Shown here: one piece after another, positions 1 to 64,000 of the stretch
Position numbering within the stretch: position 1 is the stretch's first letter
Layout: every line of letters starts with the position of its first letter
Assembly (NCBI GenBank): GCA_044238855.1
Contig: JBIICO010000002.1
Location: 9,269-73,268, forward strand
DNA from: Caulobacter sp.
GTDB taxonomy: Bacteria > Pseudomonadota > Alphaproteobacteria > Caulobacterales > Caulobacteraceae
Length of the DNA stretch: 64,000 nucleotides
Direction of reading: 5' to 3'
Translations under genes and position numbers: made by a program
The notes under the pieces: generated by a model
Told to the model about the DNA's origin: nothing
Database searches by the model: none
The model's input: the letters and a program-made list of their open reading frames with translations, nothing else

Positions 1-1
1 G

Positions 2-547
2 CGCGGCGCCCAGATCCTGACCGAGAAGACGCGGCGCGACTCCGTCCCGCTCGTCGACCTGATCGACATCCTCAAGGCCCGCGCGCCGCACCGCGCGCCC
101 GGCACGGCGATCTTCCTGACCAGCGACCCGGACATGACCCCGGTCGCCCTCATGCACAATCTCAAGCACAACAAGGTGCTGCACGAGAAGAACGTCATCG
201 CCACCGTCCGCACCGCCGAGACGCCGCGCGTGCCCGACAGCGAGCGGGTCAAGATCGAGCCGGTCAACGACGACTTCAAGAAGCTGACCATCACCTACGG
301 CTTCATGGAGAGCCCGAACGTGCCCAAGGCGCTGGCGGTCTGCCGCAAGCAGGGGCTGAAGTTCGACATCATGGCGACCAGCTTCTTCCTCGGCCGCCGG
401 TCGGTGATCGCCTCGGCGCACAGCGGCATGCCGCTCTGGCAGGACAAGCTGTTCATCTTCCTGATGCGCAACGCCGCCAACCCGACCGACTTCTTCAAGA
501 TCCCCCCGGGCCGGGTGGTGGAGCTCGGCGCGCAGGTCACGGTGTAG
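2..547 (+). CDS. kup: K+ uptake transporter Kup, C-terminal part (5' end lies outside the window)
   Basis: Open from the window edge. The translation (...[32 protein letters not shown]...[12 protein letters not shown]) matches the conserved cytoplasmic C-terminus of KUP/HAK/KT transporters. Confidence 0.85.
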
Positions 548-553
548 GCCCGA

Positions 554-925
554 ATGATCCACGGACTTTCCATCGCGGGCGACATCTTCTGGATTCTCGC
601 CCTGGCCCTCATGGCCTCCTACACCCTGGCCGCCTGGCGGCGCATTCCCGCCGACGCCGGGGTGCCGGTGCTGTGGAGCGGCCCGGCGGTCACCCGTCGC
701 GCGCCGCGATGGGCGGCCCTGCTGACCCTGCCGGTGGTCGCCTTCCTGCTCGGCGCCTGGCTCCAGATCGTCAGCCGGTCGCCGAACCTCGACCTGGTCG
801 GCGCGGTGATCGGCCTCGGCGTGCGGGCCACCCTGGCGCCGGTGCTGGCGCTGCTGCATCTGGGCCGCGTCCAGAAGGCGCTCCAGTTCCTGGAAGCCGA
901 GAACGGCCTCAAGCCGCCCCGATAA
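554..925 (+). CDS. hypothetical small membrane protein
   Basis: 123-aa ORF with 3-4 hydrophobic helices, sitting 6 nt after the kup stop. No recognisable family. Confidence 0.5.
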   Translation: MIHGLSIAGDIFWILALALMASYTLAAWRRIPADAGVPVLWSGPAVTRRAPRWAALLTLPVVAFLLGAWLQIVSRSPNLDLVGAVIGLGVRATLAPVLALLHLGRVQKALQFLEAENGLKPPR

Positions 926-954
926 GGCCGCAAACCGGCCGTCTCGATGGCGGC

Positions 955-1542
955 ATGATCGACCGCCGCGCCCTGCTCGCCGCCGTGCCCCTGATCGCGC
1001 TGCCGTGCGCCGCCTCGGCGACGCCCGACTGGCCCGCCCGGCTGGTCGCCGCCGCCCGGGGGCAGGTCGGCCGCACGGTGCTCTACGATCCCGCCTACGT
1101 CCGCCTCGCCTATCCCGGCGGCGACGTGCCGGACGACCGCGGAGTCTGCACCGACGTCGTGATCCGCGCCTACCGCACCGCCTTCGGGCTCGACCTGCAG
1201 ACGCTGGTGCACGAGGACATGGCCCGGAGCTTCGCGGCCTATCCGAAGACCTGGGGCCTGCGCGCTCCGGACCGCAACATCGACCACCGGCGGGTGCCGA
1301 ACCTGGAGACCTTCCTGCGCCGGCGGGGCGCCGCCCTGCCGCTGGAAGGCGTCTGGAAGGCCGGCGACCTGGTGACCCAGCGGCTGCCCGGAAACCTGCC
1401 CCATATCGTCGTCGCGGCGCAGGACGGGCCGGCCTCGGCCTCGCCCCGGGTGGTGCACAACATCGGCGCGGGCGCCCGGCTGGAGCCGCTGCCGGCGGCG
1501 ACGAACGTCGGTCGGTTCCGTTTCGCTCCCTCCGGGGGTTGA
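955..1542 (+). CDS. DUF1287 domain protein (signal peptide)
   Basis: ATG at 955 (MIDRRALLAAVPLIALP...). Contains the YDPAY..L.YPGGDVP...GVCTDVVIRAYR motif typical of DUF1287. The longer ORF from 673 is GC-rich read-through. Confidence 0.75.
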   Translation: MIDRRALLAAVPLIALPCAASATPDWPARLVAAARGQVGRTVLYDPAYVRLAYPGGDVPDDRGVCTDVVIRAYRTAFGLDLQTLVHEDMARSFAAYPKTWGLRAPDRNIDHRRVPNLETFLRRRGAALPLEGVWKAGDLVTQRLPGNLPHIVVAAQDGPASASPRVVHNIGAGARLEPLPAATNVGRFRFAPSGG

Positions 1543-1607
1543 CCCCGGCCCCGGAACGCCGTTGAACGCCCGCGACTTTATCCACCCCGCGCCAGGGAAG
1601 CCCGCCC

Positions 1608-2833
<1,226 letters not shown>

Positions 2834-2837
<4 letters not shown>

Positions 2838-4138
2838 GGCCGGTCCGCCGCGATCCGAAGCACATGCCCGTTGCGGTCGTCGGCGACCCAGATCGCGCCG
2901 TCGCTCGCCACGGCCAGCCCGACCGGCGCGCCCATCGGGCGTTTGCCGGCGAGCGCGTTCCAGCCCGGGGTCAGCTCCAGCGGCTCCGCGCCCGGCCCGG
3001 CGTAGGGCCGGGGCGCCGAACCGTAGGACAGCCACCGCGCCCCGGTCTTCGCCACCGGCAGCCCTTCACGGTCCAGCTCGAACGCCACCACCCGGCCGCC
3101 CGTGGCGCGATAGCCGTGGTAGCTGACCAGCAGCCGGCCCTTCAGCGCCGGGAACATCTCGCCGTCGTAGACGGTCATGCCCAGCGGGGCCGCGTGCGGC
3201 GGCAGCAGCAGCGCTGGCCTGGCATGGGCCGGCGAGCGGCAGTCGAGCGGCGTCATCCCCTTCCAGACCGCCGTCGTCGCCGTCATGTCGAAGCAGTAGG
3301 GCCAGCCGAAGTCGGCGCCGGGCCGCAGCAGATTCAGCTCCTCGAACGGCGCGTCGGCGGCGGGTGAGAAGTCGTAGCTGTTCTCGGCCTGCAGGATCGT
3401 CCCGGCCGGCGTCCGCGCCAGCGCCAGGCTGTTGCGCAGGCCTTTCGAGTACAGCTCGAACCTGGCGTCCCACCGTCCATCGCCGAGATAGCGATAGCGT
3501 CGCACGCCGGCCTTGGCGTCCGGCCCCTCGCGCTCGGGGCAGGGGACGGCGATCGGCTTGCCCTTGACCGCGCACTGGTCGCTGGGCGCGCCGACATTGA
3601 CCAGCAGGCTCCAGTCCTTGTCGAAGATGAAGTTGGACAACGGGTGGCGGTTGTCGTGCAGCCGGTTGTCCGGCAGGCCGGAGACGACCACTTCGACGGT
3701 CGTCGCTGGATCGGTCGCGTCGGGGTCGAAGCGGATGATCCGGCTCATCTCGCCGATGTAGACCCGGCCGTCGGGGCCGATGCCCAGGCCGTGCGGCATG
3801 GTCAGCCTGCGCAGCAGCGGGGTCAGCGCCGGCGCCTTGCCGCGCTCGGCCTTCATCCGCCAGACCGAGCCCTTCTCCGGGTCCCAGCCGCCCAGGTCGA
3901 CGACGATCCAGTCGCCGTCCTTCAGTTGGACCAGCGTGCGGGGCATGCGCAGCGTCCGGATCGACAGTCCCCGCCCCGGCGGCGGGGCGACCACGACGCC
4001 CGCGCAGAAGCCCGGCGCCATACCGATCGGCGCACGGGGCCAGCCGTCGCAGGTCTTTCCCGCCTCGACCGCATAGGGCGCGGCGACAGCCGCCGTCGGG
4101 GCCAGAAGCAGCGCGAGCGCCAGCACGAAGCGTTTCAT
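2834..4138 (-). CDS. PQQ-dependent sugar (sorbosone/glucose) dehydrogenase-like beta-propeller, secreted
   Basis: Start chosen at [19 protein letters not shown] (signal peptide). Motifs [14 protein letters not shown] and FGWPYC resemble soluble GSDH-family proteins. Confidence 0.8.
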
Positions 4139-4175
4139 GGGAGGTCCAGCCGAAGGGTTCGGCGGGGAGCCTAAG

Positions 4176-4382
4176 TCAGGAGTCGAGCTTGTTGTAGGGG
4201 TACACGTCGCGGATTTCCTCGGCGAAGAAACCGCCCTTGGAGTCCGCGTCCAGGAAGCTCCGGTGCACCTCGCCGGGGACGCCGACGTAGACGTAGCGAT
4301 CCCCGTCATGGAAGCGCACGTACAGCTTGCCGTGCTCGTCCTCGTACTCGATGTCGGTGATGGCTTCCGACGTCACGCGCAT
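4176..4382 (-). CDS. KTSC domain protein
   Basis: 68 aa. The ...I.YEDEHGKLYVRFHDGDRYVYVGVP..VHRSFLDADSKGGFF pattern is typical of the KTSC domain. Confidence 0.7.
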   Translation of the reverse strand: MRVTSEAITDIEYEDEHGKLYVRFHDGDRYVYVGVPGEVHRSFLDADSKGGFFAEEIRDVYPYNKLDS

Positions 4383-4521
4383 GGCCGTCCTCCGATCCTC
4401 GTTGCTTCCCCTGTTCCGCTAAACCCCTGCTGGCCGGTGGAGTTCCGATCCGGGGCGAAGCATGACAGGGTCCTGGCCAAGGGGAGGACGGCGCGGACCG
4501 TCCGGCAAAGAGGACGTTTCC

Positions 4522-4932
4522 ATGCAGGCTCACGCCTATGTCGCCATCGTTACGCTGCTGGCGCTGCTCACCTACTTCTGGATGATCATGCGGGTCGGAG
4601 GCGCGCGCCGGAAGTGCGGCATCTGGGCTCCGCAGATGACCGGCGACCCGGTCCTGGAGCGCCATATCCGGGTCCAGGCCAACACGCTGGAGTGGCTGCC
4701 GATCTTCCTGCCGTCGTTGTGGCTGTTCGCGCTGTTCTGGCGGCCGCAGGACCCGACGGGCGTGATCACGGCCGCCATCGGCGCGGTCTGGATCGTCGGT
4801 CGCGTGCTCTACGCGCTCGGCTATGTCGCCGATCCCAAGAAGCGCGAGATCGGCTTCATGGTCCAGGCCCTGTCGGTCGCCGTCCTGCTGTTCGGCGCGC
4901 TCGGCAAGGCGGTGTGGATCCTGATCGCCTAG
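4522..4932 (+). CDS. MAPEG family membrane protein (glutathione transferase-like)
   Basis: ATG at 4522 (MQAHAYVAIVTLLALL...). Four TM helices and the RVQANTLEWLPIF motif. Confidence 0.75.
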   Translation: MQAHAYVAIVTLLALLTYFWMIMRVGGARRKCGIWAPQMTGDPVLERHIRVQANTLEWLPIFLPSLWLFALFWRPQDPTGVITAAIGAVWIVGRVLYALGYVADPKKREIGFMVQALSVAVLLFGALGKAVWILIA

Positions 4933-5711
4933 CCGACCTTCGGCAGGAACAGCATCACGCCCTGCCAGACGGCCAGGCCGGTCACCAGGACGCCGACGAT
5001 CCAGGTCAGGGCGCGGACGGGCAGGACCTTGGTCATCCAGCCGGCCAGCGGCGCGGCCAGGACGCCGCCGGCGATCAGGCCGCCGACGGACCAGACGTGC
5101 TCGCGCAGGCCGGTGGCCTCCCAGTGCCCGCTCAGGATCGAGCCGACGAAGGCGGCCGAGATGGCGCTGGCGACGAAGAACTCCGCCGCGTTGGTGGTGC
5201 CGATCGCCTGGCGCGGATCGGCGCCGCTGCCCATCAGGGTCGAGGTGACGACCGGACCCCAGCCGCCGCCGCCGATGGCGTCGAAGAAGCCGCCGACCAG
5301 GCCCAGCGGCGCGGGGCGTTTCCAGTTCAGGACCCGCGGCCGCGTGCCCCGCCAGGCGCGCCACAGGATCACCAGTCCCATCAGGCCGAGCCAGGCGACG
5401 ACCCACGGCTTGACCACGTTGCCGTCGATCGAGGTGAGGACGAAGGTCCCGAGCACTCCGCCGACCACCCCGCCGGCCGACAGCAGTCCGAGCAGCCGCC
5501 AGTTCACGTTCCTGTAGGCGATGTGGCTGGCCGCCGAGGCCGCGCCGGTGAAGACCTTGGCCGCGTGCACGCTGGCCGAGGCGTTGGCCGGCGGCACCCC
5601 GAGCGCGAGCAGCACGGTCGACGAAACGACCCCATAGGCCATGCCGAGCGCGCCATCGACGAGCTGGGCGGCGACGCCGACAGCGAAGAAGATCCAGAAA
5701 TCAGGGTCCAT
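4929..5711 (-). CDS. TauE/SafE family sulfite/anion exporter
   Basis: Start at MDPDFWIFFAVGVAAQLVDGALGMAYG. Glycine-rich multi-TM protein of the TSUP/TauE type. Confidence 0.85.
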   Translation of the reverse strand: MDPDFWIFFAVGVAAQLVDGALGMAYGVVSSTVLLALGVPPANASASVHAAKVFTGAASAASHIAYRNVNWRLLGLLSAGGVVGGVLGTFVLTSIDGNVVKPWVVAWLGLMGLVILWRAWRGTRPRVLNWKRPAPLGLVGGFFDAIGGGGWGPVVTSTLMGSGADPRQAIGTTNAAEFFVASAISAAFVGSILSGHWEATGLREHVWSVGGLIAGGVLAAPLAGWMTKVLPVRALTWIVGVLVTGLAVWQGVMLFLPKVG

Positions 5712-5825
5712 GTGGGCCGGCAAGGACAACGGGACTGCCGACTTCGCAGGGATCGGCGTTCGGGTCATCCCGGAATCGCTGCGACGACCTTGAGGATTTC
5801 TGCGACGCGGTGCAAAGGGCGCCGC

Positions 5826-6458
5826 ATGGAGCTTCCCGTCGACCCCGCCCGCTATGCGGCCTTCCTGGCGATCATGGCGGTGATGGCGATCACCCCCGGG
5901 CCGGCCAACATCTTCGCCATCGCCACCGGCATGCAGCGCGGCAAGCGCCAGGCCCTGATCGGCGTGGCCGGAATGAACCTGGCCTCGCTGGTCTGGTTCG
6001 TCGGCGCGGCGCTCGGCCTGGGCGCGCTGGTGGCTGCCTTCCCCAAGGCCTTCCACCTGCTGGCCGTGGCCGGGGCGATCTATGTCGCCTGGCTGGGGCT
6101 GAAGTCGATCTGGTCGGGCATCAAGGGCGGCGGCGGGCCCATCGACGCGCCGAAGGTGCACGGCGAGCGGTCGGCGCTGATCGACGGCTTCTCGGTCCAG
6201 ATCGCCAATCCCAAGGCGCTGCTGTTCTTCACCGCGGTCCTGCCGCCGTTCGTGGACGTGAGCCGACCGATCCTGCCCCAGCTGGTGCTGTTCGCCGTCG
6301 CCATGCTCAGCTTCGACATCCTGTCGATGAGCGCCTACGGGCTGGGCGGCGCGGCGCTGTCGAACGTGATGACCAGGCCGGCCTTCCGGCGCGGCTTCGC
6401 CTTTCTGGTGGGCGGGCTGCTGATCGCCGCGGCCATCCTGATCTTCCTGCGCGGCTAG
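5826..6458 (+). CDS. LysE/RhtB family amino-acid efflux protein
   Basis: Start at MELPVDPARYAAFLAIMAVMAITPGPAN, the canonical LysE N-terminal motif. The upstream part of the 773-aa ORF is not coding. Confidence 0.85.
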   Translation: MELPVDPARYAAFLAIMAVMAITPGPANIFAIATGMQRGKRQALIGVAGMNLASLVWFVGAALGLGALVAAFPKAFHLLAVAGAIYVAWLGLKSIWSGIKGGGGPIDAPKVHGERSALIDGFSVQIANPKALLFFTAVLPPFVDVSRPILPQLVLFAVAMLSFDILSMSAYGLGGAALSNVMTRPAFRRGFAFLVGGLLIAAAILIFLRG

Positions 6459-6562
6459 CTCTTGGCGCAACCCGCGCGGGGCGCCATCTGTTGTGCCGAC
6501 AGGGACGAACAAGGGGCTGGACGTCGAGGACGGCGCGCGGCCCCGCGCTGGAGTGAACGACC

Positions 6563-7129
6563 ATGAAGATAAAGGCGACCGCGCTCGCGGGTCTGCTCCT
6601 CGCGGCGACGGCGTTGACCGCCTGCGCGACGGCGACGCCATACCAGCCGAACATCCCGGGGCAGCAGGCCTCGGGCGGCTTCTCGGACATGCGGATCGAA
6701 AGCGACCGCTACCGCGTCAACTTCGCCGGCAACAGCCTGACCTCGCGCGACACCGTCGAGCGCTACCTGCTCTACCGCGCCGCCGAGCTGACGGTGCAGG
6801 AAGGCTACGACTGGTTCAGCGTCGTCGAGCGCGACACCGACAAGAAGGTGCGGACCTATACCGATCCCGCGCCCTACGGCGGCTACGGCTACTGGCGGCC
6901 TCACTGGCGCTACTACGGCGCCGGCTACGGCTGGCGGGGCTGGAACCCCTGGTACGGCGATCCCTTCTGGGCCGACCGCGTGGACGTGCGCACGGTCGAG
7001 AAGTTCGAGGCCTCGGCCGAGATCCAGGTCAACAAGGGCCCCAAGCCCGCCGGCGACCCCCGCGCCTTCGACGCGCGGGAAGTGATGGCCAACCTCGGTC
7101 CGACCATCGTCCGCCCGACGCCGGGCTGA
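6563..7129 (+). CDS. lipoprotein (CC0125/CC1285-like family)
   Basis: Lipobox LTAC followed by ATPYQP. Aromatic/Gly-rich YGGYGYWRPHWRYYGAGYGWRGWNPWYGDPFW segment. Confidence 0.75.
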   Translation: MKIKATALAGLLLAATALTACATATPYQPNIPGQQASGGFSDMRIESDRYRVNFAGNSLTSRDTVERYLLYRAAELTVQEGYDWFSVVERDTDKKVRTYTDPAPYGGYGYWRPHWRYYGAGYGWRGWNPWYGDPFWADRVDVRTVEKFEASAEIQVNKGPKPAGDPRAFDAREVMANLGPTIVRPTPG

Positions 7130-7141
7130 CCGCCAAAGAAA

Positions 7142-7170
7142 AAGGGCGGCCCCCGCAAGGAGCCGCCCTT
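7142..7170. terminator. bidirectional hairpin between convergent genes
   Basis: aagggcggc-cccgcaagga-gccgccctt stem-loop, flanked by an A-run on one side and a T-rich run on the other. Confidence 0.5.
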
Positions 7171-7194
7171 CGTCTTTCGTCGATGGATCGCGGT

Positions 7195-7974
<780 letters not shown>

Positions 7975-8027
7975 GGACGGCTCCCCGTTCGTTGTGTGTA
8001 ATGAACTTCGAAGAGCGGTTTAGACCC

Positions 8028-8429
8028 ATGAGCGCCAAATCCAAGCCGTCACCCGACGTCAACGCGGTGATTGATCCGTCGAAAGCCCTCGTTCCGGAGA
8101 CGGTGCGGGTCAACGAGGCGCGCGTGGCCCGGGGCTTCTGGCCCAAGATTCGCCGCGTCGCCTCGAAGATTCCGTTCGCCGCCGACGCCCTGTCGGTCTG
8201 GTGGTGCGCCAAGGACCCCGAAACCCCGACGGCGGCCAAGGGCATGATGCTGGCCGCGCTGGCCTATTTCGTCATGCCGGCGGACGTGATTCCCGACGTG
8301 ATCGCCGGCCTCGGCTTCACCGACGATGCGGCGGTGTTCGCCGCCCTGATGGCGGTGGTCGGCAAGAACCTGAAGCCGAAACACAAGGAATCGGCCCAGG
8401 CGTTCCTGAGGAAACTCGGCGAGGAATGA
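8028..8429 (+). CDS. YkvA/DUF1232 family membrane protein
   Basis: YFVMPADVIPDVIAGLGFTDDAAV motif. The start is ambiguous (TTG 7992, ATG 8001, ATG 8028). Confidence 0.7.
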   Translation: MSAKSKPSPDVNAVIDPSKALVPETVRVNEARVARGFWPKIRRVASKIPFAADALSVWWCAKDPETPTAAKGMMLAALAYFVMPADVIPDVIAGLGFTDDAAVFAALMAVVGKNLKPKHKESAQAFLRKLGEE

Positions 8430-9073
8430 TGAACCTGCTCTGGGGGGCGAGCGGACTGGCGGCGCTGGTCTACGGCCTGGCGTTGGCGGGGCGCGATCCG
8501 TCGTGGCTGAAGACCTTGGTCAAGGTGACGGCCACCGCGCTGCTGGCGGTGATCGCCATCCTGCAGGGCGCGCCGTGGCAGCTGACCGGCGGCCTGGCCC
8601 TTTGCGCCCTGGGCGACGCCTTCCTGGCCGGAAATCCCAGGCGCTGGCTGCCGGCGGGGATGGCGGCCTTCCTGCTCGGCCACCTGTTCTACATCCTGCT
8701 GTTCACCCAATTGCGCGATCCGGGGCTGGAGCCGAACGCGCTTCAACTCGGCGGGCTGGTCGCCGCCGGCCTGGCGGACGTCGCCATGCTGGCCTTCCTG
8801 TGGAAGCACCTGGGGCCGTTGCGGCCGGCGGTGGTGCTGTACGTCATCGCGATCGCGGTGATGGCGGGAACCAGCTTCCTGCTCGACGGATGGTTCTGGC
8901 CCGCCATGGTCGGCTCGGTGGCCTTCATGGCCTCCGACGCGGTGCTGGCGATCAGCCTGTTCCGCGAGGAGAAGCTGTTCGGCTCGTCCAACGCCACCCA
9001 CTGGGCGGTGTGGTTCCTCTACTACGGCGCCCAGGTCGGCATCGCCTGGCCGTTCGTGTCCGGCGGCTACTGA
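8426..9073 (+). CDS. YhhN/lysoplasmalogenase family membrane protein
   Basis: The ATG overlaps the upstream stop (ATGA). Multi-TM protein with GDAFL and FMASDAVLA motifs. Confidence 0.8.
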   Translation: MMNLLWGASGLAALVYGLALAGRDPSWLKTLVKVTATALLAVIAILQGAPWQLTGGLALCALGDAFLAGNPRRWLPAGMAAFLLGHLFYILLFTQLRDPGLEPNALQLGGLVAAGLADVAMLAFLWKHLGPLRPAVVLYVIAIAVMAGTSFLLDGWFWPAMVGSVAFMASDAVLAISLFREEKLFGSSNATHWAVWFLYYGAQVGIAWPFVSGGY

Positions 9074-9996
9074 GCCGCGGTCCGGGCCTTCTTCGCGAGC
9101 TGCTGCTCACGCAGGGTGATGAACAGGGTCGAGGCCACGACGATCGCCGCTCCGGCCACCACGGCCATGGTCGGCACCTCGTTGAACAGCGCGAAGCCGA
9201 TGATCGCGGTGAACACCAGCCGCGTGTAGTCGATCGGGGCCATGGCGGCGGCGTCGCCGATCTGCATGCCCTTGATGTAGCAGCCCTGGGTGATGGTCCC
9301 GAACACCCCCATCGCCGCCAGCAGCGCCAGGTCGACCGGCTCGGGCCATCGCCAGACGAACAGCGCCGGCGGGATCGAGAACACCAGCCCCAGCACGGCC
9401 GACCAGACCAGCAGCACGAACGGGCTGTGGTCGCGGGTCATCACCTTCATGCCGGTGATGGTCATGGCGAACAGCGCCGCCGCGCCCAGCGCCGCCGCTT
9501 GGCCCCAGCCGAAGCCGTGCCCCGGCGCGCCGGGCTGCAGCATCACCAGCACGCCGACGAAGCCGGCCAAGGCGGCGGCGATCCGCATCGGCCCCATCTT
9601 CTCGTGCAGCACGAACAGCGCCAGCGGCACCATCCACAGCGTGCGGGTGAACGACAGGGCGTTGGCCTCGGCCAGCGGCAGCACCTGGAAGGCGTAGAAG
9701 CTCATGATCATGGCGATCGTGCCCGCCGCCGACCGGAAGAAGAGAATCCCCGGCCGCGTGGCGTGGAAGGCGCCGCGCACGTCCCGCAGGATCAGCGGCA
9801 GCAGCACGATCAGGCCCGCCGCCTGACGGTAGAAGGTCTGCAGCGCGGCGGGATAGTCGTCCCCGAGGAACTTGATGAGGGTCGTCATCACCGTGAAGCC
9901 GAGGGCGGAGGCCAGCATCCACAGCGCGCCCCGGACGTTCGGGGCGAGCTTCGGGCGCTCGGGCAGGGCTTCGACGGGGGGAAGTTCCTCGGGCAC
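9067..9996 (-). CDS. DMT superfamily (EamA) transporter
   Basis: 309 aa, about 10 TM helices, duplicated EamA-like halves. Confidence 0.85.
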   Translation of the reverse strand: MPEELPPVEALPERPKLAPNVRGALWMLASALGFTVMTTLIKFLGDDYPAALQTFYRQAAGLIVLLPLILRDVRGAFHATRPGILFFRSAAGTIAMIMSFYAFQVLPLAEANALSFTRTLWMVPLALFVLHEKMGPMRIAAALAGFVGVLVMLQPGAPGHGFGWGQAAALGAAALFAMTITGMKVMTRDHSPFVLLVWSAVLGLVFSIPPALFVWRWPEPVDLALLAAMGVFGTITQGCYIKGMQIGDAAAMAPIDYTRLVFTAIIGFALFNEVPTMAVVAGAAIVVASTLFITLREQQLAKKARTAAQ

Positions 9997-10001
9997 TACA
10001 C

Positions 10002-10892
10002 TCAGCTTTGGGCGTTCTGGGCCGCCATGGCCACCCGCATCTGTTCGGCCTGCTCCGGCGTGATGCCGAGCGCCTGGAGGATCGGGCTGCCGACCTCCGG
10101 ATCCCAGCTGCCGCGTCCGCCGATGGTGATGCCGCCGTCGACCACGATGTGGGTGCCGGTCACGAACACCGAGTCGTCGCTGGCCAGGTAGAGGGCGGCG
10201 CGGGCGATGTCCTCGGGCATGCCGGCCTTGGGCACCGGCTGGATCTTCGGACCGATCTCCTCGACGCGGGCGGCCATCTGGTCGGCCACTTCACGCGACA
10301 GCCCCATCGAGGCGCCGAAGATCGAGGTGGCGATCAGGCCCGGGCAGATGGCGTTGACGCGGATTTTCTGCGGCGACAGCTCGGCGGCCGCGCAGCGCGA
10401 CATGTGGATCACCGCGCACTTGGCCGAGGAATAGGCCAGCGGACCGAAGCCCGCCTGCAGACCGGCGATCGAGGCGGTGTTGATGATCGAGCCGCCGCCA
10501 CGCTTCAGCATGTGCGGGATGGCGTGCTTCATGCCGGTGACCGGCCCGCGCACCAGCAGGGCGAAGGTCGCGTCCCAGCCTTCGACCGTCATGTCGGCCG
10601 CGCCGCCGTAGGCGCCGCCGTGGCCGGCGTTGTTGAACAGGATGTCGAGCCCGCCGAACGCCTCGACCGCGGTGTTCACGGCCTTGGCCACATCGGCCTC
10701 GACCGTCACGTCGCAGCGCACGTAGCGCACCTTGTCGGGGAAGCGCTTCTCGAGGATCACGCCCTTGTCGTCCTGCAGGTCGGCGGCGACGACATGCGCG
10801 CCTTCGGCCACGAACAGTTCGACGGTTCCCAGGCCGATGCCCGAGGCGCCGCCGGTAATCAGGGCGATCTTGCCCTCCAGACGTCCAGCCAT
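10002..10892 (-). CDS. SDR family oxidoreductase
   Basis: TGGASGIG, NNAG and YSSAKCAV motifs. Confidence 0.85.
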   Translation of the reverse strand: MAGRLEGKIALITGGASGIGLGTVELFVAEGAHVVAADLQDDKGVILEKRFPDKVRYVRCDVTVEADVAKAVNTAVEAFGGLDILFNNAGHGGAYGGAADMTVEGWDATFALLVRGPVTGMKHAIPHMLKRGGGSIINTASIAGLQAGFGPLAYSSAKCAVIHMSRCAAAELSPQKIRVNAICPGLIATSIFGASMGLSREVADQMAARVEEIGPKIQPVPKAGMPEDIARAALYLASDDSVFVTGTHIVVDGGITIGGRGSWDPEVGSPILQALGITPEQAEQMRVAMAAQNAQS

Positions 10893-10991
10893 GTTCTGTC
10901 CCTCCCTTTGTTGTTCCTCATGACCCGCGAGGGTCAGCCGGGCCGGCCGCTTCTGTGGCGGTCCGGGCCCGGCGTCCGTCGGCGAAGCCCC

Positions 10992-11987
10992 CTACGGGAG
11001 CACCACCACCTTGCCCATGGCCTTGCGGCTGGCGAGGTGGGCGATGGCGTCGCCGGCCTTGTCCAGCGGGAAGGTCTCCGACACGTGCGGCTTGATCTTG
11101 CCCTCGTCGTACATCTGCATCAGCTGGCGGACGTTCTCCTGGTGCGCCTTGGGATCGCGCGCCACGGCCGCGCCCCAGAAGACGCCGACGATGTCGCACG
11201 ACTTCAGCAGCGTCAGGTTCAGCGGCACCTTCGGGATGCCGGCCGGGAAGCCGATGACCAGGAAGCGCCCGCCCCAGCCGGCGGCGCGGATGGTCGCCTC
11301 GGCGTAGTCGCCGCCGACGGCGTCATAGGCGACGTCCCAGCCGTCCGGGCCACAGGCTTCCTTGAACAGGTTGGCCAGCTGCTTCTGGCCGTCCTTGTCG
11401 AACGGGCCGGTCGGATAGACCACGCCGCTGTCGGCGCCGCGCGCGATGGCGAGGTCGACCTTCTCCTGGCTGGAGGCGGCCGCGATCACCTTCGCGCCCA
11501 TGGCCTTGCCCAGTTCCACGGCCGCCAGGCCGACGCCGCCGGCCGCGCCGAGCACCAGCAGGGTCTGGCCGGCCTTGAGGTAGCCCCGGTCCTTCAGGCC
11601 GTACCAGCTGGTGCCGTAGGTCATCATGAAGGCCGCCGCCTCGTCGAACGGCATGCTGTCGGGGATCGGGGTGACGCGATGGGCGTCCAGCGCCACTTCC
11701 TCGGCCATGCCGCCCCAGCCGGTCGAGGCCAGCACGCGCTGGCCGACCTGCAGGTGGGTGACGCCCTCGCCCAGACTCTTGATCACGCCGGCGACCTCGC
11801 CACCAGGCGCGAACGGCCGGTTCGGCTTGAACTGGTACTTGTCCTCGATGATCAGAACGTCAGGGTAATTGACGCCACACGCCTTCACCGAAAGGACGAC
11901 CTGGCCCGGACCGGCTTCGGGGCTGGGCAGCTCCTCGATCACCAGGGTCTCGGGTCCGCCCACGCTCTTGCTCAGCACCGCCTTCAT
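10992..11987 (-). CDS. NADPH:quinone oxidoreductase (medium-chain dehydrogenase/reductase)
   Basis: Start at [44 protein letters not shown] cofactor motif. Confidence 0.85.
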
Positions 11988-12084
11988 GCCGTCTCTCCCG
12001 CGCTCTTTCATTGGATGGCCCGCAGGAGTATCGCGGGCCCTGGATGACGTTATAGGGCGGAGCCCTCGCTTGGCGAACAATTGT

Positions 12085-12951
12085 TTGAGTCTCGTCGTGC
12101 ACGGCGGCGCCGGCGCGAAGAAGGGCCGCGACTACGGCCGCGAGATCGCCCACATGCGCGAACTGGTCGAGGCCGGTCGCGATCGGCTGAAGGCCGGCGC
12201 CCTGGCGCTGGACGTCGCCGAGGAGACGGTGCGCGAGCTGGAGGCCTCCGGTCTCTACGTCGCCGGCCGGGGCGCCTCGCCCAACACCGCGGGGGCCTAC
12301 GAGCTGGACGCCTGCCTGATGGACGGCCGCACGGGCCGCGCCGGCTCGGTCGCCGCCTTGCAGGGCTTCGAGAGCCCGGTCGCCGTGGCTCGCGCGATCA
12401 TGGACTGGACGCCGCACGTGATGCTGGCCGGGGGCGGAGCCGCCCGCTTCGCCGAGGCGCATGACCAGCTCGCCCGCATCGTCGACCCGGCCGCCTGGTT
12501 CACCCACGCCGGTCTCGATGAGTCCAACCACCCGCCAGGCACGCTGGCCCACGGCACGGTCGGCTGCGTGGTGCGTGACGCGGAGGGACGGCTGGCCGCC
12601 GCGACCTCGACCGGCGGCGTGTTCGGCAAGCTGCCCGGCCGCATCGGCGACTCTCCGCTGATCGGCGCCGGCGGCTGGGCCGACGACACCGTCGCGGTCA
12701 GCTGCACCGGCCAGGGCGAGTATTTCATCCGCGTGGCGGCCGCCGTTCAGCTGGCGCATCGCATGAAGTTCGGCGGTGAAGGGATCGCCGCGGCCGCCGA
12801 CGCGGTGCTGGCCCAGATCCGCGCCTTGGGCGGAGAGGGCGGCCTGATCGCGGTCGACAAGGACGGCAATGTCGCCATGCCGTTCGTCTCGGCGGGCATG
12901 AAGCGCGCGGCCCTGACGCCCGACGGCGACATCGTCTCGGCGGCGTTCTGA
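12085..12951 (+). CDS. isoaspartyl peptidase / L-asparaginase (Ntn hydrolase)
   Basis: LVVHGGAG N-terminus and autoprocessing GTVGCV motif. There is no in-frame ATG, so the start is probably TTG 12085 (alternatives TTG 12070 or GTG 12097). Confidence 0.8.
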
Positions 12952-13033
12952 CGCGCGACGTTGCCGGATTGGGCTTCGGCTCCCATTTCTGTTATAGAAC
13001 CAGCCTTCCACACCTGTCCGGACACGTACCGCC

Positions 13034-14191
13034 TTGGGCGCGACCCTCGATCTTGCTCGCGCGACGCCCGTCGTCGCCCCCGTGAACCTTGCCGGCCTGA
13101 CCCGCAAGCAGCTGGCGGCCACCCTGGTCGACGCCGGCGTGGTGCCCGAGAACAAGGCCAAGATGCGCTCCGGCCAGCTGTTCCGCTGGATCCACTTCCG
13201 GGGCGTCACCGACTTCGACCAGATGACCGATGTCGCCAAGGAGACCCGGGCGGCGCTGGCGGAGCGCTTCACCCTGGCGCGGCCGGAGATCGTCGAGCGC
13301 CAGATCTCGCGCGACGGCACCCGAAAGTACCTGATCCGCACCGCGCCGGGCATCGAGATCGAGGCGGTCTACATTCCCGACGTCGGCCGGGTCGGCGCCC
13401 TGTGCGTGTCGAGCCAGGTGGGCTGCACCCTGAACTGCACGTTCTGCCACACCGGCACCCAGGCGCTGGTCCGCAACCTGACCGCCGCCGAGATCGTCGC
13501 CCAGGTCCAGGTGGCCAAGGACGACCTCGAGGAGTGGTCGGTCGACGGCGAGGACCGCAAGCTCTCGAACATCGTCTTCATGGGCATGGGCGAGCCGCTC
13601 TACAATCTCGACAACGTCTCCGACGCCATCGAGATCATCAGCGACAACGAGGGCATCGGCATCTCGCGCCGGCGCATCACCGTCTCGACCAGCGGCGTGA
13701 CCCCGCAGCTCCAGGCCTTGGGCGAGAAGACCCAGGCCATGCTGGCGATCAGCCTGCACGCCACCAACGATCCGCTGCGCGACGTGCTGGTGCCGATCAA
13801 CAAGAAGTACGACATCGCCGCCCTGATGGAGGCGATCCGCAACTACCCCGGCATCTCCAACGCCCGCCGCGTGACCTTCGAGTACGTGATGCTGAAGGGC
13901 GTCAACGACAGCGCCGACGAGGCCCGCGCGCTCGTGCAGCTCCTCAAGGGAATTCCGGCCAAGATCAATCTGATCCCGTTTAACCCGTGGCCGGGAACCG
14001 ACTACGAATGCTCCGACTGGGGCACGATCGAGCGCTTCGCGGCGATCCTGAACCGCGCCGGCTACTCCAGCCCGATCCGCACGCCGCGCGGCCGCGACAT
14101 CCTCGCCGCCTGCGGCCAGCTGAAGAGCGAGAGCGAGAAGGTCCGGGCCTCCGCCCGCCGCCGGGAAGAAGCGGCGCTCGCGCAAGGCTAG
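13034..14191 (+). CDS. rlmN: 23S rRNA/tRNA m2A methyltransferase RlmN (radical SAM)
   Basis: [18 protein letters not shown] radical-SAM cluster motif and full-length similarity. TTG start (alternative GTG 13082). Confidence 0.93.
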
Positions 14192-14256
14192 AAGCTTGCC
14201 CTCGCGGCCTCGCGACGTGCTAACCGTGGGCCAGCGTCCTTCTGTCGGAAATCTCG

Positions 14257-14682
14257 ATGCCTCCGCAGCTTCAGTCTCCTGAGATCCAGGCCTTCGCCAC
14301 CGGCATTCCCGTGGCCCTCGGCGACGCGGGGATCACCCTCGCCATTCTGGTCCTCGGGGCCGCCATCTATGCCCTGCTGACGCCCCATCGCGAGATCCAG
14401 CTGATCCGCGACGGCAACACCGCCGCGGCCATGTCGCTGGGCGGCGTTCTCATCGGCCTCGCCATTCCGCTGTCCGCCTCGCTCAGCGCCTCGAACTCCA
14501 AGCTGGAGATCGCCATCTGGGGGGTGATGATCATCGCCGTCCAGCTGCTGGTGTTCCGCGTCATCGACCTGCTGCTGCACGGCCTGCCGCAGCGGATCCA
14601 GGACGGCGAGATATCGGCCGCGACCCTGCTGGTCGGGGCCAAGATCGGCAGCGCCCTGATCCTCGCCGCGGCCATGCGCTAG
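14257..14682 (+). CDS. DUF350 domain membrane protein
   Basis: 141 aa, four TM helices, duplicated DUF350-like halves (E..I..GN.A.A). Confidence 0.75.
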   Translation: MPPQLQSPEIQAFATGIPVALGDAGITLAILVLGAAIYALLTPHREIQLIRDGNTAAAMSLGGVLIGLAIPLSASLSASNSKLEIAIWGVMIIAVQLLVFRVIDLLLHGLPQRIQDGEISAATLLVGAKIGSALILAAAMR

Positions 14683-14694
14683 GCGCCGGCCGGC

Positions 14695-15528
14695 ATGCAT
14701 TTTCCCCGCCTTCCCGACTGGGTCGTCTACGTCGCCATCGTGGCGGCGCTGCTGATCGCGTCGGTCAGTCGGCGGGAACGCGCGGACGCGCCGCCGCCGC
14801 CGCCGCCCGTGCCCGGCGAGGAAGGCGTGCCGCTGGGCCCGTCGTCGCCCTTCGATCCGGCCGTGGTCGTCGAGGTGCCCGGCCAACAGAAGCCCGCCTC
14901 CGGCACCGCCTTCTCCGTCGCCGACACCGGCGTCTGGCTGACCGCCCGTCACGTCGTCGACGGTTGTCGCCAGACGGCGCTGGTCGTGGCCGAGGGCCGG
15001 GGCGTGGCGGCCAGGGTCGAGATCGACCCCAACGGCGAAGCGGCCGTCCTCACCACCGAGGGCGGGGCGCCGGCGCTGCCGTTGCTGGTCGACGACAGCA
15101 AGCTCAAGCGCGGCGATCTCGGCTACCACACCGGATTCCCGCAGGGAAAACCGGGTGAGGCCGTCTCGCGCCTGCTGGGCCGGGAGAACCTCGTCGTGCG
15201 CGGCCGCGGCGCGCGCACCGAGCCGGTGCTGGTCTGGGCCGAGGTCGGCCGCACCGACAACCTGAAAGGCACGCTCGCCGGCCTCTCGGGCGCGCCGGCG
15301 CTCGACTCGGCCGGCCGGGTGATCGGCGTGACGGTGGCCGAGGCGCCGCGTCGCGGCCGGATCTACACCACCTCGTCGGCGACCATGGCCAACGCCCTCA
15401 GCTACTCCCGTCGCAGGCCGTCGGGCTTCGCGGCGGGCGAGCCGGTCAATGTCGAGAACTACGGCCGCGTCGCCGACGGCCTGCGCCGCGACCTGCGCGT
15501 GGCGCAGGTCGTCTGCCTGGCCACCTAG
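14695..15528 (+). CDS. trypsin-like (S1) serine protease, membrane anchored
   Basis: N-terminal TM helix. His motif TARHVVDGC and Ser motif GLSGAPALD. Confidence 0.7.
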   Translation: MHFPRLPDWVVYVAIVAALLIASVSRRERADAPPPPPPVPGEEGVPLGPSSPFDPAVVVEVPGQQKPASGTAFSVADTGVWLTARHVVDGCRQTALVVAEGRGVAARVEIDPNGEAAVLTTEGGAPALPLLVDDSKLKRGDLGYHTGFPQGKPGEAVSRLLGRENLVVRGRGARTEPVLVWAEVGRTDNLKGTLAGLSGAPALDSAGRVIGVTVAEAPRRGRIYTTSSATMANALSYSRRRPSGFAAGEPVNVENYGRVADGLRRDLRVAQVVCLAT

Positions 15529-16922
15529 CCGGCGGCGGCCGCCGTCGCCGTCTTCCGCGACCGGATGCGCGCCCCGAGCATCAGGCACAGCACCACCGCC
15601 GGAATGCCCACCGCGGCCGTGCCCGCGAAGAAGATCGCATAGGCCGGCATCAGGCCGTAGGTCGTCTCCAGCGACTGCACGATTTCGCCCGAGAAGCCCT
15701 TCAGGAACTTGCCGAGCAGCGCATAGAAGCTCGACAGCAGGGCGTACTGGGTCGCCGTGTAGCCAAGGCTGGTCAGGCTCGACATGTAGGCGACGAGCGC
15801 CGCGCCGGCGAAGCCGGTGGCGATGTTGTCGACCACCATCGCGGCCGAGAAGGCCGTCAGGTTGCCGTCCGTGAACGCCAGCGCCGAGAAGGCCAGGTTC
15901 GAGGCCGGCCCGAGGATGGCGCCGAGCACCAGCGTCGTGGTGAAGCCGAGCCTGACGGCGCTGAGGCCGCCGAGCGCGATGCCGACGAAGGAGGCGACCA
16001 GCCCGATCGAGGCCCGCACGCTGCCGACCGTTTCCTTGCTCAGGCCGAGATCGACGTAGAACGGGTTGGCCATTGGCCCCATCACGAAGTCAGGCAGACG
16101 GTAGAGGCTGATTGCCAGCAGCATCAGCAGAGCCATCTGGCCGTGCTGTTTGAAGAAGGCGACGAACGGCCCAACGATGGCGTCGAAGAGGCCGCGGGGC
16201 GTCCAAAGCGCCGGCCCCGAGTCCTGGACCGAGTCGAGCGCGGCCTTGATCCGGGCGGGCTCGGTCGCGGCAAGGGTGGCGATGATGCCGATCACCGCGC
16301 CCAGCGCGTAGAGCGCGTAGGACGGCGGCCAGCCGATCTTCGCCGCCGCCAGCAGAATCAGGGCGTCGGTGGCCAGCAGGGCGATGCGGTAGCCAAGCTG
16401 GAAGGCGGCCGTGAGCAGACCCAGGTCCTCCGCGTCCTCGGCGCGCTCGATCCGCCAGGCGTCGACGACGATGTCCTGGGTCGCCGAAGCGAAGGCGACC
16501 ACCAGGGCGATCAATGCGAAGGTCCCGAGGTTGCCCTCCGGACCGACGACGGCCATGCCGAGCAGGCCGAGGCCGATCAGGATCTGCGACAGGATCATCC
16601 AGCCGCGCCGCCGGCCGAGCAGCTTTCCCAGGATCGGCACGTCGACCTTGTCGACGATCGGCGCCCAGAGGAACTTCAGGGAATAGGCCAGGCCGACCCA
16701 GGTCAGGAAGCCGATCGTCGCCAGCTCCATGCCCTCCTCGCGCAGCCAGAAGCCGAGCGTGTTGCCGGTGAGCATGAAGGGCAGGCCCGACGAGAAGCCC
16801 AGCATCAGGGTCACCAGGACCCGGGGCTGGCGCAGCGAACTGACCACCTCGCGCCAGCCGTGCGCCTTCTTCGGCGCGGGCGGCACGGCGGGTTCGGGAT
16901 TGCTCGCGGCTTCCGTGGTCAT
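15525..16922 (-). CDS. ampG: AmpG family muropeptide MFS permease
   Basis: LGFSSGLPFMLTGNTLGFWL motif and about 12-14 TM helices. ATG at 16922 preferred over GTG at 16943. Confidence 0.85.
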   Translation of the reverse strand: MTTEAASNPEPAVPPAPKKAHGWREVVSSLRQPRVLVTLMLGFSSGLPFMLTGNTLGFWLREEGMELATIGFLTWVGLAYSLKFLWAPIVDKVDVPILGKLLGRRRGWMILSQILIGLGLLGMAVVGPEGNLGTFALIALVVAFASATQDIVVDAWRIERAEDAEDLGLLTAAFQLGYRIALLATDALILLAAAKIGWPPSYALYALGAVIGIIATLAATEPARIKAALDSVQDSGPALWTPRGLFDAIVGPFVAFFKQHGQMALLMLLAISLYRLPDFVMGPMANPFYVDLGLSKETVGSVRASIGLVASFVGIALGGLSAVRLGFTTTLVLGAILGPASNLAFSALAFTDGNLTAFSAAMVVDNIATGFAGAALVAYMSSLTSLGYTATQYALLSSFYALLGKFLKGFSGEIVQSLETTYGLMPAYAIFFAGTAAVGIPAVVLCLMLGARIRSRKTATAAAAG

Positions 16923-16966
16923 GGCGGTCTTTCCCCCGATCACTGGCGGGGCTGCCGCCCCGCAAA

Positions 16967-18544
16967 TCAGGAGGCGACCTTGGCCTCTCGCGCGTCCGGC
17001 GTCCAGCCGACCCAGCGGGTCAGGACGGCGCGCAGGGCGGTCTCGGTCAGCGGCTTGACCAGGAAGTCGTTCATGCCGGCCGCGAGGCAGGCGTGGCGGT
17101 CGTCCTCGAAGGCGTCGGCGGTCAGGGCGACGATCGGAGTCGTCACTCCGGCCGCGCGGACGGTCCGGGCCGCCTCGACGCCGGACATGCCCGGCATGCG
17201 GACGTCCATCAGCACCAGATCGTAGGTCGCGGCCCGAAGCGCGGCCACCGCCTCGTCGCCGCTGGCCGCGCGGTCGACCTTCGCGCCCTCTCGCTGGAGC
17301 AGGGTGCGGGCCAGCAGAGCGTTGATCGGGTTGTCCTCGGCCAGCAGGACGCGGGCTCCCGGCGCGGTCGCCTCGGCGATACGGTCGTCTTCCTGGGGCC
17401 GCGCGGCGGCGGTCGGGGCGCCCGAGGCGGCGAGCACGCGGGCCGCGATCGACGCCGCGCGAAGGGGCTTGATCAGGTAGCCGGCGAACCCGGCCGAGCG
17501 GCTGCGTGGAATGCGCGCGCGTTCGTCGGGGCGCAGCAGGATCAGCGAGGCCCGGCCCTCCGGCGCGCGCAGGGCCTTGCGGCCCGTCGCCAGCGCGTTG
17601 TCGATCAGCAGAACCGCCTCGGCCGGCGCGCTCGCCAGCAGCGCGGCGAGCGTCTCGGCGACCACGGCGCGGCCGCCCATGGCCTCGATCTGGCGGGCGG
17701 CGGCTTCGCGCAGCACGGCGCTCGGCGAGGCGACTCCGACGGTGCGGCGGGCCAGCGGCCGCTCGCGCACGGCCGGGCCGGCGGCGGGCAGCGGCGCCTC
17801 GAACCAGAACTCGGCCCCACCGGCGGGCGCGTCCTCGACGCCGACCTGACCCTGCATGGCTTCGGCCAGCCGCCGGACGATGGCCAGGCCCAGCCCGGCA
17901 CCGTTCAGCGCCATGCCGCCGTGAGCCGGATCGGCATGCACGAAGGGCTCGAAGATCCGGGCGCGGGCGGCGGCGGGCACGCCGGGGCCGGTGTCGCGGA
18001 CCACGAGGCGGACGCGGCCTTCCGGCGCCGCCTCGGCCGACAGCAGCACGCCGCCGGTTTCGGTGAACTTGATGGCGTTGCCGGTGAAGTTCAGCAGCAC
18101 CTGCCGCAACCGGCCCTCGTCGGCCATCACCGGCGGAAGGCCGGGCGCGACCGTCCAGGCGATCTCCAGCCCCTTCTCGTGGGCGCGCGGACTGAGCAGC
18201 TCGGCCACCTGCCGCAGCAGGTCGGCCGTCTCCATGCGCGCCGGGCGCAGCTCGATCTTGCCTTCGCCCAGCCGGGCCAGGTCGAGGACATCGTTGACCA
18301 GGGCCAGCAGGTGATCGCCGCTTTCGCGCAGGGCGGCGACATAGGCCTTCTGCTCGGCGGTCAGCCGAGTGCCGTCCAGCAGCCGGGCCATGCCCAGCAC
18401 GCCGTTCAGGGGCGTGCGGAACTCGTGGCTCAGGGTGGCGAGCTGCTCGGGCGTGATGGCGCGGCCGGCGGTGGACATCGGGCGATGGTAGCCGGCGCGG
18501 CTTAACGGCCGGTCAAGCGCGCGGGACCGGTCGGATGACCTCAC
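16967..18544 (-). CDS. hybrid histidine kinase (HisKA-HATPase, degenerate receiver-like region, REC), no sensor or TM domain
   Basis: The H-box SHEFRTPLNG lies about 35 aa from the start. G-boxes are present, and the C-terminal REC has DLVLMDVRMPGMSG. GTG 18544 overlaps the upstream stop (GTGA); alternative ATG at 18478. Confidence 0.85.
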   Translation of the reverse strand: MRSSDRSRALDRPLSRAGYHRPMSTAGRAITPEQLATLSHEFRTPLNGVLGMARLLDGTRLTAEQKAYVAALRESGDHLLALVNDVLDLARLGEGKIELRPARMETADLLRQVAELLSPRAHEKGLEIAWTVAPGLPPVMADEGRLRQVLLNFTGNAIKFTETGGVLLSAEAAPEGRVRLVVRDTGPGVPAAARARIFEPFVHADPAHGGMALNGAGLGLAIVRRLAEAMQGQVGVEDAPAGGAEFWFEAPLPAAGPAVRERPLARRTVGVASPSAVLREAAARQIEAMGGRAVVAETLAALLASAPAEAVLLIDNALATGRKALRAPEGRASLILLRPDERARIPRSRSAGFAGYLIKPLRAASIAARVLAASGAPTAAARPQEDDRIAEATAPGARVLLAEDNPINALLARTLLQREGAKVDRAASGDEAVAALRAATYDLVLMDVRMPGMSGVEAARTVRAAGVTTPIVALTADAFEDDRHACLAAGMNDFLVKPLTETALRAVLTRWVGWTPDAREAKVAS

Positions 18545-18810
18545 CCGCCGCTCAGCGCGCCGAAGATCAGCAGCTCATCGCCCTCGGCCAGCGGGCCGTC
18601 GAGGTCGAAAGCCCGCTCGGGTCCGACGAACAACCGCATGTGGCGGCGAATACGGCCCTGCTCGTCGATCACCCGGAAGCGGATGCCCGGCCACAGCCGG
18701 TCGAGCGCGTCCAGCGCCTGTGCGACGGTCGTCGCCTCGACGGCCACCCGCGACAGCCCGCCCGAATAGGACTGCAGTTGCGAGGGCAGGGAGACGTGAA
18801 TCCTGGTCAC
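18541..18810 (-). CDS. MoaD/ThiS-like beta-grasp protein with C-terminal Gly-Gly
   Basis: 89 aa ending ...IFGALSGG*. The GTG start overlaps the upstream stop (GTGA). Confidence 0.75.
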   Translation of the reverse strand: MTRIHVSLPSQLQSYSGGLSRVAVEATTVAQALDALDRLWPGIRFRVIDEQGRIRRHMRLFVGPERAFDLDGPLAEGDELLIFGALSGG

Positions 18811-19928
18811 AGCGGCGCGGCGACCACGGAATAGATCTCCGGCAGATGGGCGGCGATCTGGCGCCAGGACCCACCCTCGTCGTCGCTCATCCAGAGCTCG
18901 CCGCCGGTGGTGCCGAGGTAGAGGCCGACCGGGTCGTTCGCATCGGCGCAGAAGGCCTGCCGCTTGACGGTGAACCAGCCCTGCTCGGCCGGAAAGCCGG
19001 CGTCCTGCCGCTCCCAGGAGCCGCCGCCGTCACGGGTGCGATAGACGGCGGGCCGCCCGCCGGGGCTGACGCGCGGCCAGACCTCCGTGCCGTCCATCGG
19101 AAACACCCAGGCGGTGTCGCGGTCGCGGGGATGGGGGATGATGGTGAAGCCGATGTCGCCGATCCCGGGCGGCATGGCCTCGCCGATCCGCTCCCAGCGG
19201 TCCGACGGTCGATCCAGGCGGTAGATGCCGCAGTGGTTCTGCTGCCAGATCCGGTCCGGATCGGTCGGGGCCAGGGCGATGTAGTGGGCGTCCTGGCCGT
19301 ACTCGGGATAGGGGTCGGGGAAGAAGCCGGCCTCCACGTTCTGGTTCAGCGGCGCCCAGGACGCGCCGCGATCGAGGCTCTCGAACACCCCGCCGGTCGA
19401 GGTGGCGATGTACATATGGGCGGCGTCGCGCGGGTCGATCTGGATCTGGTTCAGCAGGGCCCCGTCAGGCGTGCCGCCGTCGGCCGGACACCAGTTCCAG
19501 TACATCGGGTTGTCGTTGAAGCCGCTCACGCCCTCCCAGTTCGCGCCGCCGTCGGTGCTGACGAACAGGCCGGGCGGCGAGGTTCCCGCCCACCAGACGC
19601 CGGGTTCCGAGGCGTGGCCGGGCTCCAGCCAGAAGCTGTGGTCGACCGCCCGTGGCTCCTCGCTCCCGGTCGCGACCGGGAAGGCCGGCGGCCGCGCCGC
19701 CTCCGCCCAGGTCGCGCCGCCATCCGTCGAGCGGAAGACGGTGGGTCCTAGGTGCCCGGTGCTGGCGGCCATGAGCAGGGTGTGGCCGTCGCGCGGGTCG
19801 AGCACCAGATGGTTGACGATGCTGCCCAGGAAACGGGGGCCGTCGACCGACCAGCTCCGCCGGGTCGCGTCGCCGCGATAGATCCAGGCCCCCTTGCGGG
19901 TTCCGACGAGAAGCTGGACGCCGGTCAT
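18807..19928 (-). CDS. BNR/Asp-box repeat beta-propeller protein (sialidase-like fold), cytoplasmic
   Basis: Five Asp-boxes (STDGGATW, STDGGANW, SLDRGASW, TRDGGGSW, SDDEGGSW). No signal peptide. Confidence 0.8.
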   Translation of the reverse strand: MTGVQLLVGTRKGAWIYRGDATRRSWSVDGPRFLGSIVNHLVLDPRDGHTLLMAASTGHLGPTVFRSTDGGATWAEAARPPAFPVATGSEEPRAVDHSFWLEPGHASEPGVWWAGTSPPGLFVSTDGGANWEGVSGFNDNPMYWNWCPADGGTPDGALLNQIQIDPRDAAHMYIATSTGGVFESLDRGASWAPLNQNVEAGFFPDPYPEYGQDAHYIALAPTDPDRIWQQNHCGIYRLDRPSDRWERIGEAMPPGIGDIGFTIIPHPRDRDTAWVFPMDGTEVWPRVSPGGRPAVYRTRDGGGSWERQDAGFPAEQGWFTVKRQAFCADANDPVGLYLGTTGGELWMSDDEGGSWRQIAAHLPEIYSVVAAPL

Positions 19929-19978
19929 GGGCGCTCTCCCGTGTTCGGCGGCAGGCTACACCCGGCCGGCGGCGGGCG

Positions 19979-21511
19979 TCAGCCCTGGGAATCGAAGAAG
20001 GCGTCGGGATCATCGATCTCCACCAGTCGGCCGCGCCGGATCTCCAGGAACCGCGTCGCCGCCGTGCGGGTGAAGTAGCGGTCGTGCGAGACGAAGACGC
20101 ACGACACCTCCGACTCCTCCAGCTGGGCCTCCAGCGCTTCCTGGCCCTCGATGTCGAGATGGTTGGTGGGCTCGTCGAGCAGGTAGAGGTTCGGTCGCTC
20201 CAGCCGCATGCGCAGGAACATCAGCCGCGACCGCTCGCCGTAGCTGAGCAGGCCGATCGGCTGCTGCGCGCGCAGGAACGGGAACCCCGCCTGCGCCAGC
20301 AGCCGGGCGGCGTCCTTGTCGGTCGCTTCCGGCGCGGCGGCGACATAGTCGAGCAGGCTGCTCCCGAGCGGCAGGCCGCGCATCGACTGGTCGAACACCG
20401 CCAGCCGCGTGGCGGGGTTGAAGCGGATCGCCGCCAGGCCGTCGTAGTGTTCCCGCGCCGGGTCGAACGCCGCCGCCAGCGCCGACAGCAGCGTCGACTT
20501 GCCCGCGCCGTTGACGCCCAGCAGCGCCACGCGGTCGCCGGCGGCCAGGGCCATGCGGTCGATCTTCAGCAGCGTCCGCGCGCCGTCCGGCGTGGTCACC
20601 GTCAGGTCGTGCAGTCGCAGGGCCACCTTGGCGTCGATCTCCGCGTCCGACAGTTCCAGCCGCCGCTCGCGGCCGACATAGCTGTCGGTGCGGTCGGCCT
20701 CGATCCGTGCGATGCGGGTCTCGATCGCCGCCTTGCGCTTGTTGAGGTCCGGGTTCTTGACCGCCCAGACCTTGTAGCGGGCGGCGGCCGCCTCCAGCCG
20801 GCGGATTTCCTTCTCCTCCAGCTTCCGGTGGGCGGCCGCGACCGCGTCGCGGCGCAGCAGCTCCTCCCGGGCGACCGAGAATGGCGTGCGGAAGGCATGC
20901 ACCCCGTCGCGGCGCAGGAACAGGGTGCGGTCGGTGACCCGGTTCAGGAACTCCCGGTCGTGGGAGACGATCAGCATCGGGATGTCGAACTCGGCGACCA
21001 GCCAGCGCTCCAGCGTGGCGATGTTGCCGAGGTCCAGGTGGTTGGTCGGCTCGTCGAGCAGCAGGATGTCCGGCTCCTCCAGCCGGGCCGCGCCCGCGAT
21101 CAGCATCAGTCGCTGCCAGCCGCCCGACAGCGCGCCGAAGCGCCGCTCCGCCATCTCGGCGGCCAGGCCCAGCTCGTCCAGCAGCACGTCGATGCGCCAG
21201 TCGTCGTCGCCCGCGCCGATCTTCTCCAGTGAGCGGCGCAGCGCCTCGCGCACCGTCAGCTCGGCCAGTTCGGGCGGCGTGTCCTGCGGCAGGAAGCCCA
21301 CGCGCAGGCCCCGCGAACGCACGACCTGGCCATGGTCCAGTTCGAGCTCGCCGGTCAGGCAGCGCAGCAGGGTCGACTTGCCGGCGCCGTTCTCGCCGAC
21401 CAGCGCGGTGCGGTCGCCGTCGAGCAGGAACGACAGCCGGTCGAACACGGGCGTCGACCCGTGGTGGAAACTCGCCTGATCCATGCCGAGAACGGCTTGC
21501 CGGGACGCCAT
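19979..21511 (-). CDS. ABC-F family ATPase (two ABC domains, no TM domain)
   Basis: Two Walker A motifs (GENGAGKST, GVNGAGKST) and two LSGG/LSYG signatures. Start at MASRQAVLGMDQ. Confidence 0.9.
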   Translation of the reverse strand: MASRQAVLGMDQASFHHGSTPVFDRLSFLLDGDRTALVGENGAGKSTLLRCLTGELELDHGQVVRSRGLRVGFLPQDTPPELAELTVREALRRSLEKIGAGDDDWRIDVLLDELGLAAEMAERRFGALSGGWQRLMLIAGAARLEEPDILLLDEPTNHLDLGNIATLERWLVAEFDIPMLIVSHDREFLNRVTDRTLFLRRDGVHAFRTPFSVAREELLRRDAVAAAHRKLEEKEIRRLEAAAARYKVWAVKNPDLNKRKAAIETRIARIEADRTDSYVGRERRLELSDAEIDAKVALRLHDLTVTTPDGARTLLKIDRMALAAGDRVALLGVNGAGKSTLLSALAAAFDPAREHYDGLAAIRFNPATRLAVFDQSMRGLPLGSSLLDYVAAAPEATDKDAARLLAQAGFPFLRAQQPIGLLSYGERSRLMFLRMRLERPNLYLLDEPTNHLDIEGQEALEAQLEESEVSCVFVSHDRYFTRTAATRFLEIRRGRLVEIDDPDAFFDSQG

Positions 21512-21585
21512 GATCCTGCCTGTCGAAACCGGGACGCGACGCCCCCGCACCGCAGGTAGCGGAAGATCGATGGTCGACCAACCGG

Positions 21586-22206
21586 TCAGCCGGCCATCGC
21601 CGACGCCATCCCCACCCGCCGGTAGATCAGCGCCTCGGCGACATGGAGGCGTTTGACGCTGTCCGCGCCGTCGAGGTCGGCGATGGTTCGGGCCAGGCGC
21701 AGGGCCCGGGTCCAGCCTCTGGCCGTCAGATGGCCCGCCTCCGCGGCGCGGCTCATCAGGGCGCGGGCCGCCTCGTCCAGGCTCGCCGCCTTCTCCAGGA
21801 AGTCGCCGTCGGCGCGGGCGTTGATGGCCGGCGCGCCCTCGCCCCAGGCCAGCGCCCGTTCAGTCTGGGCCGCGCGGGCGGCCGCCACGCGGGCGGCGAC
21901 CTCGGCCGACCCTTCCGAGGGCGGGGGCAGGGCCAGGTCGGCGGCGCTGACTGGCGGCACGTCGATCTGCAGGTCGATGCGGTCGATCAGCGGCCCCGAG
22001 ACGCGGCCCTGATAGTCGCGCTGGCAGCGCGGAGCCTTGCCGCAGTAGCCTTTCCCCGGCCCGCCATGGCCGCAGCGGCAGGGATTCTGCGCCGCGACGA
22101 GCTGCACGCGCGCGGGGTAGCGGATGTGCGCGTTGGCGCGGGCGACCATCACCTCGCCGGTCTCCAGCGGCGCGCGGAGGCTGTCCAGGGCCTGGGCGCT
22201 GAACTC
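21586..22206 (-). pseudogene. comM: comM/yifB (Mg-chelatase-like AAA+ ATPase), 3' fragment, cut by a transposon
   Basis: Translation PEFSAQALDSLRAPLETGEVMVARANAHIRYPARVQLVAAQNPCRCG... is the ComM C-terminal half. Upstream of the junction the ORF reads out of the element's inverted repeat. Confidence 0.9.
22199..22206. repeat. target-site duplication, left copy (CTGAACTC)
   Basis: Identical 8-mer at 30084..30091, directly abutting the inverted repeats. Confidence 0.9.
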
Positions 22207-22233
22207 CGGAATCCGGTAGCAAACACACCCAAA
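22207..22233. repeat. terminal inverted repeat, left (CGGAATCCGGTAGCAAACACACCCAAA)
   Basis: Perfect 27/27 reverse complement of 30057..30083. Confidence 0.92.
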
Positions 22234-22269
22234 CACGCGAAGTTAAGATGATCGCCGCACGGTTGTGCG

Positions 22270-22812
22270 ATGGGTGGGCAGCGTCAGACCAAATTCCTTA
22301 CGGATGAATACAGGCGCGTCATGGGCGATCTGGAGGCCGTGGCGCATCGCGTGGATGAACTTAGGCCGGCCGCCGACGAGTTTCGGCGGCGACAACAAGA
22401 AGCGATCGTCTTGCGCCAGAAGCTCGAAGCAATGGCGATCACTCTTCGCGTGCTTGATGGCTCTTGGGTGGAACCAGAAGTTCCGATGAAGCGAAGGAAG
22501 CGGCCTTGGGGCGATCTTCCTACGGGCGCGTTTATTCGCACCGCTTTGAGGGTGCTTGGCACCTCAACAGAACCATTAAGCGCGGCTGAGATCGCCGAAA
22601 TTGTAGCGCCGCGCGTCATGCCGGGCCGGGAGTTTTCATCCCATGAGATGGCTCATATCGCTACCGTGATCAGATGCTCTCTTCGAAGACGAAGAAGCCT
22701 CATCCGCGTGACCGGCACCCATCCTCTGCGGTTCGCGCTAAACCTCTCTAGCCGGGGCGCCCCGCATAGTCCCAATAGTTCGTCCACCGGCGCGACTGCG
22801 GGCTGTGACTGA
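22270..22812 (+). CDS. hypothetical protein, end-proximal and inward-facing (paralog of 29553..30014)
   Basis: 180-aa ORF. Coiled N-terminal half, then ...IRTALRVLGTSTEPLSAAEIAEIV..., which aligns with the right-end ORF (...VFKALREAKEPLTSRDIALRL...). The last ~22 codons overlap the transposase 3' end. Confidence 0.6.
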   Translation: MGGQRQTKFLTDEYRRVMGDLEAVAHRVDELRPAADEFRRRQQEAIVLRQKLEAMAITLRVLDGSWVEPEVPMKRRKRPWGDLPTGAFIRTALRVLGTSTEPLSAAEIAEIVAPRVMPGREFSSHEMAHIATVIRCSLRRRRSLIRVTGTHPLRFALNLSSRGAPHSPNSSSTGATAGCD

Positions 22813-23701
22813 CGGCGTCCAAGAGCTTGGTGAACAGTTCGCCGTTGCCGATCCGGTTATGAGTCTCTCGCCACGCCATCTCGACCGCGTAGGGTGACAG
22901 GTGCTTTCCTGCCAGACGATGGTGGATACCGATCGCGGACCGACGCATTCGCGAGAAGAAGCTCTCAGCTTGGTTGGTGTTCGCTTCAGCGGTGGCGTAG
23001 CCGAACTTCGAGTGATTGATCCGCGACATTTCGTGCGTCGCTTCTAGATCATTCCAGGCGCTGGCCTCATCCGCGAAAACGTGGGCCGTCTTGCTAATGT
23101 TGGCGAGAAGCGTGTTGTAGGCATCTACTTCCCTCGGCACGACAAACGCTCGGGTCTCGCCCTTGCGCTGCTTCATAACCACGACGGTCCGCCGATCTTT
23201 TTCCACCACCATCGAGTGGCGTCGTTTCGCCACCTCGTTCTTCTTCCGGCGCTTGCCGCCAAACCCGGCGCCGTCGATCTCGACTTCCCCGGTGAGCAGA
23301 TGGGCGCGCACCACAAAGGACAAAGATTCTCGCATTTTGTGCTGTTGGACGAAGATCGACTTCGCTTGGACATCCAGCGTTCGGGACATCTCCAGTGCAG
23401 CCCGCCCCTTCGCTCCGTTGACGAAGTGGCCCATAGCATAGAGGTAGTCTCGGAGTTCTAGTTTGTGGTGACCGAAAGGGGTCCCAGACGTAGGCGAGAA
23501 CTGACGCCGGCAGGCGGCACACTTGAAGATTCGGACCTTCTTCACGCCGCTCTTAAGTCGGCGGTTGATAGTCATCTCGTAGATGCGGTCGCCTCCGCAG
23601 CCCTTGTGCGGGCAAGTCGGCTTGCCGCCGTTTTCCTTCCAGCGACTGGCGATGAAGAGGTCAACCGCTTCGTCTTCCGACATCCGTCGGAGCCATTTCA
23701 T
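22748..23701 (-). CDS. IS1595-family DDE transposase (N-terminal zinc ribbon + ISXO2-like domain)
   Basis: MKWLRRMSEDEAVDLFIASRWKENGGKPTCPHKGCGG...FKCAACRRQFS zinc ribbon. Catalytic-region motifs VEIDGAGFGG, VFADEASAWNDL, NTNQAESFFSRMRR. Confidence 0.85.
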   Translation of the reverse strand: MKWLRRMSEDEAVDLFIASRWKENGGKPTCPHKGCGGDRIYEMTINRRLKSGVKKVRIFKCAACRRQFSPTSGTPFGHHKLELRDYLYAMGHFVNGAKGRAALEMSRTLDVQAKSIFVQQHKMRESLSFVVRAHLLTGEVEIDGAGFGGKRRKKNEVAKRRHSMVVEKDRRTVVVMKQRKGETRAFVVPREVDAYNTLLANISKTAHVFADEASAWNDLEATHEMSRINHSKFGYATAEANTNQAESFFSRMRRSAIGIHHRLAGKHLSPYAVEMAWRETHNRIGNGELFTKLLDAVSHSPQSRRWTNYWDYAGRPG

Positions 23702-23972
23702 ATCGAGCGTGCGCGCAGCAGCGGATTCCAGGAAGTGTCCACCGACACTTCCATCTGGCCTCCTCTTCCTGCGACGCGCTGAAGGCACGCGATTGCTCCG
23801 CCGTCGCCGGATGTGGCGACGTCGGGGCTAGTGCAGGAGTTGGACCCGCGTTTCGTGACTCAAGTGGCTGATTTTGCGCCAGATGTTGGCGTTCGACCGT
23901 CCGAAACGTGACTCCTTAGCCCACCTTCTGGCGGACCGAATCCGTGTCTCAAAAAGGAACGGTCAGAAGAGG

Positions 23973-24515
23973 CTATTGCGAAGCTCGGGCCACGCCCTTG
24001 CGCTTAGGCGGCTCCTCGAAATCGAACACATAATCGCCGCCCTGCACCTTCGCTTGCGCTTTCTTGAAGGCCCACTCGGGTGAAGGAGGAGAAGACATCC
24101 TGACGGCATCCATCCGATCCATCAGTGCCTCGAACTCCGCCTGGAATTCTTCGTATGGCGCCTGTGAGCGGATTTCGGCCGCTTGGCGGAAGCGGTCCCG
24201 AAGGTTGGTGAACTCTCCGGCAGATCGGGCTATCTCGACCACCTTCATGTCCATGTTCAGCGACACATAGATCGCTGGGAAGAACCCCGCCAACATGCCG
24301 CAGAATGCGCCGGCGAGCTTTCCGGCGTCTGAGCCAAATTCGAGAAGAATCTGTGAGCTAGCGAGGCCGCCCAGGATCACCGGCGCTATTAGGAACATGG
24401 CCCGCCAAGTGGTCGCGTGCTTCTGCCAGATGTAGAGCGCCGCGCTCGTATAGGTGCAGGACTCGGCTTGCCGTTTGCACTCTGCGATGAGGGGTTCGGT
24501 TCGAGGGTCGGTCAT
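23973..24515 (-). CDS. SLATT-like two-TM effector protein
   Basis: N-terminal helix with Cys (CKRQAESC), then two adjacent TM helices (WRAMFLIAPVILGGLASSQILL; LAGAFCGMLAGFFPAIYVSL) and a helical tail. The ATG overlaps the SMODS stop (ATGA). Confidence 0.7.
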   Translation of the reverse strand: MTDPRTEPLIAECKRQAESCTYTSAALYIWQKHATTWRAMFLIAPVILGGLASSQILLEFGSDAGKLAGAFCGMLAGFFPAIYVSLNMDMKVVEIARSAGEFTNLRDRFRQAAEIRSQAPYEEFQAEFEALMDRMDAVRMSSPPSPEWAFKKAQAKVQGGDYVFDFEEPPKRKGVARASQ

Positions 24516-25390
24516 GGGTACTTCGGGATGTAGGTTCCGAATATCTTCTGCCATTCGTCGCCGGCGCTACTCCAGTGCGAATTGGACTCGTAAGAGCAGG
24601 CCTTCTTAGCGCGTTCTAGAGCCGATTTTGCCTTCGATTCCCAGCCGCTCCCAACGCTCATGCCCTCACTGGTGCCAGGGGCGAAGACCCACCCACCCAC
24701 GTTGTTCACCATGTACTGGAGGAAGTCGCGCACCATCCAGTCGTAGTAAAGTTTGCCTTTCCCTCGGTGCTCCCAGCCGTTCAAGAACGTGACGGCCATA
24801 AGCTCGATGTGGAATGACTTTATTGGCACCGAACATTCGCTTTGCCAGCATTTCATCATGCGGACTAATTCGCGCGTGTTGCCCGACGTATTGGTGTTCG
24901 AAGTAGATATGTTTGTCGCCTCTGCGGCGTAATCCGCCTTCTTGTAGTGTCCGCCGCTGTCGGTCATGCAAACCCAATGACCGCCCCCTTCCAAGGCGAA
25001 CGCGGGAATCACCTCGACGTTGAAGGCGGTGAACGGCACAACGACGACCGGTCCATCCCCTCGGATCGCAGTGTTGGGGTAGGCGGCTGAAAGAACATTC
25101 CTGACCTCCTGAAGGAGTTGGGACTGCTTGTTGCCGAGGCGTAGCTGGTACCGATCGTACACAGCCCTTGGGAGCGAAAAGAGGATGTCGACATCCCGAG
25201 GCGGCCGTATCCGGGTCAGCTTCGCCCAAGACCCCACGAAGACGGAGTTCGCCGTCCTGTTGGTTGACGACCAGTAGTTCCAGTTCAGCGTGCCGACGAC
25301 GCTTTCACGCCTTTCGCCGCCTTTTGTAACTTGGTCAGGCGTCAAGGCGATGTTTTCCAGGAATGTTTCGAAGCGCGCCTTCACGCTCAT
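24512..25390 (-). CDS. SMODS-type nucleotidyltransferase (CD-NTase-like second-messenger synthase)
   Basis: N-terminal FETFLENIALT, the pol-beta NTase signature GSWAKLTRIRPPRDVDILF (GS...DxD) and a third acidic residue in NVEVIPAF. About 292 aa. Confidence 0.75.
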   Translation of the reverse strand: MSVKARFETFLENIALTPDQVTKGGERRESVVGTLNWNYWSSTNRTANSVFVGSWAKLTRIRPPRDVDILFSLPRAVYDRYQLRLGNKQSQLLQEVRNVLSAAYPNTAIRGDGPVVVVPFTAFNVEVIPAFALEGGGHWVCMTDSGGHYKKADYAAEATNISTSNTNTSGNTRELVRMMKCWQSECSVPIKSFHIELMAVTFLNGWEHRGKGKLYYDWMVRDFLQYMVNNVGGWVFAPGTSEGMSVGSGWESKAKSALERAKKACSYESNSHWSSAGDEWQKIFGTYIPKYP

Positions 25391-25529
25391 GGTGTTTTCT
25401 CGCTGCGAGGGAAGAAAGCGAATCGGCATCACTCGATTTTACCTCAACACAACCTACCGGCGCGAATCCGCACAGACTCGCACAGATAGAAGGGGCTGCT
25501 GGTGACGTGATCGTCGCCAGGAGGACCGT

Positions 25530-26267
25530 CTAGGAATCAGTCGAACCCGGCACGTACAATTTGGCGAGCTTGGCGACCTCCTCGACGCTGATAACGGCGC
25601 CTGGGTCTCGCTGAGAAAACATCGTGTCGAAGAGCGCGTGGATCACAGGCTCGATATCCGGGATCGGCGTGTCGAGATTACGCGCGAACGCGGTTCTGAT
25701 CCGCTGACCCGGCTCCACCTGCCGCACTAACATTTGAAACTCATGCCGGGGCGGCAACACGGTATCGCTGTAGTCGGAAGGCAGCGTCTCCGCCTCCCCA
25801 GGGAACGCTGGCCTGAGACGATGCGACCGGTCTCGGTTCTCAGCGAACCATGCCGCATCATCGGATTTCCATAGTGAAGGCAGCACGTTGACAGAGGACC
25901 GGGCCGTGGAAATGCCTGCTCGGTTTGACGCATCATCGGCCACGGCGTCGACGTTGGCGAAGAAGGTTTGGAACGCATCGACGGCGCCTTCGATATCTTC
26001 TGGCTTCTTCCGCTTCTTGCTTACCGGCTGGGCAATTCCCGACAGAACGTCGTACGTGCGGCCCACGTAGAGGCCTTGTCCGACGCCGTACTCCAGCCTT
26101 GGAAGGCAGCACTCACCAAGGACGACGGCCGTCCCTGCGGTGCTCCGTCCGTAGAAAGTCTTCTCGTTGTGCTGGAAAGGCCGGCGACAGATGTTGCAGT
26201 TGTCGCCATCCGACTGGATGACCTTTTTGATCTCGCGATCAATCCGACGACGCTCCGCTCGGTTCAT
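25530..26267 (-). CDS. hypothetical Cys-rich protein
   Basis: ATG at 26267 is preceded by GGAGG 8 nt upstream. MNRAERRRIDREIKK...CNICRRPF...GECCLPRL. No family recognised. Confidence 0.6.
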   Translation of the reverse strand: MNRAERRRIDREIKKVIQSDGDNCNICRRPFQHNEKTFYGRSTAGTAVVLGECCLPRLEYGVGQGLYVGRTYDVLSGIAQPVSKKRKKPEDIEGAVDAFQTFFANVDAVADDASNRAGISTARSSVNVLPSLWKSDDAAWFAENRDRSHRLRPAFPGEAETLPSDYSDTVLPPRHEFQMLVRQVEPGQRIRTAFARNLDTPIPDIEPVIHALFDTMFSQRDPGAVISVEEVAKLAKLYVPGSTDS

Positions 26268-26392
26268 GAAGCAAGCCTCCGAAGAATGGGCGACCCAGCT
26301 AGAGGCCGGGTCGCCCACATGTTATTCCGGTTGAGCGTAAGACCCGACTCTTCCCCGATGCGCTGTTTTTCAACGCTACAAGGAAAAAAGCC

Positions 26393-26524
26393 ATGTCTTA
26401 CACCTTCCAGATCGGACGAGATGCCGAGACGGGGGAATTTATTCCCCTCTCTGAAGCCCGTCGTCGCAAGACGACGGCGGTAGTCGAAACGATCAAGGTG
26501 ACGAAGCCGAAGCGCAAGCGCTAA
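26393..26524 (+). CDS. small basic protein (43 aa), paralog of 29092..29217
   Basis: MSYTFQIGRDAETGEFIPLSEARRRKTTAVVETIKVTKPKRKR. Too short for the ORF track. About half its residues are identical to the second copy. A hairpin follows it. Confidence 0.5.
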   Translation: MSYTFQIGRDAETGEFIPLSEARRRKTTAVVETIKVTKPKRKR

Positions 26525-26610
26525 GGCGGGACGCACGGCGGCAGCCAGCTACACCTGGCTGTCGCCACTTGACTCCCCAGAGTGGCAGATTTCCCTTAAA
26601 AGTCAAGAAA

Positions 26611-26829
26611 TTAGGTGAATTCCGGTCGCTGTAGAAGCGCCAGTGGATCAACTCCTAGAACCTGGGCGAACCGTTCCACGACATCCAGGGTCGGGTTTCG
26701 AGTGCCCCGCTCGATCTGACCGACATAGGTGACGGCAAGCTCGACCTCGTCGGCCAACGCCTCTTGGCTCAGCCCGCGTTCCTTACGCAGCCGGCGGACA
26801 TTGGTCCCGAAAATCTGCCCCAATCGCAT
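26611..26829 (-). CDS. XRE-family helix-turn-helix transcriptional regulator
   Basis: 72 aa. ...RRLRKERGLSQEALADEVELAVTYVGQIERGTRNPTLDVVERFAQVLGV is a classic Cro/C1-type HTH. Confidence 0.88.
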   Translation of the reverse strand: MRLGQIFGTNVRRLRKERGLSQEALADEVELAVTYVGQIERGTRNPTLDVVERFAQVLGVDPLALLQRPEFT

Positions 26830-26863
26830 CAGGGCAGGCGCAACGAATCCTCAACTCACAGCC

Positions 26864-26879
26864 AGTCACTATAGTGACT
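26864..26879. promoter_or_regulatory. perfect 16-bp palindrome AGTCACTATAGTGACT (candidate XRE operator)
   Basis: Centred in the 75-bp divergent intergenic region between the XRE gene and 26905..27441. Contains a TATAGT -10-like core. Confidence 0.55.
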
Positions 26880-26904
26880 ATTCAATCTGGGGTGAGGGTT
26901 TGGG

Positions 26905-27441
26905 ATGCCAACGGCGAGACGAGGCGATTGGGCCGGGAAAATCCTAGGCTTCTTCTTCGGCGCCACGATCCTCGTGGTCGTCTCAATCTTCGTCATCGAT
27001 CGTGCGACCGCGATCCTGACACCGAAGCAGTACGCAGCCTCAAAGGCGATGGAGAATGCGGAGGCGGCAGCAGCCAGCGCGCAACAGGCCGAGGTGCAGC
27101 GGAAGGCGGACGCCGCGCAAGCCAAGCGAGACGAAGCCCAACGGAAAGAGGAACTCGTCTTCAACCTCGCATCGGACGCGTTCTCGAACTTCAAGAGTTC
27201 GCTGCGTGATCCGAGAGGGGCGCAGTTCCGGGATGTCTGGGCGGTAAGGGGTCAGCTAAACGGCACGGAGATCATCGCGGCCTGCGGCGTGGTCAACGCG
27301 CAGAACGCCTTCGGTGGCTATACCGGTGAGACGCCCTTCATGGCCGCTGGCAGCTTCATCTACACGCCTGACCATCCGAGTTTCGAGGCCCGGTTTCAGA
27401 CCATTTGTCTGGACGGCAAGAAAGTCATGAAGTTGAAGTAG
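26905..27441 (+). CDS. membrane-anchored hypothetical protein
   Basis: N-terminal TM helix (ILGFFFGATILVVVSIFVI), an Ala/Gln/Lys-rich coiled linker, and a C-terminal domain with LRDPRGAQFRDV...ACGVVNAQNAFGGYTG. Confidence 0.65.
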   Translation: MPTARRGDWAGKILGFFFGATILVVVSIFVIDRATAILTPKQYAASKAMENAEAAAASAQQAEVQRKADAAQAKRDEAQRKEELVFNLASDAFSNFKSSLRDPRGAQFRDVWAVRGQLNGTEIIAACGVVNAQNAFGGYTGETPFMAAGSFIYTPDHPSFEARFQTICLDGKKVMKLK

Positions 27442-27475
27442 CGCGTCGAAGGCCTTCCGTTTGAGCGCAGTCGCG

Positions 27476-28864
27476 ATGAAACCAGATCGGCTCGCAGACG
27501 ATAAGGCGGCGGCGCAATACCTGCGCATGTCCACGACAAACCAGCGCTACTCAATTGCGAACCAAGCACGCGCCATCGCTGCCTACGCGGAAGAGCACGG
27601 CTATCGGATCGTCCGCACGTACAAAGACGCGGGAAAGAGCGGCCTAACTCTGAAAGGGCGAGATGGCCTAAAGGCGCTTATCCAAGACGTCGTGAGCGGG
27701 AAGGCCCCGTACTCCTCGATCCTCGTGCTCGACGTCAGTCGGTGGGGGCGCTTTCAGGACCCCGATCAGGCCGCGCACTATGAATTCCTATGCCGTGAGG
27801 CCGGCGTTCGAGTCAGGTATTGCGCTGAACCGTTCGACGATTCGAACGCACCCATGACGTCGATCATCAAACACATGAAGAGGGTCATGGCTGGAGAGTA
27901 CAGCCGTGAACTTTCGGAGAAAGTGGGGGCGGGCCGTCGACGTATCGCCAGGATGGGGTTCGTCGCTGGTGGGACCGCCTGCTACGGCTTTCGCCGCCTG
28001 CTCATCGACCAGGATGGAAAGCCTCGCTTCATGCTCGATACCGGACAACGCAAGGCATTGAGTTCGGACAGGGTGATCTTTGTCCACGGGCCACCCGAGG
28101 AGATCGCTGTAATTCGCCGAATCTTCCGGATGTACATCACCGATCGATTGCGGATGACCGCCATATCGCGCCGCCTCAATGACGGCGGAATCCCCTCAAG
28201 TTTGGGACATGCCTGGACCGCCGCGAGGGTGAAAACCGTCCTCACAAGCGAACTATGCATCGGCAACTACGTGTTCAACCGAACGGCTATGCGCTTGAAG
28301 GGGAAGCGCAAGACGCTGCCCGAACGAGATTGGATACGGGTCAAGATGATGGACCCGATCATCTCACGCCATCAGTTCAACGCGACCGCGAAGCTTCTCA
28401 AGCTGGGGCAGGTCGGAAAGGTGCTTCGGTCCAACGCCGAGCTTCTCGATCTCCTCCGGCGGCTACTGAAAGAGAAGGGAAGGCTATCCGCCGGAATCCT
28501 GTCGGCCTGCCCTTACACACCGTCGGCAGGCGGCTATCGTGAGCGGTTTGGATCACTCTCCAGGGCCTATGGGTTGATCGGCTACCAGAAGGAATGGGGC
28601 ATGTCGTTCAGGACCAAGGAGGGACGCGTAGCCTCCAATGAGGACCTTCTTGATGCGATGAAACGCCTGTGGAGCCGGCGCGGCTATCTTTCGACAGCGG
28701 TCATTCGCGATGACCCCGACCTTCCAGGGATTAGCTGTATTCAGAAGCGTTTCGGGTCGCTTCGTGATGTCTACGCCCTAATCGGACACCCCGTCTCGCA
28801 CAGCGAAATCATCACGGCGACACATGCCCGGAACCGAGCCATCCGTGCGGCGGCTGCCCGATAA
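27476..28864 (+). CDS. large serine recombinase
   Basis: Resolvase catalytic domain (AAQYLRMSTTNQRYSIANQ..., catalytic Ser), a recombinase domain, and a tandem C-terminal ~50-aa repeat ending RFGSL..Y.LIG. ATG 27476 (TTG 27461 is possible). Confidence 0.88.
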   Translation: MKPDRLADDKAAAQYLRMSTTNQRYSIANQARAIAAYAEEHGYRIVRTYKDAGKSGLTLKGRDGLKALIQDVVSGKAPYSSILVLDVSRWGRFQDPDQAAHYEFLCREAGVRVRYCAEPFDDSNAPMTSIIKHMKRVMAGEYSRELSEKVGAGRRRIARMGFVAGGTACYGFRRLLIDQDGKPRFMLDTGQRKALSSDRVIFVHGPPEEIAVIRRIFRMYITDRLRMTAISRRLNDGGIPSSLGHAWTAARVKTVLTSELCIGNYVFNRTAMRLKGKRKTLPERDWIRVKMMDPIISRHQFNATAKLLKLGQVGKVLRSNAELLDLLRRLLKEKGRLSAGILSACPYTPSAGGYRERFGSLSRAYGLIGYQKEWGMSFRTKEGRVASNEDLLDAMKRLWSRRGYLSTAVIRDDPDLPGISCIQKRFGSLRDVYALIGHPVSHSEIITATHARNRAIRAAAAR

Positions 28865-29091
28865 GCGCCTGGGCCACCGACGCCGTCGTACTGCCGGTCG
28901 TCACCACTCAGCCATCGCAAAGGAAGCAATCGACAACATGGTTCGGGAACGGGTTGCAGCCGTCGCCGCCCGCCCGGCGTGAAACGCCTCGGGCCGAATG
29001 TCGTTACTTTGCGGATTCACAGGAAGAATCGACTGCGCTACTGAAAGGGCGGCGCCCCGGCTGCACACCAAAGACGCCGCCCCCGTGACCA

Positions 29092-29217
29092 CTAGCTCTT
29101 ACGCTTTGTGGGCACCTTCACAGTCTGGACGTAAGCCGTCGCCTTGCGGCGGTTAGCTTCCGCAACCGGAATGATCTTCCCGGTCTTGGCGTCCTTCCCG
29201 ATCTGACGGGTAGCCAT
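29092..29217 (-). CDS. small basic protein (41 aa), paralog of 26393..26524
   Basis: MATRQIGKDAKTGKIIPVAEANRRKATAYVQTVKVPTKRKS. GGAGG lies about 10 nt upstream, and a GC hairpin (29047..29082) followed by a T-run lies downstream. Confidence 0.6.
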   Translation of the reverse strand: MATRQIGKDAKTGKIIPVAEANRRKATAYVQTVKVPTKRKS

Positions 29218-29379
29218 TTGCACATCACCTCCAATCCGGGGCCGTTGCCCCTCGTCACAGGCTCAGACCTGTGGATTGAGTGATCGCGTCCAGCGACTCG
29301 CCAGACGCGTCTTTTAGCGACCTTCGTCGGAAAAGTTGAGTCGGAGCAAAACCTTGGTCCTCATCGACCTTTGGTGCAC

Positions 29380-29556
29380 CTACCCCACGAGATTGATTAG
29401 GCGCCGAGCAACTTCGCCCCGCTCGATGCCCCGGACAACGACCTGACCGTCGCGAATACCGACGTAGCCCTCCCCACCCGCGTAGGCCGGTGCGATCAGA
29501 TAAGTCCGCCGGCCGCGCGTGAAGCGGATCGGTTCCGGGAGTCGGGGCCGGATCAT
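29380..29556 (-). CDS. hypothetical 58-aa protein
   Basis: The ATG overlaps the stop of 29553..30014 (ATGA). MIRPRLPEPIRFTRGRRTYLIAPAYAGGEGYVGIRDGQVVVRG... No family recognised. Confidence 0.4.
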   Translation of the reverse strand: MIRPRLPEPIRFTRGRRTYLIAPAYAGGEGYVGIRDGQVVVRGIERGEVARRLINLVG

Positions 29557-30014
29557 TGGTCCAACTCCCAGCCCTGAAGGTTGCCCAGGTTCTCCGCGTT
29601 TCGGACCAAACCCTTCTGCTTCTGGACCCTCAGGCAGGCGCAGATTCGCCTCACCATGATCACCGACAACTCCCTGTCATCGGGGTTCAGGCCGCGCTCC
29701 TTCATCAGCCGCAACGCGATGTCGCGGGAAGTGAGAGGCTCCTTTGCCTCCCGAAGCGCCTTGAAGACGATCCGCGTCACCTCACCCTTAAAGGCGGCGT
29801 GCCTGGGCGGCACCGGCTTCGAGCGGATCGCTTGGATGTCGATGTCGGGATTGAAGATGCGGATCGCTGCGTCGATGTGATCGAGTTCGGCGATCAGATG
29901 CCGGAGCGCGAGTTGGTTGTGCTCGATCTGGCCGGCGATCTCAGCACGCTTTCTTGTGAGGGCGTACAGGACGTTTGGCTGCTCGGTACCGGGCGGGACA
30001 ATGTCGATGTTCAT
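29553..30014 (-). CDS. hypothetical protein, end-proximal and inward-facing (paralog of 22270..22812)
   Basis: 153 aa from ATG 30014, about 70 nt inside the right inverted repeat. Same two-part architecture as the left-end ORF. Confidence 0.65.
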   Translation of the reverse strand: MNIDIVPPGTEQPNVLYALTRKRAEIAGQIEHNQLALRHLIAELDHIDAAIRIFNPDIDIQAIRSKPVPPRHAAFKGEVTRIVFKALREAKEPLTSRDIALRLMKERGLNPDDRELSVIMVRRICACLRVQKQKGLVRNAENLGNLQGWELDQ

Positions 30015-30056
30015 TCCCAAAAACGTAACGGGAACAAACGATTAGGCTAGATGCCC

Positions 30057-30083
30057 TTTGGGTGTGTTTGCTACCGGATTCCG
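30057..30083. repeat. terminal inverted repeat, right
   Basis: TTTGGGTGTGTTTGCTACCGGATTCCG is the reverse complement of 22207..22233. Confidence 0.92.
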
Positions 30084-30091
30084 CTGAACTC
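30084..30091. repeat. target-site duplication, right copy (CTGAACTC)
   Basis: Identical to 22199..22206. Confidence 0.9.
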
Positions 30092-31000
30092 GGGAAGTTC
30101 GTCCAGGAAGAGCACGCCGTTGTGCGCGAGAGAGACCTCGCCCGGCTTAACCTTCAGCCCGCCGCCGGTCAGGGCGGCCATGCTGGCCGAATGGTGCGGC
30201 GCGCGGAACGGCCGGGCGCGGGTCAGCTCGCCGCGGGCGATCAGCCCGGCCACCGAATGGACCATCGATGTTTCCAGCAGCTCCGCCGCCGACAGCGGCG
30301 GCAGGATGCCGGGCAGGCGCTGGGCCATCATCGACTTGCCCGAGCCGGGAGGACCCGAGAACAACAGGTTGTGGCCGCCGGCCGCGGCGATCTCCAGCGC
30401 CCGCTTGGCCTGCTCCTGGCCCTTCACCTCGCGCAGGTCGGGGATGCGACCGTCTTCGCGCAGCTGCCCGGGCCTGGGCTCCGACAGCAGCTGGCTGCCC
30501 CGGAAGTGGTTCACCAACCCGATCAGCGAGCGCGGCGCCAAGACCCGCGTGCCGCCGGCCCAGGCCGCCTCCGGGCCCGAGGGCTCCGGGCAGATCAGGC
30601 CCAGCTCCATCGCCCCGGCCGCCACCGCCGCCGGCAACACCCCGGCCACCGGCGCGATCGTGCCGTCCAGCGACAGCTCGCCCACCGCGGCCCAGCCGTT
30701 CAGGCCGTCCGGCGGGATCACGCCCATCGCCGCCATGATCGCCAGCGCGATCGGCAGGTCGTAATGGCTGCCCTCCTTGGGCAGGTCCGCCGGGGCCAGG
30801 TTCACGATTACCCGCTTCGCCGGCATGGACAGGCCGAGGCCCATGAAGGCCCCGCGCACCCGTTCGCGGCTCTCGCCGACCGCCTTGTCGCCGAGCCCGA
30901 CCAGGACGAAGGCGGTGTCGCCGCCCGTCAGCTGAACCTCGACGTCTACCCGCCGCGCTTCCACGCCCTGGAAGGCCACGGTCACCATCCGCGCGACCAT
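30084..31000 (-). pseudogene. comM: comM/yifB, 5' fragment
   Basis: GGAGG then ATG at 31000. MVARMVTVAFQGVEARRVDVEVQL... includes Walker A GPPGSGKSM and ends ...VLFLDELPEFS. It then reads 3 codons into the inverted repeat, to TAG at 30071. Confidence 0.9.
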
Positions 31001-31063
31001 GCCCCTCCGGCTACAGCGACTGTGACTTATCCACACTCAACCATGAAGGGTGGTAAAGATCAA

Positions 31064-31078
31064 GAACGAACAGTGAAC
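31064..31078 (-). promoter_or_regulatory. alphaproteobacterial SOS (LexA) box upstream of comM
   Basis: GAACGAACAGTGAAC on the + strand is GTTC-N7-GTTC on the comM strand. It lies 64 nt upstream of the comM ATG in an unusually AT-rich spacer. Confidence 0.6.
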
Positions 31079-31134
31079 CAAAAAAGAAAACGAAACTATT
31101 CAGTCATCTATCCGACATAGTTCAACTAACGCGT

Positions 31135-32085
31135 TCAGCGTGCGGACCGAATGGCCTCGATGCGGTCCCAGAGGATGGCGGCGGCGTCGATGCCGCTAAA
31201 CCGCTTCAGTTGCTGGGCGCCGGTCGGGGAGGTGACGTTGATCTCGGTCAGGTAGTCGCCGATCACGTCGATGCCGACGAACAGCAGGCCACGCCGCTTG
31301 AGCTCCGGCCCGATGATGGCGCAGAGCTCCAGATCGCGGGGCGTCAGCTCGACCGCCGCCGCCCGGCCGCCGCGGGCGAGGTTCGAGCGGACCTGGCCTT
31401 CGGCCGGGATGCGGTTGATCGCCCCGACCGGCTCGCCGTCCACCAGCAGGATGCGCTTGTCGCCCTTGCTGACGGCCGGGATGAACTTCTGGGCGATGAC
31501 CTGGTCGCGCCCGATCAGGGCGTGCAGCTCCAGCAGCGCGTCGAGGTTGGGGTCGTCCGCCTTCAGCCGCACCACGCCCGAGCCGCCGCCGCCGTGCAGC
31601 GGCTTGAGCACCATGTCGCCATGCCGTTCGCGGAAGTCGTAGATCGCCTCGACGTCGCTGGTGATCAGGGTCGGCGGCTGGACGCCCGGGAAGTCGGTGA
31701 CGAACAGCTTCTCCGGCGCGTTGCGCACCTCGGTCGGGTTGTTCACCACCAGCACCTTGGGGTGGACCTTGTCCAGGAAGTGGGTGGCCGTGATGTAGGC
31801 CATGTCGAACGGCGGATCCTGGCGCATCAGCACCACGTCGATCTCGCTCTCCAGGTCCAGGACGACCGTCTCGCCGAACGTGGCGTGGTCGCCCTTGACG
31901 GCCTTCAGGGTCAGCGGCCGGGCGCGAGCCGTCACGCGGCCCTCTTCCAGCGACAGCTTGTCGGGCGTGTAGACCCACAGCCGGTGGCCGCGCTGCTGGG
32001 CCTCCATCATCATCAGGAAGGTGGTGTCGGTCTCGATGTTGATCCCTTCGACGGGATCCATCTGCACGGCGACCTTCAGCGACAT
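31135..32085 (-). CDS. gshB: glutathione synthetase
   Basis: 316 aa with full-length prokaryotic GshB similarity (ATP-grasp; ...[11 protein letters not shown]...[12 protein letters not shown]...). Confidence 0.95.
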
Positions 32086-32188
32086 GGGCGAGTTCCTCAG
32101 AGCCGACGACCGGCGGCCTTCGACTTAGACACTCGGGCGCGGCTTCGCCAGAGGCGGGAAGGAAGGGCGAAGCAGCGGGAGCGGATTG

Positions 32189-32310
32189 GGGACGTGATAT
32201 CGTGTCCCTTGGGACATGATTTCATGTCCCCGCAACAGCGTCGGCCAATCTTCGTACGGTGTTGGGGGGACAGCTAATGATGTCCCAAGAGGGACACCAA
32301 AAGCTGTCCC
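32189..32310. promoter_or_regulatory. array of four 20-bp palindromes GGGAC(A/G)-N8-TGTCCC
   Basis: Copies at 32189-32208, 32211-32230, 32267-32286 and 32291-32310. The arms are conserved and the 8-nt spacers all differ. Located between the gshB start and the upstream gene's stop. Confidence 0.6.
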
Positions 32311-32330
32311 CGACTTGCCGCCGCAGCCCG

Positions 32331-33146
32331 TTAGTTCAGCCTCAACCTCACCCGCTCCCGCGCCGCCCGGGCGGCGATGGCCGCGCCGCCGTCGAGTTGC
32401 TGGGCGGTGCCGAGCGCCTGGAGCGCGCCGGCCAGCGCGCCCTGGCCTTCACGGGCGGCGGCGACGTCGAGCCAGGGGCGGTGGTCGGAGGGGTCCAGCA
32501 GCGCGCGGCGAAGGGCCGAGCGTTCGGCCCTGGGCCAGTCGCCGGCCGCCTGGGCGCGGGCGAAGATGTTGTTCTGCAGCCGGATCAGCACCTGGCGCTC
32601 GGTGACGCCGGTCATCAGAAGGTCCAGCCGCCCGGCGACGTCCGGCGTCAGGCCGGTGCGCAGGGCGCGGCGCGACAGTTCCGAGGGCAGCACGATGCGC
32701 CCTTCGCTGAACGGGTCCAGCGCCAGCGGCCCCTCCACCGTCTCGATCCGCAGCAGGAAGTGGCCGGGGAAGTCCACGCCGCGCACGTCCAGTCCGGTCC
32801 GCCGGGCGGCGTCGAGGTAGAAGATCCCCAGCGACACCGGCAGGCCCTTGCGGCGTTCGCAAACGTCGATGATGTCGGCGTTGACCGGGTCGTCGTAGGT
32901 GAACAGGTCGCCCGCCAGCCGCAGGTCGCCGGCCATGGCCTCGGCGATCGCTTCCTCGGGCGACTCGTTCTCCAGCCGTCTGGACAGGTGTTCAGCGCCG
33001 GCCGTGGCGACGTCGCGGGCGGGCTGCGGATCGCGCGAGTCGTCCTCGTGGATGGCGCAGGCGATGGCGGCCTCGAACAGCGGGAAGGCTTCGTCGCCGC
33101 CCCGGCCCACCTCGGTGAGGAAAAGCTCCGCCTCGTCGCGTGTCAT
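32331..33146 (-). CDS. SirB1/transglutaminase-like + TPR family protein (UPF0162)
   Basis: RRKGLPVSLGIFYLDAARRTGL...GVDFPGHFLLR motif characteristic of the SirB1 N-terminal domain. Confidence 0.75.
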   Translation of the reverse strand: MTRDEAELFLTEVGRGGDEAFPLFEAAIACAIHEDDSRDPQPARDVATAGAEHLSRRLENESPEEAIAEAMAGDLRLAGDLFTYDDPVNADIIDVCERRKGLPVSLGIFYLDAARRTGLDVRGVDFPGHFLLRIETVEGPLALDPFSEGRIVLPSELSRRALRTGLTPDVAGRLDLLMTGVTERQVLIRLQNNIFARAQAAGDWPRAERSALRRALLDPSDHRPWLDVAAAREGQGALAGALQALGTAQQLDGGAAIAARAARERVRLRLN

Positions 33147-33154
33147 CGTGCCGC

Positions 33155-33541
33155 TCAGGTCCCCTGCCAGGCGTCCGGAATATGGCGGGGCAACCGCCCC
33201 GGGGCGAGGGCGATGAGGTCCAGGCGGATCGTCGCGTCCTTCAGGGCCGGGCGACCGGCGGCGATGGCGCGGGCGGCCCGGCGCAACCGCTCCCGCTGGT
33301 CGGAATGCACCGCCTCCAGGGCGGTTTCGAGATCGCGGCGGCGCTTGACCTCGACCGCGGCCAGCACGCGGCCGCGAATGGCCAGGATGTCGATCTCGCC
33401 CTGCGGCGCGGCCAGGCGGAAGCCGAGGATGCGGTAGCCCTTCGCCATCAGCAGCAGCGCGGCCAGCACCTCGCCGCGCCGGCCGGAGACGCGGCCGGCG
33501 CGACCCCGCGCGCTGCGAGCGGACGGGCGGACGGCGCTCAT
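33155..33541 (-). CDS. yraN: YraN family (UPF0102) endonuclease-like protein
   Basis: GE..A...L...GYRIL......P.GEIDILA......AVEVKRR pattern. The ATG overlaps the rsmI stop (ATGA). Confidence 0.8.
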   Translation of the reverse strand: MSAVRPSARSARGRAGRVSGRRGEVLAALLLMAKGYRILGFRLAAPQGEIDILAIRGRVLAAVEVKRRRDLETALEAVHSDQRERLRRAARAIAAGRPALKDATIRLDLIALAPGRLPRHIPDAWQGT

Positions 33542-34407
33542 CCGTCTTCCTTCAGGGCCAGCGCCCGGCGGTAGAGTTCACGGCGGTTCACGCCAAGGGC
33601 CCGGGCGACCTCGGACGCCGCCTCGCCGGGCGGCAGGCGGGTCAGCGCTTCGGCCAGCGCCTTGTCGGCGTCCGCCTCGCTGGCGACTTCCGCCTCGCCG
33701 GGACCGACCAGCACGACGATCTCGCCCCGGGGCTCGTCCAGCGCGGGATCGGTCGCCAACTGGTCCAGCGTGCCGCGCACGGCCGTTTCGTAGAGCTTGG
33801 TCAGCTCGCGGGTCACGGCGGCCTCGCGCGGGCCGAAGACGGCCAGCATGTCCTCCAGGCTGGCGCGCAGGCGGGGGCCGGTCTCGTAGAAGATCAGGGT
33901 CGCCCTGGCCGCCGCGAACTCGTTCAGGAAGGTGCGCCGCGCGGCGCTCCTGGGCGGGGTGAAGCCGGCGAACAGGAAGCGGTCGGTCGGCAGGCCCGCC
34001 AGGGTCAGCGCGGCCAGCGCCGCCGAGGGACCGGGAATCGGGAACACGCGATGGCCGGCCTCGACCACCTCCTTCACCAGCCGGTAGCCGGGATCCGACA
34101 CCAGCGGCGTGCCGGCGTCCGAGACCAGCGCCACCCGCTGGCCGGCCTCCAGGGCGGCCATGATCTTCGGCCGGGCCCGCTCGGCGGCGTGCTCGTCATA
34201 GCGCTGCATGGTCTTCGACAGGCCGTAGGCGGCCAGCAGCTTGCCGGTGACGCGCGTGTCCTCGGCCAGCAGCAGGTCGCAGCCGTTCAGGACGTCCAGC
34301 GCCCGCAGGGTGATGTCGCGCAGATTGCCGATCGGCGTCGCCACGATATAGAGCCCCGGCTCCAGCGGGACGTCGGACAGCTGTGGCGGCGGCGGATGGC
34401 GGGACAA
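33538..34407 (-). CDS. rsmI: 16S rRNA (cytidine1402-2'-O)-methyltransferase
   Basis: LYIVATPIGNLRDITLRALDVL..CDLLLAEDTR motif. There is no in-frame ATG near the domain start, so TTG 34407 is proposed. Confidence 0.85.
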   Translation of the reverse strand: MSRHPPPPQLSDVPLEPGLYIVATPIGNLRDITLRALDVLNGCDLLLAEDTRVTGKLLAAYGLSKTMQRYDEHAAERARPKIMAALEAGQRVALVSDAGTPLVSDPGYRLVKEVVEAGHRVFPIPGPSAALAALTLAGLPTDRFLFAGFTPPRSAARRTFLNEFAAARATLIFYETGPRLRASLEDMLAVFGPREAAVTRELTKLYETAVRGTLDQLATDPALDEPRGEIVVLVGPGEAEVASEADADKALAEALTRLPPGEAASEVARALGVNRRELYRRALALKEDG

Positions 34408-34456
34408 GACAGGCTCCGGTTCGAACCGGGGAGAGCGCCTTGTGCCGGCCGGAACG

Positions 34457-35269
34457 TCAAGAGGGCTTCGCCGGCAGCCGCGCCAGCAGCGCCTCGCGAT
34501 AGGAACGGCTGACCAGCGCCTCGGCGCCGCTCTCGAGCTCCAGCCGCCAAGCGCCGTCGGCCAGCGGGGCGGCGCGGCGCACCTTGGCCAGATTGACGAT
34601 CGCCGAGCGGTGGATGCGCAGGAAGACGGTCGGGTCCAGCCGCTCGGCAAGGCCGGAGAGGGTCTCGCGCACCAGCCCCTCGCGGTCGGCCCATCGGACG
34701 GCGGCGTAGTTGCCGGCCCCGGTGATCTGCTCGATCTCCGACAGCGGCACCAGAGTCTTGCCGCGCGCGCCCGTGGCGACCGCGAGACGTTCCTCGCCCG
34801 CCGACGGCGCGGCGCGGGCGGCGTCCAGGGCGTCGCGGAGCTGGGCCGTCTGGCGGGCGGCGGCCTCGGCCCGACGGGCCATCGCGACGGCGATCAGAGC
34901 GGCGCCGATCGCCGTATGGATCAGCAGGTCGACCGGCAGGCGGTCGACGAAGCGATCCATGAAGTCACGCGGCGCCGAAGACATGACCTCGTCCAGCCGG
35001 GCGATCAGCGCGGCGTGGGCGGCGATGGCGAACGGGGCGGTGGCGAAGTACATCGCCTCGCGCCGTGGCGTCCCGAGACCACGGCCAAGCCGCCAGCCCA
35101 GCCAGCACAGCGGCGTCCAGGCGGCGTAGGCGAGTCCCTGCCACAGCAGGGCGTGACCGTATCCGACGTCGGTGCGCGCGCTCAGCACCGCGGCCGCGCA
35201 GAGGCTGGTCGTGACATAGGCCCAGACCGCCAGCAGCAGCGGCCAGCGTCGGGCCACGACCTCCTTCAC
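34457..35269 (-). CDS. membrane-anchored LytTR-domain DNA-binding protein
   Basis: N-terminal TM helices and a C-terminal LytTR domain (...ITGAGNYAAVRWADREGLVRETLSGLAERLDPTVFLRIHRSAIVNL). The GTG start overlaps the upstream stop (GTGA). Confidence 0.78.
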   Translation of the reverse strand: MKEVVARRWPLLLAVWAYVTTSLCAAAVLSARTDVGYGHALLWQGLAYAAWTPLCWLGWRLGRGLGTPRREAMYFATAPFAIAAHAALIARLDEVMSSAPRDFMDRFVDRLPVDLLIHTAIGAALIAVAMARRAEAAARQTAQLRDALDAARAAPSAGEERLAVATGARGKTLVPLSEIEQITGAGNYAAVRWADREGLVRETLSGLAERLDPTVFLRIHRSAIVNLAKVRRAAPLADGAWRLELESGAEALVSRSYREALLARLPAKPS

Positions 35270-35952
35270 GCCACCGCCTTCGGCCGCCGGGTCGCGTACC
35301 AGACGATCATCGCCACGATGAGGATCTGGAACAGGATGATCGGCCAAAGCTGTCTCCACGGATCGGGCAGGAACCGCAGGATATTACCCGACGCGGCCGA
35401 GACGGCGGCCCCCAGCACGCCGGTCATCTTGGTCAGATGCTCATAGAACCAGAGGCGCGGGAAGAACGGCCAGCCGGTCGGCGCGGCGAACCGCAGCAGG
35501 TCCCAGAGGCCGAAGACGAACACGCCGCCGACGGCCGCCCAGGTCGCGACGGCGCTGTAGCCGCCGCCTCCGTTCAGCACCCATACGGCCGTGACGCCCG
35601 CACCGGCCAGGATGCCCAGCGTCACGCCCCAATCCAGCGCGATGGCCCGCTGGGCGGGGTCGAGGTCCGGCCGTTTGCGACCCAGCACGCGGAGACCGGA
35701 AAACAGCTGCAGCCCCGCCGACAGGGTCAGGACCACGAAGGCTGGACGCGGCGCCAGCAGGCTGAGCAGCGCCGCCGCCCCCACCACGATTGTCATCGAC
35801 CAGCCGAACACCCGGCCCCAGCGGCAATGAAAGCCTCCGCCCTTGCGCGAGACGAGCGGCAGCACGCCGACCGTGACGGCGATGGCTCCGGCGGTGATGT
35901 GGACGGCCAGCAGCGCAATCCACAGACGGGGGTGTTCGGGGTCGATGAGCAT
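35266..35952 (-). CDS. polytopic membrane protein (hypothetical)
   Basis: Start at MLIDPEHPRLWIALLAVHITAGAIAV. About 6 TM helices. Translationally coupled to the LytTR gene. Confidence 0.65.
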   Translation of the reverse strand: MLIDPEHPRLWIALLAVHITAGAIAVTVGVLPLVSRKGGGFHCRWGRVFGWSMTIVVGAAALLSLLAPRPAFVVLTLSAGLQLFSGLRVLGRKRPDLDPAQRAIALDWGVTLGILAGAGVTAVWVLNGGGGYSAVATWAAVGGVFVFGLWDLLRFAAPTGWPFFPRLWFYEHLTKMTGVLGAAVSAASGNILRFLPDPWRQLWPIILFQILIVAMIVWYATRRPKAVA

Positions 35953-36067
35953 GGTCCGCCATCGCCTTCGTCGGCGATCGTCGCCAGCGCGCGGGGACGA
36001 AACCCGGCCGGGCGGGGACGAACGCCGCCTTGCCTGCGACGCCCCGGCCGCGCTAACCGCAACGGTG

Positions 36068-37186
36068 ATGCCCACCTCCGTCCGCGCCGCCTATCGCGAG
36101 CGCCTTTCCTCAGGCGACATCCGCCCCGACGCCGCCCAGGAAGCCGCGCTCGGCGCCCTGTCGCGGCTGGAAGGCGACCTGAACGCCCTGTCCGAGCCGG
36201 GCTTCTCCTTGTTCCGCAAGCAGCCGAAGGGCGCGCGGGGGGTCTATCTGTGGGGACCGGTGGGGCGCGGCAAGTCCATGCTGATGGACCTGTTCTTCGA
36301 TTCCGTGCCCGTGCAGCGGAAGCGTCGTGTCCACTTCCACGTCTTCATGGCCGAGGTCCACGGCCACATCGACGCCTGGCGCCGGGGCGACGCCGCCCAA
36401 CGCAAGGCGCGATTCGGCCAACACAAGGGCGACGACCCGATCGCCCCGACCGCCGACCTGATCGCCGAGGAGGCGCGGCTGCTCTGCTTCGACGAGCTGC
36501 AGGTCACCGACATCGCCGACGCGATGATCCTGGGCCGGCTGTTCGAGAGCCTGTTCGCCCTGGGCGTGACGCTGGTGGCGACCTCCAACCGTCCGCCCGA
36601 CGACCTCTACAAGGACGGCATCAACCGCCAGCTGTTCCTGCCCTTCATCGCCATGCTGAAGGAGAAGCTGGAGGTCGTGGCCGTGCGCGGGCCGGTGGAC
36701 TTCCGCCTCGACCGGCTGCGCGGGGCGCGGACCTGGCTGTCGCCCAACGACCCCGACCACGAGCGCGAGTTCGACCGGCTGTGGGCCGACATGCTCGACG
36801 GCGCCGAGGAGGTCGGGGCGACGCTGGAGGTGCTGGGCCGCAAGCTGCATCTGCCGCGCGCCAGCGGCGGCCTGCTGAGGGCCAGCTTCTCCAGCCTCTG
36901 CGACCATGCGCTGGGACCGCAGGACTACCTGGCCGTGGCCGCGCGCTTCCACACCCTGTTCCTGGAAGACGTTCCGCGCCTGGTCCCAGCCAAGCGCGAC
37001 GCGGCCAAGCGGTTCAACACCCTGATCGACGCCCTCTACGAGGCGGAGGCCAAGCTGGTCGCGCTGGCCGACGTCGAGCCCGAGGCGCTGTATCCGGAAG
37101 GCGACGGCGCCTTCGAGTTCGAGCGCACCGTCTCCCGCCTGCAGGAGATGCGCTCGGTCAGCTGGCTGGAGCGGGTGCGGGACTGA
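36068..37186 (+). CDS. zapE: AFG1/ZapE family ATPase
   Basis: GVYLWGPVGRGKSMLMD Walker A, LLCFDELQVTDIADA Walker B, and full-length similarity. Confidence 0.88.
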   Translation: MPTSVRAAYRERLSSGDIRPDAAQEAALGALSRLEGDLNALSEPGFSLFRKQPKGARGVYLWGPVGRGKSMLMDLFFDSVPVQRKRRVHFHVFMAEVHGHIDAWRRGDAAQRKARFGQHKGDDPIAPTADLIAEEARLLCFDELQVTDIADAMILGRLFESLFALGVTLVATSNRPPDDLYKDGINRQLFLPFIAMLKEKLEVVAVRGPVDFRLDRLRGARTWLSPNDPDHEREFDRLWADMLDGAEEVGATLEVLGRKLHLPRASGGLLRASFSSLCDHALGPQDYLAVAARFHTLFLEDVPRLVPAKRDAAKRFNTLIDALYEAEAKLVALADVEPEALYPEGDGAFEFERTVSRLQEMRSVSWLERVRD

Positions 37187-37330
37187 TCCAGGTCTTCCCC
37201 AGCGGCAGTCCGTGGCGGCATTGGCGGCGGTTTCCGTGCGAGTAACTCGCAACAAGGTCCGTTTCGTTGACACCCCCCGTTCGAGGCTTAAAAGCGGCAG
37301 CGTTTCCGCCCGCGCAGATACGAGTCCAAT

Positions 37331-37738
37331 ATGACCGAAGCCTCGCCGGGGGTCCGTGAACGGCCCCTCTCGCCACACCTCCAGGTCTGGCGCTGGCACA
37401 TGACCATGGCAGGATCGATCCTGCATCGCGGCTGCCTGATGGGGCTGTACGTCGGTGCGCTGATCCTGGTCGGATGGCTTCTGGCCCTGTCGGCCGGTCC
37501 GGACGTCTATGCGGCCTACAAGGGCCTGCTCGGCAGCTGGCTGGGCAAGCTGGTGCTGCTGGGCCTGACCTTCGCGCTGTTCTTCAATCTCAGCAGCGCG
37601 GTCCGTCACATGATCTGGGACGTGGGCAAGGGCTTCCAGCCGAAGTTCGCCGACACCATGACCATCGCCAGCCTGGTGTTCGCCGTCGTCGCGACCGCCG
37701 TGGTCTGGCTGATCGCCGCCAGCACGGGAGCGCTCTGA
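37331..37738 (+). CDS. sdhC: succinate dehydrogenase cytochrome b556 subunit
   Basis: [16 protein letters not shown] motif and three TM helices. Confidence 0.9.
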
Positions 37739-38142
37739 TGGTCGGCACGCCGAACGGTTTCCGCACCCCGCTGTCCCGCGCCCGCGGCCTCGGCGCCGCC
37801 AAGCACGGCGCCGGCCACTTCATCGCCGAGCGCGTCAGCGGCATCGCCCTGATCCCGCTGGTCCTGTGGGCGGCCTTCTCCGGCCCGATGCTCGCCAAGG
37901 CCGATTTCGCCACCGTCGCCGTCTGGCTGTCGCAGCCGCTGAACGCGGTGCTGGCCGGCCTGCTGGTCGTGGTCGGCTTCTTCCACCTGCGTCTCCAGAT
38001 GCAGGTGGTGATCGAGGACTACATCTACGGCTTCGTGTCGAAGACCGCGCTGCTCCTCGCCAACCTGTTCGTCTGTGTCCTGGGCGCCGCCCTGGGCGTC
38101 TTCGCCATCCTCAAGGTGGCCCTCCTCTCGGGAGCCGTCTGA
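37738..38142 (+). CDS. sdhD: succinate dehydrogenase membrane anchor subunit
   Basis: The ATG overlaps the sdhC stop by 1 nt. [13 protein letters not shown] motif and three TM helices. Confidence 0.88.
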
Positions 38143-39929
38143 TGGCCGCCTACCAGTTCATCGACCACAAGTTCGACGTCGTGGTCGTGGGCGCCGGCGG
38201 CTCGGGCCTGCGCGCCGCGCTCGGCTGCGCCGCCGCCGGTCTGAAGACCGCCTGCATCACCAAGGTGTTCCCGACCCGCTCGCACACCGTCGCGGCCCAG
38301 GGCGGCATCTCCGCCTCGCTCGGCAACATGGGCGAGGACGACTGGCGCTGGCACATGTACGACACCGTCAAGGGGTCGGACTGGCTGGGCGACCAGGACG
38401 CCATCGAGTACCTGACCCGCAACGCCCCGGCGGCGGTCTACGAACTCGAGCACTGGGGCGTGCCCTTCTCGCGCACCTCGGAAGGCAAGATCTACCAGCG
38501 CGCTTTCGGCGGCATGACCAGGAACTACGGCGAGGCCCCGATCCAGCGCACCTGCGCGGCGGCCGACCGCACCGGCCACGCCATGCTGCACACCATGTAC
38601 GGCCAGGCGCTGTCGAAGGAGACCGAGTTCTTCATCGAGTACTTCGCCCTCGACCTGATCATGGAAAACGGCGAGTGCCGGGGCGTGACAGCCTGGAAAC
38701 TCGACGACGGCACCCTGCACCGTTTCCAGGCCCAGCGGACCATCCTAGCCACCGGCGGCTACGGCCGCGCCTACCTGTCGGCGACCTCGGCCCACACCTG
38801 CACCGGCGACGGCGGCGGCATGGCCCTGCGCGCCGGCCTGCCGATGCAGGACATGGAGTTCGTGCAGTTCCACCCGACCGGCATCTTCCCGGCCGGCTGC
38901 CTGATCACCGAAGGCGCCCGGGGCGAAGGCGGCTACCTGACCAACTCCGAGGGCGAGCGCTTCATGGAGCGCTACGCCCCGAGCGTGAAGGACCTGGCGC
39001 CGCGCGACATGGTCAGCCGCGCCATGACCATCGAGATCCGCGAGGGGCGCGGGGTGGGTCCGAACAAGGACCACATCTTCCTGCACCTGGATCATCTGGA
39101 TCCGAAGATCCTGCACGAGCGCCTGCCGGGCATCTCCGAGACGGCCAAGGTCTTCGCCGGCGTCGACGTGACCAAGGCGCCGATCCCCGTCCTGCCGACC
39201 GTGCACTACAACATGGGCGGCCTGCAGACGAACTATCACGGCGAGGTCGTGATCAAGAACGGCGACAACCCCGACCAGATCGTCCCCGGCCTGATGGCCG
39301 TCGGCGAGGCGGCCTGCGTGTCGGTGCACGGCGCCAACCGCCTGGGCTCCAACAGCCTGATCGACCTGGTGGTGTTCGGCCGCGCGGTCGGCCTGCGCTG
39401 CGCCGAGACGTTGAAGGCCGGCGCGACCCAGCCGGAGCTGAAAGCCTCGATGACCGACGGCCACCTGGCCCGCCTCGATCGCCTGCGCAACGCCAACGGC
39501 GCCCGCCCGACCGCCGACCTGCGTCTCGAGATGCAGCGCGCCATGCAGGAAGACGCCGCCGTGTTCCGCACCGGCGAGTCGCTGCAGAGCGGCGTGAACC
39601 GCATTCAGGCCGTTCATGACGCCCGCAAGGACATCAAGGTCAGCGACCGCGGCATGATCTGGAACAGCGACCTCATGGAGACGCTGGAGTTCGACAACCT
39701 GATCGGCCAGGCGGCCGTGACGGTGAACGGGGCCCTGAACCGCACCGAGAGCCGCGGCGCCCATGCCCGCGAGGACTTCTCGGACCGCAACGACGACCAG
39801 TGGATGAAGCACACCCTGGCCTGGTTCGACGACGCCACCGGCAAGGTGACGATCGACTACCGCCCGGTCCACAGCTACACCATGAGCAACGACGTCAGCT
39901 ACATCCCGCCCAAGGCGCGGGTGTACTAG
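38142..39929 (+). CDS. sdhA: succinate dehydrogenase flavoprotein subunit
   Basis: [19 protein letters not shown] motif, HTVAAQGG, and full-length similarity. The ATG overlaps the sdhD stop. Confidence 0.97.
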
Positions 39930-39956
39930 AGCCTTACGCCACAAGGCGTTTCGCGC

Positions 39957-39984
39957 GGCGCGCCGTCCATCCGGACGGCGCGCC
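39957..39984 (+). terminator. strong GC hairpin after sdhA
   Basis: ggcgcgccgtcc-atcc-ggacggcgcgcc (12-bp stem), followed by gttcgcgtttc. Confidence 0.6.
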
Positions 39985-40095
39985 GTTCGCGTTTCAGGAC
40001 CACATCACGACCCCCTCTCCACACCCTCTGCACGGGGGCGCCGTCTGCTGCGTCACGAGGGGATGTGAGCAAGCGCTTGCATTCTGGCGCGAGAT

Positions 40096-40115
40096 ATGTG
40101 AGCGTTTGCTCACAT
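40096..40115. promoter_or_regulatory. palindrome ATGTGAGC-gttt-GCTCACAT upstream of creD
   Basis: 8-bp arms, 16 nt before the creD ATG. A related TGTGAGCAAGCGCTTGCA lies at 40064-40081. Confidence 0.4.
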
Positions 40116-40130
40116 TCATGGAGAGGGACG

Positions 40131-41594
40131 ATGTCCGACCCGACGACCTATCAACCCAAGCCGTACCAGCCACACATCAAGTCCAGGTCCGCCGACTGGG
40201 GCGGAAAGGCGCTTCTGGTCTGTCTGCTGGCGCTGCTCATGACCATCCCGGGCTTGTTCGTCTGGGCGCTGATCAAGGACCGCTCCGACCGGTCCGAGGG
40301 CGTGGTCCGCGCCGTTTCCACCCAGCAGGGCGGGGCGCAGCAGGTGCTCGGCCCGCTGCTCGTCGTTCCCTGGCAGGTGGTCGAGGCCAACAAGGAGGTC
40401 ACCACCGGCTGGTACGTGGTCTCCGCCGAGACCGGATCGGCCAATGTGAAGGTGAAGACCGACACCCTGCGGCGCGGCATCTTCGACGTGCCCGTCTATC
40501 ACGCGACCGCCGACGTGGCGGCGACCTTCGGGCCGCAGCAGGCGCCGACCGGCCTGCCCGGCGGCGCGACGGTCGACTGGAGCCAGGCCCGTCTGGTGGT
40601 GGGCTTCTCCGACCTGCGCGGGGCCAAGGACGTCAAGGCGACCCTGAAGACCAGCGCCGGCGAGACCGTCCTGGCCTTCACCCCGGCCTCCGACGTCTCG
40701 CTGGGGGCCAGCGCCATGGGCCGGTCGGTGTCCGACTCCGACGCGGCGGCGGCGATGGAGGCGGCGGTCCGCGAAAGCGGCGACAACGGTCGCTTCGGCC
40801 TCGTCTCCGCCCCGGCCGCCGCGCTTCTGGCCGTCCCGGACGGCGGCAGCCTGAAGGCGACGCTGGTGTTCACCGGGGCCCAGCGGCTGAGCGTCGTGCC
40901 GTTCGCCAAGTCGACAAGCGTCAACATCGACGGCGACTGGCGCGCGCCGAGTTTCGACGGCGGCTTCCTGCCCGAGGCGCGCGACACGGCGGGCAGCGGG
41001 TTCAAGGCGTCCTGGCGTGTGCCCTTCGTGGCGCGCGGCCTGGTCGAACAGGGACCGACCTCGGTCCTGTCGCTGAGCGATCTGGGCGAGCGCGACCTGG
41101 GCGTGACCTTCAAGCGGACCAACAACCCGTACCAGAACGTCATGCGCGCCCTGAAGTACGCGGTGATGTTCGTCGGCCTGGTGTTCCTGACCTTCTTCGT
41201 CTTCGAGGCCCTGTCCGGCAGCCGCCTGCACCCCGCGCAGTACGTGCTGATCGGCCTGGCGCAGATGACCTTCTACCTGCTGCTGCTCAGCCTGTCGGAG
41301 TACATCGGCTTCGATCTCGGCTTCGCCATCGCCGCCGTGGCCACGGTGGCCCTGATCGGCCTCTATGCCGGCGCGGCGTTCAAGGCGAAGCGATACGCGG
41401 TCCAGGCGCTGGTGATCTTCTCGATCGTCTACGGCCTGATCTATCTGCTGATGCGGCTCGAGGACTTCGCCCTGCTGGCCGGCTCCATCGCCGCCTTCGC
41501 GGGCCTCTCGGTGGCCATGTGGCTGACCCGGAATATCGACTGGTACGGGGGCAAGGCGGAGGTAGTTGCTAGCGGCTCGCAACAACCTCAATAA
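40131..41594 (+). CDS. creD: cell envelope integrity inner-membrane protein CreD
   Basis: ATG 40131 follows GGAGAGGGA. N-terminal TM helix, large periplasmic domain, and a C-terminal TM bundle (YPIQYLLVGLA-like QYVLIGLAQMTFYLLLLSLSEYIGF). Confidence 0.85.
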   Translation: MSDPTTYQPKPYQPHIKSRSADWGGKALLVCLLALLMTIPGLFVWALIKDRSDRSEGVVRAVSTQQGGAQQVLGPLLVVPWQVVEANKEVTTGWYVVSAETGSANVKVKTDTLRRGIFDVPVYHATADVAATFGPQQAPTGLPGGATVDWSQARLVVGFSDLRGAKDVKATLKTSAGETVLAFTPASDVSLGASAMGRSVSDSDAAAAMEAAVRESGDNGRFGLVSAPAAALLAVPDGGSLKATLVFTGAQRLSVVPFAKSTSVNIDGDWRAPSFDGGFLPEARDTAGSGFKASWRVPFVARGLVEQGPTSVLSLSDLGERDLGVTFKRTNNPYQNVMRALKYAVMFVGLVFLTFFVFEALSGSRLHPAQYVLIGLAQMTFYLLLLSLSEYIGFDLGFAIAAVATVALIGLYAGAAFKAKRYAVQALVIFSIVYGLIYLLMRLEDFALLAGSIAAFAGLSVAMWLTRNIDWYGGKAEVVASGSQQPQ

Positions 41595-41617
41595 CAAGGG
41601 AAATAACGTAGCGGAAC

Positions 41618-41649
41618 GGCCCCTGTCCGACGTGGACAGGGGCCTTTTC
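41618..41649 (+). terminator. rho-independent terminator after creD
   Basis: ggcccctgtcc-gacgt-ggacaggggcc followed by ttttc. Confidence 0.7.
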
Positions 41650-41698
41650 GCGCACTAGGACGTACCGCGTACGGAAACCTACGGAACGAAGCGGCGTC

Positions 41699-42481
41699 AT
41701 GGTTCAACTCACGCTCCCGAAGAACTCCCGCGTCGGCAAGGGCAAGCATTTCGCGGCGCCCGCCGGCGCCAAGCGCGTGAAGACCTTCAAGATCTACCGC
41801 TACGATCCGGAAGGCAGCGAGAACCCTCGTTGGGACACCTACGACGTCGACGTCGACCAGTGCGGCCCGATGCTTCTCGACGTCCTGATCCACATCAAGA
41901 ACGAGATCGACCCGACCCTGACGTTCCGGCGGTCGTGCCGTGAAGGCGTCTGCGGCTCCTGTGCGATGAACATCGGCGGCCGCAACACCCTGGCCTGCAC
42001 CCACGGCTGGGAAGAGGTTCCGGGCAAGGAAATCCAGATCGCGCCGCTGCCGAGCCAGCCGGTGGTCAAGGACCTGGTCCCCGACCTGACCCTGTTCTAC
42101 GCCCAGTACGCCTCCATCGAGCCCTGGCTGCACACCGAGACGCCGGAGCCCCAGACCGAGTGGAAGCAGTCGCCGGAAGACCGCTCCAAGCTGGACGGCC
42201 TCTACGAGTGCATCCTCTGCGCCTGCTGCTCGACCTCCTGCCCGAGCTACTGGTGGAACGGCGAGAAGTACCTCGGCCCGGCCACGCTGCTGCACGCCTA
42301 CCGCTGGCTGATCGACAGCCGCGACGAGGCCACCGGCGAGCGCCTGGACGCGCTGGAGGATCCCTTCAAGCTCTACCGCTGCCACACCATCATGAACTGC
42401 GCCCAGGTCTGTCCCAAGGGGCTGAACCCGGCCAAGGCGATCGCCGAGATCAAGAAGCTGATGGTCGAGCGCGTCGCCTGA
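41699..42481 (+). CDS. sdhB: succinate dehydrogenase iron-sulfur subunit
   Basis: [27 protein letters not shown] and [13 protein letters not shown] cluster motifs. Confidence 0.97.
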
Positions 42482-43395
42482 TGAAGGCGCTGGGCCTCGC
42501 CGCGATACTGCTTCTGGCGGTGGCGGGCGAGGCTCGGGCCCAGGCGATACAGCTGTCGCCGCGCGTCTCGGACGCGCTCCAGATGCTGCGGACGGGCGAC
42601 CGCCGGGGCGGCGCCGAGCTGGAACGGCTCGCGGCGGCGGGAGACGCCGACGCCGAGTTCATCCTCGGCACCCTGCTGTTCGAAGGCCACGAAGGCTTTC
42701 CCGTCGACAAGGCGAGAGCCTGCGGGCTGTGGAAGTCCGCCGGACTGGTCCGGGGCGACGCCGCCCACCTCCATGGCGAATGCCTGCAGAACGCCTATGC
42801 GGGCGGCCCGCGCGATCCGGTCGCGGCCCGCGCCCAGTACGAGAAGGCGATCACGCTGGGCTCTCCGAAGTCCAGGTGCGCGCTGGGCAACATGATCGCC
42901 GCTGGGGAGGGGGCGCCCGCCGATCCCGCGCGGGGCCTGGCCCTCTGCAAGGAGGCCGCCGACGCCGGCGATCCCGACGCCCAGACCGACGTCGCCAACA
43001 TCTACCTGACCGGCAAGGGCGCGCCGCGCGATCCGGTCGCGGCGGCGCGCTACTATGAGATGGCCGTGCGGAAGGAAGAGGCCAACGCGGCCCTGACGCT
43101 GGGCCAGATGTACTGGAACGGCGACGGCGTGCCGAAGGACCGGGCCCGGGCGGCCCAGCTCTGGCGGCTGGCCTATCGCAAGGGCCGCAAGGAAGCCGCC
43201 AAGCTGCTCGGCGACGAGGCGTTCGTGCGGGTGCTGCCGCCCGCCGAGGCCGGCAAGGCCCGCACGGTCGACCGGGCCGCGCTGGACGAGTCGACCGACT
43301 GGTTCGAGCGGGCCCTGAAGGAAGACCCTTCGGCGAAGGCCGTGGCGACCGAGCGGCTGGAGCTGCTGCGCGGTCTGAAGGCGTCGCTGCGCTGA
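42481..43395 (+). CDS. Sel1-repeat (TPR-like) secreted protein
   Basis: Signal peptide and repeated A...Y..A...G...A...LG..Y..G.G modules. The ATG overlaps the sdhB stop. Confidence 0.8.
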   Translation: MKALGLAAILLLAVAGEARAQAIQLSPRVSDALQMLRTGDRRGGAELERLAAAGDADAEFILGTLLFEGHEGFPVDKARACGLWKSAGLVRGDAAHLHGECLQNAYAGGPRDPVAARAQYEKAITLGSPKSRCALGNMIAAGEGAPADPARGLALCKEAADAGDPDAQTDVANIYLTGKGAPRDPVAAARYYEMAVRKEEANAALTLGQMYWNGDGVPKDRARAAQLWRLAYRKGRKEAAKLLGDEAFVRVLPPAEAGKARTVDRAALDESTDWFERALKEDPSAKAVATERLELLRGLKASLR

Positions 43396-43469
43396 GGGCG
43401 ATCCCGCCGCGCGCCCTCGCCCTGGCCGCCCTGCTGTGGGGCGCGGCCGAGGGCTTTCTGTTCTTTGTC

Positions 43470-43955
43470 GTGCCGGATGTCCTGATCAGCTGGATCGCCA
43501 TGAGGCGTGGGCTGAAGGCTGGGGCGCTGGCCGCGGTGCTGGCGGCGGCGGGCGCCATGGTCGGCGGCTCGCTGATGTATGGCTGGAGCGTGGCGCGCCC
43601 GGAGGCGGCGTATCGCGCGGTCGAGGCCGTGCCGGCCGTGTCGGGCCCGATGATCGCCGACGCGGCCGCCGACATGCGCGACGAAGGCTGGCTTGCGGCC
43701 GCGCTGAAGGGGCCGCTGACCAGCACGCCCTACAAGGTCTACGCCATGCTCGCGCCGGGGCAGCGGGCGGGACCGGTCGCCTGGGCGGCGGCGGCGCTGC
43801 CGATCCGGCTGCCCCGGTTCCTGCTGGTGACGGCCGCCTTCGCCCTGATCGGCATGCTGGCGCGCGGGCGGGTTTCGCCGCGGGTCCTGACTGGGGCCTT
43901 CACCCTGGGCTGGGTCCTGTTCTATGGCTGGTTCTGGTTCAGCCATCCCGGGTAA
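43470..43955 (+). CDS. hypothetical membrane protein
   Basis: Hydrophobic 161-aa ORF with a GTG start. In-frame hydrophobic sequence continues upstream, so the true start is uncertain. Confidence 0.5.
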   Translation: MPDVLISWIAMRRGLKAGALAAVLAAAGAMVGGSLMYGWSVARPEAAYRAVEAVPAVSGPMIADAAADMRDEGWLAAALKGPLTSTPYKVYAMLAPGQRAGPVAWAAAALPIRLPRFLLVTAAFALIGMLARGRVSPRVLTGAFTLGWVLFYGWFWFSHPG

Positions 43956-44015
43956 GGCTGTGCTTGCAAAAAGATGACGCTGGCGTCATTTTCCCGCGCG
44001 ACAGGGAGACAGTGC

Positions 44016-45613
<1,598 letters not shown>

Positions 45614-45763
45614 CAACAGCCTCCCTCCCCGCATGGGGAGGGTGCTCCCGAAGGGAGCGGGTGGGGCGAAGGCTGGCCGGGGTCGGCGCCGACCGGCGCC
45701 CAGACGTTTTCCCGCCCGCCGGCCCGCGGCCGTCCCCCCTCCCTGTGCGGGGAGGGTCCGGCG

Positions 45764-48082
45764 TCAGAACCCCAGTTCCCGCTGGCCGCTTTCGATCTGC
45801 GCGGCCTCCGGCAGGTGGCAGGTGAAGGTGGCGCCCTGGTTCGGTTCGCTCTCCAGGGCGACCCAGCCGCCGTGCAGCTCGACCAGCGCCTTGACCAGCG
45901 CCAGGCCCAGGCCCGGCCCGCCGCGCTCGCGACCGACGAAGCGGTCGAAGATGTGCGCCTGCACGTGGAAGGGCACGCCGCGGCCGGTGTTGCTGACCGC
46001 CAGCCGGACCTCGCCCGCCGCGCGGATCGCCGACAGCGTCACGCCGCCCTCCGGAGGGGTCTGGCGCAGGGCGTTCTCGACCAGGTGATCCAGCGTCTGG
46101 CCGAGTCGCTTCCAGTCGCCGCGGATCAGGCCGATGTCCTCTCCGATCTCCACCTTCAGCTCGACCTTCTGGGCCTCGGCCTGATGCCTCCAGCGGCCGG
46201 CCGTCTCGGTGATCAGCTCGTCCACGCGGACGTCGCCGGTGTCCAGCGCCATCTCGCCGGCGTCGATGGCGGCGATGTCGAGCACGTCGTCGATCGAGCG
46301 GCCCAGCTGCGTCGCCGCCTGGCGCACGGCCGATAGGTGGGCCTGCCCACGCTCGGGGATGGCGTCGCCCATGCGGTCCAGCAGCTCCGAGTAGCCGATG
46401 ATCGTCGTCAGCGGCGTGCGCAGTTCGTAGGAGACGTTGCCGACGAACTCGCGCTTCAGCCGCTCGGCGCTGTCCAGCGCCGCCTCTCGGTCGGCCAGGG
46501 CGCCCTCCAGCTGGCGGGCGTCGGTGATGTCGGCGAAGGCGATCAGGGTTGCGCCGTCCGGCAGCGGCCGCGACTGCCAGGAGACCACGCGGTCGTCGGA
46601 GGTCTTCACCTCGCCCGAGGTCGGGGCGCGAGCTTCCGGGTCCGGGTCGGCGACGCGACCCTTCAGCTCGCGCCAGAACGCCATGTCGTGCAGACGCGGC
46701 ACGCAGAGCTCGACGACATGTTCGAAGTCGCCGGCCGCCTCGAGCTCGGCGGCGGTGACGTTCCAGAAGGTCTCGAAGGCTTCGTTGTGCAGGCGCAACC
46801 GGGTGTCGGAGCCGAACACGACGACGGCGTCGTTCAACTTGTCGAGCGTGGCCTGCTGGACCTGGAGCTGGGCGTTGTACTGGGCCTTCAGCTTCAGCTC
46901 GCCGGTGATGTCCGAGAACAGGAGCAGCAGGCCGCCCATCGGGTGCGGCTGGCGCACCAGGCGCAAGGTGCGGCCGTCGGGCAGGGTCCAGAGGTCGTCC
47001 GCCTGCGGGCCCAGGGTCTCGTAGCGGGCCAGCTCGGCCGCCTTCCACTTCGCGTACTCGGCCGTCTCCGGCAGGCGCTGGCGCTGGCGCAAGCGGTCGA
47101 GGATCTCGCCGTGCGTCGGCCGCTCGCCCAGCCAGGCCGGCTCCAGTCCCCAGAGGGAGGCGAAGGCGGCGTTGTGGAACACCAGCCGCCGGGTGGCGCC
47201 GAAGATCGCCACCGCCTCGGCGATGTGGTTGAGGGTCTCGTCGTGGGCCTCGACGTGGCGCTTGAGGGCGTCCTGGGTTTCCTCGGCGCCGGTGACGTCG
47301 GTGGTGCGCACGCCCACGCCGCCGCCGTTCAGCGGCTGCGCGGTGATCCGCATCGCGCGGCGGCGGCCGCCCAGCGAGATCCAGCGGATCGCCTCGCGCC
47401 GCTCGCCGAGATTGGCGGCCTCGGCGGCCAGCATGTCCGAGCCCTTGTCCAGCGACAGGCCGCGGGCGACGGCGTCCGGCACGCCCTCGGCGCCGACCGC
47501 GTCCAGCCAGGCTTGATTGGCCCACTGCACCGCGCCGTCGGCGCTGGCGATCCAGGCCGGGTCGGCCGAGCCGTCGATGAAGGCGGCCAGGCGCGCGGCG
47601 CTGGGCAGGGCGGTCTCGTCGCGGTCCACGGCCGTCAGCCGCAGCCAGGTCAGCACCCCGGCGGCGCGACCCTCCACCGACACCACGCCCCTGGTCCCGC
47701 GAGCCTCGAAGGCGCAGGTTTCGCCGCGCTCGAACAGGGCGCGCAGGCGGGCGGCGTGGTCGGGGTCGGCCCGCATCAGGGCGTTCAGCACCGCCTGCGG
47801 ATCGGCGCTGTCCAGGGCGAAGGCGGCGGCGCAGGCGGCCAGGCTTTCCTCGCCCGAGGCCAGATGCGCGCGGCCGTCGTCGACCACCAGCAGGGCGCTG
47901 TCGAAGGCCTCGGCCGAGGCCTGCGCGGCCTCGGCGCTGACCTGGGCCGCTTCCAGCCGGTCCTGCATCAGCCGCAGGCGGCGATCCATGGCGCGCTTCT
48001 GGGCCAGGCTCCACAGCGCCGCGCAAAGCGCGAGGCAGACCGCCCCGGCCGCCGCCGCCGCGATCAGGTCCATCTGCGTCAT
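45764..48082 (-). CDS. PAS-domain sensor histidine kinase (N-terminal TM, multiple PAS, HisKA, HATPase)
   Basis: ATG 48082 (MTQMDLIAAAAAGAVCLAL). H-box SYELRTPLTTIIGYSELL and C-terminal G-boxes. Confidence 0.88.
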   Translation of the reverse strand: MTQMDLIAAAAAGAVCLALCAALWSLAQKRAMDRRLRLMQDRLEAAQVSAEAAQASAEAFDSALLVVDDGRAHLASGEESLAACAAAFALDSADPQAVLNALMRADPDHAARLRALFERGETCAFEARGTRGVVSVEGRAAGVLTWLRLTAVDRDETALPSAARLAAFIDGSADPAWIASADGAVQWANQAWLDAVGAEGVPDAVARGLSLDKGSDMLAAEAANLGERREAIRWISLGGRRRAMRITAQPLNGGGVGVRTTDVTGAEETQDALKRHVEAHDETLNHIAEAVAIFGATRRLVFHNAAFASLWGLEPAWLGERPTHGEILDRLRQRQRLPETAEYAKWKAAELARYETLGPQADDLWTLPDGRTLRLVRQPHPMGGLLLLFSDITGELKLKAQYNAQLQVQQATLDKLNDAVVVFGSDTRLRLHNEAFETFWNVTAAELEAAGDFEHVVELCVPRLHDMAFWRELKGRVADPDPEARAPTSGEVKTSDDRVVSWQSRPLPDGATLIAFADITDARQLEGALADREAALDSAERLKREFVGNVSYELRTPLTTIIGYSELLDRMGDAIPERGQAHLSAVRQAATQLGRSIDDVLDIAAIDAGEMALDTGDVRVDELITETAGRWRHQAEAQKVELKVEIGEDIGLIRGDWKRLGQTLDHLVENALRQTPPEGGVTLSAIRAAGEVRLAVSNTGRGVPFHVQAHIFDRFVGRERGGPGLGLALVKALVELHGGWVALESEPNQGATFTCHLPEAAQIESGQRELGF

Positions 48083-48175
48083 TGGGTTCCCGCCCGAATC
48101 ATGACTCGGCACGATAAGCGACGGAAGTCGTTGGGGCGACTGGCGAAACCCCGATCCGGGCGCCATGTTTCGCCC

Positions 48176-48580
48176 ATGAGCTTTCCTCCCGGCGCCGTCG
48201 CGCCCTCTCTCGACGATTTCGCGGCCATCGCCGAGCGCGCTTTCGCCGAACTTCCCGAGCCCTTTCGGAGCATGGCCGCCGAGGCCATCGTCCGCATCGC
48301 CGACTTCGCCGACGAGGACATCCTCGACGAGATGGGCATCGAGGACGCGTTCGAGCTGACCGGACTGTATCAGGGCGTCGACCTGGCCCACCGCTCGGTG
48401 TTCGACCCCAGCCCGCAGCCGCCGCTGGTCTTCCTCTATCGCCGGCCGATCCTCGACGAATGGGCCGAACGGGGGAACGTCACGCTCCAGGAGCTGATCG
48501 CGCACGTGCTGGTGCACGAGATCGGCCACCACTTCGGCCTCTCCGACGACGACATCGACCGCATCGAAGACAAAGCGTGA
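48176..48580 (+). CDS. zinicin-like metallopeptidase family protein (DUF1025)
   Basis: HVLVHEIGHHFGLSDDDI HExxH motif. 134 aa. Confidence 0.75.
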   Translation: MSFPPGAVAPSLDDFAAIAERAFAELPEPFRSMAAEAIVRIADFADEDILDEMGIEDAFELTGLYQGVDLAHRSVFDPSPQPPLVFLYRRPILDEWAERGNVTLQELIAHVLVHEIGHHFGLSDDDIDRIEDKA

Positions 48581-48621
48581 ACGAATCTGCTAGGCGATCG
48601 CGCATAGACCGAGGATCGCCC

Positions 48622-49062
48622 ATGCACGCGCCCGCCTTCGACTTCGACGCCGTCATCGACGGCATGCCCGAGGCCCGTGTCGGCCGCGGCCTGAATTACG
48701 CGTCCAAGGGCTGGGTCAGCCTGGTGGAGTGCGGGGCGGCCGGCGTGCTGGCCCATGTGCTGGGCGAGCAGGGCATCGCCTACGTCGTCGAGGTCTCCGC
48801 GCCCGACGCCTCCGACGCCCGCTGCACCTGCAGGGATTTCGAAGACACCGGCCTGCGCTGCAAGCATGTGGTGGCCACCGTGCGCACGGTGCTCGACGCC
48901 GCCGACGAGACCCTGCAGGACGCCGGCGAGCGGCTGCCCCGCCTGCTCGACATGCTGGAGATGGAAGAGCGAGACGACGCCTTCACCCTGGTGGAAAAGG
49001 CCCGGCGCGACCCCCCTCTGCTGCGCGAACTGGAAGGCGAGGCGGCGGACGACGCCTCCTAG
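48622..49062 (+). CDS. SWIM zinc-finger protein
   Basis: CTCRDFEDTGLRCKHV matches the CxC...CxH SWIM signature. Confidence 0.7.
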   Translation: MHAPAFDFDAVIDGMPEARVGRGLNYASKGWVSLVECGAAGVLAHVLGEQGIAYVVEVSAPDASDARCTCRDFEDTGLRCKHVVATVRTVLDAADETLQDAGERLPRLLDMLEMEERDDAFTLVEKARRDPPLLRELEGEAADDAS

Positions 49063-49292
49063 CCTTACCGATCGCCTCCCGCGAAGCGGGGTCCAGGCGG
49101 CCCTGCGACTTCCTGAATTCAGCCTGGGTCCCCGCCTCGCCCGGACCAATGGGCGGCGGTAACACTCCGTTCAGAAGATGACGCCCCCGTCACTTTTCTG
49201 TTGACCTTCGGTCGGCGAAAGTGGACGGTGTTCACATTGGCAAGAGGCCCGATCAACGGGTCCTGCTTTCCCATGGGCCGGAGGATCAAGCC

Positions 49293-50420
49293 GTGGCGGA
49301 CAAGAACATCACCAAGGACGCGATGTACGACGCGGTGGCGCCGGACGATTTCGAGTCCATGCTCGAGCTCGATCGGTACAACAACCGCTCGACGGCCTTC
49401 GACAAGATCATCTCGGCGACCCACGATCACTTCTGGGATCCGCTGGACAAGAACTACATCGACTTCGACGAGCCGTTCGACATGGAGAACCAGGCCCTGG
49501 TTCCCGAGGAGATGGTCGTGGCCCTGTCCACGGACTACGTCTCCAACCACCTGTCGGACCCCAAGACCCGCATCGCCTTCATCAATCAGTCGACGCTGCG
49601 GATGTTCTCCTCGATCCTGCACGGCGAGCAGGGCGCGCTGAACCTGTCGGCCAGCCTCTGCCACGTGCTGAAGGACCAGGGCGCGCAGGAATACGCCGCC
49701 AACCAGACCCGTGAGGAAGCCCGTCACGTCACGGCCTTCGCCAAGTACATCAAGGCCCGCTGGGGCCGTCCGGTGGAATGCGGCCCGACCCTGAAGGCGC
49801 TGCTGGTCGAGATCATCGACGCGCCGGAGGTCTACAAGAAGATCATCGGCATGCAGATGCTGGTCGAAGGCCTGGCCATGGGCGCCTTCGCCACCCTGTT
49901 CACCCACATCAACGACCCGCTGGGCAAGAAGCTGCTGCAGCTGGTGATGACGGACGAGGCCTTCCACCACAAGTTCGGGAAGATCTGGGCCGACCGCACC
50001 GTGCCGCGGCTGTCGCCGGAAGAGCACGCGATCATCGAGGACTGGGCCGCCCACTGTTTCCAGGCGGTGCTGTTCAACCTCGTGGGCCCGAACCAGCAGC
50101 GCGACCTGTACGAGTCGTTCGGCCTCGACCCGGACAAGGTGATCGCCGAGTTCGCGATGATCATGACCGACGAGACCCGTCGCGAGAACATGAAGGAGCA
50201 GACCAACATCTTCCGGGTGCTGGTCAAGACGCTGCTCAACGCCGGCATCATCACCGACCGCACCAAGGCCTTCTACGGCATGTACGTCGACCTGGAAGAG
50301 CTGCGGCTCGAGGGCGACCGCATGGTCGGCGACGACATCGCCGAGGACGGCATCCGCTATCTGCAGGCGATCAACTTCAAGGACCGCGAGAACAAGCCGG
50401 TCTCGATCGCCGCCGAGTAG
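49293..50420 (+). CDS. ferritin-like di-iron (AurF/R2-like) oxygenase family protein
   Basis: Paired carboxylate/His motifs (HGEQGAL, EEARH, EGLAMGAF, DEAFHH). GTG 49293 is preceded by GGAGGA at 7 nt. Confidence 0.7.
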   Translation: MADKNITKDAMYDAVAPDDFESMLELDRYNNRSTAFDKIISATHDHFWDPLDKNYIDFDEPFDMENQALVPEEMVVALSTDYVSNHLSDPKTRIAFINQSTLRMFSSILHGEQGALNLSASLCHVLKDQGAQEYAANQTREEARHVTAFAKYIKARWGRPVECGPTLKALLVEIIDAPEVYKKIIGMQMLVEGLAMGAFATLFTHINDPLGKKLLQLVMTDEAFHHKFGKIWADRTVPRLSPEEHAIIEDWAAHCFQAVLFNLVGPNQQRDLYESFGLDPDKVIAEFAMIMTDETRRENMKEQTNIFRVLVKTLLNAGIITDRTKAFYGMYVDLEELRLEGDRMVGDDIAEDGIRYLQAINFKDRENKPVSIAAE

Positions 50421-50504
50421 GACTTCCCGGGACCTCAGTCCCCGGATCGGGCGCCCCGTCGCAACCGCGGCGGGGCGTTTCGCGTCCTGAGGCGTTCGCC
50501 TAGA

Positions 50505-51038
50505 ATGACCTCCATGAAAATCACATCCGCCCTCGCCTTCACGGCGACGCTGGCGGCCGCGACCGCCGCCTTCGCCGCCGCGCCCCAGCCCACCAAGCCG
50601 GTCGCCTCCGGTTTCTATTCGGGCCGCTGGTACGAGGTCGCCCGCATCCCCAATGCCGGACAGCGCGATTGCGAGGCGCCGACGACCCAGTTCGTCGGCG
50701 GCGCGGCCGGCGCCTTCCAGGTGACCCAGGTCTGCCGCTCCGGCACGGCCTCGGGCAAGGCCAGGACCTTCAACACCAAGGGCCGCGTCCTGCCGTCGAC
50801 CAACAACGCCAAGTTCGAGATGAGCTTCCTGGGCGGCATGAAGAAGCAGGAATACTGGGTGCTCGACTGCGCCGCCGACGGCTCCTGGGCGATCATGGCG
50901 ACGCCCGGCGGCAACTACGTCTGGCTGCTGTCGCGCAAAGCGGTGATGAGCGACGCCGCGAAGACGGCGGCGGTGAGCCGCATCCGCGCTCTGGGCTACA
51001 AGCAGAAGCTGGAATTCCCGGCGCAGCCGCCGGGGTGA
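50505..51038 (+). CDS. lipocalin family protein (Blc-like)
   Basis: Signal peptide, then the FYSGRWYEVARIPN lipocalin motif. Confidence 0.8.
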   Translation: MTSMKITSALAFTATLAAATAAFAAAPQPTKPVASGFYSGRWYEVARIPNAGQRDCEAPTTQFVGGAAGAFQVTQVCRSGTASGKARTFNTKGRVLPSTNNAKFEMSFLGGMKKQEYWVLDCAADGSWAIMATPGGNYVWLLSRKAVMSDAAKTAAVSRIRALGYKQKLEFPAQPPG

Positions 51039-51161
51039 GCGCGCTCGGCCAATAGCCATAACGGCTGTTGCGGTAAGCCTTGGCCGCTCGGGCGGTCGAG
51101 TGCTACTGCCGTGCTGCCCCCCAAGGCTGGCGTTCTCGCCCGGCCGGCGAGAAAGACGTCC

Positions 51162-52394
51162 ATGACCAGTACCCCCGCCACGCCGCATCCCGGCATGGGC
51201 TTCAAGCAGTTCGTCGCCCTGATCGCCGCGTTGATGGCGGTGAACGCGCTGGCGATCGACTCCATGCTTCCGGCGCTGCCGCAGATCGGCCATGCGTTCG
51301 GCGTCGCCGACCCGAACCAGAACCAGCTGATCCTGACCGCCTATCTGCTCGGTTTCGGCGTCGCGCAACTGGTCTACGGCGTGCTGGCCGACCGCTACGG
51401 CCGCAAGCCGGTGATCCTGGCCGGACTCGCCATCTATGTCGTCACCTGCGGGCTCTGCGCGCTGTCGACCTCGTTCGAGATGATGCTGGTCGCCCGGGCG
51501 CTGACCGGGGTCGGGGCGGCGGCGACGCGTGTGCTGACGGTCTCCATCGTGCGCGACAGTTACTCCGGCCGCCAGATGGCGCGGGTCATGTCGCTGTCGT
51601 TCATCGTCTTCCTGGCCGTGCCGATCATCGCCCCGTCGCTGGGCCAGGCGATCATGCTGGTGGCGCCGTGGCGCTGGATCTTCGGGGTGCTGGCGCTGTT
51701 CGGCATGGCCGTGGCCGTCTGGATGTGGATCAAGCTGCCCGAGACGCTGCATCCCGAGGACCGGCGGGCGATCTCCGTCACCTCCGTGCTGGCGGCGTTC
51801 AAGGTCGTGCTCACCGACAAGGTCGCCATGGGCTACACCCTGGCCATGACGGTGATCATCGGCAGCCTGTTCGGCTTCCTGAACTCCGCCCAGCAGGTGT
51901 TCACCGACGTGTTCGACGCCGGGGCGACGTTCCCGATCATCTTCGCCGGAATCGCCGGCGGGATGGCCGTGTCCTCGCTGCTCAACGCCCAGATCGTCGA
52001 CCGGCTGGGTATGCGCAAGGTGTCCCACACCGCTCTGATCGGCTTCATCGCCATCGCCGCCGTCCACGCGGGGGTCGCCTTGGCCGGGCTGGAGACGATC
52101 TGGACCTTCGCCATCCTGCAGGCGGCGATGATGTTCTGCTTCGGCATGGTCGCCTCCAACTTCGGGGCCATGGCGATGGAGCCGCTCGGCCACCTGGCCG
52201 GGATGGCGGCGTCGGTCCAGGGCTTCGTCAGCACGGTCGGCGGGGCCGTGCTCGGCTGGGCCATCGGCCAGCAGTTCAACGGCAGCACCGTGCCGTTGAC
52301 GCTCGGGTTCGCTCTGCTGGGGCTGGGCGCCTTGCTGATCGTGCTGTTCGTCGAGAACGGCCGGCTTTTCCGGTCGTCGGTCGCGGCGGCGTGA
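51162..52394 (+). CDS. MFS drug efflux transporter (Bcr/CflA-like)
   Basis: 12 TM helices and a GVLADRYGRKPV motif. ATG 51162. Confidence 0.85.
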   Translation: MTSTPATPHPGMGFKQFVALIAALMAVNALAIDSMLPALPQIGHAFGVADPNQNQLILTAYLLGFGVAQLVYGVLADRYGRKPVILAGLAIYVVTCGLCALSTSFEMMLVARALTGVGAAATRVLTVSIVRDSYSGRQMARVMSLSFIVFLAVPIIAPSLGQAIMLVAPWRWIFGVLALFGMAVAVWMWIKLPETLHPEDRRAISVTSVLAAFKVVLTDKVAMGYTLAMTVIIGSLFGFLNSAQQVFTDVFDAGATFPIIFAGIAGGMAVSSLLNAQIVDRLGMRKVSHTALIGFIAIAAVHAGVALAGLETIWTFAILQAAMMFCFGMVASNFGAMAMEPLGHLAGMAASVQGFVSTVGGAVLGWAIGQQFNGSTVPLTLGFALLGLGALLIVLFVENGRLFRSSVAAA

Positions 52395-52427
52395 GATCGC
52401 GGGTCACGGCCCGCGCGGCTTGACATC

Positions 52428-52442
52428 GAACGAAACCGGAAC
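52428..52442 (+). promoter_or_regulatory. SOS (LexA) box within the mmcB promoter
   Basis: GAACGAAACCGGAAC (GAAC-N7-GAAC) lies between TTGACA (52420-52425) and ATCAAT (52443-52448), 13 nt before the GTG start. Confidence 0.6.
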
Positions 52443-52454
52443 ATCAATGCGCCG

Positions 52455-52889
52455 GTGGATACCGTCGACCTCACCATCGTCACCGTCACCCGGCCCGAGA
52501 CCACGCTCGCCGTCACGCGGGGCGCCTATCGGCTGCTGGCCGAGATGAAGTACGCGCCCCTGGCCGAGGTCTGCCTGCCCAACGGGCGGCGGGCCGACCT
52601 GATGGCGCTGGGGCCGCGCGGCGAAATCGTCATCGTCGAGGTGAAGTCCTCGGCCGAGGACTATCTGACCGACCGCAAGTGGGGGGAGTACGCGCCCTAC
52701 TGCGACGCCTTCTTCTTCGCCGTGGCGCCGGAGTTTCCGATGTCGCTGCTGCCCGAGGAGCCGGGCCTGATCGTCGCCGACGGGTTCGGCGGAGCGGTGG
52801 TCCGGGACGCGCCGCGTTTCCCGCTGGTCGCGGCGCGGCGCAAGGCGCTGACCCTGGCTTTCGCCCGGCTGGCGGCGTTCCGGTACTGA
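52455..52889 (+). CDS. mmcB: MmcB family DNA-repair (PD-(D/E)XK nuclease-like) protein
   Basis: RRADLMALGPRGEIVIVEVKSS..DYLTDRKW.EY..YCD.FFFAV motif. Confidence 0.8.
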   Translation: MDTVDLTIVTVTRPETTLAVTRGAYRLLAEMKYAPLAEVCLPNGRRADLMALGPRGEIVIVEVKSSAEDYLTDRKWGEYAPYCDAFFFAVAPEFPMSLLPEEPGLIVADGFGGAVVRDAPRFPLVAARRKALTLAFARLAAFRY

Positions 52890-52894
52890 AGCCC

Positions 52895-53449
52895 TCAGCG
52901 CGGCGCGCGCTTGGCCAGGATGCGCTGGAGCGTGCGGCGGTGCATGGACAGGCGTCGCGCGGTTTCCGAGACGTTGTGGCCGCAGAGCTCGTAGACGCGC
53001 TGGATATGCTCCCAGCGCACCCGGTCGGCGCTCATCGGGTTCTCCGGCGGGGCCGGCGAGGCGCCCATGGCCAGCAGGGCGCGGGCCACATCGTCGGCGT
53101 CCGCGGGCTTTGCGAGATAATCGACAGCGCCGGCTTTGACGGCGGCCACCGCCGTGGCGATGTTGCCGTACCCGGTCAGCATCACGACCCGCGCCTCCGG
53201 CCGGGCGTCGCGCACCGCCTGCACGACCTTCAGGCCCGTGCCGTCGTCCAGTCGCATGTCCAGAACGGCGTGCGCCGGGGCGCTGGATTTCACCGCCTCG
53301 AGCGCCTCGGACACGCTGCCCGCGAGGCGAACCTCGAAGCCGCGTTGCTCCAGCGCCCGGCCCAATCGCGTTCGAAGCGCCGCGTCGTCATCGAGGACGA
53401 GAAGGCTTCGATCCGCAAGACCGGCGACGACGTCGGCGATTTCCGTCAT
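52895..53449 (-). CDS. regA: redox response regulator RegA/ActR/PrrA
   Basis: REC domain plus the highly conserved Fis-type HTH tail WEHIQRVYELCGHNVSETARRLSMHRRTLQRILAKRAPR. Confidence 0.92.
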   Translation of the reverse strand: MTEIADVVAGLADRSLLVLDDDAALRTRLGRALEQRGFEVRLAGSVSEALEAVKSSAPAHAVLDMRLDDGTGLKVVQAVRDARPEARVVMLTGYGNIATAVAAVKAGAVDYLAKPADADDVARALLAMGASPAPPENPMSADRVRWEHIQRVYELCGHNVSETARRLSMHRRTLQRILAKRAPR

Positions 53450-53501
53450 GTGTCCCTGCTCCGTTCCCGGCAGACTCGAAGTATAACAACGCACGAGCGC
53501 G

Positions 53502-54935
53502 TCATTCTGTCGCGCCTTGGGGTCCATCATCAAGCCCCGCGAACGGATCGGCCGCCAACGGAGCTTCCAGCGCGTCCCGACGCCAGCGCGCGGTGATCAT
53601 CGCGCCGCCCCCGCGACCGTTCCTGAAATCCACCGACGCGCCCGTCCGCTCGAGCAGGGTCTTGGCGATGAAGAAGCCCAGACCCATGCCCACATGGCCG
53701 CTGCGGTTGCTGTCGCCGGTCGGCCGGCTGGTCACGTAGGGCTCGCCCAGCTTGGCCAGCACGTCCGGCGAGAAGCCCGGGCCGTCGTCGCGCACCTCGA
53801 TGATGATCTGACGCGCGTCGAAGCGCGCGGTGACCAGAATTTCCGACCTGGCGAAGTCGACCGCGTTGTCGACGAAGGAGGTCAGCGCGTGAAGCACCTC
53901 GGGCAGGCGCCAGATCTCCGGCGGCGAGGCGTCCGGCGGGCCGGAGACCACGGCCTCGACCCTGACGTCCGGACGCCGGGCGTGAGGACCGATGGCGTCC
54001 TGCACGACCTGCAGCAGGCTCATCCGCTCGTGGACCGCGTCGCCGGTGTCCGGCTCGCGGGTCAGGCGGCGCAGGATGTCGCGGCATCGCTCCGCCTGGC
54101 TGACCAGAAGGTCGGCGTCTTCCTTCAGCTCGCCCTTGGGGGCGCCGCGGGCCATTTCCTTGGCGACGATGCTGATGGTGGCCAGCGGCGTTCCCAGCTC
54201 GTGCGCGGCGGCGGCGGCCAGCGCGCCGAGGGCCGAAAGGCGTTGCTCGCGCGCCAGAACGGTATGGGCGGTGTCCAGCGCCAGCTCCATCCGCGCGGCT
54301 TCCTGGGCCGCTTGCCAGGCGTAGGCCGCGCAGAAGGCGATGCCGAGGATGCGGGCGACCACGCCGCCGGCCCGGTTGATCAGCGGCGGATCGAACGGCG
54401 CGGCGTTCGGCGAGGGCAGGGGCAGGGCGTGGATCGACACGGCGATGTTCACGGCGATGGCCAGCAGGCAGAGCAGGATCACCGGCCGCAGCGACAGGCT
54501 GGTCGCCGCCAGCACGCAGGGCCCGATCAGCAGCAGCGAAAAGGGATTGAGCACCCCGCCGGTCAGGTAGAGCATCCCCGCCAGCTGCAGGATGTCGAAG
54601 GCGATATGGGCGGTGGCCTCGTTCTCGGTCGCCAGCCGCTGGCCTGACGAGGCCAATCCGACCAGCACGTTCAGCCAGGCCGACAGGGCGATCAGCGCGA
54701 AGCAGGGCGCGTAGGGCACCGGCAGGTCCAGGCCGAAGCCGACCACCACCACGGTGATGGTCTGGCCCGCCACCGCCAGCCAGCGCAGGGTCGTGAGAGT
54801 GCGGATGCGCAGGCGGCCGCGACGCGGCACGCCGGTGGGCCACAGGGCGTCCCACCCTTGCGCGGTCGGCGGCTCGGGCCTATCGAGGCCCGGCCCGTCT
54901 CTTGACCCCGCGAACGGGTTTGGTGCGAACGCCAT
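53502..54935 (-). CDS. regB: redox sensor histidine kinase RegB/ActS/PrrB
   Basis: Multi-TM N-terminus (RIRTLTTLRWLAVAGQ), H-box AAAAHELGTPLATI, and an ATPase domain. Confidence 0.9.
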   Translation of the reverse strand: MAFAPNPFAGSRDGPGLDRPEPPTAQGWDALWPTGVPRRGRLRIRTLTTLRWLAVAGQTITVVVVGFGLDLPVPYAPCFALIALSAWLNVLVGLASSGQRLATENEATAHIAFDILQLAGMLYLTGGVLNPFSLLLIGPCVLAATSLSLRPVILLCLLAIAVNIAVSIHALPLPSPNAAPFDPPLINRAGGVVARILGIAFCAAYAWQAAQEAARMELALDTAHTVLAREQRLSALGALAAAAAHELGTPLATISIVAKEMARGAPKGELKEDADLLVSQAERCRDILRRLTREPDTGDAVHERMSLLQVVQDAIGPHARRPDVRVEAVVSGPPDASPPEIWRLPEVLHALTSFVDNAVDFARSEILVTARFDARQIIIEVRDDGPGFSPDVLAKLGEPYVTSRPTGDSNRSGHVGMGLGFFIAKTLLERTGASVDFRNGRGGGAMITARWRRDALEAPLAADPFAGLDDGPQGATE

Positions 54936-54963
54936 ACGCCACTCTGGCCCCAAATCGCCGTTC

Positions 54964-55587
54964 GTGGCGAGCCCCCTGTGGAGACCTGCCTTGCCTCGTC
55001 ATCGCCTGATCCTTCTCGCGGCCTGCCTCGTCGGCGTTTTCGTGGCCGGCGGACTGGCCTGGAAGGCGGGCGTGTTCCGCGGACAGGAATCGGCCGGGGC
55101 GATCGGCGGTTCCTTCCAGCTCGTCGATCAGGACGGCAGGCGCGTCGACGAGACGGCGCTGAAGGGCAAGTGGAACCTGGTGTTCTTCGGCTTTACCTGG
55201 TGTCCGGACATCTGCCCGGGAACGCTCCAGGGCCTGAACGCCGCCGTCGACCAGCTGGGCCCCAAGGGCAAGGACGTGCGGATCGTCTTCATCTCGGTCG
55301 ATCCCGAGCGCGACACCCCGGCCAAGGTCAAGGAATGGCTGGACGCCAACCGTCCGCCCGCCGGGACCCTGGGTCTGACCGGCACGCCCGAAGAGGTCGC
55401 CACGGCCGCGCGCGCCTATCGCGTCGTCTACTCCAAGGCCGGTGAGGGCGAGGGCTATCTCGTCAACCATTCGACCGCGATCTACGTCATGGACCCCAAG
55501 GGCCGGTTTGTCCGGGTGATGGCGTTCGGCATGACCCCCGAGCAGATGGCCGACCAGATCCGGTCGGCGATGCGCGGCGACCGCTGA
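54964..55587 (+). CDS. senC: SCO/SenC family copper chaperone
   Basis: FGFTWCPDICP CxxxC motif and a downstream conserved His. There is no in-frame ATG, so GTG 54964 or TTG 54991 is the likely start. Confidence 0.85.
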   Translation: MASPLWRPALPRHRLILLAACLVGVFVAGGLAWKAGVFRGQESAGAIGGSFQLVDQDGRRVDETALKGKWNLVFFGFTWCPDICPGTLQGLNAAVDQLGPKGKDVRIVFISVDPERDTPAKVKEWLDANRPPAGTLGLTGTPEEVATAARAYRVVYSKAGEGEGYLVNHSTAIYVMDPKGRFVRVMAFGMTPEQMADQIRSAMRGDR

Positions 55588-55660
55588 TTCACGGATTCGG
55601 AACTGGACTTTGCTGTACTGCGCCATGCTATGTTGCGGTGCACAATGAGGTCTGTGTCCG

Positions 55661-56911
55661 ATGCTCTACACCCTGCATGAAGCGGCCTATTACGCGGCTT
55701 CGCCGATGCGGGCCGCCGCGCGGATGGCCCGCGACTGGTGGTCGTCTCCGCTGAACCCGGCCGCCAACTCGACGCTGGGCCGCAGCCTGTACGCGGGGGC
55801 CGACCTCTACGCCAACGTCACCCGGCGCTACGGCAAGCCCGACTGGCACATCGACGAGATCCAGGTGAACGGCCATCCGGTGCGGGTGCGGCCGACCACG
55901 GTCTGGGAAAGCCCCTGGTGCAGGCTGGTCCAGTTCGACCGCGACATGGCCGACATGCGCCACGCCGGAAAGCTTCAGCTCGACCCGGCGGTGCTGATCG
56001 TGGCCCCGATGTCCGGCCACTACGCCACCCTGCTGCGTGGCACGGTCGAGGCCTTCGCCCCCGACCACGCGGTGTTCATCACCGACTGGAAGAACGCCCG
56101 CGACGTGCCGATGCTCGAGGGCCGCTTCGACTTCGACGACTACATCGACCACATCCAGCAGATGCTGCGCGCCCTGGGCCACCGGGCCCACGTCATCGCC
56201 GTCTGCCAGCCGGGCCCGCCCGTCCTGGCCGCCGCGGCGCTGATGGCCGAGGACAACGACCCGCGCCGGCCGCGCTCGATGACCTTCATGGGCTCGCCGA
56301 TCGATGCGCGCCTTTCGCCGACGGTGACCAACAAGCTGGCCGAGGAGCGGCCCTTCACATGGTTCCAGTCGAGCATGATCTACACCGTGCCGGCGCCCTA
56401 CCCGGGCGTGGGCCGGCGCGTCTATCCGGGCTTCGTGCAACTCGCCAGCTTCATGTCGATGAACCTGGAGCGGCACAAGGACGCCCATAAGCGCTACTTC
56501 GACAACCTCGTCGCCGGCGACGGCGACAGCGCCGACAAGCACCTGACCTTCTACGACGAGTACCTCGCCGTGATGGATCTGACCGAGGAGTTCTACCTCG
56601 ATACGATCGACAAGGTGTTCCAGTCCTACGCCCTGCCCAAGGGCGAGCTGACGCATCGCGGTCATCTGGTGAAGCCGGCGGCGATCACCGACATCGGCCT
56701 GATGACCGTCGAGGGCGAGCTGGACGACATCTCCGGCATCGGCCAGACCCAGGCCGCCCACGACCTGTGCCCGAACATCCCGGCCGAGCTGAAGCTGGAC
56801 TACATCCAACCCGGCGTCGGCCACTACGGGGTGTTCAACGGCCGCCGTTTCCGGGAGGAAATCTTCCCGAAGGTCAGCGACTTTATCCGGCAGGTCGACC
56901 CGGACTTCTGA
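55661..56911 (+). CDS. phaZ: intracellular polyhydroxyalkanoate depolymerase
   Basis: MLYTLHEAAYYAASPMR... N-terminus and full-length similarity to PhaZ (PHB_depo_C). Confidence 0.88.
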   Translation: MLYTLHEAAYYAASPMRAAARMARDWWSSPLNPAANSTLGRSLYAGADLYANVTRRYGKPDWHIDEIQVNGHPVRVRPTTVWESPWCRLVQFDRDMADMRHAGKLQLDPAVLIVAPMSGHYATLLRGTVEAFAPDHAVFITDWKNARDVPMLEGRFDFDDYIDHIQQMLRALGHRAHVIAVCQPGPPVLAAAALMAEDNDPRRPRSMTFMGSPIDARLSPTVTNKLAEERPFTWFQSSMIYTVPAPYPGVGRRVYPGFVQLASFMSMNLERHKDAHKRYFDNLVAGDGDSADKHLTFYDEYLAVMDLTEEFYLDTIDKVFQSYALPKGELTHRGHLVKPAAITDIGLMTVEGELDDISGIGQTQAAHDLCPNIPAELKLDYIQPGVGHYGVFNGRRFREEIFPKVSDFIRQVDPDF

Positions 56912-56953
56912 TCGGGCTTTCGCGGTACCCGATCCGGGCCTATCTGAAGGCGC

Positions 56954-57691
56954 ATGAAGTTGTTCGGCGGGCCGGCGTTTTCCCATGGCGATCGTATCGA
57001 GGCGGACGGATTGCCCGTGCGCCTGGTCGTGAACGCGCGCGCCCGCCGCGTCAGCCTGCGCATCGACCGCGTCAAGCGCGAGGTGATCGCCACCGCGCCC
57101 ACCAGCCGACGCCTGGCCGAGGCCGTGGCGTTCGCGCGTGAGAAGGCCGACTGGATCGCCGGGCAGCTGGCCGACATCCCCGACCGTCAGCCGCTCGCGC
57201 CCGGCATGACCATCAGCCTGTTCGGCCAGCCCGTGGACCTGATCGAGGGCGTCGGTCGCGCGCGCTACACACGGCCGACCGTGGACGGCAACGCCACCAT
57301 CGCCGCCCCGGCCGACGCGGCCTATGGCGACCGCGTGCTGCGGCTGATCAAGGCCGAGGCGCGGCGCTGGCTGACCGATCGCACGCACCGCTACGCCGTG
57401 AGGCTGAACCGGCCGATGCCGGGGGTGTCGATCGCCGATCCGAAGGGGCGCTGGGGCTCATGCCGTCCGGCCGGCCCCCGCTCCCCGGCGGCGATCCGCT
57501 ACAGCTGGCGGCTGGCGCTGGCCCCGGCCGAGGTCGCCGACTATGTCGCCGCCCACGAATGCGCCCACCTGATCGAGGCCAACCACGGTCCGCGATTCTG
57601 GGCCCTGGTGCACCAGCTGGTCGGGGACCACACGCCCTATCGCGGCTGGCTCAAGGCCGAAGGCGCGCGGCTGCACGCCTTCGGGCGTTAG
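56954..57691 (+). CDS. M48/YgjP-like (DUF45) metal-dependent hydrolase
   Basis: HECAHLIEANHGPRFW HExxH motif. Confidence 0.8.
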   Translation: MKLFGGPAFSHGDRIEADGLPVRLVVNARARRVSLRIDRVKREVIATAPTSRRLAEAVAFAREKADWIAGQLADIPDRQPLAPGMTISLFGQPVDLIEGVGRARYTRPTVDGNATIAAPADAAYGDRVLRLIKAEARRWLTDRTHRYAVRLNRPMPGVSIADPKGRWGSCRPAGPRSPAAIRYSWRLALAPAEVADYVAAHECAHLIEANHGPRFWALVHQLVGDHTPYRGWLKAEGARLHAFGR

Positions 57692-57713
57692 CAGCCCGGC
57701 GCGGTCACCCGGG

Positions 57714-59675
57714 TCAGTACGGAATATCTTCCGGCACGCGTGGCGGCGGGGCCTTCTGATCCGGCTGCTGCGGCGCGGGTTCGCCGGGCTGGGGCTCGTC
57801 GTTTCCGCCGATGCCGAGGCCGGAGAGGATGTCGCCGATGGCGTCCGGCGCCTGCGACGGCGCATATCCGCCCGGGATCGGCTGAGCGCGCAGGCGGGGC
57901 AGGGCCTGGGCCATGAAGGTGCGCCAGATGCCGGCCGGCGCGCCGCCGCCGCTGACGCCCTTCATCGGCGTGTTGTCGTCCTTGCCGGTCCAGACGGCGG
58001 TGACGAAGCCGCCGGTGTAGCCGACGAACCAGGCGTCTCGGTAATCGCTGGTCGTGCCGGTCTTGCCGGCGATGTCGTAGCCGGCGACGCGGGCCCGTTT
58101 GCCGGTGCCTTCGGTCACCACCGACCGCATCATCTGGTTCATGTACTGCAGCGACGGCGAGCCGACGACGGAGCGGCGGGCCCGGCGTTCGAGGTTGTGG
58201 TCGTACAGCACCTTGCCGCCGGCGGTCCGGATGCGCTGGATTCCGTAGCCCTGGGCCAGGAAGCCGCCGTTGGCGAACGGGGCGTAGGCCTGGGCCATCT
58301 CCAGCGGGCTGACCTCGACCGCGCCGAGCGCCATCGACGGGTCCAGCTGGATCTTCGAGCGGATGCCCAGCCGCTTGGCCGTGGCCGCGACGTTGCCGGT
58401 GCCAACTTCGTTGGCCAGCCGCGCGGCGACGGTGTTGACCGACTGGGCCAGCGCCGTCTGCAGGGTGATCTGGCCCAGATAGCGGCCGGTGTAGTTGCGC
58501 GGCTCCCAGTTGCCGATTCGGACCGGCTCGTCGGTCACCACCACGTTGGGCGTGCGGCCCGCCTCCATGGCCGTCAGGTAGACGAACGGCTTGAAGGCCG
58601 AGCCGGCCTGGCGGCGCGCGGTCGTGGCGCGGTCGAACTGGCTGTCGGAATAGTCCGCTCCGCCGACATAGGCGCGGATGCGGCCCTCGCCGTCGATGGC
58701 GACCAGCGCCGCCTGCTGGACGCCCTGCGCCTTGCCCGAGGCGACGCCCGAGCGGATCGCCGACTCCGCCGCGGCCTGGATCGGCAGGTCCAGCGTGGTT
58801 TCGACGATCAGGTCCTCGGTCGGCTCGCCCACCAGGGCGCGCACCTGGCCGTCGACCCAGTCGGTGAAGTACTGCGCCCGCTGGTTGGCCAGCACGGCGG
58901 AGACGCGGACCGGCGTTCGGATCGCCTCGGCGCGCTGTTCCTCGGTGATCGCCTTGGTGCGCACCATCTCGTCCAGCACGATGGTGGCGCGGCGGGCGGC
59001 GCGTTCCTTGGCCGAGACCGGGCTGTAGCGCGACGGGCCCTTCATCATCCCGGCCAGCAGGGCGGCCTCGCCCAGCGTCAGCTTGCTGGCGGGCTTGTTG
59101 AAGTAGCGCTGGGCGGCGGCCTCGATGCCGTAGGCGCCGGCGCCGAAGTAGACCCGGTTCAGATAGAGGGCGAGAATCTCCTTCTTGGAGAACTTCATCT
59201 CCAGCCACAGCGACAGGATCAGCTCCTGCGCCTTGCGCCGCCAGTTCTGGTCCAGGGTGAGGAACAGGTTGCGGGCCAGCTGCTGGGTGATCGTCGAGCC
59301 GCCGGCGGCGACGCACATGCAGGAGACGTTCTTGACCATCGCCCGGCTGATGCCGATCGGATCGAAGCCGGGGTGATAGTAGAAGCGCCGGTCCTCGATG
59401 GCGATGAAGGCCTTCGGGACGTAGTCGGGCAGTTTTTCCAGGTCGACCGGCGGCGCGTACTGGCTGCCGCGCACGGCGATCAGCGCGCCCGAGCGGTCGA
59501 GGTAGGAGATCGACGGCTGGCGCGTGACGTCGTTCAGCTTCGAGACGTCCGGCAGGTCGGTCGCGAACACGGCGAAGAAGGCGACCACGAAGATCAGGCC
59601 CCACACACCGAGCACCGCGCCCCAGTAGGTCAGCGCCTGGAGCGGAGTCCGCCGTGCGCCCTGTTGCTTCGCCAT
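57714..59675 (-). CDS. class A penicillin-binding protein (transglycosylase + transpeptidase)
   Basis: EDRRFYYH and GGSTITQQ glycosyltransferase motifs, SAFKP (SxxK), and an N-terminal TM helix. Confidence 0.9.
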   Translation of the reverse strand: MAKQQGARRTPLQALTYWGAVLGVWGLIFVVAFFAVFATDLPDVSKLNDVTRQPSISYLDRSGALIAVRGSQYAPPVDLEKLPDYVPKAFIAIEDRRFYYHPGFDPIGISRAMVKNVSCMCVAAGGSTITQQLARNLFLTLDQNWRRKAQELILSLWLEMKFSKKEILALYLNRVYFGAGAYGIEAAAQRYFNKPASKLTLGEAALLAGMMKGPSRYSPVSAKERAARRATIVLDEMVRTKAITEEQRAEAIRTPVRVSAVLANQRAQYFTDWVDGQVRALVGEPTEDLIVETTLDLPIQAAAESAIRSGVASGKAQGVQQAALVAIDGEGRIRAYVGGADYSDSQFDRATTARRQAGSAFKPFVYLTAMEAGRTPNVVVTDEPVRIGNWEPRNYTGRYLGQITLQTALAQSVNTVAARLANEVGTGNVAATAKRLGIRSKIQLDPSMALGAVEVSPLEMAQAYAPFANGGFLAQGYGIQRIRTAGGKVLYDHNLERRARRSVVGSPSLQYMNQMMRSVVTEGTGKRARVAGYDIAGKTGTTSDYRDAWFVGYTGGFVTAVWTGKDDNTPMKGVSGGGAPAGIWRTFMAQALPRLRAQPIPGGYAPSQAPDAIGDILSGLGIGGNDEPQPGEPAPQQPDQKAPPPRVPEDIPY

Positions 59676-59791
59676 GTCTCTCTACGCTTTGTCCGGAAGT
59701 TTCAGGGCGCCCACGCCGCCCGGCCGTCGGGTCCCATGATGATTGACGACATATGAACGCGACGTTTTCACGGCGGTAAAGACGCTCCGTC

Positions 59792-61684
59792 GTGGAGGTT
59801 TGGTGCAGACCGCTGGCAGGGAGGGCCGACGCCCGCCATAACCCTCCGGTGACCGATTCGCTCCAGCCCGCTCGCGAGATCCTTCGCCACGTCTTCGGCC
59901 ACGACGACTTCCGCGGCCTCCAGGGGCAGGTGATCTCCGAAGTGCTGGCCGGCCGCAGCGCCATGGCCGTGCTGCCGACCGGCGGCGGCAAGAGCATGTG
60001 CTACCAGATCCCCAGTATCGTCCGGCCCGGCCTGGGGCTGGTGGTGTCGCCGCTGATCGCCCTGATGGCCGACCAGGTCGAGAGTCTGAAGCAGTCGGGC
60101 GTGGCGGCCGATCGGATCGATTCCGGCGCCGACATGGACACGCGCCAGGACATCTGGCGGCGCATCGACGCCGGCGAACTCGACCTGCTCTACATCTCGC
60201 CCGAAGGCCTGTCGCAGCCCGCGATGCTGAACCGGCTGTCGCGGACGCCGCTGGCCCTGATCGCCATCGACGAAGCCCACTGCGTCAGCCAGTGGGGCCA
60301 CGACTTCCGGCCCGACTACCGGATGCTGGGCCGGCTGGCGGACATCTTTCCCGACGTGCCGCGCCTGGCCGTCACCGCCACGGCCGACGCCCGGACCCGC
60401 GAGGACATCCGCAACGAGCTGCGGCTCGAGGACGCCGCCGAGTTCGTCGACAGCTTCGCCCGGCCCGAACTGATCCTGTCGGCCGAACGCAAGCGCGGAC
60501 AGGGCCATGGCCGGGTCGAGGAACTGGTGCTGGCCCGCCCGAACCGCTCGGGCGTGATCTATGCCGGCTCGCGCGAGGGCACCGAGAAGCTGGCCGACCG
60601 GCTGGCCGCGGCGGGCGTTCCGGCGGTCGCCTATCACGCGGGTCTCGACAGGAAGCTGCGCAGCGACCGGCTGGAGACCTTCCTCGAGGCCGACGCCGCC
60701 GTGATGGTGGCGACCATCGCCTTCGGCATGGGCGTCGACAAGCCGGACGTCCGCTATGTGATCCACGCCGACCCGCCGGCCTCGATCGAGGCTTACTGGC
60801 AGGAGATCGGCCGCGCCGGGCGCGACGGCCAGCCGGCCGAGGGCATCACCCTGTACGGCTCCGCCGACATGGCCTGGGCCTTCCGCCGGATCGAGGGGCG
60901 CGAGGTCGGCGACGAGGTCCGGGCCGTGCAGATGCGCAAGGTCCGGCAGCTGTACAACATGCTCGGCGGCACGGCCTGCCGCGCCGCCGCCGTGCGCCGC
61001 TACTTCGGCGAGGAGGGCGTCGCCCGCTGCGGCCAGTGCGACCTGTGCCTGAACCCGCCGGCCTCTATCGACGCCACGGTCGGCGCCCAGAAGGCGCTGG
61101 CGGCCGTGCACCGGCTGGGCGGTCGCTTCGGGCGCGGGCGGCTGGTCGACCACCTGCTCGGCAAGACCAAGGACGTTCACGAGAGCGAGGCGGCGCTGTC
61201 GACCTACGGCGTGGGCAAGGAATACAGCGCCGCCGGCTGGCGCGACCTGATCGACCAGCTGCTGTTCGAGGGCCTGCTGCGCGAGGACCCCAACGACGGC
61301 CGGCCGCTGATCGGCCTGGGCGACGCCGAGGGGGTGAAGCTGGTCTATCGCGGCGAGCGCAAGCTGGCGGTGCGCCAGCCCCCCGAGGGCGGGGACGCCT
61401 CCGGCAAGATGGGCCGCTCGCGCCGCAAGAGCGGCGGCCGCGACGAGCTGGCCGAGCTGTCGGTGGACGGCGCCGCCCTGTTCGAGGCCCTGCGCGCCTG
61501 GCGCCGGGACGAGGCTCACGAGCAGCACGTGCCGCCGTACGTGATCTTCTCCGACAAGACCCTGATCGACATCGCCCGCCTGCGGCCGCGCTCGCGGTCG
61601 GAGCTGCTGCTCGCCAACGGCGTCGGGGACAGCAAGGTCCAGCGCTACGGCGAGGCGGTGCTGAAGGTGGTGCGCGAGAACTGA
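59792..61684 (+). CDS. recQ: ATP-dependent DNA helicase RecQ
   Basis: FGHDDFRGLQ, PTGGGKS, DEAHCVSQWGHDFRP, the RQC zinc motif and a C-terminal HRDC. The start is uncertain (GTG 59792 or 59849). Confidence 0.93.
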   Translation: MEVWCRPLAGRADARHNPPVTDSLQPAREILRHVFGHDDFRGLQGQVISEVLAGRSAMAVLPTGGGKSMCYQIPSIVRPGLGLVVSPLIALMADQVESLKQSGVAADRIDSGADMDTRQDIWRRIDAGELDLLYISPEGLSQPAMLNRLSRTPLALIAIDEAHCVSQWGHDFRPDYRMLGRLADIFPDVPRLAVTATADARTREDIRNELRLEDAAEFVDSFARPELILSAERKRGQGHGRVEELVLARPNRSGVIYAGSREGTEKLADRLAAAGVPAVAYHAGLDRKLRSDRLETFLEADAAVMVATIAFGMGVDKPDVRYVIHADPPASIEAYWQEIGRAGRDGQPAEGITLYGSADMAWAFRRIEGREVGDEVRAVQMRKVRQLYNMLGGTACRAAAVRRYFGEEGVARCGQCDLCLNPPASIDATVGAQKALAAVHRLGGRFGRGRLVDHLLGKTKDVHESEAALSTYGVGKEYSAAGWRDLIDQLLFEGLLREDPNDGRPLIGLGDAEGVKLVYRGERKLAVRQPPEGGDASGKMGRSRRKSGGRDELAELSVDGAALFEALRAWRRDEAHEQHVPPYVIFSDKTLIDIARLRPRSRSELLLANGVGDSKVQRYGEAVLKVVREN

Positions 61685-61782
61685 CGGCCGATGAACGGCG
61701 GTTCATCAACGTGACTCAGGTTTAACGCCCAATCTGCTGTCGGCCGGGTTAGCCCTCGAAGCTCTCCAGGGGGAGTTTCGAC

Positions 61783-63159
61783 ATGCGCACCTTCCTCGCC
61801 GCGCTGGCCGTCCTGTCCATCGCCTCGCCCGCGCTGGCCGATCCCGTCGACGACACCATCCGCGCCCAGATGGAGCGCAGCCATATCCCCGGCGCCGCCG
61901 TGGCGGTGGTCGAGCGCGGCAAGGTGGTCAAGCTGGCGGGCTATGGCCTCGCCAACCTCGAGTGGGACGCGGCGGTCGATCCTGACACCACCTTCCAGAT
62001 CGCTTCGGCGACTAAGCTGTTCACCGGCCTGGTGCTGATGCGGATGGTCGAGCGGGGCGAGTTGTCGCTCGCCGACCCGCTGACCCGGTTCTTCCCCGAA
62101 GGACCGGAGAGCTGGCGCGGCGTCACGGTGCTGCATCTGGCCAACCACACCTCCGGGCTGCCGCAGGGCTTCGGCGAGCCCCGCGCCGCCAACCAGGCCG
62201 AGGCCCTGGCCATCGCCATGAAGGCCCCGCTCGTGCACGCGCCGGGCGCCAGGGCGCAGTACGGCCTGACCGACTTCGTGGTGCTGCAGGCCATCCTTGA
62301 GAAGGTTTCCGGCAAGAGCCTGCCGGAGCTGTTCAAGGCCGAGATCATCACGCCGCTGGGCCTGACGCGAACGGGCTTCAACTTCGCGTCCAACCGGGGC
62401 CAAGTCCGCTGGGCGACGCCGCTGCCCGGGCGGGCGTCGGTCTACGCCTGGAAGGACGGCCGCCAGTTCATCAGCGACGGCCTGTACGCGGAGCAGACCT
62501 ATGCGGCCGGCGGCATGTTCTCCTCCGCGCGCGACCTGGCCACCCTGTTCGCGGCCATCGACGAGGGGCGGCTGGTGAAGCCGGAGAGTCTGATCCTGCT
62601 GGAGACGCCTCCGACCCTGCCGGACGGCGGGAAGGGCGGCTTCGGCGTGGGCTGGACCACACGGACCTATCGCGGCGTCCCCGTGGTGGGCCACAGCGGC
62701 GGCCCGGCCCTGGCCGACGTGCTACGGTCCGAGGACCGCAAGCTGACGGTGATCGTGCTGACCAACCAGCACCGCTTCTATCCGTTCCTGGCCGAGGAGG
62801 TCGCTGATCTCTACCTGCCCCAGGCGCCGCGCGCCAAGCCGATCGCGGACCGCCGCGCCGCGCTGACCGCCTCGGTGCGCACCGTGCTTGTCTCCGCCGC
62901 CGCCGGACCCGTGGACGTCGCCCTGTTCACCGAAGCCGGCGCGAAGGAGATGAAGCCCTTCTTCGGCGAGGTCGGCCCGACCCTGCTGGTCGGCGTCGGG
63001 CCGCTGGAGCGCCTCGAGCTGCTGTCGGACAAGGTCGAGGACGGTCGGATCGTCCGCACTTATCGCGCCGGCTTCGCGGTCAAGGACCTCTACTGGCGGC
63101 TGGTCGCCGACCGGGACGGCAAGATCGTCGAGCTCGTGCCGGCCGGCGAAGAAGGCTAG
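61783..63159 (+). CDS. serine hydrolase (beta-lactamase/esterase family), secreted
   Basis: Signal peptide, SATK (SxxK) nucleophile motif, YAAGG, and an extra C-terminal domain. Confidence 0.8.
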   Translation: MRTFLAALAVLSIASPALADPVDDTIRAQMERSHIPGAAVAVVERGKVVKLAGYGLANLEWDAAVDPDTTFQIASATKLFTGLVLMRMVERGELSLADPLTRFFPEGPESWRGVTVLHLANHTSGLPQGFGEPRAANQAEALAIAMKAPLVHAPGARAQYGLTDFVVLQAILEKVSGKSLPELFKAEIITPLGLTRTGFNFASNRGQVRWATPLPGRASVYAWKDGRQFISDGLYAEQTYAAGGMFSSARDLATLFAAIDEGRLVKPESLILLETPPTLPDGGKGGFGVGWTTRTYRGVPVVGHSGGPALADVLRSEDRKLTVIVLTNQHRFYPFLAEEVADLYLPQAPRAKPIADRRAALTASVRTVLVSAAAGPVDVALFTEAGAKEMKPFFGEVGPTLLVGVGPLERLELLSDKVEDGRIVRTYRAGFAVKDLYWRLVADRDGKIVELVPAGEEG

Positions 63160-64000
63160 GCGCGGCGGGCCGCGGGCGGGGTCGCCGGAACCTGGGCCTC
63201 GCCGCCCCTCGCCGCGTCGGTCTGAAGGATGCACCCGTACCAGCCCAGACCCTGGTAGGTTTCGTAGCCGGGCGTATGGGCGTAGCCGACCGTCGTGCCG
63301 CCCTGGGCGTAGCTGCCCATCGCGCCCTCGCGGGTATCGAGGCTGATGGTCTCCTCCAGCACGCCGACGCCGTCCGAGGCCGCCAGGATGCGGCCGTCGC
63401 GGTCGAGCAGCAGGACGCGGGAGCGCTCGCGCTCCTCATCGGTCAGGCGCACCCCCTCGACCACCGCCTGGGCCTGGGGCCGCCAGTCGAAATGAATGCC
63501 GAGCACGCCGACCGGCCGGCCGTCGGTCTCGCCGTTCTCGCGGATGGCGGCGGCGTAGGTGGCGACCGGCGCGCCGCCGAGGCGGGGCTGGCGCTCGATG
63601 TCGCAGGCGACGAACTCCGCGCCCGAGCGGCTGGCCATGGCCTGGCGGAACCACCCCGTCTCGGCCACCGAGGCGCCACGCGCGTTTGGGTAGCGGTCGG
63701 GCCGGCCGTTGGCGATCACCTGTCCCCGCGCGTCGCAGATCCACAGGTCGAGATAGACGGTGTAGGCGTCCAGGATCACGCCCAGCCGGCGGCTGGCGTG
63801 GCGCGCCGCCTCGTCCGAGCCGCTTTCCGCGCACAGCACCACGGCCGAGTCGGTCGCCCACCAGCGCACGTCGCAGGTCCGCTCGTAGAGATTGCGGTCG
63901 ATGATCTCGATGGCGTTCAGCGCCAGGTCGGCCAGCCGCTGGCCGCGCAGATGGCCCAGGATCGCCCCGCCGATACGGCTCAGTTCGTCGAGGTCCGCGC
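63156..64000 (-). CDS. Cache/PDC-like sensor-domain protein, C-terminal part (5' end outside the window)
   Basis: The frame is open to the window edge (...IDRNLYERTCDVRWWATDSAVV...GVLGIHFDW...). Resembles double-PDC ligand-binding domains. Confidence 0.55.
   Translation of the reverse strand, partial: ADLDELSRIGGAILGHLRGQRLADLALNAIEIIDRNLYERTCDVRWWATDSAVVLCAESGSDEAARHASRRLGVILDAYTVYLDLWICDARGQVIANGRPDRYPNARGASVAETGWFRQAMASRSGAEFVACDIERQPRLGGAPVATYAAAIRENGETDGRPVGVLGIHFDWRPQAQAVVEGVRLTDEERERSRVLLLDRDGRILAASDGVGVLEETISLDTREGAMGSYAQGGTTVGYAHTPGYETYQGLGWYGCILQTDAARGGEAQVPATPPAARRA

Follow-up and report, generated by a model that had tools for sequence, protein, structure and literature searches.

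What interrupts the comM gene in the 64-kb window (the whole stretch of DNA analysed here, whose coordinates are used throughout), and why does the interruption lie where it does? Reading of the sequence places a 7,877-bp element at 22207-30083, where it splits comM (Table 1). The element is bounded by perfect 27-bp inverted repeats, the left one (CGGAATCCGGTAGCAAACACACCCAAA) being the exact reverse complement of the right one, and an 8-bp target duplication, CTGAACTC, adjoins both ends. We consider it very probable that this element is a transporter IS of the IS1595 family, intact and of recent insertion, and that it belongs to a coherent family of elements with a fixed backbone, exchangeable defence cargo and a strong preference for one site in comM.

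Ends of the element and restoration of comM

The repeat occurs in only two copies in the 64-kb window at up to 3 mismatches (0 expected from 100 shuffles), and the same two copies alone are found at up to 7 mismatches. Both the repeat pair and the duplication stand as the original prediction had described them. Read in the sense of comM, the duplication is GAGTTCAG, which corresponds to the codons Glu-Phe-Ser. The prediction had also held that deletion of the insert restores comM. In silico removal of 22207-30091 indeed yields a minus-strand ORF of 1,530 nt that is open throughout from the ATG at 31000, encodes 509 aa plus a stop and reads ...LFLDELPEFSAQALDSLRAPLE at the junction. The rejoined product matches the YifB/ComM model TIGR00368 (1.3e-145, 485.8 bits, cut-off 362.4) over positions 5-499 of 499, i.e. 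end to end. The anticipated empty site exists in a relative, L024, whose ComM is 90% identical and whose syntenic comM site is uninterrupted, with the 8-mer CTGAACTC present once.

The element has a mean GC content of 59.4% versus 70-72% in the flanks and is the sole low-GC island within the window. The single lines counted by hand for the prediction (48.3%, 50.0% and 76.7%) are correct, but they are unrepresentative. One copy was found in the window, and public data yielded only the same locus.

Table 1. Features of the element and of the interrupted comM gene (window coordinates)
Feature	Position	Strand	Basis or remark
comM 3' fragment	21586..22198	-	C-terminal ~204 codons plus stop; tblastn and translation
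Left target duplication, CTGAACTC	22199..22206	.	read from sequence
Terminal inverted repeat, transposase end	22207..22233	+	perfect 27 bp; conserved throughout the family
o180, second winged-helix-type accessory gene	22270..22812	+	positional homologues in relatives
IS1595-family DDE transposase, 346 aa	22748..23788	-	Pfam PF12762, PF12760; NCBIfam NF033547
CBASS effector, two-transmembrane (2TM) SLATT type	23973..24554	-	PADLOC 2TM effector; NCBIfam SLATT_4
CBASS oligonucleotide cyclase (SMODS / CD-NTase)	24512..25432	-	PADLOC cyclase; Pfam SMODS
262-aa ORF, function unassigned	25530..26318	-	no Pfam, NCBIfam or PADLOC match
XRE-type helix-turn-helix regulator, 72 aa	26611..26829	-	Pfam HTH_3 7.3e-17
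178-aa ORF, N-terminal hydrophobic helix	26905..27441	+	ORF list; homologues in L003, L014
Large serine recombinase, 467 aa	27461..28864	+	Pfam Resolvase 6.5e-25, Recombinase 2.1e-20
o58, small conserved ORF	29380..29556	-	beside o155 in most relatives
o155, conserved accessory protein	29553..30020	-	homology and AlphaFold2 model
Terminal inverted repeat, o155 end	30057..30083	-	perfect 27 bp
Right target duplication, CTGAACTC	30084..30091	.	read from sequence
comM 5' fragment	30092..31000	-	N-terminal 303 codons through Walker B LFLDELP

Transposase and cargo

The sole DDE transposase aboard is of IS1595 type, and not outside that family as judged by Pfam (PF12762, DDE_Tnp_IS1595, 1.2e-31, model positions 2-152 of 153) and NCBIfam (NF033547, 110.7 bits, cut-off 75), in agreement with the predicted assignment. 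It carries an N-terminal zinc ribbon (PF12760, 4.3e-08), a domain that to our knowledge is present in all IS1595 groups except IS1016. An alignment of 18 sequences shows no variation at D172, D240 and E275 or at the zinc-ribbon cysteines C59, C64, C90 and C93. An 8-bp target duplication is the expectation for the IS1595 family. No inner inverted repeats were found in the element, which holds this one transposase gene and nine further ORFs between its repeats; by sequence, an intact single DDE transposase and the lack of inner repeats place it among the transporter ISs of the IS1595 family. Members of the ISNha5 group measure ~3.4-7.9 kb and have the repeat tip CGGnnTT, which we take to fit the tips of the relatives (CGGAATT, CGGTATT or CGGTCTT) and nearly to fit that of the window element (CGGAATC). 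Mechanistically, the transposase, with its zinc ribbon and D172/D240/E275, would bind both terminal repeats and link them to a target opened by cuts staggered by 8 bp, thereby generating the CTGAACTC duplication; probably it is this enzyme, and not the serine recombinase, that moves the element.

The prediction was right that a defence module and a serine recombinase are aboard, but its view of the cargo as unusually large needs qualification, as large cargo has precedents in the IS1595 family. The genes for the cyclase (PADLOC 7.7e-113; Pfam SMODS 2.5e-29) and the 2TM effector (PADLOC 1.5e-61; NCBIfam SLATT_4 5.9e-15) are adjacent and overlap, and PADLOC gave no match in the element for the ancillary genes Cap2/Cap3 or HORMA/TRIP13; the module is thus a predicted type I CBASS of a cyclase and a single effector. 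The 262-aa ORF precedes the cyclase gene and shares its strand. Homologues of the XRE-type gene recur in L003, L004, L006, L029, L030 and L014, and those of the 178-aa ORF, which is divergent from it, in L003 (35%) and L014 (67%). A gene 46% identical to the serine recombinase is found in family member L006, while most other members are without one. The defence cargo of relatives includes PDC-S06 (5e-161), AbiD (2.3e-48) and ShosA of Shosta (6.8e-64).

A family with a common backbone

Related elements were located in metagenomes and genomes, mainly of Caulobacterales, the relatives being mostly short metagenomic contigs from a sampling biased towards what protein look-up returns. In this family the repeat CGGAATyCkGTAGCAAACACACC bounds units of 5.3-8.4 kb. 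Each unit opens with an inverted repeat, followed by the winged-helix gene o155 and the small ORF o58; then come variable cargo, the transposase gene, o180 as the second winged-helix gene and the closing inverted repeat. A repeat bounding only a ~1-kb IS was sought among the relatives, and in every one of them the pair encloses the whole 5-8 kb unit with one transposase. 8-bp duplications were also found in L003, L004, L005, L007, L023, L029 and L030. Sequence comparison indicates a previously unnoticed family whose central slot can be exchanged, in most cases being occupied by a single anti-phage system.

A simpler relative, L002 (9851-11549 of Skermanella sp. TT6 plasmid pTT6-1), is a 1.7-kb IS made up of a transposase and a winged-helix gene only. 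It resembles the family in its related transposase (43% identity), its convergent o155-related winged-helix gene (32%) and its related tip (CGGTCTTATGTAGC), but it has no cargo and no second winged-helix gene and does not lie in comM; no clear duplication is visible.

Repeated insertion at one comM site

Of the 12 close-clade insertions, nine share a single 8-bp target in comM that begins two codons beyond the Asp-Glu of Walker B; in the window the Asp-Glu codons of LFLDE lie 6 nt ahead of the duplication. The target consensus is GARTWYNS (codons Glu-Phe/Tyr-Ser), and both insertion orientations are seen. The flanking 8-mers are identical within each genome and follow the host's own codons: GAATTCGG in L003/L013, GAATATTC in L005 (comM flanks just 22-30 nt long), GAATACTC in L007, GAGTTCTC in L023 and GAGTACTC in L029, with L005, L007 and also L032 in the opposite orientation. 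In one Phenylobacterium MAG (L012/L011), two different family members stand in tandem with one copy of GAGAACTC between them. All relatives that interrupt comM were found to have the same repeat-plus-duplication logic, and the comparison overturns the earlier treatment of comM as an incidental insertion, since comM is the family's preferred target.

The remaining three insertions (L004, L030 and L027) lie outside comM, those of L004 (CATTTTCG) and L030 (CAGTTATG) with their own 8-bp duplications. L030 is a copy in a jumbo Brevundimonas-phage-like contig, whose flanks are colinear with the Brevundimonas jumbo phage Kikimora across the junction; the element shares 94-98.6% identity with L031 and 95-97% with the comM-borne L029. 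These alignments demonstrate, as far as sequence can, mobility of the element between comM and a phage genome.

How is the comM site recognized? Its 8-bp core forms a weak near-palindrome with an AT centre, and host sequence totalling 56 kb contains GARTWYNS ~35 times, a density that corresponds to ~2,800 occurrences per genome. Repeated hits on the same site are therefore unlikely to arise by chance, and the core alone cannot explain a unique site. Sequence comparison revealed no extended motif common to comM and the off-site targets. We propose that the family prefers one 8-bp comM site irrespective of orientation and that insertion would truncate ComM after Walker B, the candidates for recognition being the transpososome and the pair of winged-helix proteins.

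Winged-helix accessory genes

The likely start of o155 is the ATG at 30014 (153 aa), from which the gene reads inward from the repeat. Its AlphaFold2 model (pLDDT 83) combines a long helix of coiled-coil type with a winged helix-turn-helix, and Foldseek returned only generic Fur/MarR-type winged helices for it. Family members have the protein at 66-87% identity, and it is often better conserved than the transposase. The start of o58 overlaps the o155 stop, and o58 lies beside o155 (44-51% identity) in members sequenced past o155, except L023 and L027/L028. At the other end, o180 also reads inward from its repeat and is convergent with the transposase gene (163 aa long if translation begins at 22321 instead); homologues in the same position are found in L003, L004, L006, L029 and L030 (32-48% identity). 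The link between o180 and o155 is transitive, in that the equivalent gene in L004, L002 and L012 matches o155, and direct comparison of the two gives a weak match. Because the o155-o58 pair also adjoins a Tn7-like gene set without the family's repeats, its tie to IS1595 transposition is not exclusive.

We tentatively suggest, while holding it doubtful, that o155 and o180 are winged-helix paralogues placed inside each repeat as target selectors or transpososome adaptors, which would direct the transposase, in either orientation, to the part of comM that codes for Walker B. If true, this would be a compact, protein-guided, site-specific system that uses a single-subunit DDE transposase and is unrelated to the Tn7/TnsF solutions, and its natural role would be to carry defence systems one by one from chromosomes to jumbo phages and back.

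Alternative explanations

Could all comM-borne copies descend from one ancient insertion, spread vertically or by homologous recombination together with its flanks and followed by cargo swaps, with no target specificity at all? These copies do all lie in related Caulobacterales hosts and in the same gene neighbourhood, and the comM 5' fragment of L023 is already decaying, so some insertions must be old. However, both orientations occur, related genomes have uninterrupted sites, and the 8-mers match within a genome but vary from one genome to the next along with the codon usage of the host, so that one ancient insertion would need parallel changes in both 8-mers. Divergence of the elements does not track that of the hosts (ComM 74.5% and o155 87% for L007, ComM 76% and o155 68% for L003). 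A tandem of two different elements at one site, a near-identical element at a different site in a phage, and data that already point to comM flanks incongruent with the elements, with many combinations of orientation and duplication, make a single origin very unlikely. Selection or sampling might also create the comM bias, if many AT-centred 8-mers are used and the insertions in comM alone endure, being neutral or shielding the element from loss by transformation. The three off-site insertions, the distant relatives outside comM (L002, L037-L039) and the weak core consensus are in line with this, and AbaR islands are reported to persist better through their disruption of comM (PMC11441513). 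On the other hand, nine hits fell on these 8 bp despite the many similar 8-mers, selection for loss of comM would permit hits anywhere in the 1.5-kb gene rather than at one phosphodiester pair, and the tandem pair reused the regenerated 8-mer exactly. We regard this explanation as unlikely; the site preference probably reflects target recognition, not selection.

Large serine recombinases integrate elements into specific genes, and a homologue recurs in L006, which would suit a scheme with the recombinase as mobility enzyme, comM as attachment site and the IS1595 gene as passenger. Serine integrases work by a 2-bp crossover and do not leave an 8-bp duplication beside perfect 27-bp terminal inverted repeats. 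As the duplication and the repeats are present, and L003, L004, L005, L007, L029 and L030 lack the recombinase yet share these ends and duplications, we rejected a serine-integrase integrative element as scarcely credible. Equally, a composite, with cargo trapped between two independent ISs or MITEs sharing a repeat, has nothing in its favour beyond having been raised as a formal possibility in the prediction and is extremely improbable: the window has no more than two copies of the repeat and a single transposase gene, each relative has a whole unit enclosed by the repeat pair with the 8-bp duplication outside it, and the inner repeat sequence of the simple IS relative L002 differs. It was rejected as no two IS copies flank the cargo. 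For the IS1595 transporter IS, the sequences establish the ends, the duplication, an intact transposase, repeated and apparently independent hits on the same site and defence cargo.

Comparison with known systems

The transporter IS as a category was originally defined from members of the IS1595 family, ISNha5 among them (Siguier, Gagnevin & Chandler 2009). The ISNha5 group shares with our element an IS1595-type transposase with an N-terminal zinc ribbon, terminal repeats, an 8-bp duplication and passenger genes, including a transcriptional regulator, within the repeats. The papers examined recorded no fixed comM target, no two end-placed winged-helix genes, no systematic defence cargo and no phage-borne copies for that group, and the literature search turned up no IS1595 element that targets the Walker B region of comM.

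Other transposons do target comM. These are Tn6022/AbaR (Tn7-like) and Tsy (a tyrosine-recombinase transposon), in which the selector TnsF, itself resembling a tyrosine recombinase, works with either TnsABC or an active tyrosine recombinase (Faure et al. 2023, PMC10293859). The likeness to our family lies in insertion at or beside the cross-species-conserved Walker B-coding stretch of comM, inactivation of the gene and carriage of cargo. The machinery is unrelated, since our family has a single DDE transposase, an 8-bp duplication and both orientations; among the ORFs of the element, Pfam, NCBIfam and PADLOC gave no match to a TnsF-like gene, a tyrosine recombinase or a Tn7 component. Tn7-like transposons are also carriers of defence systems (Benler et al. 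2021, PMC8649781) and resemble our family in being site-specific with variable cargo rich in anti-phage systems. Set against them, the family is much smaller (5-8 kb, usually with one system), has one transposase gene and draws on another transposase family.

Structure and gene content of the element

The 27-bp perfect inverted repeats proposed for the element, and the 8-bp duplication (CTGAACTC) that adjoins the outer side of both, could be read directly from the sequence. With up to three mismatches allowed, the repeat occurs in only two places in the 64 kb, and no match was seen in 100 shuffles. As predicted, removal of 22207-30091 joins two minus-strand comM fragments into one ORF of 1,530 nt, which corresponds to full-length YifB/ComM (TIGR00368, 1.3e-145, model positions 5-499 of 499). 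The GC values originally given for hand-counted lines are correct, but they are not typical of the element or its flanks: the element has a mean of 59.4%, compared to 70-72% in the flanks, and is the sole low-GC island in the window. Neither an Rfam family nor a sigma-70-like promoter was found in the element. That the repeats are perfect, the transposase intact and both halves of comM undamaged suggests a recent insertion. Overall, the original prediction of a cargo-bearing IS1595-type transposon splitting comM is supported, and its structure is confirmed as real.

The cyclase and the SLATT effector make up a type I CBASS. Alignment of 18 sequences shows that the four zinc-ribbon cysteines and D172, D240 and E275 are kept in the transposase, and that a conserved N-terminus (HFLxSAAARTL) lies upstream of the start of the public gene call. 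This call begins 35 codons 3′ of PSxRRRxRRPDGSVGGHFLESAAARTLD, which is kept in homologues. Because the conserved N-terminus precedes the 311-aa start, the 346-aa form is more likely to be correct and the public call is probably truncated.

Features of the window element (genes in order from the right end, minus strand) and of loci in relatives
Feature	Position	Strand	Description
Inverted repeats	window 22207-22233, 30057-30083		CGGAATCCGGTAGCAAACACACCCAAA
o155	window 29553-30020	minus	153-155 aa, no family assignment
o58	window 29380-29556	minus	start overlaps o155 stop
Large serine recombinase		opposite to o155/o58	
178-aa ORF		opposite to o155/o58	
XRE-type HTH regulator			
262-aa ORF			no assigned function
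CBASS cyclase			PADLOC 7.7e-113
SLATT effector			two-transmembrane; PADLOC 1.5e-61
IS1595-family transposase	window 22748-23788	minus	public call P0001, 311 aa; Pfam DDE_Tnp_IS1595 1.2e-31, Zn ribbon 4.3e-08, NCBIfam above cut-off
o180	window 22270-22812	plus	convergent with transposase, reads inward from left repeat
Repeat-like match	L009 4644-4670		Gemmatimonadales, CGGAATTCGGTAGCA...
Repeat-like match	L010 1007-1033		Geobacter, CGGAATTCGGTAGCA...
Tandem pair	L012 4928-4989, L011 1-33		Phenylobacterium MAG palsa_901 (PLEH01000173.1 / PLEH01000200.1)
o155-containing block	L014 4595-13858		ENA metagenome contig
comM 5′ fragment	L023 16696-17633		Phenylobacterium isolate genome GCA_042643365.1, JBHRSG010000005.1
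Phage-like copy	L030 9715-16543		ENA ERZ6863533 contig
Distant relative	L038 9924-13995		IMG/VR UViG 3300046797_000014

A family with common ends and backbone

Relatives were retrieved by protein look-ups and repeat scans, and their transposases are 36-80% identical to that of the window element. As judged from sequence, the analysis adds to the original prediction a comM-specific, defence-carrying family of IS1595 transporter ISs with a phage-borne copy. In each fully sequenced relative, the repeat pair CGGAATyCkGTAGCAAACACACC encloses the whole unit with one transposase. The backbone is constant: o155 and o58 occupy one end, the other has the transposase and, after it, a convergent o180-like gene, and an XRE gene is usually present. 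Conservation of o155 is often above that of the transposase (87% vs. 59% identity in L007, 72% vs. 36% in L023). The winged-helix gene seems to be part of the basic module in this IS1595 subgroup, because a simple 1.7-kb IS on a Skermanella plasmid has, between repeats that are likewise related, nothing but a related transposase and an o155-like gene convergent with it, and the same pairing is found on six plasmid records.

Family members (duplications within comM in comM sense)
Locus	Unit (bp)	Site	Duplication	Orientation	Variable cargo
Window	7,877	comM	GAGTTCAG	as window	CBASS
L003/L013	6,035 (L003)	comM	GAATTCGG	as window	
L029	7,200	comM	GAGTACTC	as window	AbiD, 2.3e-48
L005	5,925	comM	GAATATTC	opposite	PDC-S06, 5e-161
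L007	6,262	comM	GAATACTC	opposite	Shosta (ShosA 6.8e-64, ShosT 1.4e-06)
L023	6,762	comM	GAGTTCTC	opposite	
L032		comM	GAGTACTC	opposite	
L012/L011, two elements in tandem		comM	GAGTTCTC		
L006	8,408				SocA/Panacea-type gene
L004	5,337	outside comM	CATTTTCG		
L030	6,829	outside comM	CAGTTATG		
L027/L028 (Mesorhizobium)		outside comM	GAGTTTGG (flank)		

The o155-type proteins (alignment A1), which combine a coiled coil with a winged helix, form a large family without a Pfam or NCBIfam model: a profile search of 1.84 billion cluster representatives gave 3,274 matches at E<=1e-3 and 1,157 at E<=1e-10. In the AlphaFold2 prediction for o155 (pLDDT 83), a winged helix-turn-helix comes after a long N-terminal helix. 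Foldseek returned generic Fur/MarR-type winged helices only, and no sequence relative was found among solved structures. Paralogy of o155 and o180 is suggested by transitive tblastn links; their direct comparison gives a weak match. On four metagenome contigs (L014-L017), a block of o155 (76% identical), o58, o178 (67%) and the XRE-HTH gene lies directly upstream of a Tn7-like tnsA-tnsB-tniB-tniQ locus, with no IS1595 transposase, family repeat or comM fragment in reach. The role of o155 was not clarified by Pfam analysis of the neighbours of this locus in L014. The block may be cargo common to both kinds of element, or a Tn7-like element may have inserted into a family member that had degraded.

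A transposase scan of species-representative genomes gave no match, and a metagenome scan recovered the L003 element again and nothing else. The repeat scan of genomes identified two Phenylobacterium contigs and one match each in a Gemmatimonadales and a Geobacter MAG. The latter two are single repeat-like matches without a transposase, o155 or comM nearby, and were rejected as family members since about one chance match is expected for 20 specified bases; they are probably due to chance or, less likely, solo ends. The 4.1-kb distant relative L038 has good repeats (CGGTATTATGTAGCAAATGCACC), and its flanking 8-mers are unequal (GAAAAACG vs. CATAAATC), which suggests that copies have recombined or that a deletion took place next to the element. 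Several Logan contigs (the ends of L006 and L008; L031, L034, L035) stop 4-5 nt beyond the repeats (attc, tattc, actc). The 27-bp repeat and a palindromic 8-bp duplication add up to a 35-bp inverted repeat, longer than an assumed assembly k-mer of 31; the assembly graph would therefore break and the unit could be cut out, and family elements may be systematically lost from short-read assemblies.

The target site in comM

We identified nine comM insertions in at least eight host backgrounds, whose ComM proteins are 69-81% identical to that of the window. All duplications at this site begin directly 3′ of GAC GAA CTN CCN (Asp-Glu-Leu-Pro). The two 8-mers of a given genome are identical, and those of different genomes vary in step with the host codons. 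The relative L024 (ComM 90% identical, same gene neighbourhood) has the uninterrupted site with one GAGTTCAG.

Could the specificity simply reflect the rarity of such an 8-mer in a GC-rich genome? GARTWYNS, the degenerate core, was counted about 35 times in 56 kb of host DNA, and about 2,800 matching sites per genome rule this out. Because the core is so frequent, coincidence is no plausible explanation for the shared comM site either. Likeness of the target to the repeat tip CGGAAT was dropped, as a good match exists in L003 and L007 only, and no extended motif common to comM and off-site targets was found. The comM preference is strong but not absolute: three insertions of the close clade, and more distant relatives as well, lie outside comM.

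In the tandem pair, two different members (repeats CGGTATTAGGTAGC... and CGGAATCCTGTAGC..., transposases 46% and 50% identical to that of the window) sit back to back in comM, with one GAGAACTC between them and another copy adjoining the comM 5′ part. This means that the second element went exactly into the regenerated target, which suggests the absence of target immunity. L023 looks like an older, decaying insertion; the reading frame of its comM 5′ fragment is broken by a stop, residues ~165-225 are scrambled, and a 71-aa resolvase fragment is located near the element.

The phage-borne copy

The L030 flanks show colinearity with the Brevundimonas jumbo phage vB_BpoS-Kikimora (Dolichocephalovirinae) that extends across the insertion point, at ~69-81% identity. 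Most of the L030 element is 95-97% identical to that of L029 in comM; compared to L031, whose short flanks (cgagtactc) are as at comM, identity is 94-98.6%. A chromosome and a phage-like genome therefore carry essentially one and the same element, and each copy has its own duplication of 8 bp. The element is absent from deposited phage genomes and was not found in a repeat scan of viral contigs; three viral contigs carry relatives, all distant. The jumbo-phage copy suggests a route for defence genes between hosts.

Possible mechanism of targeting

At the level of sequence we could demonstrate transposon ends, the signature of an 8-bp staggered cut, an intact DDE enzyme, repeated use of a single target and insertion in both orientations. 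We infer that the DDE transposase acts on the outer repeats. The serine recombinase was rejected as the mobility enzyme because among family members only the window element and L006 have it; it would rather be cargo or an accessory such as a resolvase.

That insertion occurs in either orientation argues against a selector with polarity, such as TnsD or TnsF. Instead, comM could be read by a symmetric transpososome on the near-palindromic core (CGAATATTCG, CGAGTACTCG in some hosts), or by paired winged-helix proteins. L023 has o155 and the repeats in common with the window element and is in comM despite a transposase of only 36% identity, which slightly tips the balance towards the winged-helix proteins or the repeats as target determinant. 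Whichever way the element is inserted, the truncated comM 5′ part is directly followed by one winged-helix gene on its own strand, and read-through from the comM promoter into this gene is possible.

Comparison with known systems

Simple DDE insertion sequences do not usually insert site-specifically. With one transposase, two small predicted DNA-binding proteins and 27-bp ends, this small family would make precise targeting by a minimal transposon directly testable. Large cargo alone is not new, because IS1595 members, ISNha5 for example, served to define transporter ISs. The family clearly illustrates how single defence systems (CBASS, AbiD, Shosta, PDC-S06) can be exchanged as cargo. Our search of the literature on comM with IS1595 and on Walker B transposons returned no IS1595-type element described at the comM site. 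The Walker B region of comM is an experimentally shown target of the Tn7-like Tn6022 and of Tsy, which has a tyrosine recombinase, via TnsF (PMC10293859). The anchor in comM is the same and the protein is a different one; no TnsF or Tn7 genes are found in the window element. The comM Walker B site would be the target of three unrelated transposition machineries, in line with the view that a universally conserved but non-essential site benefits mobile elements, as might the disabling of a transformation gene.

Follow-up and report, generated by a model that had tools for sequence, protein, structure and literature searches.

Type I CBASS operons mostly pair cyclases of clades D, E or F with effectors containing two or four transmembrane (TM) helices (bioRxiv 10.1101/2023.05.21.541620). 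In the EcCdnF04-SLATT6 and EcCdnD12-4TM operons (Richmond-Buccola et al., bioRxiv 10.1101/2023.05.21.541620) a CD-NTase and a small TM effector likewise form a two-gene unit, and the same report describes CdnF-SLATT6 operons that restrict phages by at least 10,000-fold. A second point of reference is CdnD from P. aeruginosa ATCC27853 (PaCdnD; PDB 6P82, 6P8J and 6P8U), a type III CBASS enzyme that is activated by HORMA and regulated by a TRIP13-like ATPase.

Two groups of mobile elements also bear on the system described here. According to PMC3129680 and PMC11891212, which cite Siguier, Gagnevin & Chandler (2009), the ‘transporter IS’ of the IS1595 family carry passenger genes, with a transcription regulator as the passenger of ISNha5. 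PMC10293859, PMC11014353 and PMC11441513 describe Tn7-like transposons that target comM, namely the AbaR/Tn6022 family of Acinetobacter.

The locus examined here lies in a 64,000-nucleotide stretch of a Caulobacter sp. contig (JBIICO010000002.1 of GenBank assembly GCA_044238855.1; hereafter ‘the window’), in which positions 23973 to 25390 exactly bracket two minus-strand ORFs encoding a predicted cyclase of 292 amino acids and a predicted two-TM (2TM) protein of 180 amino acids. The pair resembles the type I 2TM/SLATT operons in its gene order, its tight coupling, its probable SLATT-superfamily effector and its lack of Cap2/3 or HORMA/TRIP13 genes. It differs in that the effector is SLATT family 4-like, rather than the SLATT6 of the EcCdnF04 operon, and in that this copy is borne on a transposon.

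The initial annotation had assigned the product of the first gene (positions 24512–25390, minus strand, ATG start) to the SMODS nucleotidyltransferases, on the basis of a pol-beta/CD-NTase signature of the form GS-x11-DVD followed by VEVIP. Both elements are present (G53-S54, 11 residues, D66-V67-D68, and later V125-E126-V-I-P129), and an alignment of 36 homologues shows no variation at G53, S54, D66, D68, E126 or P129. The protein matches the Pfam SMODS profile (PF18144) with 103.2 bits (E-value 2.2e-29; cut-off 26.5) across the whole 164-position model, and matches its best PADLOC cyclase model (PDLC00814) with 374.7 bits (7.8e-113), residues 2–290 aligning end to end with model positions 4–292 of 295. 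An AF2 model of the protein (pLDDT 94.7, pTM 0.90) gave PaCdnD (6p82; TM-score 0.81) as its top Foldseek match in the PDB, followed by matches that include CdnB, CdnC, CdnD, CdnE, CdnG and DncV; all of the best 50 matches listed are CD-NTases. The predicted fold is thus that of a CD-NTase with its catalytic acids retained, in line with the initial reading, and we conclude from the profiles and the model that the 292-residue protein is a full-length CD-NTase/SMODS cyclase with a cGAS/DncV-like two-lobed fold.

PaCdnD is the best match of the cyclase by sequence profile (4.9e-17) as well as by structure. The two proteins are similar in length (300 and 292 residues) and share the same layout of catalytic motifs, but are only 19–22% identical; the nearest solved relative is therefore a clade-D enzyme at approximately 21% identity, a comparison from which no formal clade is assigned. 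Neither the HORMA activator nor the TRIP13-like regulator of PaCdnD is encoded here, and the effector is instead a 2TM protein. Because the closest solved structure is that of a HORMA-regulated enzyme and no HORMA gene accompanies the present one, the activation mechanism of PaCdnD is not transferable to it. The cyclase also scores below the cut-offs of 200 bits for both NCBIfam equivalog models, CBASS_cyclase_a (106.4 bits) and CBASS_cyclase_b (53 bits), which indicates that it is no equivalog of either curated subfamily and belongs to a different one.

At E-values of 1e-10 or below the cyclase has more than 1,386 homologues, and nearly all of the 120 that were listed are 290–296 residues long (about 291). 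The closest of the matches listed is only 71% identical. The initial annotation had described the synthase as short and divergent in appearance. Neither description holds against these comparisons: the length is typical of this large and uniform family, the PADLOC model is aligned over its full extent, and the protein is not divergent within the family.

We also weighed the possibility that the protein is a pol-beta nucleotidyltransferase outside CBASS, such as an MNT-type antitoxin or a CCA-adding-like enzyme, with an unrelated membrane protein as its neighbor. Such a reading could point to a weak NCBIfam match to the archaeal CCA-adding enzyme (22 bits, under the cut-off of 281), a match that is explained by the shared pol-beta core. 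The SMODS and cyclase models score far higher, the 50 best structural matches listed are CD-NTases, and the pairing with the downstream gene is conserved (see below); together the profiles, structural matches and pairing effectively refute the non-CBASS reading, to which we assign a vanishingly small probability.

The second gene (positions 23973–24515, minus strand) had been interpreted as encoding two adjacent TM helices with helical flanks. A Kyte-Doolittle hydropathy scan agrees with this, placing two adjacent hydrophobic segments at residues ∼36–58 and ∼66–86, between polar helical flanks, so that the protein is predicted to consist of a TM hairpin followed by a helical cytoplasmic tail. 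Its assignment to the SLATT superfamily fared unevenly across libraries. The protein matches the PADLOC 2TM effector model (PDLC00706) with 205.5 bits (1.2e-61) and the PADLOC model of RT-associated SLATT proteins with 44.9 bits (neither model carries a curated cut-off), and it marginally exceeds the NCBIfam cut-off for SLATT_4 (55.8 against 55 bits), but its score of 18.2 bits against Pfam SLATT_4 falls under the gathering threshold of 27. Orthologues with 61–64% identity lie directly 3' of orthologues of the cyclase. Taken together, the profile matches and the hydropathy pattern mark the protein as a probable SLATT-type 2TM effector, family 4-like.

The two genes overlap at positions 24512–24515, where the minus strand reads ATGA and the start codon of the effector lies within the stop of the cyclase, as the initial annotation had stated. 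Orthologous pairs display the same 4-nt (ATGA) overlap or a 1-nt (TGATG) overlap, or else are separated by gaps of a few nucleotides, and the overlap is, as judged from sequence, an instance of translational coupling between cyclase and effector. An alternative start for the effector at an ATG at position 24554 (yielding a 193-aa ORF) is probably wrong, with the PADLOC model beginning at residue 3–4 of the protein translated from the ATGA start; the upstream ATG/GTG codons are generated by conserved Glu-Trp codons of the cyclase.

The pairing is conserved well beyond the window. A tblastn comparison placed a 2TM homologue immediately 3' of the cyclase homologue in 57 of 83 related loci, and an ORF scan revealed that most intact cyclase homologues precede an ORF of 160–215 residues with hydrophobic segments, usually two; such an ORF is also found at several of the loci that gave no tblastn match. 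Dozens of these pairs reside in contexts that contain no transposon genes. Truncated or frameshifted cyclases were observed at several homologous loci. Since the cyclase has so large a set of homologues (more than 1,386) and is followed by a conserved 2TM gene, we conclude that both ORFs are real genes and not chance ORFs.

A scan of nine transposon ORFs against at least one of three libraries (Pfam, PADLOC and NCBIfam, with orf58 and orf155 left out of the PADLOC search) revealed no Cap2/Cap3 (E1/E2/JAB), HORMA, TRIP13 or type IV ancillary genes. The absence of ancillary CBASS genes from the element corresponds to a minimal type I CBASS and, with the profile matches described above, upholds the earlier reading of the locus as a SMODS-SLATT pair of that type.

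The locus very likely represents a minimal type I CBASS operon that acts by abortive infection, through a mechanism that would proceed as follows. During phage infection the CD-NTase would sense a cue, possibly one associated with late virion assembly, like the cue reported in other type I systems. With its pol-beta active site (G53-S54, D66, D68 and E126) the enzyme would then convert NTPs into a cyclic di- or tri-nucleotide. The 180-residue SLATT protein, translated by termination-reinitiation at the ATGA overlap, so that its level would be tied to that of the cyclase, would be embedded in the inner membrane as a hairpin of two helices. Binding of the nucleotide by its cytoplasmic helical tail would cause the protein to oligomerize or open, forming a pore or otherwise disrupting the membrane; membrane integrity would collapse and the infected cell would die ahead of phage release.

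It is also conceivable that the two genes are no longer active, a relic that the transposon carries along passively. In favor of this, simple scans detected no sigma-70-like promoter for the operon (nor an intrinsic terminator), though these scans carried little information. Yet both ORFs are full length against the models of their families, every invariant family residue (the catalytic ones included) is intact, and the overlap junction is preserved. The transposon that carries them has perfect terminal inverted repeats (TIRs) and an intact transposase, which imply that it arrived recently. On these grounds we regard decay of the pair as very unlikely.

The ORF that lies 5' of the cyclase on the minus strand (orf245, positions 25530–26267, in versions of 245 and 262 residues) encodes a protein with four invariant cysteines, and farther upstream, at positions 26611–26829, is a minus-strand gene for a 72-residue Cro/C1-type HTH regulator (Pfam HTH_3, 7.3e-17). 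If either protein sensed infection or regulated the pair, in a manner analogous to CapH/CapP-type control, then the functional unit would be larger than two genes. All four genes are read from the minus strand, the HTH protein weakly matches the PADLOC capH model (9.4e-13, among many generic HTH matches), and the AF2 model of orf245 is confident (pLDDT 91.6). Against such a larger unit, homologues of orf245 were present at none of 83 cyclase loci, and the HTH gene at only two, in neither case adjacent to the cyclase. The 63 homologues of orf245 occupy varied mobile-element contexts beside unrelated genes. Searches with orf245 returned no matches in Pfam, PADLOC, NCBIfam or PHROGs, no match in a profile search of the PDB, and no structural match of its AF2 model in the PDB or BFVD; nothing peptidase-like or HORMA-like appeared among the profile and structure searches. 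The HTH gene is conserved along with the transposon backbone (46–77% identity in three related elements, L089, L090 and L093), and by its sequence distribution is a semi-conserved transposon gene, not a CBASS-specific partner. We have therefore rejected orf245/262 and the HTH protein as accessory factors, since they are not conserved partners across the 83 loci, and judge a unit of more than two genes to be quite improbable. A pair of genes encoding 72- and 259-residue proteins, located upstream of the Phenylobacterium montanum system, proved unrelated to the HTH gene and orf245.

The initial annotation had placed the pair on a DDE transposon inserted in comM, and the boundaries of the element bear this out. 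It spans positions 22207–30083 (7,877 bp) and is bounded by a 27-bp TIR (CGGAATCCGGTAGCAAACACACCCAAA; positions 22207–22233, plus strand) and its perfect complement at positions 30057–30083 (minus strand), a match for which zero occurrences are expected by chance. The repeats are flanked by 8-bp target-site duplications (TSDs) of sequence CTGAACTC, at positions 22199–22206 and 30084–30091. AbaR elements generate TSDs of 5 bp. The GC content of the element is 59.4%, as compared to 70–72% in the flanks. Deletion of the element in silico, together with one copy of CTGAACTC, restores an uninterrupted comM ORF of 522 residues. Based on profile matches and this reconstruction, the 3' part of comM (positions 21586–22206, minus strand) encodes the C-terminal half of the Mg_chelatase domain and the Mg_chelatase_C domain, and the 5' part (positions 30084–31036, minus strand) encodes the ChlI domain and the N-terminal half of Mg_chelatase, ending in ...LFLDELPEF.

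The transposase gene (positions 22748–23788, minus strand) encodes 346 residues from a GTG start, and its product is an IS1595-family DDE transposase with an N-terminal zinc ribbon, exceeding the cut-offs of both Pfam DDE_Tnp_IS1595 (PF12762; 110.3 bits, 1.2e-31) and Zn_ribbon_IS1595 (PF12760; 33.4 bits, 4.3e-08), with 2,117 homologues. The source annotation gives the same gene as 311 residues from an ATG at position 23683. The TIR of the element starts with CGGAAT(C/T); the ISNha5 subgroup is listed with ends of the form CGGnnTT and with sizes that reach about 7.9 kb, and this element would be consistent with both. In its zinc-ribbon transposase, TIRs, 8-bp TSD, HTH passenger and multi-kb size the element resembles the ‘transporter IS’ outlined above; it differs from them in carrying an anti-phage system as cargo, and in belonging to a family found repeatedly at a single nucleotide of comM.

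The same TIR, with 1–4 mismatches, bounds six related elements (L089, L090, L092, L093, L094 and L095). Besides the present element, five others, of which four are distinct, likewise combine TIRs with an 8-bp TSD. Exact (22-nt) and degenerate (25-nt) TIR searches of metagenome contigs returned nothing and only a duplicate of L090, respectively. The related transposons share the ends and backbone genes of the present element and carry different cargo.

Three backbone genes lie near the ends. Reading inward from the right end, orf155 (positions 29553–30020, minus strand) is 68–87% identical in all six related elements, a conservation above that of the transposase. Its product probably combines a coiled coil with a winged-helix or HARE-HTH-like domain that comes after it. 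The family of orf155 comprises 1,825 cluster representatives, one member of which matches HARE-HTH (2.2e-6) and another a WHD profile. Copies of orf58 (positions 29380–29556, minus strand) with 43–49% identity follow orf155 in all six elements. At the left end, orf180 (positions 22270–22812, plus strand) is directed inward and converges on the transposase gene; it has counterparts of 34–46% identity at the same position in L089, L090 and L093, and ORFs of 138–161 residues were called at that position in L092–L095. This gene is missing from the source annotation. A direct BLASTP comparison of orf155 with orf180 gave no significant match, and the sole hint of paralogy between them is a weak match of orf155 to the orf180 equivalent of L089.

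Two plus-strand genes lie between the HTH gene and orf58. One (orf178, positions 26905–27441) encodes a cargo protein with an N-terminal membrane anchor, as predicted by a hydropathy scan; it matches a PHROG of unknown function (phrog_2320, 8.4e-13) and has a copy of 35% identity in L090. The other (positions 27461–28864) encodes a large serine recombinase of 467 residues with Pfam Resolvase and Recombinase domains, either cargo or accessory, with a copy of 46% identity in L093. We considered whether this recombinase had integrated the island and rejected it for the outer boundaries, since the perfect TIRs and 8-bp TSD indicate that they were made by DDE transposition; the recombinase may have an accessory or nested function.

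Within the transposon, the cargo slot that the CBASS pair occupies is variable and lies between the genes for the HTH protein and the transposase. Other members of the family carry conflict-type cargo, including a SocA_Panacea toxin-antitoxin domain, an AAA_13 ATPase with DUF2321, and a DprA-like gene. This arrangement raises the possibility that the pair functions as CBASS but has been selected to benefit the transposon, either as an addiction or stabilization module or as a means of attacking mobile elements that compete with it. An idea put forward in PMC11441513 could be enlisted in its favor, namely that comM is a transformation gene and that its disruption protects integrated elements from removal. 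However, the same cyclase-2TM pair is found in dozens of contexts outside transposons, and the transfer to E. coli of type I CBASS operons that have TM effectors leads to phage restriction there (bioRxiv 10.1101/2023.05.21.541620). The two roles are not mutually exclusive, and we consider selection for the benefit of the transposon unlikely.

The related transposons interrupt comM at exactly the same nucleotide and are found there in both orientations. This pattern suggests that the site is specifically targeted, and by these sequence comparisons the comM insertion looks non-accidental. A fuller reading is possible, which we advance tentatively and at somewhat less than even confidence: that the CBASS pair is interchangeable cargo of an undescribed family of IS1595/ISNha5-like transposons that is site-specific for comM. 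Such a family would insert in either orientation at a single nucleotide position, within the codons of the conserved LFLDELPE(F/Y) Walker-B segment, and would exchange conflict or defense cassettes between conserved end modules. The target would be chosen either by the end-encoded winged-helix (HARE-HTH-like) orf155 together with orf180, or through similarity between the target, CCGAAT(A/T)TC, and the transposon tip, CGGAAT(C/T)C.

The resulting elements would parallel AbaR/Tn6022 in that a cargo transposon is inserted site-specifically in comM and inactivates a natural-transformation gene. They would differ from it in their machinery, with a single IS1595-type DDE transposase and small winged-helix-like proteins in place of TnsABC and a TnsD/TniQ-type selector. 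They differ also in their hosts, which are alphaproteobacteria-like, and in their cargo, which consists of defense genes rather than resistance genes.

The CBASS pair itself is another member of a well-populated and experimentally validated class, so that the locus alone changes little in that regard. We found no structure, product or trigger described for the ∼291-residue cyclase and SLATT_4-like subfamily, nor, in the literature that we consulted, a nucleotide-binding mode for the tail of any SLATT protein; the subfamily is therefore a reasonable candidate for learning how nucleotide signals are perceived by a minimal SLATT effector. More of the novelty of the locus lies with the transposon family, and the element offers a clean example of a defense system moved by a simple DDE transposon rather than by a phage, an ICE or a Tn7-like element. 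If its specificity for comM is true, then it would represent a new and very compact form of safe-site targeting, a single-transposase vehicle for defense islands, and a second independent transposon lineage that has converged on comM after the Tn7-like AbaR/Tn6022. Disruption of comM would in that case lower the ability of the host to remove the element by transformation, strengthening the idea that the knockout of transformation benefits integrated mobile elements.

The CBASS pair comprises two minus-strand ORFs, one encoding a 292-residue cyclase (25390..24512; N-terminus MSVKARFETFLENI) and the other a 180-residue two-transmembrane (2TM) protein (24515..23973; N-terminus MTDPRTEPLI), with the effector start overlapping the cyclase stop in an ATGA at 24515..24512. 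The cyclase displays, in order, G53-S54, 11 intervening residues, D66-V-D68 and V-E126-V-I-P, while the 2TM protein contains two adjacent hydrophobic stretches (residues ∼36–58 and ∼66–86). The overlapping ORFs spanning 23973..25390, the GS-x11-DVD and VEVIP motifs and the paired transmembrane helices described in the initial annotation were thus all found in the sequence. Both genes are intact, with conserved catalytic residues, and are translationally coupled.

Many orthologous effector ORFs in the fetched loci containing cyclase homologues (L001–L082) seem to begin 43 nt upstream, within the cyclase gene, at an out-of-frame ATG or GTG (24516–24554, minus strand, in the window). This start is an artefact created by conserved Glu-Trp codons (GAR TGG) at the cyclase C-terminus, and could misguide gene callers.

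The cyclase scored 103.2 bits against the Pfam SMODS profile (gathering score 26.5), with the full model covered, bearing out the family originally proposed, and a PADLOC CBASS cyclase model aligned to it end to end (7.8e-113). In an alignment of 36 homologues (57–71% identity), residues G53, S54, D66, D68 and E126 are invariant; a profile built from that alignment identified P. aeruginosa CdnD (PaCdnD) as the best solved relative (4.9e-17). A confident AlphaFold model (pLDDT 94.7) displayed the anticipated CD-NTase fold and superposed on PaCdnD with a TM score of 0.81, and all 50 of the structural matches listed were CD-NTases, including CdnB, CdnC, CdnD, CdnE, CdnG and DncV. The protein scored below the cut-offs of two NCBIfam CBASS-cyclase equivalog models, and is a CD-NTase of a subfamily other than those two. 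The earlier description of the synthase as short and divergent did not hold: with more than 1,386 matches in the database at E≤1e-10, nearly all of those listed being 290–296 residues long, it has a normal length for its family and is not an unusual member of it.

The 180-residue protein was matched by the PADLOC CBASS ‘2TM effector’ model PDLC00706 (1.2e-61) and by a PADLOC model for reverse-transcriptase-associated SLATT proteins (2.5e-12). The expected SLATT profile match was obtained with NCBIfam SLATT_4, narrowly (55.8 against a cut-off of 55), but not with Pfam SLATT_4 (18.2 against a threshold of 27). No meaningfully similar protein was found among solved structures. Taken together, the profile matches and the transmembrane hairpin identify a predicted SLATT-type 2TM effector whose formal profile membership is marginal.

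We examined 83 loci, 80 of them from GTDB representative genomes encoding relatives of the cyclase, plus three more. A tblastn match to the 2TM protein lies directly downstream of the cyclase in 57 of the 83, either overlapping it or beginning a few nucleotides after it. In an ORF scan of the same loci, an ORF of ∼160–215 residues with hydrophobic segments (usually two) follows the majority of the intact cyclase homologues, among them several in loci without a tblastn match. Apart from two distant HTH matches, none of the other eight island genes adjoins a cyclase homologue in these loci, and Pfam, PADLOC and NCBIfam scans of the island genes detected no Cap2/Cap3, HORMA, TRIP13 or other ancillary domains. 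Because the pairing is conserved and neither further partner genes nor ancillary domains accompany it, the functional unit is predicted to be the two-gene pair, a type I CBASS, in agreement with the minimal architecture first suggested. Such operons most often combine a clade D, E or F cyclase with a 2- or 4-TM effector, and the same two-gene architecture is already known and validated in CdnF-SLATT6 operons, which are reported to restrict phage in E. coli by a factor of at least 10,000 (bioRxiv 10.1101/2023.05.21.541620). The window CBASS is an ordinary, intact member of that experimentally validated class. From established CBASS knowledge, phage infection would activate the cyclase to make a cyclic oligonucleotide, which the SLATT hairpin protein would bind, perhaps through its short cytoplasmic tail; the protein would then compromise the inner membrane and so abort infection.

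In several homologous loci (L013, L025, L027, L057, L062, L071, L073, L077, L078, L080 and L081) the cyclase or effector gene is truncated or frameshifted, suggesting frequent decay of this type of CBASS. The L013 copy (59% identical) lies in a metagenome-assembled genome labelled Exiguobacterium profundum, a Firmicute, and may reflect transfer or binning contamination.

The pair resides in an island of 59.4% GC (flanks 70–72%) that splits comM into an N-terminal part (31036..30084) and a C-terminal part (22206..21586), both on the minus strand. Perfect 27-bp terminal inverted repeats (TIRs; 22207–22233 and 30057–30083; CGGAATCCGGTAGCAAACACACCCAAA) mark the two ends of the island, and outside them lies an 8-bp direct target-site duplication (TSD), CTGAACTC (22199–22206 and 30084–30091). 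Deletion of 22207..30091 in silico restores an uninterrupted 522-residue comM reading ...GVLFLDELPEFSAQALDSL..., and among the island genes is one for a zinc-ribbon-containing DDE transposase of the IS1595 family. On these grounds, which uphold the transposon-in-comM context initially proposed, the whole 7,877 bp constitutes an IS1595-family transposon that carries passenger genes. Such elements are already recognised as ‘transporter IS’ (Siguier et al. 2009, cited in PMC3129680 and PMC11891212).

Within this DDE transposon also lies a large serine recombinase (27461–28864, plus strand; Resolvase and Recombinase domains, weak HNH_repeat match), 46% identical to a copy in the related transposon of contig L093, that may serve resolution or inversion or represent a nested element. 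The adjacent orf178 (26905–27441, plus) has an N-terminal membrane anchor and a C-terminal domain matching phrog_2320 (8.4e-13), with a 35% identical copy in contig L090. The product of orf245 (25530–26267, minus; 245 residues) has invariant cysteines C24, C27, C53 and C54 and a confident AF2 model (pLDDT 91.6), with no profile matches and no structural neighbours in the PDB or BFVD. Its ∼63 homologues, from Rhizobium, Pseudomonas, Herbaspirillum and Sphingobium, always occur in diverse mobile-element or defence-island-like neighbourhoods, upstream of unrelated genes.

Contigs encoding transposases 58–80% identical to that of the window carry its TIR with 1–4 mismatches; where a contig includes both flanks, an 8-bp TSD is present. 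Their common backbone comprises, at one end, inward-reading homologues of orf155 (68–87% identical) and orf58 and, at the other, the transposase and a convergent ORF of ∼140–180 residues. The cargo between differs in each element: HTH, orf245, CBASS, serine recombinase and orf178 in the window; ExoX-like_C and YfbU domains in L090 (2785–8819); an AAA_13 ATPase, DUF2321 and DUF3892 in L092 (31–5955); SocA_Panacea and a serine recombinase in L093; and a DprA-like gene, DUF2321 and DUF6680 in L094 (124–6385). A further element spans 3377–8713 of L089. In the window orf155 (29553–30020, minus) and orf180 (22270–22812, plus) read inward from the transposon ends. Across elements orf155 is better conserved than the transposase; its large, uncharacterised family (1,825 cluster representatives at E≤1e-3) includes one member weakly matching HARE-HTH and one weakly matching a winged-helix model. 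It may bind DNA and either assist transposition or select the target, and orf180 may likewise act in target choice.

The elements of the window, L090, L092 and L094 occupy the identical comM position, directly 3′ of ...GACGAACT(G/T)CC(C/G) in the LFLDELPE(F/Y) codons, with TSDs GAGTTCAG, GAATTCGG, GAATATTC and GAATACTC, respectively, and in both orientations. The L090 and L094 transposons, inserted in opposite orientation, encode transposases only 54% identical despite ComM N-terminal parts that are 88% identical, and the two insertions are therefore independent. The L089 element (TSD CATTTTCG) adjoins no comM sequence and is flanked by genes that bear no relation to comM; the L093 and L095 contigs stop 4–5 nt beyond both TIRs, in ...ATTC. 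Although the sample is small, at four to five informative elements, the pattern points to comM as a site-specific target.

There is a likeness between the comM target, CCGAAT(A/T)TC / CCGAGTTCAG, and the tip of the transposon, CGGAAT(C/T)C, which makes the junctions near-palindromic (22199–22214 and 30076–30091 in the window, with equivalents in L090, L092 and L094; e.g. GAATTCGG|CGGAATTC in L090). Such similarity between end and target may play a part in target choice.

Targeting of comM is documented for Tn7-like elements, whereas no description of it was found for the IS1595 family in the searchable literature. The window transposon appears to belong to an IS1595/ISNha5-like family of cargo transposons specific for one comM site and shuffling defence or conflict cassettes. 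The CBASS itself is ordinary; the most novel element of the locus is this vehicle.
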